The notes under the pieces: model-generated
The model's database searches: none
What the model was told of the DNA's origin: nothing
Seen by the model: the letters and a program-made list of their open reading frames with translations, nothing else
NCBI GenBank assembly: GCA_951406725.2
Contig: OX597815.1
Span: 69,564,001 to 69,628,000 of the forward strand
DNA: 64,000 nt
Origin: Octopus vulgaris
Lineage: Eukaryota
Reading direction: 5' to 3'
Program-made: the position numbers and the translations under genes
In this document: piece after piece, positions 1-64,000 of the stretch
Position numbering within the stretch: position 1 is the first letter of the stretch
Layout: each line of letters begins with the position of its first letter

Positions 1-845
1 CATTACATGTATTTTATACAGAGACAAGTAATTAAGTAATTGAACAATTATAAAAACAAACATGAAGAATTAAAATGAAACGAAGCTTACTACTACTCGT
101 TGTTGTTCCTTGCAGATATTTAATAACAAAAATCTCAGTCGAAAATATGATTAAAAAATATAAAACATTATTTTTCAAATATTCTCTTATGTAACTGAGT
201 GCGTGAGAAAATGCCGAGAACACGAGAAGCAAGCAAATAAATGTTACTGCAAGTCTACACAAGTCTACTGTAATGAATATAAAACAACAAACTGTACTAA
301 AATCTGTTCTGATTTCCCTGGAGTAACAAGCAATATAATGATTCGGAGTGTATTCGTTGCATTACATGAACAGCTCACGCAACGAAGAAAAGCATATCAC
401 GCAAAGAAAAACAGGAAATATATAGATTTTCCTCTAAAAATCATTGTAAAAAGTAAATTTTATGAAATATTTTAAATTAAAATAGGATACTGGAAAGGAA
501 GGAGGAAAGAAAAAATACAGCTTCAAGATACGAAACTAAATAGTTAATGTAGAAATAATACCTGCCTTGTGACGCAAGATATTTATTTTTACATATTATG
601 TCAAAGGCGAAAGATCTTCACCTAAAACTAACGACATCAACAACACATTGTAGTAAGCTAAACAAAACTAAGCTTATTTTAGGAAGTATTTCAGGATATT
701 TGGAGATTAAAATAACAGAAAAAAATGGAAGAAGATATTCAGAGAATTCAGGAATAAAATGTAAACAAGAATTTTATGGAGTTAATACAAGAAATCTGAG
801 CAAAAATCAGAAATAATGCTTCCTAATTTAAACAGCAATTTTGAG

Positions 846-1037
846 GGGAAAGTATCAATCTTTTCTATCGACTCCAGTTCTTGACTATCATTGTATTCTA
901 TCGAACTCAGAAAGGAAAAATTAACCTCGATGGGATTTGAACTCAGAACGTAAAGTTGAGGGAGAAAATGCTAAAAGGTTGGGTTTTTTTTAAAAATTAT
1001 CCGACGCTCTAACGATTCTGCCAGTTTCTTGTCTTAA
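846..1037 (-). mobile_element. Degraded tRNA-derived SINE (MetaSINE-like core)
   Basis: Reverse complement resembles the SINE at 62053-62290 (GATTTGAACTCAGAACGTAAAG; CTAACGATTCTGCCAG head). Confidence 0.6.
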
Positions 1038-1655
1038 GAAAAGAGCAGCTCAAATATAATGAGCTTTTAGAAGACATCGAAAAATCTTTGCTGAAGAACA
1101 GCACATTGGAATAAATAGTTTACCTATGACAAGAAATTTTAAAATTGGCTATTTTAAAAATGAGTAAGGTATTAAATTGGTCTTCGATTTAAAATTTAAA
1201 CTTCTAATCCCGCCAAGATATTTTTGGAAATAATTATATTTCCCTTAGAGTAACTGGCTGGAAGGACACACCACGTCTTATAATTACAAATATAAAACAA
1301 ATACAAGACAAGTGGATTCAGAAAGTAACTTTAGGAAACGATAAGGATAGGGAAACACTAAGAAGAAATTATATCGGTTTCCACCCTAAAAATAAAGGGA
1401 TTTAAATGATAAACAAGATTGAGCGATATCTGGAATGTGGAGAAACGGCTCCTGGGGTCTGTGTAGGGAACAATTATTAGACAGAAGAATTCATAATAAT
1501 TCTTAATGCAACTGAATTGATCCAACTCTTCGATATTGACACGTTATTGGCTACAGGAATTGATAAGCACTTAGGATTCTGAATATATATGAAGAACCTG
1601 TAAGACTCAACTTGGAATAACAAAAAACAAAAAAAAAAAACAAAAAAAAACAGCA

Positions 1656-2460
1656 ATACTAGTCTGACTAATGGGATAAAACCTTCAAATTTCAAAATAA
1701 TAGTAATTAATATATGCTCTTGAAATAACCTTAGCTTAAAATACCGCTGTATATAAAATATAGTATGTATATACAAATATTGAACGGCACTAACTGTGAT
1801 ATTTTATCTCAAACACATTTATTAAAACCTGAGGATTCTGTTCAGGATACTGGTGGCTCGCCAGACTCAGTGTTTCGACTTGTTTCGGTCTCCTCAGTAA
1901 TGAAAACCGCGAACGTGTTGAGCTAAGCTGAAAAATATTTGTTCTGATAGAGAAATCAGTGAACAAAACATATACTGATTTCTACGAAAGCTAGTCAGAC
2001 TATACTTATATTAATATATGCGCTTGAAATAGCCTTAGATTAAAACACCAGTGTGTATAACATTTATAATATGCATACAAGCATAGAACGACTATGGCAG
2101 TGATATTTTATCTCAGAGAAATACTTTAGAGACTTGTATGTTAAAATCACGATGCTTGGTTCAGAATACCGGTGAAACTCTAGATAGGATGTTTCGACTT
2201 GTGATGAATACCTTAGACGTTAGAAGCTAAGACGAAAATGTTCGTTCCGATATAGAAATCTAGCCAAACTAGAATTAAATTAACACACACGCGCGTGCAC
2301 CCCACGCACTCCCCCCACCCACACTTAAAACAGCCTTAGGTTGCAATACCAGTGTGTTTATTACCACTTATAATACGTATACAAACGGCACTAGCTGAAA
2401 TATTTTACCTAGGAGAAACTTCTCAATGAGCTTTGTGTGTTCAAAACAGAAAGCTTGCGA
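1656..2460. repeat. Degenerate tandem repeat, ~304-bp unit, ~2.6 copies
   Basis: TTAATATATG(C/G)NCTTGAAATA(A/G)CCTTAG at ~1707 and 2011, CTTAAAACAGCCTTAG at ~2324; GTTTCGACTTGT and AGCTAAG blocks shared by units 1 and 2. Confidence 0.8.
1857..1904 (-). ncRNA. Type I hammerhead ribozyme-like motif in repeat unit 1
   Basis: Minus strand: CTGAGGA-GAC cgaaacaa GTC-GAAAC actga GTC; stem I is wobble-rich (TTCATTA/TGGCGAG). Confidence 0.6.
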
Positions 2461-2539
2461 AAATAATCTTTTTTTAACATAAATTTTTCTCTTGTATTTT
2501 CTTCATCTGGTGTTTCAGTCGAACCCTTGGGGTATCATG

Positions 2540-2825
2540 TAGGAGCAGCAGGCTACGGGTTCAATCCTATCATGTGGTATCTTGGACAAATGTTATTTTT
2601 GGTAGCCTCGGTTTAACCCACACCTTATAAGTGAAATTGGGTAGGCGGAAACTGTATAGAAGATGGTCAGATGGATTATGATAGTAATTCAAAAGGTACA
2701 GGCTGATCAGACACCGTGTTACACTGATTCTATATGAGGCTTACGGAATACTCAGCTACTTACACCGGTAATTCAAGAGTAGGTAATTCAGTAAATTGAA
2801 TCTTTATCGTCGAAACCGACGAAGA
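2540..2825 (+). mobile_element. Degraded SINE fragments
   Basis: B-box-like GGTTCAATCC followed by CTTGGACAAATG...GGAAACTG, similar to the SINE at 29545-30097. Confidence 0.5.
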
Positions 2826-3107
2826 AATATTATTCTGGAGTATTTATACTATGATATTCACCGATTTGTTAGATACGAAAGCGAATGCTGAACAAAATGA
2901 CTTGCAATATTTAGATTTGTCCAAGCTATGCGCTTTGTTTTACGTATCCAAAATGGCGCAAAGACTATAAAAGAGCGTTAATGAATACGGTGTCTTCGAT
3001 TTGGTCGATTAAACACTTTCTAATACAAAAGTTTTCGTTGTGGTTGTGCCTGCCAAAGAAATTAATATCTGACTAGACAGATAAAAGGAATAATGTAGGA
3101 GCTGCAA

Positions 3108-3138
<31 letters not shown>

Positions 3139-3605
3139 TTTATGTATGTATAAATACATATATAAATATACGTGTATATATATATATAGATGCTTATATA
3201 TGTACATGTACATATGTATATATATATTTATATATATACATGTGTGTGAATGTGTGTGAGTGTGTACTTGTATGTGATTGTTTGTATGTGAGCGTGTGTT
3301 TGTATATGTGTGTGCGTATGTTGATATGAAGGTCAATGTTAGACGACAGAAAGGAAAAAAAGACAGCTGTGACTGAGACATGATTTCATTTAAAAAGAAT
3401 TGCCTTAACTGTGTTCTGTTGTTTCTGGGTATTGAAAATACTCCATACATACATACATACATACATACATACATACATACATACATACATACATACATAC
3501 ATACATACATAAACACACACACGGGCGTGCACACACGTACGTGTGTATGTATGTAGTAATGTATGTATGTATGCATGTATGTATGTATGCATGTATGTAT
3601 ATGTG

Positions 3606-3870
3606 GAGGCGCATGGCTTACTGGTTAGAGTGCTGCACTCACGATTGCGAGATCGTGGGTTTGATTTCTAGACCGGGCATTGCGTTGTGTTCTTGACCAA
3701 AGAACTACATTTCATGTTGCTCTACGATCATTTCGTCAACCGACATGCAGTACACGGTGCACCTGTACAGGTAATGTGGATTAGTTGACGAGAGTGAGCT
3801 TATGTGTACACAAGCATTTGATCACTATAAACAAATCATGTGTGGTTGTTCGGCAAGAAATTTCAGAACC
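3606..3870 (+). mobile_element. tRNA-derived SINE
   Basis: GGAGGCGCATGGCTTACTGGTTAG (A box), GGGTTTGATTTC (B box), then GTGTTCTTGACCAA core. Confidence 0.75.
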
Positions 3871-4109
3871 CTCATACGTCACACACACACACATGAATAT
3901 ACAAACATATATATTAATATATTTATACACACACACACATACGTTAATATCAAAGAATAAAAATTAGTACTCAACACCACATTGATCGACAAATATCCTT
4001 TATTTGCTACTTAACAATGTTACCATTAGTTTCATGCTGAGAGAAAATTTCTTAACAATTATCAAGCCTTCCACGTGGGACGTAGACACTCGTTTCCCTC
4101 ATGGATGAG

Positions 4110-4276
4110 ATTACGCGAAACTACACGAGACTGTACGGGATTTGGGAATAAATAAATATACAACTCATAGGAGACAGCTTATAAGAAAACTGAGCCACTT
4201 GCACGTTAATTTCTAGAGCAGGCTGTTCCTTGATTGGATTAACTAGAACACTCGTCATCGTAATCGACGGAATGTC
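4110..4276 (+). mobile_element. SINE 3' segment
   Basis: GCACGTTAATTTCTAGAGCAGGCTGTTCC...CTCGTCATCGTAATCGACGGA matches the reverse complement of 9880-9960. Confidence 0.7.
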
Positions 4277-4318
4277 AGTTATAATTATATGTAAGCTTTC
4301 ATATGTCTTCTGTATGCA

Positions 4319-5451
4319 CACAGACATGACAGAAGTAAATGGACACCCCATAAAACATCATCTTATGTTTATTCTACTTCAGGTTCTATATGTGACTGTT
4401 TAATCATACCATGAACAAAAGAAGCCTTGGAACTCCATATTGTGGATCAATCTGAAGGTGGATATAGCGTAAAATCGCAGAAAACCTTGGGATCCCGCTT
4501 TCTACAGTTAATAGAGTGGTTGTGCAATTCACCAGACAGGGGAAGGAGTCCACATCACATCGCCCAGGTTGACCAGGGCCCTCTGACAGGACTCTTCTCA
4601 TTATTAAGAGAAGTGTGGAGGATAATCCTCGTTACCAAGGCCTCTGACATAGTAGAACAAGTTGGTATCAGTCCCAGAACAGCTGTCATGTATTTCCATA
4701 AACTTGGTTACTTTGGCAGCGCAGCAAGAAGGAAGCCACTTCCTTGACTAGCCAAAATCAAGTGGAGAAAAGATTGGGCCAGTGAGATGGTGGAGAAGTC
4801 ACTAGCATTTTGGGACACTGTCATATTTTTCAATGAGTCCAGATTTGCTGTATTTTCTGACAGTGGTTGAATGTGGGCCTGGAGACTCTGTGATGAAGAA
4901 TCTGATGTGAAAAGATTGCAGCCAACAATAAAACAGCTATTGATGGTCTCGAGAGCAATTTGGAGATAAATATATGTTCATATTGCAGAAAGGACTCCTT
5001 CCAATCTTCTCAAGTGGTGAAATGATTAAAAAAAGACTCTTTAGTTATGGAAGATGGGGCTCCTTGTCATACAACTAAAAAGACCCAAGATTGATAGGAA
5101 GAGAATGGCATTAAAAAGCTTCCATGGTCAAGCCAGTCACCAGATATGAGCCTTATTGAACACCTCTGGGGCATAAAGGACAAGACACTTCATAAAAAGA
5201 ACAAGAAAGCTCTTCAAACCCAAATTTTTTGAGATTACTGCATGAAACGTGACCAAAAATTTCGCAAGAGAATATTCGTCATCTGATCAGTAACATGCCT
5301 AATAGAGTCCTTGCATTGAAAAATGCAAAGAGCATGTAAAATATTAAATATTCACATTATAACAATTAATAAAGAACTTGAATGAATAATTTCAAATTTA
5401 AGTAAATTTTAATGGTTATAAGGGTGTCCAATTACCTCTGTCATGTCTATG
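4319..5451 (+). mobile_element. Tc1-like DNA transposon with degraded DDE transposase
   Basis: TIRs CA(C/T)AGACATGACAGA(A/G)GTAA(A/T)TGGACACCC at both ends; broken frames give ARRKPL, WDTVIFFNESRF, MEDGAPCHT and WSSQSPDMSLIEHLW. Confidence 0.9.
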
Positions 5452-6547
5452 TATGTGTGATTGTGTATATCTTTTCACTCAGGGACCGTAAATGCCGAGT
5501 CCCTGAAATGTTTTTCAAATTTTCAATGTTCTAATCGTTTGTATTCGGAGAACACAAATCCGTCTGATCTTCTCTATTTGAAAGAATCCAACCCAAGCAT
5601 TTCTAGATTTCTGTGCCCCAGAGCCTGACTAACATTGTTAGAAACTCTCAAGGAAAGGGAGTATAATTTCAACAAATTACGAATAAATTCTCGAATTGGC
5701 TTACACACTAAGGAAAGGAGAATCTGATCTTTGTTTTTAGATAAGGGAAGGAACAAGACACATGAGCTTAGGTTATCTACTTTGTCTGCATAACTCTGCT
5801 TCTTTGCCGGCAGATCAACTGTTTATATTTTTACATGTAGAAACAAAATGGCCTTAGTATATACTTTAGTCAAGATTTATTTGCATGATTAAAATAAAAA
5901 GACATGAGAAATGACTCAGACTGGCCCACAGCATAATTATGAATAATTAAGGGGTTCTATAAAATAAATTTTTAATTTATGTATGCAATAAATTCTTAAT
6001 TTATTGTATATGGTATGCAGTGCTTCACTTTAATTATTTTAATTTATGCCATAGAAACCTTCCAGATATTCTTTTATCATTTTTTTTACTTCACTTATGC
6101 AAATTACTTTCAGACATAAATGTATTAAACTCTATTATACATGTATTCACATAGATGTATACATACATGTATTCATGCGTAAATACACACACGCCACAAG
6201 TAAATATTTACATACATGCAGCTATACAGATATAAGAAATGAGCACTCAGTATTGAAGAATAAGTTGTCACAATATATATATGTATATGTTTATATGTAT
6301 ACATACACACATATATAATTTTAAATTGAAAGCAACTTACTACTCCCGCGAGAGTCTCCTAGCATTAACTTGTATGTATGTATGTATGTATGTATGTATG
6401 TATGTATGTATGTATGTATGTATGTATGTATGTATGTATGTATGTATGTATGTATGTATGTATGTATGTGTATATGTATGTATGTATGTATTATGTATGT
6501 ATGCATGTATGTATGTATGTATGCATGTATGTATATATATATATATT

Positions 6548-6648
6548 GATAAAAATGGTAAGACAGCAAAAGAATGAAAGAGGAATTTATCTGTAAATGT
6601 AATATGTGACAATTATTCGGTAGCCATGATAAAACTCCGAGTTTTATA
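6548..6648 (-). mobile_element. Short PLE-end-like fragment between microsatellites
   Basis: Shares AATATGTGACAATTATTCGGTAGCCATGAT with 15212-15242; retains an HHR stem III-like half (AAAACTCGGAGTT). Confidence 0.55.
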
Positions 6649-6653
6649 CATAC

Positions 6654-6702
<49 letters not shown>

Positions 6703-6742
6703 TGTATGTATGTATGTATGTATGTATGTATGTATGTATGCA

Positions 6743-7150
6743 TAGTGAGAATTTACAAAGGAACAAAAGACGAAGACGGGTGTGTAAACAACAAGCAGAT
6801 GCATTAGTTTAACGATCGGGAAAGTCTTTTACGTTTCGAGCCTACGCTCTTCGACAGGAAGGAACAAAGAAATAAACAGGGAGAGAAAATAGAAAAAGTT
6901 TTAGTGGCTAGCGGTCTATCATCGTGAATGCCAGACAGAGGGGTCACACAAGAGAGCTAGGAAGAAGGGGAGATAATAAAGTAGTGGTGATCCTAAACGA
7001 AGGTGTGCGTGCCTGTGTATGTGAGAGTGTATATGTGCGTGTGGAAGGGGGAAGGTGACGTTGACTTGTGTGTGTGTGCATGTGTAGGTGTGTGGATGAT
7101 GGTGTGGGTGCTGGGAAGTGGTCGACGTCACCAACGTTGCAAATAACATA
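6743..7150 (-). mobile_element. PLE 3' end/pLTR remnant with HHR-like motif (6823-6862)
   Basis: Minus strand: CTGTCGA A GAGC gtag GCTC GAAAC GTA aaag; downstream sequence resembles the pLTR at 18554 and abuts (TACA)n. Confidence 0.7.
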
Positions 7151-7169
7151 CACAATAAAGAGATAGATA

Positions 7170-7415
7170 CAAGATGTGGACAGTAATTACAGGACAAAAA
7201 CGAAAGAAATACGTAAAGAACGAGAAAAAAGGAAAACAAGACAAGTTAACACAGAAAAAGGACCCTTCATCGGTTGTTGGCTGTCTACTCCTCATTTCGA
7301 GCATTCAAAGACATTAGCTCCCATAAATTCTGAAATAAAATTTAGGATTTATGGAGGGTCAAAGTTCGGAACAAAAGAAAAAGAACAGTGGAGATACAAG
7401 GAAACTGAACAAAAA
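7170..7415 (-). mobile_element. Short repeat family, PLE-end-like, related to 28168-28332
   Basis: Shared blocks TACAGGACA...ACAAGACAA...CCCTTCATC(G/A)G...TTTCGA. Confidence 0.5.
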
Positions 7416-7422
7416 ATATATA

Positions 7423-7488
<66 letters not shown>

Positions 7489-7707
7489 TATAAATAAATA
7501 TATATATGCATATATATATGTAGGCATGTACACATATGTGTGTATAAATACTATATATATATTATTTGTATGTGATCGAATGCCACATCTATTTCCAAGT
7601 AAGTTATATATGTGTGTGTATGTGTATGTATGTATGTATGTATGTATGTATGTATGTATGTATGTATGTATGTATGTATGTATGTATATATATATATATA
7701 TGTATAT

Positions 7708-7744
<37 letters not shown>

Positions 7745-7755
7745 TATATATATTA

Positions 7756-7836
<81 letters not shown>

Positions 7837-8211
7837 TGACGTCAAAAGGATTTTTGAAACTTAGAGAACGTGAAATAATTCTTTTGTTTTGTTTTTAGGA
7901 AATGTGAATCTCGAAGCAAATGAATTTATAAATAACGCAAACATACATAAAGTGCAAAACAGAAGAATACGTATAGCGTGAAACTATTCACTAATAAGCA
8001 AATATCTTGTGAGTAAAGGATTTCGCTTCTGTTTTGAACTATCTATCCGTAATCTACCGTCATTATAACATATAAACTTGCAATATGGAATTATCTTTGC
8101 ACTGACACAAGTTTTCTTCCTATGCATCCATCTTGGAGCTGAATGAAACGTTTAGAGTTCTAACTTAATGCTTATATATCGTGCATTTTAGTAGCTAATT
8201 TATAAACTTCC

Positions 8212-8315
<104 letters not shown>

Positions 8316-8872
8316 TATATATACACATATATACTGTATGTATGTATATAGTATGTATGCATGCGTGTACGTATGTGTGTATATGCGTATGCGTGTACAG
8401 ACGTACGCGCATGTGCACACAAACACACACAGATACACATACTTTTTGTCCTCGCTCAGATTTGGTTTTAGAAATGTAGACATTTACATAATTTTGAGTA
8501 GTGAGTTGCGTGATGCCAAAATTTAAATGAAGTCTACAGTCACCCACCCTCTTTTCCAATAGAGTTTATTTCAAGATTGACAATGCTAATGAAAGCGACT
8601 TGAATGAAGGAAGAATCAGGAAATTTAACAGAATAGACTTTATTCGACGAAACTATAACAGTGGCGTCGTCTACAACTGTTTATGTTGTTGTTGTTTAGG
8701 CCATCTAGTCTTTTTCTGCTCACCAATATCCAACGTATTCTTCATTTTATACTATAATATGGACTGTGAAGGATTTGACTGCTACGTCTGGCAGATCGAA
8801 CTACCACAAAAAGATACCTTGTTTACTCGAAATGTTAGATATGTGTTCTGTATGTAACAAATGTTCTGAAAG

Positions 8873-9160
8873 GGGGAAAGCGTGTGGTGTAATGGTTATG
8901 GTGTTGGGCTCACTATGATAAAAGTTGTGGGTTCAAATCCTGAATCGGGAGGTGCGTTGTGTCCTTAAGCAAGACACTTCATTTCACGTTGCACCCGTCC
9001 ACTCAGTCTATTTCTGCTGCAGCCCTCTCTCCTTTTAGCCGCAACACCTTAGGTGTGTTGCCGGGTTAAGAACGAAAGGCATGTGGGTTCGATTCGTGGC
9101 CCGGGGAGCAGGTTGTGTCCTTGAACCAGCCTCTTTATTATCCGTTGTTACTCAGCTGAA
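8873..9160 (+). mobile_element. Two tandem tRNA-derived SINE heads
   Basis: TGGTGTAATGG A box, GGTTCAAATCC B box, GTGTCCTTAAGCAAGACAC core; second B box GGTTCGATTC at ~9086. Confidence 0.7.
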
Positions 9161-9394
9161 ATGAGGGCCAGCCAAATGTTGGTGCAGCCTTTTCATTCTT
9201 CAGCTGTCATACCCTCGATATTCTATCGGATCGAGAAAATCGAATGGGTATCTATGTCTGTTGGCGATTACACAAGCACCTGAAACAATTAGCAAATGTA
9301 TGTTTCATAGCCATTCTCGTTTGGGTGTTGCGGTTGGCTGCACTTATATTTGGATAGTATACACTGTTTGTATTTGGTCAATCATTCAAAAGGC

Positions 9395-9745
9395 CTCTTT
9401 CGCTAACAGGCTACATTTTTTATTGTGCCTGGCAAGTCGCGGTCCTTTAAAAGCACCACAGATTCCACTGACGTGTGATATAGTATCAGCCCCTACTCTA
9501 TATCTTGGACACCTGGAGTCACCTCGGCGTCCACGATCAAGGTCTCTCAGGTGGGATACACATTCGAGCGCATCATGAGAAGCACCGTTCTGATATCCCA
9601 CCCGGCCTACTTATCCAACTATTACCAATTGCATCCCCACGAAAAGCCGCCGCACACGCCCCATGCACCGGCTGGGCCGCCCATTGATGGGAGGGCACCA
9701 GCCGGATGTCAGGATCGTACTCGGCAACTCCCGCAGGGTTGCTAT
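9395..9745 (-). pseudogene. Internal fragment of an R2/NeSL-type non-LTR ORF (linker and CCHC knuckle)
   Basis: GC-rich island; minus frames give WAAQPVHGACAAAFRGDAIGNSWI and RGRRGDSRCPRYRVGADTISHVSGIC...RLARHNK. Confidence 0.7.
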
Positions 9746-9869
9746 TAAATGCTGATTCTGTGTGGCTAATCCTGCAGAATGATTGTATTTGTTCAATCAT
9801 TCAAAAGGCAGCAAAAAGTAGATGAAAGATTTGCAAGAGGCTGCTTCGATACAAGCTGGTTCAGGGTCA

Positions 9870-10265
9870 CTTTTAACTGGCACTCTGTCGGTTACGACGA
9901 TGAGGGTTCCAGTTGATCCGATCAACGGAGCAGCCTGCTCGTGAAATTAACGTGAATGTGATTGAGCGCCCCACAGACACACGTAACCCTTCAGGTAGTT
10001 TTCAGGGAGATTCAATGTGACACAGAATGTGATAATTTGAATTACAGATACAACTCGTTTTTGCCAGCTAGACGGACTGGAGAAAGGTGAAAAAAAAGTG
10101 TCTTGCTCAAGGACTCAACGCACCGCCGAGAATCGAACTCACAACCTTACGATCGTGAGCTGAATACCCTAACCACGAGGTTCAGAGTCATAAATTGAAG
10201 TTATTCACGACATTACGATCACTTTAAGTCGAATACCGTAACCACTTAACTACGCATCTTCACAT
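9870..10265 (-). mobile_element. tRNA-derived SINE, near full length
   Basis: Minus strand: GGTTAGGGTATTCAGCTCACGATCGTAAGGTTGTGAGTTCGATTC head, CTTGAGCAAGACAC core, 3' segment as at 4110-4276. Confidence 0.8.
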
Positions 10266-10656
10266 TACCTAAGAAAATGACTGGGAAATAAAATTGGGAA
10301 CCAAGTTTGCAGCAGAAATCTACTTTTTGTGGCCCTTGTGTAAGCGTTACACAGGCATAGCACTATGATATATAAGCATGCTACTTTCCCTAAGAATTAA
10401 GGAACTAGTACTAATTATAAACGCCCTTCTCTGCACATAAATAATCCCTATCAGGGACAAGGTTTTTCTAGCTCGTATGATAATGCCATTTTCGTTATTT
10501 TCGACGAAAGAGTAAAATTTAATAATACCGTATTGTGTAAGCCATGTTGAATTTTATATTGCATGAAGAAGCTAAGCCTGGTGAATGTTTAATCAGCTAA
10601 TAATTAAGATATGAAGCAGAGAATAAATAATATGTATTCAAGATATATATGCTTCA

Positions 10657-14300
<3,644 letters not shown>

Positions 14301-15114
14301 GATAAGTGGAAGCAATGTGCGGGACAAAATAACCGTTTTGATTGTGGCTCTTAATAGTAATCATGTTTAACTCGCTCAGCTGCGAGATCCCATACAGTTC
14401 TATGCAGAAGACGGAGAACACATCTTTTATGAGAGGAAAAACGTGAAGCATGAATTTCGTATTTCTTTCTTTTATTTGTCATAAATATTCCTTTGTTCGT
14501 TAATCGATGATGTCATATTATAAATGTGATTTGTAAATGCAATTTACAAAGAGCATTTAATCATACCGAACACGTCTTCAGACAGGCTCGAAATATACAC
14601 ACACACATGCGCGCACACACGTACACACATGCACTCACACACACACACATACATGTATCTAGTTTACAGTAACGTTAAAGTAAGGCGAACAAAAGAAAAG
14701 TACTCCATTCAGTGAGAGATAAATATCATTTCATGTACACAGTATAAAGTTACAAGCTACTTATAGTTTCTTGTGTTGGAGACACGGGTCTAGACAGATT
14801 TTTATAACACGCAGTGTTTCTCCAAGCAATCCCAAGGCTCTGAGCACAATGGCCTACTCTCAGCGTCCTAATTTGCAAATAGAATACACAAGATTATTTG
14901 GAGACACAAGGCATGTTGTAAAAACCTGCCTTGAACAGTGTCTCCAAAACAAGAAACTATTAATAGTTCATTTCTTTATGCTGTGTTCATTAAATGGTTT
15001 ATATATATATATATATATATATCAAGGGTAAAAAATTAAGGAGTGCGTGCATTACATAAATAATACTTTCAGAATTAAATAAAAAGTAGACAACAAACGG
15101 AGAATATGACATAG

Positions 15115-15470
<356 letters not shown>

Positions 15471-15916
15471 CTTATTTAGTAACGAAAAATTATTTCGACG
15501 ATTTCTAGTCGTATAATTTTGATTGTCAATGTCTTTATATTGGATGTAAAGAGTAAAGTAGTTTTATATAATCCAGACCTGAAGATTGGCAGTATAGTCG
15601 GATTGATATGGTATTGAATTTCGAGAACTTCTATTTCAGCAATACCGATAGATATTGTCATGAAAAGCGAGTAGTCTATATAATTTAATATAGGTTTCAG
15701 AATAAGAAATGTAGATATTAATTTTGATAAAAAAAATTTAATTTTATATATCTCTATCATAGATAATGTCGTTCAATGTAGATTGAGTTGCTTGAAGATG
15801 GTTCTGTCTCTTAAATCTATCTATATATATGTATATAATACAGCGAGTAATTCATTTTAGTACCACTAAATTGAATTTCTCTCCCCTGTGGACGCGGAAA
15901 TATCTTTCCTAATATT

Positions 15917-15957
<41 letters not shown>

Positions 15958-15961
<4 letters not shown>

Positions 15962-17178
15962 GGTTGGACAAAATAATGGAAACACCTTAAAATTTTAAAC
16001 AAATTTATTTTAATATGGGGTAGTGATTACAGCTTGAATTCTACTAAGTATGGACTCGTGCAAAGTTTGAATTGTTTCCAAAGGAATTTTTGTCCATTCT
16101 TCAGCTAAAACAGTCTCCAGTTCTTGTAGTGATGATGGTAGAGGATATCGACTCCTTAACTGTTTTCCTAAGATAAACCATAAATGTTCAATTCTATCGA
16201 GATCTAGGGACTGTTGTAGCCAGTTAAGATGTTCAACTTCACTAGAATGTTCCTCGTGCCATTCAGTAACAACTTTGGCTGTGTGAATTGGTGCATTATC
16301 ATTCTGAAAGATTGCGTTTTCCTCCGAAACCATAGGGTGAATTTGATCAGATAAAATGCTTAAATATTCTTGACTATTAATTCTGCCATGAAGGGAAACC
16401 ATTGGGTCGGCGGATTTCCAAGATATGACGCCCCCCCCCACGATCATCACAGATCCTCCTCCATATTTAACAGTTGGGAGAAGGCAGTCTGGGTCAAATA
16501 CTTCTTTTGGCTGTCTCCACACGTATATTCGGTCGGTGGTCGGAAATAAGGTAAAGGATGACTCGTCCGAAAAAATAACACTCTTCCACTGCTCTAGGGA
16601 CCAATTCTGTAGATTTTTATTCCACTCTAAACGCTTTGCAACGTTTGTTTTTGAAAGTAGTGGTTTTCTGATTGCTGCCCTCCCGTGAAATCCGGCTTTG
16701 TTCAGCTCCTAGCGAACAGTTTTCGTGGAAACTGGGTTCTCGAGGTGATCATGAAGCCTTGCAGTAATTTTGGGAGCTGTACTTTCGTGATCCCTTCTAA
16801 CAATTCGCGTAAGAGTCCCTGTCTGAAAGTTTTAGTTTCCTTTCGGTGTTTTGTTTTGACGAGGAAGTTTTCTTCTTGTTCTCTCATTATTTTCAAGACT
16901 GTACTTCTTGATACACCAAACATTTCGGCTGTTTTCGTTACTCTGCCATACGAGCACCAACAATTTGACCTCTTTGAAAGTCCGATAGATCCGTCATTTT
17001 TATTACCTTTTTCTCATGATATCTGAAAAGAAACAGCAATATTAGCAAAACATATCAAGCAACACTAATAATAAATCAAAAAAAACATAAAAATAAACAA
17101 GCATTTGATGGTTTTATAGATATTTCAAAATTATGATGCTATGATGCTAGGTGTTTCCATTATTTCGTCCAACCCCTG
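15958..17178 (-). mobile_element. Tc1-like DNA transposon; transposase remnants at 16010-16522 and 16702-16923
   Basis: TIRs CAG(A/G)GGTTGGAC(A/G)AAATAATGGAAACACC; motifs TVKYGGGSVM, FQNDNAPIHTA, SLDLDRIEHLW; HTH FGVSRSTV. Confidence 0.92.
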
Positions 17179-17181
17179 AAT

Positions 17182-17213
<32 letters not shown>

Positions 17214-17231
17214 ATATATATATATATATAA

Positions 17232-17284
<53 letters not shown>

Positions 17285-17286
<2 letters not shown>

Positions 17287-17790
17287 ATCAGCAACAATTT
17301 AGATTCAAATGAATATGGTACTTAATTTAGATGCACCAGAAATTTGTATGGTGTTACCCATAAAAATATGCGGGGTTATTATAATCAAAAATAAGCAACA
17401 AGATATGAATCCGGTAATTTAGTACAATTGTTTCATACTACAACATTTTATTAAAAGCTGTAAATATTACACCAGATTTAAGATGTTGAGTAATCTTCAG
17501 CTAATTTATTTAGGTTTTCCAATAATATAAAAGTTTTCAAATCAATTAATAACATCTTAGGGAAGGTAAATATACAGATAAAGATGTAGATATGAATTTT
17601 AGGAACATGAGGTCGTGTGGTTCAGATGCTAACTGACCAAAACTTTGCTTACAGCTGACTGCTGTAAGAAAGTTTCTTTAGTTATAAGGACTAGGGTAAG
17701 GGAAGGTAAAGAATTCAAGTTAGTTGTAGAAAGAGGAGGAAATTCAGGATACATAAAGGAAGCTCGGGATGTCACTAGAACAAAAAGACA
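17285..17790 (-). mobile_element. AT-rich PLE-end-like fragment between (TA)n tracts
   Basis: Carries the HHR at 17416-17507 and is bounded by (TA)n on both sides. Confidence 0.5.
17416..17507 (-). ncRNA. Type I hammerhead ribozyme with long stem II and palindromic stem III
   Basis: Minus strand: aaattag CTGAAGA t TACT CAACAT...ATGTTG t AGTA t GAA ACAATTGT A ctaaatt; triplet GUA. Confidence 0.7.
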
Positions 17791-18553
17791 ACATATATAT
17801 ATATATATCACTCACACATCCACACACATACATACTTACACACACACTCGCAGGCGCGCGCACACACGCGCTTGCGCCGGTTCGCGCACGCATACGCGCA
17901 TGCATGCACCTCGCTCTTGGACCCGACGAGACCTCCCGCTCGTTTCTGGGGCCGTCGCCTGTCGTTGGGTTCTCCCACGCCCGTCTCCGCGGGACCACTC
18001 TTCCATCTTCCCCTCAGCTGGACTCCTTTTTCCTTATAACCCCTCTTTTTTTGTTACACACACGCGCACACATACATACACCCACTCACACACACACATT
18101 GCTTAAATATATACATTACTCTTACACACACTTCAAATCTACTCGCCATTAATACAACTACGACACTGGACACACACACACTACTACTCAACACACACGC
18201 TGGCACGTTACATACGCCCCCACCCCTTCCCCTCCCTCCCTTCCTCCTTCCTTCATTTTCTTACTACTGACCACTGTCTGCTGCCTACTACTGTTCGCCC
18301 TACCTCACACGCCTACACACAGACGCACACACTAACATATACATATATTTTTTGTTTTTTTATCTCGCCTCACACACACATACACACACGCACACGCACA
18401 CACTCACACATACACACATCTGTTGCGTTACCAACCCTGTCTCCACTCTTTTGGCTTTAAAAACCTACTTTGCTCTTGTTATCGTAAACTTCCGCCTTTC
18501 ACCATGTGTACTTCGTAAACGCCAGTCGTTTTTTTTTCTCCCTCTTGTTTGCT

Positions 18554-18727
18554 CACTTTGGGATCTTTCTTTCCTCTCTCTTCCTTCTTTATGTTTCCGA
18601 CGAAGAGCTCCGCTCGAAACGTCATACCTTCCTGCTTCCATCTTTCCTGAGCGCCTATTAATAATAATACTGTAATTGTTCCACGTGTTGTTGTTTTTTC
18701 TGTTTTCCCGTTTGGATTAAAATTATA
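18554..18727 (+). repeat. 5' pseudo-LTR with HHR-like motif (18593-18627)
   Basis: Identical by eye to 23291-23464; gttt CCGACGA A GAGC tcc GCTC GAAAC GTC atac. Confidence 0.92.
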
Positions 18728-19044
18728 CCACTGCGCGCCTACACGGACCCCTTGTACCTTGGATACCAATTCCCGGATTTTTGCACCTACGGATTATTGT
18801 TACCATTCTTCCGGACCCACGGATCACCTGCAACCTTCTTCCGGAGTACCGCCATTATCGTAATTGAAAATCATTACCTAATCTGTCCGTTGACTCTCAA
18901 ATCTCTTTCCTGACTTTTTTCAACTTTTTTCTATTGTTTTCAAACTGTCTTCACCCTTTTTCTTCTTTTGTTGTTTTCCTTTTGTCTCTCCTTTTTCCTA
19001 TTTCGCCACCACCCACCTTTACCTGTTTGCCACCACTTCTCGTC

Positions 19045-21982
19045 ATGCCTGACTTGCACTCGTTCGTCCAACACCTTCAATCCCTCCTTAGCCGCTACCT
19101 CGCGTTCTTCCCCCCACAATGTTCCGCACCTGCTATAAAACTTTCCCGCTTGCTTTTCAAGAAAACTCGCCATTCAAGCCATCTTTCCTTTCTTAGCCGT
19201 TGCCTCCGCCATCATGTCACACCCCGCGGTTTCCTCTTGAAGTTCCACGCTACCCCCTATTCCTCCCCCTTCATCGAACCCACCCTCGCTCGTACCTCCC
19301 GCTCCCTCCTCCGCGCCACCATCCGCTCCACCCGCCCCCTCCTTGACTCCCTCGACCATCAACTTCCCCAGGCCTACCTCCTTCTCTCCGCCCTCTGCCC
19401 TCCACTCTTCACCCAACCTATCCTCCGCTTCATTCTTAATCTCAACCACCAACTCTACAACTACCTCACACACACAAAAAACAAAAAACTCCACCTCCTC
19501 CTCAACCCCTCACCCCCTTCCCCATCCTCCCCCACTGCTTCCCCCCTCCTTCGCACCTACCCCCCCCTTCCACGGACCCCCCCCCCTTCCACGGACCCCC
19601 CCACCGTGACCTTCCTACGCCTAACCCATCTTCACCCAACCACCCCTACCCTCCCCTTCACACCCCTGCACCCCCTCTGCATGCCCCTAGTCCTCCCACC
19701 ACCCCGCTTCCTCGCGCTGTTGTCACTATACCCCCAACCTCCCCCTCTCCGCCGCCGAGCGCTCTCTCCTCAGTAAGGGTCTCCGCTTCACGCCACTCAC
19801 GCGCCACTGTGATGAGTTCGAGACTCGGGCGGACGTCAACCTGTTCCTGCGCCGCCTCAAACTTTGCGCATACTACCACGCGTCCCCGCAGCGTCACAAC
19901 AATCAGGATTGCCTTTTGGAGCTGGGGCGTCGTCCATCCATCTGGACGCCGCCCCCAGGCCTTTTCAGTAGCCTAGATTCGTTTGTACATGACTGCAACG
20001 CTTTGGTCCACCGTTTCAACTTTGAACCAAGACCCCGCCGAGCCAACCTCACTCGGGCCGAATCCATTGCCCTTCGCCACCTCCGCCGACGTAATGACAT
20101 TGTCATCAAACCGGCGGACAAAGGCGGGGCAGTGGTAGTGTGACGCGCGGACCTATACAGGGAGGAAGCGCTCAACCAGCTTCAAAATCCCCTCTTCTAT
20201 CGCCTCCTCCCCTCCGATCCCACCTCCTCCTACCATCCGCGACCTCATCTCCTCCTCCGCTCCCCCCCCCCCCCACCGCCACCAACCTCATCGTCCGCAC
20301 ACCCCGCACCTCCACCATCTACTTCCTTCCCAAGATCCATAAACCCTCTAATCCTGGCCGTCCCATAGTCTCTGCCTGTAATTGCCCCACTGAACTCATC
20401 TCCCTATACCTCGACCGCATCCTGTCCCCCTTAGTCGCAGCCCTCCCATCCCACATACACGACACCAACCACGCCTTCCGTCTCTTCAATTCCTTTTCCT
20501 TCCCTTCCAGCCCCTCACACCTCCTCTTCACATTAGATGTAAAATCCCTGTACACAGTGATTCCCCACAATGACGGTCTCCTAGCCCTCCAACACTTCCT
20601 CGACCGTCGTCCCGACCCCACCCCTAGCACCCCCACCCTTCTCCGCTTGGCTGAGCTCGTCCTCACCCTCAATTGCTTCACGTTCGCCGGGGAAACGTAC
20701 CAACAGATGTCCGGGGTCGCGATGGGAACTAGGATGGACCCCAATTTCGCCAATCTCTTTCTTGGCTACATTGAGGCCCAAGTGTTCTCCCAGTTCTCTG
20801 GGCCGACCCCCGAACTATACGGTCGCTATATCGACGACTGCATAGGTGCCACCTCCCTTTCCCGTGAACTTCTCTGCCAATTCATCTCTTTCCTTTCCAA
20901 CTTTCACCCCTCTCTTCAATTCACCTCCACCATCTCCAACACCTCTGTCAACTTCCTTGACATCTCTCTCCGCATCGATCACCCCTCCAACTCTCTCACC
21001 ACCACCGCCTTCTTTAAACCTACGGATTCCCACCTCTATCTCAACTTCTCTTCCTCCCACCCCTTCCACACCAAACGAGCCATCCCCTACTCCCAGTTCC
21101 TCCGCCTCCGACGTTTGTGCAGCCGCGACCAGGATTTCGAGACCCAATCTCAATACCTGGCCCGCATGTTCAGACTCCGAGGTTACCCACCCATACTCCT
21201 CTCTGATGCCCTCACCCGCGCCCGTCGCATCGACCGCACCACCGCCCTGTCTCCTTCCCAACGGCCACCCCCCCAACCGCACCCCCCCCCTCATTTTCCA
21301 CCCCTCTACCCTACCCCTTCGTCGCAAGATACTACGTGCCTTCCGTCGCCTCCAGCTTGATCCCACCACCCGCCCCATTTTCCCTAACCCACCCCTGTCC
21401 TCCTTCAAACGAGCCCGCAATCTGCGTGACCTCCTGGTCCACAGCACCCTCTCTCCTTCCCCCTCAGCCCCACACGGATCATTCCCTTGCTCTAGATCCC
21501 GCTGCAACACTTGCCCCTTCATCACCAACACCACCGCTGTCACCGGCTCCAACCGGCATACTGTACGCATTGGGCACTCTTTTACGTGCACCTCGTCTGG
21601 CCTTATTTACTGCATTAAATGCAACCTATGCGGAATGCTGTATGTAGGACAGACGGGACGCCGGTTGTCCGACCGATTCACAGAACATTTGAGGGACGTT
21701 CGCCTACACTCTTTTTCTCCCGTCGCACGCCACTTCCGCTCGGCCGGCCATTCCCTAGATGACATCTCAGTGTTTGGTCTCACTCCCCACAATGGTCGCC
21801 CACTTTCCAGGCTCCACTTGGAGCAACGCTACATCTTCACCCTACAAACTACTACCCCACACGGACTTAACACAGCCCCCCCTCTTGAGGTCCTCTTCTT
21901 TTTTTTTGTTTCCCGGATACACCACCCACACACACACACCTACCTACCTCCCACACGCCTGTTCACATACACACATACGTAG
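19045..21982 (+). pseudogene. PLE polyprotein (RT, Cys-rich linker, GIY-YIG endonuclease), disrupted
   Basis: HLSFLSRC...TPRG N-terminus; IKPADKGGAVVV; LPKIHK...GRPIVS; LDVKSLYT; GVAMGT; RYIDD; CSRSRCNTC; LIYCIKC...YVGQTGRRLSDRFTEH...EQRYI...HGLN; several frameshifts and TGA at 20141. Confidence 0.92.
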
Positions 21983-23290
21983 ACACATCTACGTACATAC
22001 ATTCACACATTTAATCACACACACTTATAGACATACATGCACACACTAACATACAAACCAACATGCACATACACACACACATACATACATACACACACAC
22101 ATACATACTTACACACACACACACACACAGACATACATACACACTTACATACACACATACATACGCACATACATACACACACACTCACACACACACACCG
22201 CACGTACATACTTCACACACACACACATGCACACATACATGTAGGCACACACACATACATACATACCCACACATGCACACCCTTACACTGAATGCACACA
22301 CACATACACCTTTTTGCATCCAGGCAGCCCCCTCTTTTCTGCTTTCCGGTTTTGGCTGATGGATCCTCGGTTCCCGCGTAGCGGGTCGTTCGAGGGCCTT
22401 TGCGCTCGCGCGCCTTGGCGCGCGCTGGGGGCTTGGTCGGCCCCATGGGCTTGCGTTGTATTGCTTGTGTGTCGTGTGCGTGAGCGCGCTTCGTGTGTGT
22501 GGGCTTGCTTCGGGTGTGTGCGTGCGTATATATACATACATACCCACACACTCGCATGCATCCCTACCCACATACATACACGCACACCTACTCACACACA
22601 CACATACACACACACACACACATACCCGCACACACACACACACATACATACATACACACACATACCTACTTCAGACATACACACACACAGACATACACCC
22701 ATACACTCACACTCACACGCATACACACACACACATACACACGCACACGTACACATACACACACACACACACACACCTACATACATACATTACACTTGTA
22801 CTCACACACACTTACATTCATACACACACACACCTACACAGCCATACCCTCACTCAGACACACACACCTACCTACACACACACACAACACACACACACCC
22901 ATACATACATACATCTACACACACACGCCTACACACATACATACACACATACATAAACACACACACATACACATACACACACATACGCACACACACATAT
23001 ACTTATACACATGCACACACACACACACACATACATACAAACACCCATACACATACACACACACATACCTACATACTCCTATACGCACATACATACACAC
23101 AGACATACACACATACACACTCACACAAACATACACACACACATACTTACAGACACACTCGCCTGCACGCGCACACACATGCATGACAAACACCCATACA
23201 CTCACACTCACATACGCACACACCAACATAAACACGCACACGCACACACACACCTACACTCCCACACACATACATACGCACCTACATACA

Positions 23291-23455
23291 CACTTTGGGA
23301 TCTTTCTTTCCTCTCTCTTCCTTCTTTATGTTTCCGACGAAGAGCTCCGCTCGAAACGTCATACCTTCCTGCTTCCATCTTTCCTGAGCGCCTATTAATA
23401 ATAATACTGTAATTGTTCCACGTGTTGTTGTTTTTTCTGTTTTCCCGTTTGGATT

Positions 23456-23464
<9 letters not shown>
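23291..23464 (+). repeat. 3' pseudo-LTR with HHR-like motif (23330-23364)
   Basis: Identical to 18554-18727 and runs directly into (TA)n. Confidence 0.92.
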
Positions 23465-23508
<44 letters not shown>

Positions 23509-23544
23509 TGTATTATATATATATATATATACACACATACATAT

Positions 23545-23627
<83 letters not shown>

Positions 23628-23870
23628 CTATACACACACACATTATACTCTGCTTTAACGTGGCTTCACGTGGCTGTTTAGTATACTAGAAATAGCAGTT
23701 ATTAAACATACAAAACAGCCACCATTTTGATCACCTGATCTACGCCTGAAAATAGCACCTGGATATAAACGAAAGAAAAAAATAACTCCGAGGTGTGAGC
23801 GGGGAAGTTCACTGGGAACCTGGGGCCCACCATAATTGTTCCCAATTGGGCCCCCGCATCTCCTAAAGCC

Positions 23871-23935
<65 letters not shown>

Positions 23936-24283
23936 TGTATGTGTGTGTGTGTGTATGTGTGTGTGTGTGTGTGTGTGTATTATATTTCGTTAATGTATAA
24001 ATTAATTTAAATGGATCCAGGAACCTATAATTTGCTGCACAGGTACTCATCGCTGAGTGCAATACTCCTTATAGCAGAAACAGGTGTAAACTAATAAAAG
24101 TGCTAGCCTAACTCCTGTTCTTTGATATTAATTGATATCATACTCTATGTTCATCTCATGCATAAGTATACTGAGTTCTAACAACTGGTTAGTAGTATCT
24201 CAATGCTTAAACGAAATCATGATGTATATATGTATATATATATATATATACATACATACATACATACATACATACACACATAC

Positions 24284-24332
<49 letters not shown>

Positions 24333-24335
<3 letters not shown>

Positions 24336-24530
24336 AGAGTTTACGAAAAAACAAAAGACGAAGACAGGTGGTGTATAAAACAAACGGATGTATTAGTATA
24401 ACGCTCAGGAATAGGAAAAGTCTTTTACGGTTCGAGCCGACGCTCTTACACAGAAAGGGACACAGAAAAAACAAGGAGAGAAACAAGGAGAGAAAAAATG
24501 TGTGTAGTGGCTAACGATCTATCATGGTGA
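24333..24530 (-). mobile_element. pLTR remnant with degenerate HHR-like motif
   Basis: Minus strand: cttt CTGTGTA A GAGC gtcg GCTC GAACC GTA aaag, then TTCCTGAGCG...TAATAC; related to 6743-6930. Confidence 0.7.
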
Positions 24531-24547
24531 CCCAATATATATATATA

Positions 24548-25122
24548 TTGGGTTGTCCGGAAAGTTCGTGCCGATTTATAGTAGCTTACATTTCGACTTA
24601 CTTTAGAACATGTTTGAGTCCATAAAATAGGATTTGACTACACCTCCATTTAGAGCACAGTTTAAGCTATCTTTTCGTGGAAGAAGGTTTATGTTCCTAT
24701 AACCTGTGTTAATTCTGTAACCCTTTGAAATGGAAGATAATAAAGTTCATTTTCGGCACTTGATACTTTTCTTTTTCCGTAAAAGGAAAACTGCCTCACA
24801 AACAACCAAAGAAATATGCGCAGTTTACGGTGATGTTTCTTTATCCGAAAGAACTGTACGGAAGTGGTTCGCAAGGTTCCGAGCTGGAGATTGTAGCCTT
24901 ATTGATAAAGAGCGATCAGGCAGACTATCCACTACAGATGATGACAAAATCAAGTCTTTAATTGAGAATGACCCACATTGCACAACCTGAGAATTGGCAG
25001 AAAGCCTCAACCTATCAAAATCCATCGTTCATGAGCACCTGGTAAAGCTTGGGTAATGGCAAGTATTTATTAACCTTTTTTCTTTCCTTTAAAAATCAGT
25101 ACGAACTTTCTGGACAACCCAA
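24548..25122 (+). mobile_element. Internally deleted mariner (mellifera-subfamily-like) retaining the N-terminal DNA-binding region
   Basis: TIRs TTGGGTTGTCC(G/A)GAAAGTTCGT(G/A)C with TA flanks; ORF 24730-24990 HFRHLILFFFRK...WFARFRAGD.SL.DKERSGR. Confidence 0.9.
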
Positions 25123-25379
25123 TATATATATATATCATATCATATATATATAGAGAGATGTTTCAAAGTGTTTGAAGCCGCAAACAATTAACTATAACAA
25201 ATATTCTTCCTCGTGTAATAACAAACGCAATACTATTCTATTTTAGATATTATTTAGATTTCAATTGCTGATAAAATAAAGTATAATAATTATATAAAAG
25301 TATAAGTACATTACTGAAACACGTGTACAATGATTATTTGAATACATCATTTTAAATAGTATATATCTATGTATATATA

Positions 25380-26222
25380 AGTTGTATTGCAGAGGTTTTG
25401 ACACTTTTTCAGGAGATACTTTTATTAGAAGTACAAAACTCTAATCTCCTTCAAAGTAGAATCCTCTCGCTTCAATAAAGTTGTTGTAGCATTCCAAACA
25501 CATCGTGAAGAGCCTATGGGGGTAAACCAAAGTGAAGATGTTCTGAACTCTTGTCAAAACATCCTCCATCCTGGTGAATAAGGAGCAAAGTCTGGACTGT
25601 ACGGAGGGTGAGGGACAGTTTTGATGCCCATCTGTGTAAAGTAGTTGCTTACCAGGATGGAATTATGGACTGGTGCATTGTCTTACTGCTGTTGCTCTGG
25701 ACTTTTGCAACGAAATTTCTTCCTGAACTCCCTCAAAACTTTCACAAAGTACTCTTTGTTGACCATCTGACTAGGGAGAACCCAGTGGATGTAGGTGAAG
25801 CCTTTGCTGTTGAAAAAGGGGATCATCATAGGCTTCCCGGTGGACATACTTTGCATGGCCTCTTGTGCAGGCAAAAAAAAATAGATGCTTGACTCATACA
25901 TATTAATTCATAAGCAGCCTAAAGCATTTCATAATTTTCTGTACCGTTTTAAACCTAGTTTAATACAAAATTTTATTGCGAAGCAAGCTTCCAAATTGTG
26001 TTCTAGTCCCGACTTCATTCTGTAAAATTAGGTGACAAACAGTGTTTAGTAGGGAGTATTGGAAGTGCTGGTACAGCTCTCTCCTTCATTCTAAAATAAC
26101 AAAAGTTGGCGGACCAGTTTATTAGATGTATATTACTGATATCCTTAAATCATAATAATCTAGATCAGTTATAACTGCCTTTCTTCAAAAAAGAGTCTCA
26201 ACATTTTCTGAATGTATCTCGT
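25380..26222 (-). mobile_element. Degraded mariner
   Basis: KPMMIPFFNSKG...VNKEYFVKVL and DNAPVH...VPHPPYSPDFAP on the minus strand. Confidence 0.8.
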
Positions 26223-26247
26223 GTGTATAATAATTATATAGTGTATG

Positions 26248-26278
<31 letters not shown>

Positions 26279-26302
26279 GTGTGAGAGTGCATATATAGAA
26301 GA

Positions 26303-26990
26303 GAGAGAGTCAAAAATTATACGCACTCTTGTAGAGTATAAACGAGTACGTCATTTTTCTATTAGTCTTCTTCCTTTTCGATGCAGTTGGTTCAGTGGTC
26401 CACAAGCTTGCGTATTCCCTCCAAGAAGGTTTTTCTGTTGGTCGTGCAACCATTTATGCACCGCTTCCTTCACATCTTCGTCCGTAGAAAATCAAAGACC
26501 TCGTGAACCATTTTTGAACGGTCCAAAGATAAGATAGTCGGAAGGGACGAGATCTGGGCTGTAGACAGGGCGTTCCAGCACCTCAAAACCCAATTGGTTA
26601 ATGGTTTCAACGGTCTGGACGACCGTGTGTGGGCGTACATTGTCATGCAGCAACAAAACTTTCTTCCACAATAGGCTTCGGAGTTTGGTGCGAATTGCTG
26701 GATTTCAGTTTGTTGGCCAGCAAAGCGCTGTATCTACATTGTTGATCGTACGCTCCTTTTCCAAAGAAATCGGAATACTCTTCTTTGTTCTTCTTTAGCG
26801 CACATTGCTAGAGGAGCAGTCATACTTACGCTGTAAAGCCAGAAAGAAAAATGGTGCGACCAGACTCAAACTTCGTTCACGTGACTATAATAGTACCAAC
26901 TATAAGCACGCATGCGCAGAAGACAGTGTGACAATAATAAAGATATGTTATGGTGAAAGTGTGGTAGTGTGGATAATTTTTGACTTCTCG
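26303..26990 (-). mobile_element. Deleted mariner with TIRs
   Basis: AGTCAAAAATTAT(A/C)C(G/A)CACT inverted at both ends; LLHDNVRPH and PVYSPDLVPSDY. Confidence 0.85.
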
Positions 26991-27010
26991 TATATATATA
27001 TATATATATA

Positions 27011-28035
27011 CATTCTTGGCCCCCTTTTATTTGTTGCATATATTAATGACATAGATGCCAACTTAAAGAATGCCACAGTGCTGAAATATGCAGATGACAT
27101 CAAGCTGTACCTCGAAATAAAGAGGTCAGATCCTGTACACTATAGATCTCTATTGCAATCAGACCTGGACACAATGCAGCAGTGGATCATGGACTGGCAA
27201 CTCAAGCTGACTGTGGACAAATGTACCACCATGCATTTTGGGAGGAAAAACCCAGCGTCTACTTACTCCCTCCACAACACTAATCTCAAAAAGTCTTCAT
27301 GTGAACGTGACCTGGGCGTTATTGTCGACAGCGATTTGCGTTGGACAAAACACATCGCTAAAATTGCCAAGAAGGCTGAGGGTGTCTTGGCATCAATCAC
27401 CAAGTCCTTTGTGAGCCGCTCTCCGGCTATCTATCTGCGGTTTTATATAGCTATGGTACGACCTCACCTGGAATTTGCATCACCGATCTGGAACCCCTAT
27501 CTTGCCCAGGATATTAATCGTCTGGAAGCCGTTTAGCGACGTGCAACCAAGAGAATTCCCTCCATCAGGCATCTGCCATATTCTGAATGCCTTACTTCCC
27601 TGGGCATGGAGACATTGAAACTCCGACGTCTGGCAGCTGACTTGGTAGACACCCATAAAATTATTAACCATCTTACAAACAATAACTCTGAGCACCTTTT
27701 CAAACTCCATCTGTCTAACACCTGTGGACATGTTTACAAAGACAGAAAACAGCACAGCTCCCATGACTTTCAGAAACATCTTTTGTTGCTGAAGCATGGA
27801 ACAGACTGCCAGTATCAGTTGTTAGTTGTCGGAGCACTGCATCCTTCAAAACTTCCATGCTTCCTGAGATTCGCCAACACTACACCTGATTTTCTCCCCT
27901 CTATATACACGCAAGTATGTATCTGACTCATACACTGTTCGCTTTCCAGACATTCATACATTACTGCATATACTTTATACGCACTTTTTGACAAGTTGTG
28001 GTGCACCTGAGTACTGTATACATTCATTTCATTAT

Positions 28036-28040
<5 letters not shown>
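27011..28040 (+). mobile_element. CR1-clade LINE, 5'-truncated RT C-terminus and 3' UTR
   Basis: LGPLLFVAYIND, YADDIKLY, ERDLGVIVD, VRPHLEFASPIWNPY, RRATK; flanked by (TA)n. Confidence 0.9.
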
Positions 28041-28078
<38 letters not shown>

Positions 28079-28167
28079 GCGTAATAAATAAAATATATGC
28101 ATACATACAAATATGTACGTACCTACATCTACATGTATATATACATGCATATATAAATATATATACG

Positions 28168-28329
28168 TAAGTACAGGACACCACAAATAGACGTAGAACT
28201 CAACGAGAAACGAAAACGTAAAAACAAACGTGGAAACGGACCTAAACGAAAAAAACTGAGTACAAGACAAACTACACAAGGAAAAATCCCCTTCATCAGC
28301 TGTCCCTAGTTCAACTCTAGCGTGTTTCG

Positions 28330-28332
<3 letters not shown>
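28168..28332 (-). mobile_element. Short repeat, PLE-end-like, with permuted HHR-like boxes
   Basis: Minus strand: tttc GAAAC...CTGATGA AGGGG; related to 7170-7310. Confidence 0.5.
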
Positions 28333-28384
<52 letters not shown>

Positions 28385-28387
<3 letters not shown>

Positions 28388-28695
28388 GGCAAGCAACAGG
28401 TTGCTTAGGCACATACCGAAAAATTAGAGACAGCAGTCAAAGACCGCTTATTTCTATTTTCTACAAATATAACTCCATATACGACATATACATGTGACTC
28501 ACATATGTAAAACAGAAGGAAACGCATCCGTAACTAACCAAAGACTGTTTTCGTTATTTTTTCCTTCTGTTTTACATATGTGAGTCACATGTATATGTTG
28601 TATATGGAGTTATATTTGTAGAAAATAGAAATAAGCGGTCTTTGACTGCTATTTCTAATTTTTCGGTATGTGGCTAACAACCTGTTGCTTGCCCT

Positions 28696-28696
<1 letters not shown>
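28385..28696. mobile_element. Foldback/MITE element with ~138-bp inverted arms and ~36-bp spacer, in (TA)n
   Basis: 28385-28522 is the reverse complement of 28559-28696 with only a few differences. Confidence 0.9.
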
Positions 28697-28726
<30 letters not shown>

Positions 28727-28734
28727 TTTATATA

Positions 28735-29054
28735 TAACTTTTTTTTTAAGTTCCTACCGATAATGGTTATATTTCCATACCGAAATCTACCCGGAAATAA
28801 TTGTTGGTTTTATAATTAATAATCATTTACCCTTATATTATTAATAAAGTGTGTTGATTCGTTAGCTACTGCACGCATATATTTTCTCTCCTTCTTTCTG
28901 TGTTTTTTTTCTCTGTGTATCTTTCTGTTGAAGAGCGTAGGCTCGAAACGTTAAAGACTTGTTTTATTTATATTTCCTGAGCGCCATACTAATACAATTG
29001 TTCGTTTGTTTTCCACCTGCCTTCGTCTTTTGTCTATTTTCATAAAGCTTCCCG

Positions 29055-29056
<2 letters not shown>
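28735..29056 (+). mobile_element. pLTR remnant with HHR-like motif (28920-28957)
   Basis: TCTTT CTGTTGA A GAGC gtag GCTC GAAAC GTT AAAGA, then TTCCTGAGCGCCATACTAATAC; ends in (TA)n. Confidence 0.75.
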
Positions 29057-29096
<40 letters not shown>

Positions 29097-29113
29097 CTAG
29101 CTAGCTAGCTAGC

Positions 29114-29190
<77 letters not shown>

Positions 29191-29544
29191 TGATAGACAT
29201 TGCAGATTGCAATGTTTCTCCGTAGAATTTGTATCGTCTAATATTTTCCAAAAATTATAAAAATTATTTCTCCAAGATTTCCTCAATGTATGTTTTCAAA
29301 TCAATTTTCTTATTGAAGTATTTAAATATAATTGTTTTGTTTTTCTCTGTTCCAGTCTGTTATTCTTTAGAGAGTAATAAATTTCCTCCACCCATTGCTT
29401 ATGTATCGACATATCTTCTTTAGAGTTTCACGCGCGCGCGCACGCACACACGCGCACGCACACACGCACGCACGCACACACGCACGCACGCACGCACACA
29501 CACGCACGCACGCGCACACACATACTGAAATAGAAACATCCTTA

Positions 29545-30097
29545 ATCTTTTGCTTGTTCCAATCATTGAACTGCGGTTAGGCTAGGGCACCACCTTGAAA
29601 GGTTTGGTTGAACAATTCGACCCCAGAACTTACTTTTTAAAGCCTGGTTCTTATTTAATCGGTTCTCTTTTGCCAAACCACTAATTTACGGGAATGTAAG
29701 CAAAGCGACACTGGTTGTCAAGCAGTAGTGGCACGGACACAAACACTCAGACACACACACAAACATTTATGTATATCAGCCGAAATTGCGAAGATGATCC
29801 GGTTTTTGACTGAAGATCGAAGGCTTCGAATGTCCCGTCCGTTTTTTTGTATCGTCTTCTAAATGTTTTGCGTTCTTGTCCCAGTTTGTGTTTTTTTACA
29901 TTTATCCTATATATATGTATATATATATATATATATATTTGCGACTGGCTTCCGTATAGTTTCCGTATAGTAAATTCACTTACAAAGCATTTGTTGGCCT
30001 AGGGCAGTAATGGAAGAGGTGCAGCAAAGTGGGACAGAACTCGAAACCACATGGTTGCCAAGCAAGCTTCTTAACCATACAGCCATGCCTGCACCTA
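29545..30097 (-). mobile_element. Full-length tRNA-derived SINE with a nested ~130-bp insert (29777-29910) in its internal microsatellite
   Basis: Minus-strand head GGTGCAGGCATGGCTGTATGGTTAAG...GAGTTCTGTCCC; 3' part homologous to 58535-58730, 60785-60985 and 61070-61270. Confidence 0.75.
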
Positions 30098-30325
30098 TAC
30101 AGACAGACCGTAAAAATACACTTTCGCTTTTGTTGTAACGATCATTTCTCTTTTGCTTTTGTTATTACTATTAGTAGTAATATTAGCATTATTATTATCT
30201 CTGTTATTTTTATTACCAGTAGTAGTATTAGTATTAGTATTATCTTTGTCGTTGTAGTTACTATCACATGAATCTACATTCGTATTGTTATCGGTTTTAT
30301 TCTTACTGTCATCATTTACATAAAT

Positions 30326-30372
<47 letters not shown>

Positions 30373-31100
30373 TGTTGTTGTTGTTGTTGTTGTGGTGGTG
30401 GTGGTGGGTGTTCCTGTACGTTAACTATGGAATTATCGTTACCATCTGGACAATTGTTCCTACACATAAAAGGTTTTCCTGCATTCGCTCCCCTCTTTCA
30501 ACAATCAACACATGAACGGAAGCAAATAAGAATGACAACACAAAGACAACGAAAAGAATCAAATACAGTAGAGAAACCCGACTGTTTCTATTGTTACTCG
30601 TTCCTCATTCCTCAGAAACAAACTGCCAAGCCGTCGGTCTAAAGCAACAAACAAGCAAACGAACAAATAAATAAATAAATAAAATCTAGCAGACCCACGA
30701 GCAGCGGTAACAGGGATTGATGAAGCCAAAAACAAAAAAAAACCAGAAATACTTCTGTCTTGCAACCGTCATTACTGCAGCCATATTGAAGAGCGAGTAT
30801 TTCTGCATTCATGGTAGAATTAATAACAAATAACAGATAAAAGTTGGCAATAGATAAAAATAAGATATAACGAAACGTATCATCACGAAACAGCTTTCCC
30901 TGAATGATGGTGGTGGCTGTGTGGAATGTTTATGTATAGTATTTCCCCTCTAATTCATTCATTGAACAAAAACAATAATAAACACGATTATAACATATTT
31001 TAAAGTCAAACAGGACTTGTCTTACTATGGTGAATCTAACAATACCAGTGATGATGAAGATGATGACGATGACAGTAATAACAACAGGAACAGCAGCAAC

Positions 31101-31160
<60 letters not shown>

Positions 31161-31236
31161 GGTGGGTGGTGGTGGTGGTGGTGGTGGTGGCTTTGGTGGT
31201 AGTAGTAGTAGTATCAGCATCAATAGCAGCTGCAAC

Positions 31237-31307
<71 letters not shown>

Positions 31308-31564
31308 CAGCAGCAGCAGCTGCAGCAGGGGCAGCAGCAGCGGCAGTAGCAGTAGTAGTAGTTATGATTTCTTTTATTGGCCACAGGAGCCCAAAACAAA
31401 AAATACAACCAACGATACGAAAATAGAATTCAGAAAAATAAATGATATTAATAGTAACAATCCTTTTTGCAATAGGCTCAAGGCCTGAAACATTTCGGGG
31501 AAGGGGGCTAGTCAATTACATCGATCACAGTGCGCAACGGGTACTTATTTACGCACTGGGGTCG

Positions 31565-31598
<34 letters not shown>

Positions 31599-31610
31599 TG
31601 ATGATGATGA

Positions 31611-32058
31611 TTTTATTTGCCACCAGGGCGAAGTATGAGGGGGACAATACAAAGACAGACATCAAGTGTGGAGTTTTTACATATAATGATACGAGAGAGA
31701 AATATATATATATAAAATGTATAGAACGTATACACAATATATTACAATAAGACAGAAAAGGGAAGCATGCAAAGTATACAATAGTACAAATAAAATGAAA
31801 GGGATGAGTAATGATAAAAATACTCGAGGAAACCCACTGTCCAAGATCTCCCTGAACACCAAGGGCAGATACTCTCTGCAGTTCCTGTTCTTCAACTCAC
31901 AGATCTATACTTAAAGCGGTATCATCCACTTTTGTCATTTTCGCAACTTTCACCCACCTTTCGATAAATTCACTTGACGACAGCACCTTCCTCTCCACCC
32001 GCACTTTCCTTTCCAAGTGAAACTCGAAAAAGTCGATGAGGGCTCTGCCAAAGAGAAG
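31611..32058 (-). mobile_element. L1/Tx1-like LINE 3' end
   Basis: Minus frame LFGRALIDFFEFHLERKVRVERKVLSSSEFIERWVKV...DL*, then a 3' UTR ending AATAAA and (ATC/ATT)n. Confidence 0.5.
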
Positions 32059-32070
32059 ATAATAATAATG

Positions 32071-32143
<73 letters not shown>

Positions 32144-32180
32144 TACTAAAATTAAATAATCATTGAGAATTTTACTGATA

Positions 32181-33894
32181 GGATTCAAGTCAAATATTGT
32201 GGAAAAATATATTTTAAAAAAGTCATTTTAAAAAAGTAATAAGATATAACTAATGATTTATTATTATCACTTAAAATTGATGCAAATTATATGCCGCACT
32301 CTTTAAAAAATCAATTTTTCTTGTTGACCCATATTCAATGACCAATCTTTTGAGGTATTCAGTTATTCTTCTATATCATGTACATGAATTTGACGGATCT
32401 CCTCCAAGAATTTGAGTCATTTTATCTTCCTTCAGAGTTTTGATTAATTTCCAAATATTCAAATGTGCTCTACCCGCAGAATGAAACCCCTCCTCAGCAT
32501 TATTTGTTATGGGAAGATCTTGAAGAATACGCTGATTAACATTCCATACAGCTATCGGGAATGTAGGTGGTTCTTTCCTTCGTCTAGCACCACGTCTTCT
32601 CACAACATCTATGTAAGTCAAGTCGAAGTAAGCGATGAATTCAGCAGGTATTTTTTCATCGTCTATTAATTCTTCATACACCTCTTCGACATCTTGAACG
32701 AGCAGGAAGGCTAATGCTGAAAAACATCGAATTTTTAAGACAGAATACAGAGTCATTATTATATTTTTCTTTGTGGCCTAAATCTGTAATTTTTCGAAAT
32801 AATGATTGGCTCAAATGAAACAAACATGCCACGATAGATGAATTAGGGTATGATGAATTAAATGCCTTATGAACTGCAACTTCAAAATCTTCCATGAGTT
32901 CAAGCGGATATGCATTAGGTTGCATAATTTTCAGTTGCTTGAAAAATAATTCGTATGTCTGCTTTGTTTTATTCGGCTGTAATACAAAGACCTGTGGAAA
33001 ACTAACTTGTACATGAATGCTGGACAGTTGAAACAACTGTTCTGATACAATTTCGAACGTTCCATTACATGCCCATTGACGATATGATGCTATATCCTGA
33101 AGAGCACTTTCTAATGCAAATACTAGTATGCGCTGTTGATCCTCGATACCCGAATCGTATCTTGGAAACTGTTCGCCATTACCATATTTTACAATATTTT
33201 ACAAGTATTTCAAAACTAGTTCTAGCCCCTGGATCAGCGGGAAATTCAGAATTTTTTGTCGGTACCTTTGAATAGTCTTTGAAAGTATAAACGAGGAAGT
33301 TGAGAGCAAGTATTTTCTGTTAGCTGCGTAACTTACTATGCGAACTTACTGCTAAGTTTTCCACCACTTCATGCTTTATTTCTGCAACTGATTTTTCAGC
33401 ATTTAACGAATCTACATCAGCTGGATGAAGGTGCTCACTAGAAAAATAAATAGGTTTCGGCTCATTGTTTTCTGTTACCGTGTGAATTCGTACTGAACAC
33501 ATCTTTTCTCACATCTCCAGTATTCTCTTCCTAGTTTTGTATTGCTTGAATGAAAATCGTAGATGTATCGGGATGGGTAAATTACAAATGCGTACACTAA
33601 ATTTGCAGCACTCTCTATACACAGCACCGTACTTAAGAGAGAGAAGGAAAAAGAGACAGTAAAACTGTTAACAGAGAAGGAAAAAGAACGATAATGACAA
33701 TCGTGTAACGAGGCTCGTTATTGTTCTGTGAATATATCATTAGAGATATTTCACTTTGTTTCCTAAAGAGGTTTTTTGAAACTGAACAAAAAGTCATTGA
33801 ACAAAAAAGACCATCGGGCAAAAAGACGTCGAACCATAAGACGTAGACAAAAAAACGTTTGACGAAGTGACGTCGGATGAAAAGACATAGCACC
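32181..33894 (-). mobile_element. MULE (Mutator-like) transposon with degraded transposase
   Basis: NGTF, LQPNKTKQTY, MEDFE.AV, ACLFHLSQ (CxxH), TNNAEEGFH; FLYWCH-like WRC...H.H upstream; short GACAAAAAGAC-like subterminal repeats at 33785-33890. Confidence 0.85.
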
Positions 33895-34039
33895 AGATTA
33901 TAAGAAAGCATATGACATGATCCTATACTCATGGATAAGTGAATGTTTGAGTATATTCAGTTTAGTAGACAACATAAGAGTATTCATTAGCTGTAGCACG
34001 AAGAAATGATGGTGACACACTGTCAGGGAAAGTTAATTC

Positions 34040-35055
34040 AGCTCTTGTGATGAATTTTCCAGGGGGACTTGTTGTCCCTTCTAATATTTATCTTGTATTC
34101 GACCCCACCTCCTCAGCTTAGTATTAAGGAAGGCAAAGTCAAGGTATCAATTTAGAAATAGTAAGGGAAAAATTAACCATTTGCTCTATATGGATGATCT
34201 AAAACTTTTTAGTATGAATGGAAAAGAGATAGATTCCTTAATACAGGCTGTAAGACTTTTCAGCAAAGATACAGGCATGGAATTTGGCAAAGATAAGTGT
34301 GCAGTATTAGTCATGAGAAGGGGACAGGTAGTCAAGTGCGAAGGCATCCAAGTACCAGATGGACAGACATTATAATCATTGATAGGAGGAGAGAGTTACA
34401 AGTATCTGGGAGCATTAGAATCTGACAGAGTACTAACTATAGAAATGGAAGCGAAAATTGAGGAGTACATCAGAAGGCTGAGAAAGCTAGTGAAGTCAAA
34501 GCTAAATGGTCCGAATCTAGTGAAGGCTGTAAATACTTAGGAATATCATTACTTAGGCACTCAGCAGCTTTTATAGATTGGACAAGAGCTGAATTAGCAA
34601 AGCTAGACAGAAGGACTGGGAAGGAATCCAATATGAATGGAGGACTTCACCCAAGCGTAGGAGTAGCAAGATTATATTTAGCTAAAAAGGACGGTAGAAG
34701 AGGGTCAACATCAGTAGAAGACTGCGTGGAGTTAGCTAGAGTAGATATAGACTCTTATGTAGGTAATAGTGAAGAAAGGTTATTAAAAGATTCCAGAGTC
34801 ATGGAAAGCCGCAGGGAAACCAAAAACTCAAACGGACTTAAAAGCCAGAAGTTATCTGACTGGTAGAAGAGAGGGTTGCATGGTAGATTCCCGCAGATAG
34901 TCTCAGCAAATAGTAGTTGTGAGACATGGTTATGGTTGCAGAAAATAAGGCGAAAAAGGGAGACAGAAAGTTTGTTAATAGCAGCACAAGATCAAGCATT
35001 AAGGACTAATTGGATAACAGCCTAGATAGACAAAAACCAAGTAGATTCCAGTTGT
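34040..35055 (+). mobile_element. R4/Dong-clade LINE fragment
   Basis: FQGD, NHLLYMDDLKLF, GMEFGKDKC, YKYLG, LHP...RLYL, ETESLLIAAQDQALRT. Confidence 0.88.
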
Positions 35056-36029
35056 CAAGCGATGGTGGGGGACAAACACACACACATATATAGGAGGGTT
35101 TCTTTCAGTTTCTATCTACCGAATCCACTCACAAGGATTTGGTTGGCCCGAGAGCATAGTAGAAGGCACTTTCCCAAGGGAACAGCCACCTTAATTTCCA
35201 AAACTACAGATACCATAAACCCGCAGAACAACGGACCCATAATCCTTCCCCTTACAAAACCTTAACTGCAATAATACATACGTGCATATATGGAGACGTG
35301 CCTGCTTTTATGTCTTGCAATTGCCTTGGTGCTGTGTAAATTCCAAATTGCTTCTTGGTTAGGAATCGGTTCTTTTCCTATTGATGAGATATTCGAAAAA
35401 TATAAACAGAATATGCATACAGGCATATACATAGATACATACATACATACTTACATGCATGCATACATACATACACTCACATGCACGCGCACACACATGT
35501 ATATATAGACACATGCACAAACATACACAAACATACACAAACATACACACATGTATATATATATGTATATACTGATATATATATACATATACATGTATAT
35601 GTGTGTGTATGTAAATATATATGTATACATACATACACACAAACCTACACACACATAACACACACACACATGCACACGCACACACACACACTCATATGAT
35701 GAACAAAAACAGTAAAAAGCTACAAAATAAATAAAAAAAGACAAAAAAAAGAATAAAGTTTATAAAAATTGTGTAATGTCATAAAATTGTGATAAACAAA
35801 CACGAATGGAAGTGGGTAGAGGAGAGGGAAGAGGCAAATTGTGAGAGGCGGTGGGAGGATGACATACATGAAGATGATGACGAGTTATAATTGAGGAATG
35901 CTTACCAATATTGGGATAATTAGCAGAAAATATATCATAATGGAAGGTAAAAAAAAAACAACCATATTTTCACCAGCAGACTCTGTAAACTTCTAACCAC
36001 CACCTTTTATTATCAGCGTCATTATAATG

Positions 36030-37200
36030 ATTATATTGGTGGTGGTGGTGGTGGTGGTGGTGGTGGTGATGGTGATGGTCGTGGTGATGATGCTGGGCTT
36101 GTTAGTTGGTGCCGGTTGTGGTGGTGGTAGTAGTGATGGTGATGATCGTGGTGGTTGTGATGGTGGTAATGGTGGTGGTGGTACTGATGGTGGTGAGGGT
36201 GATAGTAGTAGTGATGATGGTGGGATTGTTTGTAGGGTTGATGGTGGTGGTGGTGATGATGACGATGATGGTGGTGGCAGTGGTGTAATGATGACAGCGG
36301 TATTGATGGTGATGATGGAGGTGGTGATGGTGGTGGTAGTGATGGCGGTAGTGGTGGTGGTAGTGGTGTTGCTGGTTGTAGTGGTAGTGGTGGTAATGAT
36401 GGTGGTGTAGGGATGATGATAATAATAGTGATGGTGGTGGTGGTGGTAGTTGCAATGGTGGTGGTTGTAATAATGTTGACAATGGCGAAAGATGGTGGTG
36501 GTGTTAGTGTTGTTGACAGTGTTCATGGCCTCATATTGATGTTACTTGATGGTAGGTATAGTTGCTCGAGAGTTGGTATGATGGAGGTTTTGCGTGGTGT
36601 TGATGGTGGAGGTAGTATTGGTTGTGGTAATGGTGGTGGTAGTGTTGCTGGTGATAGGGTCGGTGAAGACAGTTTTGTTGTTGTATTGTTAGTGGTGGTG
36701 GTGGTGTAGGTGGGTGGTGGTATTGGTGCTAGTAATGTTAATGGTAGCGGATTCGGTGGTGGTAGTTGTGATGGCGGTAGTGGAGATGGTGTCCCTGGTA
36801 ACGATATTGTGAGGCAGGGCTGACGCTTGACGCTATATAGTGACGGTGTTGCTGTTGTTGTTATTTAGTTCTAGATCATACAGATATATGGTCAAAATCA
36901 CTCCATCCATGACTACCCCTGTTTTTAAACTTATCATCATCACCAGTACTACCACCAAAGTCATCACCACTGCAACCAACACTGCCACCACCATCACCGC
37001 ACCACCATTAGCACAGCCATTACCACCATCATTAACTCTATTACCAAGAATTTTATCACCACCACCACCACCAACAACAACGCCACCATTACCACCATCA
37101 TCACAATCATCACCCTCACGACCTCCACCACCACCACTACAATTACCACCACCATCTTTATACCCCATCACAACGTCCTTCATAACATCCACAACCTTTG
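36030..37200. repeat. Cryptic (GGT/GAT)n tract followed by an oppositely oriented (ACC/ATC)n tract
   Basis: GGT-rich at 36030-36800 and ACC-rich at 36900-37200. Confidence 0.85.
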
Positions 37201-37705
37201 GCACAAAGTCACAGCCACACTCCAAATTCTGATTAATTTTGGTTTGCATTCACTTAAGCGTTCATTACTCACTCGTCTTTCCGACTCTTTTCACCGATGT
37301 GATATCCATCTTTCAGACATAGTACGCATCCTCACCTTTATGGCGAATTCTTTCTCCCACTAAATGTTGGCAGGCTGGAATTTCCTCTTTCTTACTGGGG
37401 GCAACTTTGCATCTTGGGCAACTGTTTTCTAGTATAGAACTTGTTCGACTCATATATTGTGAATTAAATTGAGAAGACGGAAACTACACGTGTCTGCGGA
37501 GTATTCAGTCACTTACTCGCAAAGTAATTGAATGAATACGAAATTTAATAAATCGAACGATTGACTTCTCATCTCCCTGCCTACCTACCTACCTACCTAC
37601 CTGCCTACCTGCCTGCCTGCCTGCCTGTCTGTCTGTTTATCTATGTTTTATATTATAATAGATATATTATACAATATATATATATGCACATATACACAGA
37701 CATAA

Positions 37706-37836
<131 letters not shown>

Positions 37837-37887
37837 TACATACATACACATATATATGTACATATACATATATATGTATATATAAAG

Positions 37888-37923
<36 letters not shown>

Positions 37924-37971
37924 CGTACATCCATATATATACACACACATATATATATATATATATATATT

Positions 37972-38024
<53 letters not shown>

Positions 38025-38065
38025 ATGTATGTATATATGTAAGTATCTATCTATCTATCTATCTA

Positions 38066-38119
<54 letters not shown>

Positions 38120-38916
38120 TGTGTATCCGTGTGGATGTGTACACCATATGCATGCTATATACATGCACACTTAAATTTGATTGGAGAATGTATTTTGCTC
38201 TTTTTTTTTTCTTTTTAGCGACGAGTTAACGAATTTAATTCTAACAAACAGTGAATAAGTGCTAAACGGTGCATTCTATAATATCAGTCTATTGAAATAT
38301 TCTTACCTATCTATAATTGAATGCATTCTCTCTTGAATTTATTCCATTATACACGCATACGCACATACATATATATACTACATATACACTTATTCTCTGA
38401 AACACTTAAGCCCTCATCTACTTTATCTGCTCCTTTCCTTTTTGCTTCCTCCTCCTCTTCCTCCTCTTCTTGCACCTCTGTCTTTCTTACACGTGTAAAT
38501 GCACCCTATGCACTTCCGTGTACACAAATATACATGCATGATGCATGTTCTCATCGATTCTTTTGATCCTTAAATATTTAAAAGATCCTTCATTTAAAAT
38601 TTTGTGAAAGAATCACATAATAGGATCACATGATATAATCATATGAAAGAGCCACATGACCAACTTTGGTGTTCTATTTTATAGAGGAATTTGATAACTT
38701 GATACACACGCACACACACGCACACGCACACACACATGCACACGCACATACACACATACACATTATTGACCACACATATTTAATGTAAATGCTTTGGTTG
38801 TTCGCAAGTAGGCTGTGATTTAGCGCAGTGAAAGTGACTCCATCAAAAGCGTCGGATGTTAAAACATCTCGAAGTCATAGACAGGTGAAACAACTCGCCC
38901 AGAATCGCATTCGGGA

Positions 38917-38963
38917 ACGATGGATATCGATGTTTTGCCATTTTTGTGGCTTATCAACACCAC
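38917..38963 (-). ncRNA. Fossil type I hammerhead motif
   Basis: Minus strand: gtggtg TTGATAA GCCA caaaaa TGGC AAA ACATCGATAT C catcgt; all deviations from CTGATGA/GAAA/GTC are transitions. Confidence 0.45.
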
Positions 38964-39037
38964 GTACATGAACCAAGTTGGAGGTAAAGTGAATCGCCAG
39001 TCCATGACTATATACAAATAGTGTAAAAAGCTACAAA

Positions 39038-39202
39038 ATGGTCCAGCGACGGTCTAACAGTGGTCCAATAATAGTCTAACAACAGTCTAACAATGATCTA
39101 ATAACGATGTAACAAAGGTTTAGCTCTCATCTAACAGTGATCCAACAACGGTCTAATAACGGTCTAGCAACAGTAGACAACGGTCTAACATTGGGCTAAC
39201 AA
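39038..39202. repeat. 11-bp minisatellite (ACGGTCTAACA-like), ~14 degenerate copies
   Basis: Directly visible periodic GGTCTAACAAC units. Confidence 0.85.
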
Positions 39203-39612
39203 AAACGTTGAGCTGAAAGAGCTCTTGCAATTAACTTTCAAACAAGAACTATGTACATTTTTGTGATATTAATATAGAAACTAATAACACAAGAGAAACT
39301 CCATAAAACATGATTAAACATGATTAAGGATCCTAACTGATATTATATATTAATGTCGACAGTGAATGTTTGCGTAGATATAAAACTTTCATCAAGGAAA
39401 ACATTATTAAGTCTGCGATGAAATTTAATAGTGGAAAAGCTAAGAGGTTTGAGCTCATAAAAATACACAGAATCTAATTAACAATAACTATGATGGTACG
39501 TTGTTAGGTTAATTAATATGTTAAATGATATATTCTTCAAAGTTGAAGCCTTTTATAACGTTACAGTAAATTACACTTTTTAAGTTAAAAAATTATTAAA
39601 AAATCAAAGATA

Positions 39613-39676
<64 letters not shown>

Positions 39677-40296
39677 CTTATTACTCAGAGTTACGGGCAA
39701 AGTATAAAACATAAGCTATGAATAGAAATGAAAAATTTTAAGAAATAAGTTTTCCTTAATCGAGTATCATAAAAGCATCGCCGCTGCAAATCTATAACCA
39801 ACAATCAGAAGCAAAGCGTAATTTTTCAGTACTACATACCGTTTTTCAATGAAAATAGGAAGTCTTTGGCATCTAAAAATATGTGTTACATAAGTAGCAT
39901 TACCATTGCACTTTCTTGTAGGTAAGTTATACATCTATTACCAGGAGGCACTGCTCTGTCTCACTAAATAGAATATAGAAATGAAATTTGAAGTTCTTGG
40001 CAACGAATAGCAGATTTTGTCTGAGTTTCACTAAATCTGCAAGACTAAAGTACTTCTACGTCTTATGTAATAGAATGTGAAGTTGAAATGTAAAGTTTTT
40101 TGGGGGTTTTTGGCATCAAAAACCAGATGTTACATAAGTGGCATGAACACTGCGCTTTTTCGTAAATAAATAAAGTATCTGTTAAAAGGAGGCAGTACTA
40201 TGTCTTACTTAACATTTCATGAAAATGACTTCATTAGAACACTGTTAAAACCTGCACAAATGGTACAGAGATAATGGTATCGACTCACAACAGTAA

Positions 40297-40572
40297 TATG
40301 AGAACAAACCGCAGAGAGTGGTGGAGTCGGAGACTAGCAAAATCCTCTGGAATTTCCCAACCCAAACAGATTAGGTGCTAGAACATAACAGGCCGGATCT
40401 AGTGGTGGTGGACAACGTGCACCACATGTGCTTTATAGTTGATGTTGCATGTCCGTTTCGCCAATCACAGAGATTTACGATAAAAGTCAAGATGTGGAGC
40501 TAAACACAAAGCAGCAAAGGGGATATGAGCTGGGTCTTTGAGAACAGTACCAGAAGGCATCAGGAGGAATAT
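40297..40572 (+). repeat. Local partial duplicate of the adjacent R4/Dong endonuclease region
   Basis: 40297-40451 equals 41110-41264 and 40529-40572 equals 41373-41416. Confidence 0.9.
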
Positions 40573-40748
40573 CAAGAAAAGTGTTTCACATTACCACATA
40601 CACAAATAAGTACTCACACGTTCACTCTCTCTCTCCCCTCTCTCCCTCTCTCTTTCACACACACACACACACAATGATACACAAACACACATGCACACAC
40701 ACATACACACACACATACACACAAATATTATAAGATAATGACTATAGG

Positions 40749-40790
<42 letters not shown>

Positions 40791-40799
40791 CATTACACA

Positions 40800-41582
40800 A
40801 TCAATTCCATGCAGCCACAATATAAGTTGCTGGGGGAAATAGGTGGGATTGGCTGATGAAGGGAACCCTTAAAAAAGAGACCGAGAGCATTATACTGGCA
40901 GCGCAAGACCAAGCTTTGGCCACTAGCTAGGGGGTCAATCTTAGGAATGAGCAAGTGTTTCCGCTATGCCGCATCTGTAACAGAGTGGATGAAACCATTG
41001 CCCATTTCACGAACGCATGCCCTAGACTTGCCCAAAGCCACTACACTTTGTGGAGACACGATCATGTAGCGAAAGTGCTACACTGGAAACTAAAGAGAAG
41101 CACACGTGGTATGAGAACAAACCGCAGAGAGTGGTGGAGTCGGAGACTAGCAAAATCCTCTGGAATTTCCCAACCCAAACAGATTAGGTGCTAGAACATA
41201 ACAGGCCGGATCTAGTGGTGGTGGACAACGTGCACCACATGTGCTTTATAGTTGATGTTGCATGCCCCTTTGATCCACGAATAGTCAAGAAGGAAGGCGA
41301 AAAAACAGATAAATACAACTCTCTTCAGCCTGGCTATGGAAAATGAAGAAGGTGAAGATAATGCCAATTATTGCTGGGTCTTTGAGAACAGTACCAGAAG
41401 GCATCAGGAGGAATATAAAGGAAATTGGAGTAGAGTGCCCAGCAGAACTGGCACGGCCAGAATAATCAGGCCAGTATTAGATAGCTGAAAAGAACGGATA
41501 GCATAGTAACGTAGGCTGCAGGTAGCAAGCCCGCTACGCATGCAAGAATCCAGGAGTTCCAACAAAACCCGTGATAAAAAGA
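40800..41582 (+). mobile_element. R4/Dong LINE 3' end (CCHC and restriction-like endonuclease) ending in (TAA)n
   Basis: AAQDQAL, CRICNRVDETIAHFTNAC, RHDHVA, NRPDLVVVD...IVDVACP; (TAA)n from 41583. Confidence 0.9.
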
Positions 41583-41653
<71 letters not shown>

Positions 41654-41721
41654 CAACAATAACAATAACAATAACAACACCAATAATAACAATAATAATA
41701 ATAATAATAATAATAATAATC

Positions 41722-43235
41722 ATACCAAGTACGTATCTGGCGGGGTTAAGCCTGTCTCATGGGAGGAGGGGTACCTTTAGCCCTAGTCGGCAACCTCTCT
41801 AGAGAAGGTGACTCAATAAAAACATCGATGGTTGTGTCACCTCAACATCAAAATTCTCTGGATTGAATATGTCAAATACAATGATATAAAACAATGGAGT
41901 GAACGAGACTGGCACTAAAAACAGTGTACACGCGGGTAGGTGTGGTCTCTAGAGCCTTGACTAGCAACCCACTTAGTGATGGCGTCACGATAAAAACACT
42001 GGTGACTGCACAACCTTACAAAGCTACCGCTAAATGAGTGATGTTAAAAATAACCACAACTGCGCTAACGGGACTGGAACTGTTAACAGTGAAGGTGTCG
42101 CGTACGGTTGGCAGGGAGTATCTGATCAAAGCTATTGATCAGGACCAAAATTGTAGTCAAAACTGCAAAAGAAAATAATGAAATGGGAAGATGTAAACAA
42201 AATAATTATAGAATGTTGATTGAGGAGTGAGCCAAATAAAAGAGGCTGCATGAATCGAATGAAGAGAATATGGGATGAAAAAGAGGTTTTGAAGCACCCG
42301 CCCAGCAACCGATAGACCAAGCAAGAACAATCCGTAGGAACGACTAGATTACGGGAGTAAATAGCGGAAGGAGAGTGAAACAGCAGTAGCAGAAAGCTGT
42401 AATGATGGCGTAAAAGATGAAGAATACGAAACAGATGGAAAACGCAGAGTACCAGAGAATACTGATAAATTAACTAATGAAGGCGATCTAGATCGACGAG
42501 TGACAGTAAATACTGTACAAAACTTGAATGACGAAGAGAGGAGATTTTATAAATGTTGCGAGATAAAAATGTCTGATGGGAACAATGAAGTACCACCAAA
42601 TGTAAGATATATGGACATAAAAAAAGTGAGGAGAGCCACAGGCAAAGTAAATGACGTTTTAAGCTTGATTAAAACAGAAAACATCAGTGAAACAAACCAG
42701 CTAATCATAGCTGCTGCTAATGTAGTTAACATAGTAGGCTACAAGCGAAAAACTGAAGATATGAAAGCAAATGAAAGGAAAGAACCAAACAGAATGAAGC
42801 TGGAAAAGACACGGAAAGAACTGGGGCAATTGAATAGGATAATGAGAGGAGAGCTCAAGAATAAGGCAGTAATCAAAATATTGATTGGACAGTATAGGTT
42901 AGAAGAAAGGGGAAAACAAACAGTACATGAAAAATTGACACAAAAGGTAACAGCATTAAAAGCCAAATTGAAAATATATGATGCAAATGTGTGTATTTGA
43001 GGAAACAGAGAGAACCAACACCAGGAGCTGATTCTAAATGCAGAAGAAAGTAAAGAATTTTGAAGAGGGCTGTGTAACAGGCCGGCGAGGCGTATAGAAT
43101 GCGCAACTGTTCCAAGATAAAAGGACGTCAGAATCAATGTATATACAGTGAGACAAATTTTTTTTTAAATAGCAAATTGGAAAGGAGCAGACCCGGTTGG
43201 GGTACAAAGCTGTTGGCTGAAGAACTTTACACAGT
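41722..43235 (+). mobile_element. R4/Dong LINE 5' region (UTR and degraded N-terminal ORF)
   Basis: Starts after (TAA)n; RMKRIW...DQARTIR, ISETNQLIIAAA, KLTQKVTALKAKL, NWKGADPVGVQSCWLK. Confidence 0.7.
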
Positions 43236-43239
43236 TGTG

Positions 43240-43674
43240 TTTAAGGGAGGACATTTGGCGAAAGCGACCAGATCTCTGGAGCGCAAAAAATTGGATTCTT
43301 CACGACGACAATGCACCCTATCATCAATCTCTTCTCACTCATGAGTTTCTCGCTAAAACATGGTATCGCTTCCACAATCGCCTGATTTTGCACCTGTAGA
43401 CTTCCATCTCTTCCCCAAGATGAAAATGCAACTCTAAGGTCGCTGTTTCAACACCCTTGTTGAGATCTGGAGCGAATCGCAAAAGCTTTCCAACTCGCTT
43501 ACGGAAAACGACTTCCGGGTCGGATTCTCAAAGTGGCAGGAACGCTGGGGCCTGGTGCGCAATACACCAGGAGATGATGTTAAAACTTAGATGGGAGATG
43601 ATGTTAAAACTTAGGCAAAAAAGTTTTTTTTTATTAAACATAACTAGTCCAAGAACGTTTTGATACCACCTCGT
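43240..43674 (+). mobile_element. Mariner 3' remnant
   Basis: RKRPDLW...WILHDDNAP, SPDFAPVDFHLFPKMK, KWQERW; TIR end ...ACCACCTCGTA. Confidence 0.85.
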
Positions 43675-43761
43675 ATGTCCATACTACAGGGTGTCCACAC
43701 TGCAGGCCGTACTATTCAATACCGTACGTCGGAGTGTACACAATATGGTCTTTAGTTAGGC

Positions 43762-44720
43762 CTGTGGTTTTTAGCCATTTTTACCTATAGACCCCTTTGT
43801 TCACTATTTTATTCTAGTGTACGCCTCACCCCCCATTGCCATTCGATGTTCAATAAGCAATGCTTTAAATATGGACTAAACAGAACGGGAAGAAACACGT
43901 GGATAGAAGAGTCACTGAAAGATTTCTGGAGAATGGACATAAGGTAAAATAAGAACAAAAATAAACGAGTAAAGAACGAATATATAATGCGTGTGCTTAT
44001 TTGGTAAAAGATGATCGTCCCGAAATATAGTTTTATAAATACTTCTTCCGAAATTCATATTTTGCTATTCATTCATTCACTTGTATTGGTTGAACTATGT
44101 AAATTGTTAGGGAAAGCAGAAACAGCTGCTTCTTGTAATACATACATTTAAATCAAAAACTTTTCATAGACTCTTAAAATAACACTGTTGGGATCTTTGC
44201 TGTTTGGCTGCCAATTTTCAATCTCTTCAATTCCTGCTCGAATTGACTCCATATTCAGTGTAATGATATGGTTTTATATGCTAATCACTACTTCGAAATT
44301 CATTTTTGCAATAAATAAAAAAATAAAGAGTTATTAGCTTTTAAAGTTTGAAAATTTTGTGTAATTTTAGTCACAGACACATTCACACATGTTTCCATAG
44401 TAACAAGCCAAGCACGAGAACTCTTTTGTCTACAAGAAAACACGTGTTGACAAATTGAAGTGATCGTCAGATGTTCTAAAAATAACAGCCAAATAGGCTT
44501 TAAATCACGTACCAAAAAAAGTCTTTTGTCTTATTTTTGGAAAATCGTATAAATTCTCATATGTAGAATGCAAACACGCAAATTTTCGAAAATGGGCAGG
44601 CAAACTGAAAATACCCCACAGTGGATCACCAATTTACTATCTTGTTAGCATGGACCCCCACCCCTACGAAATATTATATGGATCCCTAGGGGTCATGTGG
44701 ATCCCGGTTGAGAACCACTG
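43762..44720. mobile_element. Non-autonomous hAT element
   Basis: Ends CTGTGGTTTTTAGCC and GGTTGAGAACCACTG; degenerate 8-bp TSD AGTTAGGC/AGCCAGAC; homologous to 46023-46341. Confidence 0.7.
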
Positions 44721-45389
44721 AGCCAGACAAAATCTTAGTATAACTGAGAAAATGGATCTCTGAGTCCCACGTCCTTCGGTTCTCTAGCTGCATTCCATAG
44801 GACAGCCAGACGAGGACAGGAGTAGATTTAACATAGCAATGACAAGGTCTCCCCTTCACTAGCTCTCACTTTCTTACTCTCTCTCTCTCTCTTTTTCTCT
44901 CTCTGTCTTTTCTCTCTGTCTTTTCTCTCTCGCACTCACTCTCTCTCACACTCACACATACAAACACAGGACATGTCTCACTCCTATCTGCGTACCTACC
45001 TTTTCCTCACTATCTCTCACACTCTTGCTGTTTCTTTCCCCTTTCACTCTCGTTACTCCCCAGCCCTATTTATTTCTTCTTTTTTTTTACTTCACTTGTT
45101 ATAAACAATAAAGATATGATTTATTTATTCAGGGGTTAAGTAAATCTCCTGTGTTTGGGGACAGTAGGTCACTCAGGGGTCACGTTGAAAAAACGTCTCA
45201 AGACTTTGACGTAGCTGTTAGTGGGGAAAGGGAGGAAGGGGAGTCTGTGAGTGGTGATTGAACAACTACTACTGTAATGGTAGCGGTGATGGTGGTAGTG
45301 GAGGTGATGGTGGCTGTGGTGGTGCTAATGGTAGTGGTGGTGGAACAGGGCTAAACGGCAACAACAACAGCTGTCGACGTGGTGATGGG

Positions 45390-45429
<40 letters not shown>

Positions 45430-45492
45430 CTATGGTGTTGGTGGTTGTGGTGGTGGTGACGGTTCTTGAACTATTGCTAAGCAGCACCTGAA

Positions 45493-45530
<38 letters not shown>

Positions 45531-46022
45531 TTTAGTAGTAGTAGTAGTAGTAGTAGTTGTAGTAGTAGTAGTAGTAGTGATGGTGGTGGTGGTATTATTA
45601 TTATTATTATTATTATTAGTAGTAGTAGTAGTAGTAGTAGCAGCAGCAGCAGCAGTAGCAGCAGCAGTAGCAGCAGCAGCAGAGGCAGCGGTCATAGTCG
45701 TTTAGCTTCAGCTCGGCCCTGATCGAATAGAATAAATCGTCAAAATCGTTCTAGGCATGACTGCCTCGCTTTGTTTTTGATAAGCATTCCCGGACGAGCA
45801 CATAGTTGTATCTAGAACATTATCCTTCATTTAGTTAACAAATTTTTAAGGAGTTAGAGAATTATTTAGCAGGTGGCTTTACAGACATTGAACACTATAG
45901 TCCTTGATACACTATTCCAAACAGAAAAAAAAACGAAGCAGTTATAGTTTCAATGTGTTTGTACATAAGCTTGCTTGATCAGTGCTGTCTCAAGGCTAAA
46001 CAATAGCAGCAACGTGATAGAG

Positions 46023-46341
46023 CAGGGGTTCTCAACCATTTTTTAATATATGGACCCCTTTGATTGCTATTTTATTCCAGTGGACCCCATAGTCATTTGA
46101 TAATTAAATACTAGTTTTATAGAAACTTCTTTCAAAATTCTTAATTTGTTTTTCACTCATGAACTTGTGTAGGTTGAAACTATGTAAAATACTAGAGAAA
46201 GAAACCTAGCTGATTCTTGCAATACATACATATAAAACAAAATGTTTCCAGGAGTCCTTGAAATACTTTTGTAGATCCCCTGTTTACTGTTTTGTTTTAT
46301 GGATCCCCAGGGATCATATGAAGCCCAGTTGAGAACCACTG
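46023..46341. mobile_element. hAT MITE
   Basis: CAGGGGTTCTCAAC...GTTGAGAACCACTG; 8-bp TSD TGATAGAG/AAATAGAG; GGACCCC subterminal motifs. Confidence 0.85.
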
Positions 46342-46432
46342 AAATAGAGGTGCAGCCGTTTTGGCATCGTTTATTTGGCATCACTGATTCGATGTTGACT
46401 TCTTTGGTATCAGCCATTTTAGTAATTCTTTT

Positions 46433-46475
<43 letters not shown>

Positions 46476-46805
46476 ATCTATGGGAGCATATTTCTCATTA
46501 TGCGTAAGAGAAGAGGGAGAGTTTATGCAAATCATATTCAGTTAATAGACTGTAAATGTATCTCTCCCTTTCTCTTGCGGTCTGTCTGTCTCTCTCTTTC
46601 TTGCTGTCTCTCCCTTCCTCTCTTCCCCCTCTCTATGTTTCTCTCCCTCCCTTTCTCTCTTTCTCTTTCTTTTTTCTCTGTCTCTGTCTATTTCTCTCTC
46701 TCTCTCTCTCTCTCTCGGTTTACATGTGTGAGCATAATTCTCTTTATATAGATGGAGAGAGGTAAAGTGTTTACGTCAATCGTGTTCAATTAATAAATTG
46801 TAAGT

Positions 46806-47145
46806 ATGCCGGGTAAAAAGCTTACCAGCATTTCATCCGTTTTTAGGTTCTAAGTTCAAATTCCGCCGAGGTTGACTTTGCCTTTCGTCCTGTCGGACTC
46901 GATAAAATAAGTACCAGTTGAGTACTGGGACCGATGTAATCAACTTATACTTACCCCAAAATTACTGACCTTGTACCTTACCAGCATTTCATCCGTTTTT
47001 AGGTTCTAAGTTCAAATTCCGCCGAGGTTGACTTTGCCTTTCGTCCTTTCGGACTCGATAAAATAAGTACCAGTTGAGTACTGGGACCGATGTAATCAAC
47101 TTATACTTACCCCAAAATTACTGACCTTGTACCAAAATTTAAAAC
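46806..47145 (+). mobile_element. MetaSINE-like SINE with an internal 156-bp tandem duplication
   Basis: 46821-46976 and 46977-47132 differ at one base; core GACTTTGCCTTTCGTCCT...GATAAAATAAGTACCAG. Confidence 0.85.
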
Positions 47146-47495
47146 TAATTAACACATCGTAATCGCTCTCTCCCACCTCTCTCTCCCACCTCTCTCTTCC
47201 ACTCCCTCTCCTTCTCTCTCAACTCCTCTTTTCCTCATTATTTCTATCTAAATGTTTATACATCTGCACGTGTGTGCGCATGTATATCTGTGTGTCTGCT
47301 CCCATCGCCTGAATGTATTTTCACTGGAAACAGTCTGTATGTCCAATCAGCTGTACCAAATCGTCTGCGTCCAAACAGCTGCGCCAGATCGTCTCATTCA
47401 GGTATAGTCAGGGTTGTGTTAGAGTTAAACAACAGCAACATGTGACAGAAGGACTAAGATCATTGTAAAGGAGGTGGCACTAGCCTCTTTCTCTC

Positions 47496-47558
<63 letters not shown>

Positions 47559-48110
47559 CTCTCTCATTGATGTTGCTGCCCATCAATAACTGCCCCACCT
47601 TTACGGCATCCTGACATCAATGACCAGGAACCTGATTAAAACAATATTTTATCTGCCAGTCAAATGTATAATGCCCACTCATAGCTGTATCTGCAGTATT
47701 CTCTTTGATTTAGGCTATCCAAAAGTCTGCTGTAGACGAATCTACTACCGTTCATTACACGATGTGTTGTATAACTTTCTTAACAAACATATTTCGTCGC
47801 CCACGTCTCTTCCTTATCTCTTCCCTTCTCTCTCAATCCACTCACTAACACCACCACTCCCTCCCCCTCCTCCTCTTTTCCTTCTTCCTCTCATCTTTTA
47901 CACTCCTCTTTCTTCACTTTCTTTTACAAGCTAAACTGTCTAATTGACTGTCACAAGTCAAGTGTGTAGTGACCTGCAAGATATTTGACTCTGCGTCTAT
48001 TGTTTCTTAGTATTAATGAAGTTATTTCATTGTTAAGCAATATTTACTGACAATTTGGCTTTTCTTTCTTTAAACTCCGATCTTATAAACTGCATTAAAA
48101 TTATTACACT

Positions 48111-49692
48111 TTATTATTATTATTATTATTATTATTCTATGTTTGACTTTTGCTTTACATTTGCACAAGCTGGCTCCAAGTCTCACCCAGAGACCTCAAG
48201 AGACAACAAGTTGGAGGTTCATGTTAGTGTTATGCCTAGGGTGCCATATATTTGGTTTTGTACTTAGTGTTGCACTAGTGAATGCCTAAAAAATTATATG
48301 AAAATTATGTTTGTTTTAAAACTTGAGATTACATAGAAAGTATTTTGCGTAGGATATGAGCAGTTCCCACGAGCACTATCGTTTGAATTTCTGCCATTTT
48401 GGGGTTTCCTGGTATCTGAGTTAGGTAGCAGTCAGCCCCTTTTGCTATCATTCCCAGGGCAACTATGACAACAGGTATTGTTTTAGTCTTCAGGTTCCAC
48501 GTTTTGCTGATTTCTATTTCCAGATCTTTATATTTGCTCAGCTTCTGGTAGGTCTTGACAGATACGTTTATATCGATTGGGACAATCATATCAATGTAGA
48601 GGCATGTTTTTCGTCTGAAGTCTTTTACTATGATGTTTGGCCTATTCGCGTCTATCTTTCTGTCAGTTTGAATGGGGAAGTTCCAGAGGAGTGAGATGTG
48701 GTCATTTTCAAGCACTGGAGGTGGTTTCTGTCCCCACCAGTTTTTATCATGGGGCAAGTCCAGGCTTTTACAAATTACCCAGTGAATATATTGTGTAGAT
48801 CTATCATGCCTGTTGAGATACTCTGCAGTCGCAAGAAGACTGCACATAGAGACAATATGATCAATGGTTTCATTTTGTTGGGCTACTGCCGTTCTTTAAT
48901 ATGTTGGCCTGGTAGTTCCTTGTAGGTAGGTATTGATCTTGAGCTGCTATGATAAACCCTTCTGTTTCAGATTTTAAGCCAGAGGCCATTAGCCATTAAT
49001 GGGTCAGGGCTTTGTCAACATCTGCATTATTCACTCGCTTTGGGTATTTGCCATTGAGAGGTTTTTCTTGCCATTTGTCATTCAGAATATCTAAGGCAGC
49101 AGTTTTAGCACGGATTTTCATGCGCTTAGCTTTTTCTGTGCTTGTTTCTTGTGTGTCTAATTCCGAAATTTGTTGTATTCGGAATTCACTTAGATATTCC
49201 TATGCCTGTTTTGTTACTGAGTATGACGCTTTCTTGTTTTCATGTTTTGAGACAAGTTTTAACATCCAGTCCTCAGAGTTTTTCAGGTAGGCGTCTTGGC
49301 CAATTGTAGCAATCTTCATTGTTATTGCCAGTTGTAAAAGTCCACGGTTTCCCTCTTTTCTTGGCAGATAAAGTTGTTCTAGATCGGCCTTAGGGTGGTG
49401 TATTCTATGCATTGTCAACAGTTTTCGTATTTTTCTGTCAAGATTACATATTTCAGTAATTGACCAGTTAACAGTTAACGATATTGAAACTGTAAGTCAC
49501 GACTGGTATGGATAACGCATTGATCGCTTCGATCCTGTTTCTCGCATTCAGCTCTGTCTTGAGTATTGCTCTTACTCTGCGATAACATTCTCTCCTGATC
49601 CTTTCCTTCATCTCTGAATGCCTTATTCCATCCCCTTCAATTACCCCTAGGTACTTGTAGCTCTCCGCTGGGTCTAACTCTTTTATGACATT
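48111..49692 (-). mobile_element. R4/Dong LINE 3' portion with (TAA)n tail
   Basis: YKYLG, HHPKADLEQLYLPRKEG, YLNRHD, NRPNIIVKD...IDM.VP, KLSKYKDL; (TAA)n on the minus strand at 48111-48136. Confidence 0.92.
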
Positions 49693-50880
49693 CGTGCTGC
49701 ACCTCTCAGTCAGGGATGCAAGAGTTCTGCGAAATGCCAATAACATCCGAAGACATACGGGACGTGATGACGAACTGCACAAGAGAGAAGTCTCCGGAGC
49801 TTTATTTTCATATGCCAGACTTGTTCGGTGGTATCTTGGCAAATGTCTACCACAGCTGGCAGCAGAACAGGAGAATTCCTAGTGCTGTGAGCTGTGGAGT
49901 GGTGGTGCTGTTGAGGAAGGACCCAAACAAGGGGGACAGAATCGATAATTTTAGGCCTATAACTCTGCTGAATGCAGATTATAAGATTTTGGCTAAGGTG
50001 TTTGCCAAGAGGTGGGCGCTCGTCATCGATAAGTTGGTTGGGGGCGCGCAGACATGCGCTATCCCAAATATAATTATCCACAACCTCCACCTCACGCGTT
50101 ACATCATAGAAAATGTGGGTAAGGAGCCTGATATGGGTGGAACCCTGATCAATTTGGATCAATCGAACGAATTTAATAGGGTCGATCACCAATACCAGAA
50201 GGCTGTTCTCGCGGCAGCGGGTTTCGGTACCGTTTTAAGAGGCCGGATCGCTGCAATGTACAGCGACATCAGCTGGGTGGCCAAAGTAAATGTCCACCAA
50301 TCGGAATCGTTTAGCATCGCTTGTTCAGTCTGTCAAGGATGCCCATTCTCGCTTCTTCCGTAGGTATTGGCTCTCGAGCCATTACGTCGGAAGCTGGACG
50401 TTTCAAGGGGCATACCACGTGATCTAGGATGCGGTAGTTTCGTGTCGGCTTACGCATCACCATAATAGTGTCGGACATCTCGGAAATCGAGGTGGCTGAC
50501 ACTGCTCTAAGGGAGTACGAAGAGGTGACAAGAGCAAAGATCACCCAGGAGAAGTCGGTGGGCCTGCAGCTCGGCATCTGGAGAGGCAGGACCACACCAA
50601 CCAAACAGCGTTGTAGGGCGCTGGACGGAAGGACTGGTTAAATTGCTCGGCGTCTGGTTTGATCCAGACCTCCAGGTGGACAAGAACTGAGGAGAGGTGA
50701 TGAGCAGAGTAGTCAATCCCACCCAGAAATGGGCAGAGAGGAAGCTGTCCTTGGGCAAGCGGAGGTGACGAATGCGTACATCGCTTCCGTCATCTACTAC
50801 CGCCTGGCCGTCGTCCCTTACTCCAATTCGTGCCTGATAAAGATGGAGCACTTGCTCTTCCACTTTCTATGGAAGGGGCG
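49693..50880 (+). mobile_element. Tx1/L1-clade LINE internal RT fragment
   Basis: NFRPITLLNADYKILAK, LDQSNEFNRVDH, SVCQGCPFS, LLGVWF, FHFLWKG. Confidence 0.88.
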
Positions 50881-51889
50881 TCTGTGTCGTTTTTGGGGTG
50901 GAGTGACCTATATCTAGTTGGCAACTTCCTTGTCTTTCTGTCTAAGCTGTTTAGCTCGTCTAATGTCCATGCGATTACCCCTGCTCCATATCTAAGGAGT
51001 GAAGCCACCCAGGTGTTGATAGCTTCGATCTTATTCCGTCCGTTTAATTTCGACTTAAGGATCAGTCTCAGCCTGCGCAAGTACTCCACCTTAAATTTTT
51101 CTGTCATTTCTCTCTCAATTAATTTATCGATTTCCAAAATTCGCAAGTACTTATAGCCTATTTCTTTTATCTGCTTCATAACCTCCCCCGACGGTATCGA
51201 TAGCCCGTCCATGCATTTGACTAACGCACCACACTTTCTCAGTCCGAACCCCATTCTGAAAGCACTGAAAGTATACATCGTATCAACGAGGAAACTGACT
51301 TGGGATTCATCTTTACCATAAAGTTTGAGATCATCCATGAATAACAAATGGTTGACTTTTTGTTGGCGGCTTTTGAATGCATACCCAGCTTTTGCTTTCT
51401 TCAGTATCAGTGTTAGTGGTATCAAGAACAGTACAAAGATCAGTGGAGACACGCAGTCCCCTTGGAAGTTGCTCCTCCTGATTTCTACTGTCCCTAAACT
51501 TCTTCCGTATGCTGTTAGGTCCGTCCTCCAATTCGCCATACTTTTTCCAAGCAATCGCTCAACATTCGATGCAATACTAAATAGGTTCATACATTCCATT
51601 ATCCAAGAGTGTGAGATCATGTCGTAAGCCTTACGATAGTCGTTCCATAACATGGCTAAATTACTTTTCCTCCTCTTGCAGTCTCTAAATACAGTTTTGT
51701 CTATCAAGAGTTGATCCTTGATACCTCTGCACTTACGCTTGCAACCCTTCTGCTCATGTGACAGGACTCCATTTTTTCTAGATTTTCGTACATTGACTCT
51801 GCGAGTGGTCCAGTCAATAATTTCCACATAAGTGGCGGACAGGATATCAGCCAGTAATTGTCTACCGTATTGCCTTTTTCGATGTTTAT
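50881..51889 (-). mobile_element. Second R4/Dong-family RT fragment
   Basis: EQKGC...[41 protein letters not shown]; its 5' side abuts (TAA/CAA)n. Confidence 0.92.
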
Positions 51890-51938
51890 TTTATTATTAT
51901 TGTTGTTGTTGTTGCTGTTGTTGTTGTTGTTGTTGTTA

Positions 51939-52006
<68 letters not shown>

Positions 52007-52848
52007 GACCAATGCCAATACTATAGTGTAACATGGCATACACCACATATGCTAGTATTTTTTTTTTACATATTTGATACCTTAAACAAATAAAAGAGAG
52101 GGATGTAGTAGAAAGAGTTACGAGGGGTATTAGGAGAAGTGAGTTAGGGAAAGTACAGCTCAGTATAAATAAGATGATAGGTGAGTACCGTGGAGAATAG
52201 TGCAGTATTTGTTCATAGACAGCGCTCTTATGGACGTACCGTTTTCACCAATACAATACTATTGTAGGTAGATGAAAATCGTCCCAGCTGCAGCTATCGA
52301 GACCTTCAGCTGTATTCCGGCCTCGTTGGGCCATGGAAATGGAATGTAGTCAGAGCCAACCACATGTTTTGACGAGATTCATTGCCGCCGATATATAGGA
52401 AAGTTGTGAAAAACATTTACAGGTATTGTAAAAACTAGTGAAAGGCAAATTTACTGCTGTGTCCATCCAGAGATAACATATCTTATCCACGTAAAATTAT
52501 CCTTTAATGCTGTATTTATATTAAGTATGAAACATAAATGACTGTTTTAATTATCTATTCCTCATTTTGCATACAACGGATTTTTATTCAGTCAGGCGAC
52601 TATTGGCAATCCCAATAAATATTTTTCTACAGTTTTCCTGTATATCGGAGGCGCTGGATCTAATCTAGGCATGTGGCTGGCTATGGGTATACACTATTGA
52701 CAAGACTCATGTATGTTAAACGCCTCCTGTGTTTTCGCTCGCCGCTGGTGGGATAATTTTCGATATATATTGTATTTTTAAACACAGCACATGTATAAGA
52801 GATGGACGAATACCCCAGAAAGTTTGTATTTGTATATATATATAAATG

Positions 52849-52908
<60 letters not shown>

Positions 52909-54329
52909 CGCATATATACATGTAGAGAGATAGAGAGGTGGAGATTTCGTGCACGTACAAACATACATCCACACACATTTCTAAAGCAGACAAATAAGCT
53001 GTATCACCACCAACACCAATACTATTTTAGCAATATACTCAATGAGCCAATGAGCGAACCTCTATGGGGTTACTTAATTTGCAAGACATAGATGCTGAAT
53101 CTCCCTCAAATCAGACCTTACAGTCTTACAAAGGACATATTATAGTGTCCGATATGGCAAAATAAATGAATAAGTAAAACAAGGTAATCATGGCTGGACT
53201 AACTTTGATCGATCAGACTACCTCTGCTCAGTCAAAGCTGACCTAGAGCTAAGCACACTTGATCCAACATCCAGGATCCCATAGCAGGAAGGAGAAAGGG
53301 CTATACCAGTACTCAGCTTTTACTCATTTTCAGCTGAGTAGAATGGAACAATGTGAAATGAATTGCCTTGCTTAAGGACACAATGCACCGCCCGGTCCAA
53401 GAATCGAACCAGCAGTCTTATGATCACGAGTCCATGAGCCCTCGTTGGATTGAACACTACAACACAAAACTACCAGAATGAGAGTCTTACAGCACGACCA
53501 AACATGAGACTTTCCTTGATGACATCTTTCCATTACATGAGTTACTAAATTTAAGCTTCTTTTTTTCCAGTATTTTCTACAACGGAATTTTCTCTCTGTT
53601 CGTCATTTAAATTTCTTTATTTATTTATTCATTCATTTCTTTTCTTCTGTTTTTTTATGATATTTACTAGGCTTTTGTATTTCTTTCCCTTTTCCTATCT
53701 ATAATTTCATTCCGATATTTTCTTTATTCACAAAAACAGAAGTAAATAGATTCAGTGTTATAAAAAAATTACTAATAGTTGTATATAGTAATTGAGTAAC
53801 ACATTTTTTAAAAAAGGAATTGCTATGTTTATATATAGAGAGATCTAAAAATCTGAAGTAGCTAGAAAGAGCATAAGAAGTACTTTAATAGAGTACATTC
53901 TTACATTCTTGATTTAAATATTATATATATATTCTATAAAAAAATAAATACTGATTCGTCGCTTCTGTCTGGTGTCTCTGAATTGGAGTAGTTTCTTAAA
54001 GTGTCTACGTTGTGCTGTTAGTGAAAATAGTTCCACTGCGATAAAGTGTTTAGATTTCCATAGCAATGAAGTGATTATATTGGCTTGTGAGATTAATTCA
54101 TTCGTTTCTCAACCCTCAATAATTTCAGTCCTGTCCAGTGTTATTTGAATTAACACGAAAAATATTTTTATTGTTGTGCTTTAGATTTTTTTGTAGCACT
54201 ATTCTTTTTCTGCAATTGCTGATTATCGTTTTTGAAGTTTGAATAAATTTTACCTCTCTTCAATCATATGATGAAATGCAAAGTATAAAAAAAAAACAAA
54301 AAAAAAAACAGAACAAATTTATCTGATAA

Positions 54330-54543
54330 TACAGTTCTATATTTAAGAGATGAGGAATTATGTACATTATCTACATTGTCCTCATCTTGTTTGTTGTTAG
54401 CACGTTTCAGCTGATATACCCTCCGCCTTCATCAGGTGTCTTGGGGAAATTTCGAACTGGGGTTCTCATTCCTAAGGTATTTTTCGATTTTATAAGTGTT
54501 ATTATTATTATTATTCGTATTATTATTATTATTATTATTATCA

Positions 54544-54592
<49 letters not shown>

Positions 54593-54832
54593 CTTAACCA
54601 CTACGCCATATACCCACGGGCATATGGCGTAGTGGTTCTAGGCAGTGACCTGAATAATAATAATAACAACAACAACAACAATATCGAAAAATACCTTAGG
54701 AATGAGAACCCAGGTTCGAAATTTCCCCAAGACACTTCAAGAAAGCTGTAGGGTATATCAGCCGAAACGTTGTGTTAACAACAAGCAAGATGAGGACAAA
54801 TATCCGTCAAATGTAAATAATGTAAATAATAT
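54330..54832. mobile_element. Palindromic non-autonomous element: central tRNA-like A-box hairpin, (AAT)n spacers and two HHR-bearing arms
   Basis: 54361-54488 is inverted relative to 54683-54830; central hairpin 54596-54637; flanking direct repeat AAATTTATCTGA(T/C)AA at 54315-54329 and 54833-54847. Confidence 0.8.
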
Positions 54833-55099
54833 AAATTTATCTGACAACTTAATATATGAGTTCTAAGGGAAATATGACAATACAGAATAGAGTGCGATAA
54901 AAAATGGAAACAAGATACCTTTTTATTGGGTCAGTTCAACCAATCCAGCAAATTTGAAAATGCATTTAAAACAATTTCTTCTATTTTCTTTCTAGATTCT
55001 ATTACTGTCCCCTTACAAAATTTTAGTCTCCTTTCAAGTTTATATATACATGAGACACCTCCTCTCTTCTTAACTCACCCCAGGGAATCACGTTCCTTC

Positions 55100-55525
55100 C
55101 TGGTTTCTAACTCTTCGGCCGAATTTTTCTCATTGGCTACTTCTCTTTCTCACTCACTATGCTTTTCTCTTACTTTTGATGAGGAACTAACATCCGAAAC
55201 GTTGTGACTCTTTCTCCTATAAAAGCGTCAAAGTAATATCGTATTTGTTAAAACTTGTCCTTCATGCGTTGCCTTTTTACTGTTCACTGCATTTACACCA
55301 CATACACACACACTCACACACACAAAGTTATATAATAATAATTATAATAAATATATAAATATATATAAACTTAGAATCTTCGGTGAAACGCGAAGTAGAT
55401 AAAGCTATAAATAACTGCGTGTAGAATAATGGGAGAGACAATGTTTAACAAATACGGCATTTGCATGACGTTTCAATGAAAAGAGAGACATAACGTTTTG
55501 GAGTTAGTCCTTTATCAGAAAAAGT
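55100..55525. mobile_element. Convergent pair of related pLTR-like ends with decayed HHR motifs
   Basis: Plus strand TTGATGA GGA actaaca TCC GAAAC GTT at ~55176; minus strand CTGATAA AGGA ctaac TCC AAAAC GTT at ~55490-55518; both followed by CGTCA...CGTATTTGTTAAA. Confidence 0.6.
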
Positions 55526-55633
55526 ACAAGAAGTTTAGTACTTTTTGTACTTAAGTTTTGTTAATCAATTTTCTACATCTTACTATTTAAAACTTTAAAA
55601 AACAACTTTTAAAAATAATTTACTTCATATATA

Positions 55634-55721
<88 letters not shown>

Positions 55722-55888
55722 TGTGTGTGTAAATATATACAGATATATGTATGTATAATACACACACACATATGCATACATACATACATACATACATATA
55801 TGCATGTATGTATATATACATACATACTTACATACATACACACATACATACATATATATATATACATATATATATACATATACATATA

Positions 55889-56654
55889 TACGAGGGGGTA
55901 TATACATACATACGAGGGGGTAAGAAACCGGAATTTTACAATATTATTTTATTCACTTAGTTTTACATGTTTACACTTTTATCGACTTGAAAATATTCTC
56001 CATTTGAAGTAACGCATCGGTCCATCGATGCTTTTTAATACCTCCGTAGTTTTTTTTTCTTCACCTCTTCCACTCCTGCAAAACGTTTTCCTTTAAGTGC
56101 TTTTTTCATTCAGGGGAACGAAAAATGCCATTGGGAGCAAGATCGAGTGAATTGGGAGGTTGGGCAAGCGGAGTCATACCATTTTTCGTCAAAATCAGTC
56201 TCGCACTCAAGGCGCATTGCCGTAACGAAACCACTACTCTGTTTTTTGTGATGTTTTCATTCGTTCGGGAGTTCGACAGTGGCCCTGAATGAGTTGGTCT
56301 TCCAAGTGACTTTTTCCTAAAACGTGAAAACTACTCGCAAACTTGTGTTCTGCTCATGGCAGCGTCTTTGCAAGCTGTTTGAAGTATGGCAACTGTTTCG
56401 ACCACAGTTTTCTCCAGCAGAAAATAGAATTTCACGGAAGCATGCTCTATCTTCGTTCCAGCCACCCGACAATGGACGAACAGGGAAGAAGCACTGAAAA
56501 ACAAATACGTACCATGTAGCAGTAAACATGACGACGCCGGTCGACAGACTGATGCCTGAGGGTCGCATCAAGTGGCTTCTAACGGCAGAAGCCTGAACTA
56601 CAATGGGCAAGTCCTACAAAGAACGTTTCCGGTTACTTTTGGGTACCCCTCGTA
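55889..56654 (-). mobile_element. Degraded mariner with TIR remnants
   Basis: TACGAGGGG...AACCGGAA inverted at both ends; frameshifted HTH region (RACF, EILF, TQVCE) and HDSA...SLDLAP remnants. Confidence 0.7.
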
Positions 56655-56664
56655 TATATATATA

Positions 56665-56910
56665 TATTAGATAATAAAATGAATGGTTTACACCGGGTAG
56701 CTTACTGGTAAAGCACGGCCGTTTTTACAGTGTTCGTTATGTATATGGTAAATGAAAGACGTAAGATGGCATATACGAGATTTTATTATTAATCACGACA
56801 ATTGCTATGACTCGACTCATCTAGCATCGATTTCTCACGGGTGGGACATTTAAAAACAGGTGCAGGAGCACCCGTCGGTGCAGATGTGTCTCATCGGGTG
56901 ATAAATAGAC
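56665..56910 (-). mobile_element. PLE-end-like fragment with decayed long-stem-II HHR (56792-56902)
   Basis: Minus strand: ATCAC CCGATGA GAC...(long insert)...GTC ata GCAATTGT C GTGAT. Confidence 0.55.
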
Positions 56911-58009
56911 ACAACTCGTTAAAATAACAGTTCTGCAATTTATCTTCTCATTTCGTAGAAAGATAAGCAGGAAAACGAAGGAAATATCTTTATTTATATA
57001 GGAGATCAAAAATTAAATCACAGATGCAAAAAAAGAAACGAACACGCAATACAGCGAGGAAAGTATTGAAAATAACTGTTAGCAAATATGGTTATATAAA
57101 CACCCTCGTGCAAGCTGCATAGCCCGTGTATACTTGCTCATAGAAGCATCTGCGGAAAAGCAAGAATACGCAGACGTGTGGTTTGGTGCACTCACGATCA
57201 CAAAGCGAGTTAAATAGCTACTTGGTGTTTATAAGAATGCGGAGCTTAAAACTGAACTTAATTTATCCATACCCTATAGAGAAAATAGGAAACAGAGGTA
57301 GTGAAAGAAAGAGAGAAGGGAGAGAGAGAGAAAGAGAGGGGAGACGGGAGAGAGAAAGAAGGAAAGAGAGAAAGAGAAAGTCTGGAGGGAGGGAGAGAGA
57401 GAGAAATGTAATAGAGATGATAACGACATGAATTCCTAAACACACACAATTACTTACGACACACACATTTACACACACACACACACACACAAACACAAAC
57501 ACACACACACACACACACACATACAAACACATGCATGCATGCAGACAAATAGATAACTTTATATATCATCATCATTGTTCGTCTTTTCAAATGGCTAATA
57601 ATGTGTGCGCGCGCCACTACTACACACATTGGAAAGCATTGTACAACCAAGTACTAAAGAAGATCTTTCCTCCTCCATGAAACAAAGCTGTTCCCGCTGG
57701 ACGTCAACCCAGTATTTCTAAGCTACGGACCGAGTGATTTTTTTGTAAGGTTATCTCCCTAGATAGATTGCCTTCACTGCGGCTAAGGAGCCTTTTCTAC
57801 CCCACTTTATATATACAAGCATTGGCTTATACAAAGTCTGTATTCTATAAATGATCTCATTGGTTCACAGAATAGACAGGGATTCCTCGGAGCAGAGTCG
57901 GCATCTGCTGGAAATGATATTGTATGGTTTCGCGGGCTTTACTAATGGACCAAGTTATTTTGTACTTAATTTTATATCTTCCTTTTGTCGGATGCTCCTG
58001 AACCAGTTG

Positions 58010-58070
<61 letters not shown>

Positions 58071-58071
<1 letters not shown>

Positions 58072-58508
58072 AGGGTGTGGTGAATAAACTGTCATCTAAA
58101 TTATGCAAAAATGAAAATAATACTGACATCTCATTTTAACAGATGTATTTACATAAAAATGTTTTAAAATACTAAAGAGTAAATTTATTCACTAAAATCG
58201 CCATTGGCCTCAACCGCGGCTTCCAGACGACTTCGGAATCTTCTGCAACTCTTCTGGACAGCCTCCTAGTTTAAGTTGGTGAATGCTGCCAAAATTTTTG
58301 CCTTCAGCTCCTCTTTGGTATTACCCTCTTGACCCAGGGCAGCACTACCTCCTCCAGGCACTTGATGTAGGCCCCTGTGTTGAGTCTGCGGCCGTGTGGA
58401 AGAATGAACGACCCTACTATAATATGTAGTCGACAAAATCAAAAACAAACAAAACGCATGCGCAAAATACAAAATATAAAATGTTGACAATTTACCCATC
58501 GCATCCTG
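58071..58508 (-). mobile_element. Tc1/maT-like deletion derivative
   Basis: TIRs CAGG(G/A)TG(T/C)G(G/A)TG..TAAA(C/T)TGTCA; transposase C-terminus NTKEELKAKI...CRRFRSRLEAAVEANG. Confidence 0.75.
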
Positions 58509-58534
58509 TATATATTATATATATATATATATAC

Positions 58535-58728
58535 ACTTTTATTTGTTTCAGTCATTTGACTGTGGCCTTACTGGAGCACCGCCTTCAGTCGAGCAAATCG
58601 ACCCCAGGACTTATTCTTTGTAAGCCTAGTACTTATTCTATCGGTTCTTTGGCCCAACCGCTAAGTTACGGGGTCGTAAACACACCGGCATCGATTGTCA
58701 AGCGATGTTGGGAGGACAAACACAGACA

Positions 58729-58730
<2 letters not shown>
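58535..58730 (-). mobile_element. SINE 3' portion (same family at 60785-60985, 61070-61270 and 35045-35180)
   Basis: TTTCAGTCATTTGACTG(T/C)GGCC...ATCGACCCCAGGACTTATT...TGTCAAGCGATG. Confidence 0.8.
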
Positions 58731-58759
<29 letters not shown>

Positions 58760-58827
58760 GCGCACACACACACATTGAGAGGTGGATGTCTAGATGGTTG
58801 GATATATATATATATATATATATATAA

Positions 58828-58864
<37 letters not shown>

Positions 58865-58904
58865 AGAGAGAGAGAGAGACCGACAGACAGACCAACAGAC
58901 AGGC

Positions 58905-59023
<119 letters not shown>

Positions 59024-59777
59024 CAAAGGAGGTGAGAGTGGCTAAGGAAAAGAGACGAAGGGAGACGAAGAATTCCTACCATCGGGTGGTTGAACGTATG
59101 AAGTGATTATAATATATATGTTGAATAAAGCAGATTAAAATAAAAGCGGGTACAAGTGAAAACGAGTGGAAGGAAGAGTGTATTTGATAGGAATCGAGAC
59201 GAAATGATAATTTGGTGGTATAATGTAAAAATTAATATTTAGGAAAGGGGTAAGGAGGAAAGAGGGGGGAGTATAGATAGGGGAGTGAGGGAGAGGGTGA
59301 GAGGTGGAAGAGAGGAAGGGAGACAGCAATTGGAATAAAGTGGTGGTAAGAGGTGCATTGTCATTGAAAGGGGGGAGAACATAAACTGATTATGGAAGAC
59401 AATAATGAGCCAGAATGACAAAAAGGTTCCTGTAAATTGGATAAAGAAGGGAAATATTCGCACACAGACAGACACAAATCAAAATAAACACACACACATA
59501 CACACAGAGGCACACAAACACGCACACACACACACAAACACACAGGCACGCAAACACACACACACAAACGCACAGGCACACAAACACGCACACGCACACA
59601 CAAACTCACACTCGTACAATATATATACACACATATACTTAGAAAAGTACACGTATGGCAATACAGTCATTATATAAGCCAATGCTTGTATATATAAAAT
59701 AATCTATTTGTATGCATGTGTTTGTCTGCATGTATGCGTGTATGCATGTATGCGTGTATGCATGTATGTGTGTTTGT

Positions 59778-59814
<37 letters not shown>

Positions 59815-59910
59815 GTGAGTAATTGTGTGTGTTTAGGAATTCATTAATGTCGTTATCACGCTGTGCCATTACATCACTCACCACCACCCCGTAAAAATCA
59901 TCTCTATTAC

Positions 59911-59955
<45 letters not shown>

Positions 59956-60301
59956 CCTCCAGACTTTCTCTTTCTCTCTTCCTTGCTTCTCTCTCCCTTC
60001 TCTCTCTCTTTCTTTCTCTTTCTTTCTTTCACTACCTCTCTTTCCCATTTTCTCTTTAAGTCTTGGCATCTTCCAACCCATATCTCCCTTTCGGCATCCA
60101 TCTCTTCCTTCTCTTTCTTTCTTTCTTTCTTTCTATCTCCTCCCCATTCCCCCCTCTCTCTCTCTCTTGCTGAGTTGCTTCCTTTGTTCATTGGCTCAAG
60201 ATTAATATATCTACATAAAAGTACATGCACACACGCACATGTATATGGATACTTATGTGTGTGTGGTGTGCATATATATATATATATATATACATACACA
60301 C

Positions 60302-60344
<43 letters not shown>

Positions 60345-60463
60345 CACACACACATACATACACATACACACACACAGAGAAATTGTTACATTGTACATGT
60401 ATGCGTGTATATATGTATGTATATACATGTACAGTAGAAAGACAGTAGAAAGAAATATGTATG

Positions 60464-60496
<33 letters not shown>

Positions 60497-60596
60497 TATA
60501 TATATAAGAATGTATTAAAGTATATTATAGGACTTTCTCATCGTTTTGACGAATGAGAGTTCAGCAGGGCACACACACACAATACGCGCGCGCACG

Positions 60597-60670
<74 letters not shown>

Positions 60671-60989
60671 TACATGCAGCAGAAGTAGTATTAGAAGCAG
60701 ATGGTGCTCTCTCTGTCTCTCTGTCTCTGTCTGTCTCTCTGTCTTTCTGTCTCTCTCTCTCTATTTATATATATAATTATATATTCTTTTATTCTTTTAC
60801 TTATTTCAGTCATTTGACTGCGGCCATGCTGCAGCACCGCCTTAAAGGGTTTTAGTCGAAGAAATCGACCCCAAGACTTATTTTTTGTAAACCTAGTATC
60901 TATTTTTGCCGACCCGTTACGTTACGGGGACATAAATACATCAGCATCGGTTGTCAAATAATGATATGTGGACAGATACACCCATATAA

Positions 60990-61053
<64 letters not shown>

Positions 61054-61409
61054 TATATATACATTTATTATTTACTTGTTTCTGTCATTAGGCTGCGGTC
61101 ATGCTGGGGCACCGCCTTCAAGAATTTTTAATCGAATGAATCAACACCAGTACTTGTTTTGTGTTAAACCTGGAACTTATTCTAACAATCTCTTTAACCG
61201 AAACGCTAAGTTAAGGAAATGTAAATACACCAACACCGGTCGTCAAGCGATAGTGCGACAGCAACACACACACACACATATGTATATGTATATATATATA
61301 TATATATATAAATATCTGTGTGTATATATATATATATAGTCAAATTATAAGTCCTCTTAAAGGTTTATAAAATCCAAAGATCCACACACACACTACACAC
61401 ACACACACA

Positions 61410-61459
<50 letters not shown>

Positions 61460-61554
61460 TACATATATATATACATATACACGCAGGTCATGTCCACCAA
61501 ACTCACTCAAAGGCATCGTGGTTATATAAACTATATTTATAAGAATAAAAAAGA

Positions 61555-61930
61555 TTTTCACCTCAAGACATAATTGCGCGCCTAAAATTCAGGCTGGTGA
61601 AGTTATATTATGACAATTGTCCTTTACAGGGCTCAAACTTGGACAATATACAGGGATCTTTCGCAGATTCGGCAGAATAAACTGGAAAGAGCAACAAACG
61701 CTGAAGTATTTGAGAAGCTGAATGTCCAAAAACATCTTTTTCTGAGAATCGAGTCCACGAACAGATCATGTTTTGGAAAATCGATGCACCACCAATCACT
61801 GATCAAGACCAGAGGGAAAGAGAGCAGGAGGCTGTGAAAAATGTTTGTGAACTGACGACATTAAAGGCTGGACAGAAAACAAGAACTTGACTGATTGTAT
61901 ACATGCAACACAACACTGAGGGAACTGTAG
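61555..61930 (+). mobile_element. RTE-like LINE 3' fragment
   Basis: IVLYRAQTWTI and EGKRAGG...DDIKGWT-type C-terminal motifs in broken frames. Confidence 0.55.
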
Positions 61931-62052
61931 AGTGTGTGTGTATGTATGTATGTATGTATGTATGTATGTATGTATGTATGCATTAATATTTTCCATGTAT
62001 TACTGATAATAACAAAATATATGTATACGGTATGGTAATATGTGTTTGCACT

Positions 62053-62465
62053 TTAGCACGCCGGGCGAAATGCTAAGCGGTATTCGTCTGCCTCTACGTT
62101 CTGAGTTCAAATTCCGCCGAGGTCGACTTTGCCTTTCGTCCTTTCGGGGTCGATTAAATAAGTACCAGTTACGCACTGGGATCGATAAATCAAGTACCAG
62201 TGACGCACTGGGGTCGATGTAATCGACTTAATCCGTTTGTCTGTACTTGTTTGTTCCCTCCATGTTTAGCCCCTTGTGAGCAATAAAGAAATAGGCATTT
62301 CGTCTGTCTTTACGTTCTAGGTTCAAATTCCGTCGAGGTCGACTTTGCCTTTCATCTTTTCGTGGTCGATGAATTAAGTACTAGTTGAGCACTGGGATCG
62401 ATGTAATCGATTGGCAATACCCCACCAAAAACAATTTCAGGCCTCGTGCTTAGAGAAGAAAAGAA
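62053..62465 (+). mobile_element. Two tandem MetaSINE-like SINE copies
   Basis: GTTCAAATTCCG(C/T)CGAGGTCGACTTTGCCTTTC at ~62105 and ~62321; short internal duplication at 62160-62218. Confidence 0.85.
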
Positions 62466-62528
62466 CATGTGTTTGCACTACGTATGTGTATACACACACA
62501 TATATATGCATACATATACATGTGTGGA

Positions 62529-62669
<141 letters not shown>

Positions 62670-63212
62670 GTCTCTCTGTCTATCTATCTAAATGTATAAG
62701 TGTGTGTGTGTATGTGTGTGTAAAAATGCGTGTTTCCCAAATATGTATATGTGTGTATCCATATACATGTATATGCGTGCATATATGTATAAAGTAATAA
62801 ATATTTATATACACATACATAGATACATATGGGCATATATGCATACATACATACAAACATGCATATATGCAAACATACATAGATGCAAATATGCAGTAAT
62901 GCATACATGTCTGTGTTCGTGTGTACATGTGTGTATGTATATGTGTGTGTGTGTGAATTGTTGGCCAGGATTCCTCAGTAAGATGGCTTCATATGTGAGA
63001 CAGTGAGGAGAGTATCAGTAAAATAAAGAGAGGGAGGGGGAGAAAGAGAACGAGGGGGAAAGAGGGGAAAGAATGAAAGAAAGGGGAGAGCGTAAGGAGC
63101 AATAACTGTCAGTGAAGTATTTAGTTAAAATGTCCATTATATAAGTGCGTGTGTATGTGTGTATTTGTAAACTGTGTGGCCGTCTTAGCGCGTGTGTGCG
63201 TACGCGCGAGCA

Positions 63213-63266
<54 letters not shown>

Positions 63267-63749
63267 TGTGCGTTTGTGGTGTGTGCATGCGTGTGTGTGT
63301 GAGTGTGTGTATCTATGTATTGCCAGTAGCTACAGATCGGATGATTTTGGCTATAGTTAGGGAAGAAATATATACAATTATCAACAAGTGTATTTATATA
63401 CACACGACACATTTGTAGGTGTTCGAACGTGGGTTTACAAGGGAGTGTATATTTCTGTACTGTGTGTGGATGTTGTGGCCGTACATTTTATTAGACGCGC
63501 ACGTATACGGACACACACACGTACACACACACACAAACACACATACACACGCACACACGCACTCAGACGCACACACACACTCAGATGCACACACACACTC
63601 ACATGCACAGACACACACGCACACACACACATACATATACACACACAGACATATATGTGCGTTTATGTGTATATGTGTGTTTCAACAGTTATTGATGTCG
63701 GCAGACGAGGCCAACCGTTAGCAAAACTTCGGTCACTCTCAGTTATATA

Positions 63750-63794
<45 letters not shown>

Positions 63795-64000
63795 CTCTGT
63801 GTGTGTGTGCATGTGTATGCAAGCAAGTATGTGTGTGTGTAAGTGTACGTGTGTACGTACACCCACACCCACACGCATACCTTTTTTTAATACTTATGTT
63901 AGTCACTGGACAGCGGCCATGGTGGGACATCGCCTGTATATATATATATACAACTTATAGTGATGAATTATATGGTTATGGACGTTGTGTCTAGTTTCGG

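Follow-up and report, generated by a model that had tools for sequence, protein, structure and literature searches.

The element at positions 54315..54847 of the 64,000-nucleotide stretch of Octopus vulgaris DNA analysed here (the window) is probably a decayed head-to-head pair of pseudo-LTRs (pLTRs) of a Penelope-like element (PLE), whose pLTR carries a tRNA-derived head with A and B boxes, likely a Pol III promoter, and whose paired arms likely arose by priming from both strands of the target. In the mechanism that we propose, the A/B boxes would drive RNAs starting ~7 nt before the head, and the PLE protein would cut an AT-rich site with nicks ~11-15 bp apart, one on either strand. From each 3'-OH, priming would then take place at one of two internal RNA sites ~35 nt apart, and the two cDNAs would be joined at their 3' ends, either via the self-complementary leader or by microhomology with one arm shortened. 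The short units would thus be non-coding by-products of the same masters as the long copies, and not a separate lineage.

A sequence-only reading of this DNA had described a hairpin with outward-reading heads at the centre of the element, and both its coordinates and its arms proved correct: positions 54596-54637 form a 42-nt hairpin with 20-bp arms, one mismatch and a 2-nt AC centre. Its predicted fold (-28.9 kcal/mol, z -7.5) was equalled by none of 200 shuffles. On either side, the inverted arms 54425-54515 and 54656-54746 are 86% complementary across 91 nt, and the arms can be aligned over the entire unit. Their outer ends are unequal, with the left arm (minus strand) extending ~35 nt beyond the right one. 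The repeats that flank the unit (54315-54329 and 54833-54847), previously read as a 15-bp target duplication, are indeed identical at 14 of the 15 positions. The features are as follows:

54315..54329, no strand: left target-site duplication, 15 bp (based on alignment and on the family-wide duplication statistics)
54330..54491, minus strand: left arm, long-form tail of the PLE pLTR, reaching the outer RT start site
Within 54330..54491, minus strand: left-arm ORF start, ATG at 54469-54467, frameshifted, with deletions of 1, 3 and 12 nt (based on continuity with the PLE ORF)
54401..54440, minus strand: left minimal type I hammerhead, CTGATGA core (54435-54429) intact, stems II and I damaged
54492..54592, minus strand: left-arm (AAT)n tract, expanded
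54593..54615, minus strand: left head remnant, A box at 54608-54598, remainder including the B box deleted
54611..54622, no strand: junction, 5-bp inverted repeat with AC centre, which pre-exists in the parent PLE directly before the head
54618..54652, plus strand: right head remnant, A box (54625-54635) fused to the 3' end of the head, anticodon arm and B box deleted
54653..54679, plus strand: right-arm (AAT)n/(AAC)n tract
54680..54830, plus strand: right arm, short-form tail of the PLE pLTR (inner RT start site)
Within 54680..54830, plus strand: right-arm open frame from ATG 54702, the N-terminus of the PLE ORF
54731..54776, plus strand: right minimal hammerhead, with intact GAAAC-GTT and stem I but a mutated core (54736-54742)
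After 54771, plus strand, in the right hammerhead: predicted cleavage position in intact copies
54833..54847, no strand: right target-site duplication, one mismatch

The two arms are damaged at different sites, as had been noticed before. Only the left arm retains an intact hammerhead core (54429-54435, minus strand) and only the right arm an intact stem II, GAAAC and stem I, and the composite hammerhead that had been assembled from both arms turned out to be the majority sequence of the other copies. The B box, correctly reported as absent, is missing from both heads through a different deletion in each arm. Because the B boxes are lost and the hammerheads are broken at different places, this copy is predicted to be dead, with no evident function. 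Rfam and ARAGORN gave no tRNA or hammerhead matches, either in the 64-kb window or in a complete head, and in a protein comparison the N-terminal frame of this copy matched the homolog P0003 over 7 residues only.

The origin of the unit became apparent from locus L027, where the match to an arm adjoins an RT fragment. A search with this fragment resulted in 29 further loci, 25 of which contain the head and/or the tail; by our reading, these follow the ORF end directly and in sense orientation at 22 of the 29. The order of the element is RT, an endonuclease-type motif (Y.IPCSC..YKGET), stop codon, 29-nt spacer, head, (AAT)n and tail, and at 10 of 30 loci the tail continues in frame into the ORF. 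The majority frame encodes 825 aa, with RT motifs and with the Y.IPCSC..YKGET motif in the C-terminal part (aa 718-732). Its start ATG is located 23 nt inside the tail, and the tail codes for the first ~52 codons of this ORF for RT and a putative GIY-YIG endonuclease. The pLTR consists of a 7-nt leader, the 75-nt tRNA-like head, (AAT)n and a ~180-nt coding tail containing the hammerhead. The unit is the pLTR of a PLE with RT and a putative GIY-YIG endonuclease, residing in the same genome, and not a stand-alone SINE. This answers positively whether the arm corresponds to a PLE end, a check proposed in the sequence-only reading, and it removes the head as a SINE-specific part, because the head belongs to the autonomous PLE's own pLTR.

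Pfam lends the domains of the protein modest support. The 569-aa open frame of L196 matched Pfam RVT_1 with an E-value of 2.7e-6, which is under the cut-off, and close homologs were over it; for Pfam GIY-YIG, only the homolog P0069 passed the cut-off, P0003 gave an E-value of 0.23, and the family's own copies gave no match. The closest homologs of the PLE protein are 55-68% identical, and a homolog at 55% identity opens with a matching TPD.G...PKRCVNN segment. Altogether, 2744 homologs, mostly unnamed, passed an E-value of 1e-30, and a PDB search returned RT matches only, all of them weak.

The parent also contains the centre of the palindrome. An inverted repeat with an AC centre, made up of the final 7 nt of the spacer and the initial 5 nt of the head, is present at 164 exact spacer-linked junctions; since the AC centre occurs at the spacer/head junction of the parent, the palindrome centre is templated by the parent. 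AT or GC centres were considered as a sign of heteroduplex repair, an idea that we rejected because CpG decay yields AT in ORF-linked copies too. Partial tandems (ORF end, head, tail and ORF start) are found at L230, L319 and L353. One PLE fragment (L207, L208 and L215) lies within a 6.5-kb segment that is duplicated at ~98.5% identity and adjoins an intact two-ORF LINE.

The genome searched comprises 2.8 Gb in 227 contigs and offers at least 1440 candidate places for the right arm. Counts of exact 26-mers were 5561 (tail), 1149 (head), 660 (ORF end plus spacer) and 55 (5' part of the ORF), with 0 for controls. Short pLTR units hence outnumber ORF ends by ~8:1 (5561 vs 660), and copies diverge from their majority by ~5-7%. 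The exact head-to-head junction occurs 107 times genome-wide (control 0), nearly always with a 2-nt centre. In three runs of raw short RNA reads from a related organism, the fold-back 7 nt before the head was present in 328-407 reads per run, and the same two tail ends appeared as well. Chance or an assembly artefact can be dismissed on the basis of the 107 junctions and of the fold-back in those raw reads. Direct target duplications of 10-17 bp were found around 40 of 60 pairs, compared with 6 of 600 mismatched flank pairs (score >=10), and around none of 13 apparent monomers. The palindrome with its target duplications is therefore recurrent, a point that the sequence-only reading had singled out for checking.

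The majority head is collinear with the genome's own tRNA genes; the best matches, among 20 of the 34 listed tRNA genes (covering six amino acids), were two tRNA-Arg genes with z-scores of 10.0 and 9.6. A strict B box is present in 53 of 94 head copies, these being the first 94 of 100 listed out of 1149, so that the complete tRNA-like A+B head looked for in other copies does exist. The majority sequence keeps the A and B boxes and has lost the cloverleaf fold, and Rfam and ARAGORN miss this head. By the same pattern, A+B boxes were found in none of 56 distant PLE loci (the longer matches of 79, 29-48% identical and many of them incomplete).

Upstream of the 94 head copies we found an inverted partner in 55 cases, a short fold-back in a further 10, plain flank in 9 and spacer/ORF sequence in 20. 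Seventy-four of these copies stop no more than 9 nt upstream of the head, where ~1% would be expected from the loss rate along the ORF. Similarly, none of the 64 head-bearing arms at tail-selected loci extends past position -7, and 32 start at -7 to 0; the loss rate between the tail and the ORF end is ~14 times that along the ORF. The simplest reading of this sharp boundary would be an RNA 5' end at about -7 to 0 before the head, and we infer that Pol III transcribes from the A/B boxes. Counting against this, only a few of the long copies have their start at the head (L237 and L330); the majority start within the tail or continue from an ORF end upstream.

On its sense strand, the majority element does not contain a single run of four Ts (T4), although this absence is not significant when tested with a second-order Markov null (P 0.34). 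For the CDS, 2.9 such runs would be expected (synonymous-codon shuffle, P 0.028; third-position null, P 0.002). A second PLE family of the same genome, with a higher T content, has 10 T4 runs in 1155 nt, and the 56 distant PLE loci together have 401 against 276 expected; four of these 56, without a tRNA head, are also T4-free in the RT-EN stretch. One distant PLE (L439) has no T4 within positions 2501-4153, that is, in 1653 nt at 28% T with 7.2 expected, and does have T4 runs outside this region. TCTTT is able to terminate Pol III transcripts of mammalian SINEs. The single TCTTT of the CDS is located ~75 nt beyond the tail end, and junctions cluster near it: 9 of 30 fall at +67..80 in a first set, and in a new one, which includes duplicated events, 4 of 21 lie at +71..72. 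We consider the absence of T4 and the clustering of junctions at TCTTT as hints of Pol III, not as proof. In three unstranded RNA-seq runs of the related organism, the tail was covered 1000-2600 deep and the 5' part of the ORF ~5-20 deep. Both strands were covered alike in these runs and no start peak was present at the head, indicating that the depth mirrors copy number.

It is conceivable, albeit on balance doubtful, that the autonomous element itself is a Pol III unit, with the head driving not only short pLTR RNAs whose 3' ends lie near the single TCTTT but also an uncapped ~2.9-kb T4-free RNA encoding the 825-aa RT/endonuclease. If so, a coding retrotransposon and its SINE-like by-products would share one promoter, and the coding RNA would be a rare protein-coding Pol III transcript.

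We find it unlikely that no Pol III promoter is used at all. The head would then be a dead tRNA-SINE relic in the 3' UTR of the PLE, only long Pol II RNAs would serve as templates, and the sharp boundary would reflect an RT stop, or a point of annealing, at the small hairpin that precedes the head. In agreement with this, the hairpin is already present in the parent, short and ORF-linked copies have the same two haplotypes at like frequency, the three partial tandems mentioned above read through the head, and the unstranded RNA-seq data of the related organism lack a start peak. However, forward arms also end at 0 to -4 where their partner is not the hairpin, and further points against it are the ~14-fold higher loss rate between tail and ORF end, the A and B boxes kept in a majority sequence whose cloverleaf is lost, and a sense strand lacking T4.

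Less likely still is that the short copies constitute a true SINE, with masters of their own that Pol III transcribes at dispersed loci and that the PLE protein mobilises in trans. The 8:1 excess of short units would fit such a SINE, and so would the many short copies with complete A+B heads and the slightly lower divergence of short copies (5.9% vs 6.9%). In a small first sample, a haplotype also appeared to be enriched in short copies, but this enrichment was gone when 58 short copies were compared with 50 ORF-linked ones: no variant was enriched (lowest P 0.06; haplotypes, P 0.38 and 0.80), and the same two haplotypes were present at similar frequency in both groups. Moreover, the autonomous element carries the head. 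Two properties of SINEs, a 3' end in common with a LINE and a target duplication around the monomer, were looked for; the 3' end of the unit is the start of the PLE ORF, and none of the 13 monomers had a duplication. The candidate SINE of the sequence-only reading thus had no variants of its own in this comparison. The short units appear SINE-like in behaviour, and a separate lineage is unsupported in samples of this small size (58 vs 50).

For the formation of the pairs, 83 distinct head-to-head pairs were available: 73 combine a long and a short arm, 9 are short/short and 1 is long/long. The arm ends fall into two clusters, and the one-sided tail of 30-40 bp typical of PLEs is present in 73 of 83 pairs. 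Rare variants were common to both arms of an insertion 21 times, as opposed to 3.1 expected by permutation, and none of 54 pairs mixes the two linked haplotypes (8.8 expected), which argues that a single RNA, or a single source, gave rise to both arms. In 8 of 37 pairs, including the copy at 54315..54847, the arms differ at a non-CpG diagnostic site in the hammerhead core; barring recurrent mutation, these mismatches count against a single template. As inferred from TPRT, the outward tails together with the direct duplication point to two 3'-OH ends, each priming on RNA. Taken together, we favour a model in which both nicked strands serve as primers and the products are joined at the self-complementary 5' end or at microhomologies. 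There is precedent in vitro: according to the accessible parts of PMC11167929, the Poseidon protein of the anole cuts and extends both strands, and its two internal starting points on the RNA delimit the 'tail'.

Alternatively, the first cDNA might fold back at the terminal hairpin and copy itself, with the endonuclease trimming one end at the inner site. The rare variants and the haplotype common to the two arms would be expected from such a snap-back, the perfect junction is seen 107 times, and Craig 2021, as far as its accessible text goes, attributes the tail to endonuclease resolution (PMC8557442). Furthermore, in one short/short pair (L013; G000:C4:2111554-2114704) the flank duplication is inverted, as snap-back into the target would give. 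We nevertheless regard this route as improbable for the family, because the template arm cannot be shorter than its copy, whereas the arm bearing the templated AC centre is the long one in 10 and the short one in 11 of 21 pairs, and the short one in the copy at 54315..54847; in addition, direct duplications with both tails pointing outward would have the geometry of two primed 3'-OH ends. The hairpin-primed second-strand synthesis suggested earlier is disfavoured for the same reason, although snap-back may apply to the short/short minority (9 of 83 pairs). For the previously described unit of tRNA head plus pLTR/hammerhead tail, then, the parts, the link to a PLE and the recurrence have held up, and the SINE status and the hairpin priming have not.

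Other types of junction were also observed. At L317, L325-L328, L336, L341, L354 and L360-L365, a stretch of the ORF 50-120 nt in is followed by the head or tail of another unit in tandem, and two of these tandem junctions fall exactly at the leader before the head; they suggest template jumps from an RNA 5' end. At L002, L029, L293, L308 and L312, an (AAT)n stretch connects tail-only arms with the 3' ends of other repeats, which suggests that the arms inserted into AAT tracts or were joined there.

The majority hammerhead motif is of the minimal type I, with a short stem I, the core, an extra A, a G-C pair opening stem II and a GUU cleavage triplet, and with a palindromic ACGU at the position of stem III. 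The accessible text of PMC4209133 describes this minimal form, whose motifs cleave poorly, and as dimers. The unit had been described as a double-hammerhead element; its two motifs lie on opposite strands, so no dimer can form within one transcript. In an alignment of 20 rows, one of which (L286) is in the wrong orientation, 91% of the cells were paired and no covariation exceeded that of shuffles. The motif is located within the PLE coding sequence. Similar cores with other stem II sequences are present after the ORF in 35 of the 56 distant PLE loci, by a loose pattern that admits chance matches.

Inverted copies, the tail, partial tandems and a hammerhead are standard features of PLEs (accessible parts of PMC8557442 and PMC8969392). 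Like canonical EN+ PLEs such as Anolis Poseidon, the octopus element has one ORF encoding RT plus, at its C-terminus, a putative GIY-YIG-type domain, forms partial tandems, has an inverted 5'-truncated copy and a 30-40 bp tail at one end, and inserts into AT-rich targets (PMC11167929, PMC8557442 and PMC4209133, as far as accessible); as described for anole Poseidon in the available part of PMC11167929, a minimal type I hammerhead overlaps the ORF start. Unlike canonical EN+ PLEs, its pLTR opens with a tRNA-derived A/B-box head followed by (AAT)n, and the bulk of its insertions consists of solo pLTR pairs whose 5' boundary is fixed. The full-text literature searched, which covered main texts and few subscription papers, did not reveal any account of a PLE whose pLTR has a tRNA-type head.

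The order of a Pol III-type promoter and then a hammerhead in a short repeat is shared with Schistosoma Sm-alpha and Sj-alpha. These repeats form tandem arrays in which the promoter is left 3' of the cleavage site, and the accessible part of the source demonstrates no place for them in an autonomous PLE (PMC6765202), whereas the octopus units are head-to-head and have a minimal hammerhead inside the coding sequence of the PLE. The TRIMp3 elements Cassandra, Helenus and Ajax likewise have a captured small-RNA Pol III promoter in their terminal repeat, with the boxes kept and the fold lost; according to the text available, they are non-autonomous LTR elements with PBS/PPT and duplications of 4-5 bp (PMC10886601), unlike the PLE pLTR described here, whose coding element also bears the head. 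Animal non-LTR retrozymes and short non-autonomous PLEs are similarly short, non-coding, related to pLTRs and equipped with a type I hammerhead, but the accessible sources describe retrozymes as head-to-tail arrays and mention no tRNA-type head (PMC8557442, PMC6685494 and bioRxiv 10.64898/2026.07.22.740005). The dominant form in this family is head-to-head; a few tandem arrays exist (C2:16238316-16238942 and L363). With tRNA-derived SINEs the units have in common the A/B-box head, the length of ~280 nt, the thousands of copies and a 3' part shared with an autonomous element. They differ from such SINEs in that the partner is a PLE and not a LINE, the 3' end lacks a simple repeat, the entire unit including the head is the partner's own end, and the duplication flanks the dimer rather than the monomer.

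Three tRNA-derived SINEs of octopus were reportedly described in a 1994 paper, and the family may already be catalogued as SINE or Penelope; pLTR units of this kind are prone to annotation as SINEs. The accessible portion of the main text of a 2026 octopus repeat annotation does not mention hammerheads (PMC13282606). The origin of the inverted structures and of the one-sided tail of PLEs is described as an open question in the parts available of PMC8557442 and PMC11167929. With its thousands of small, uniform insertions and a strand marker in the AC centre, the family gives access to PLE integration in vivo, and what the first counts speak for is priming by both nicked strands, with sibling or identical RNAs as templates. 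A tRNA-type promoter inside a PLE terminal repeat would also be the PLE counterpart of Cassandra and Helenus.

The window contains several other elements. A second minimal hammerhead-like motif with a TGATGA core and a short stem II (GAAACGTTGTG) is present on the plus strand at 55176-55207, 330 bp downstream and with unrelated flanks, and is probably a remnant of another PLE family. A further hammerhead-like motif (CTGAGGA ... GAAAC) is located at ~1865-1897 on the minus strand. The C-rich open frame of 420 aa at 20098-21357 (plus strand) has a YFLPKIHK-type motif as in PLE RTs and looks like a different, strongly C-skewed PLE. The open frames at 16013-16708 (minus strand), 49689-50360 (plus strand) and 50793-51890 (minus strand) resemble what we take to be a Tc1 transposase and two LINE RT fragments. 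Finally, tRNA-like heads with B boxes, followed by a common GTTGTGTCCTT-like segment, are found at 8880-8970, 9040-9120, 10090-10190 and 53370-53460, and these are likely ordinary SINE families.
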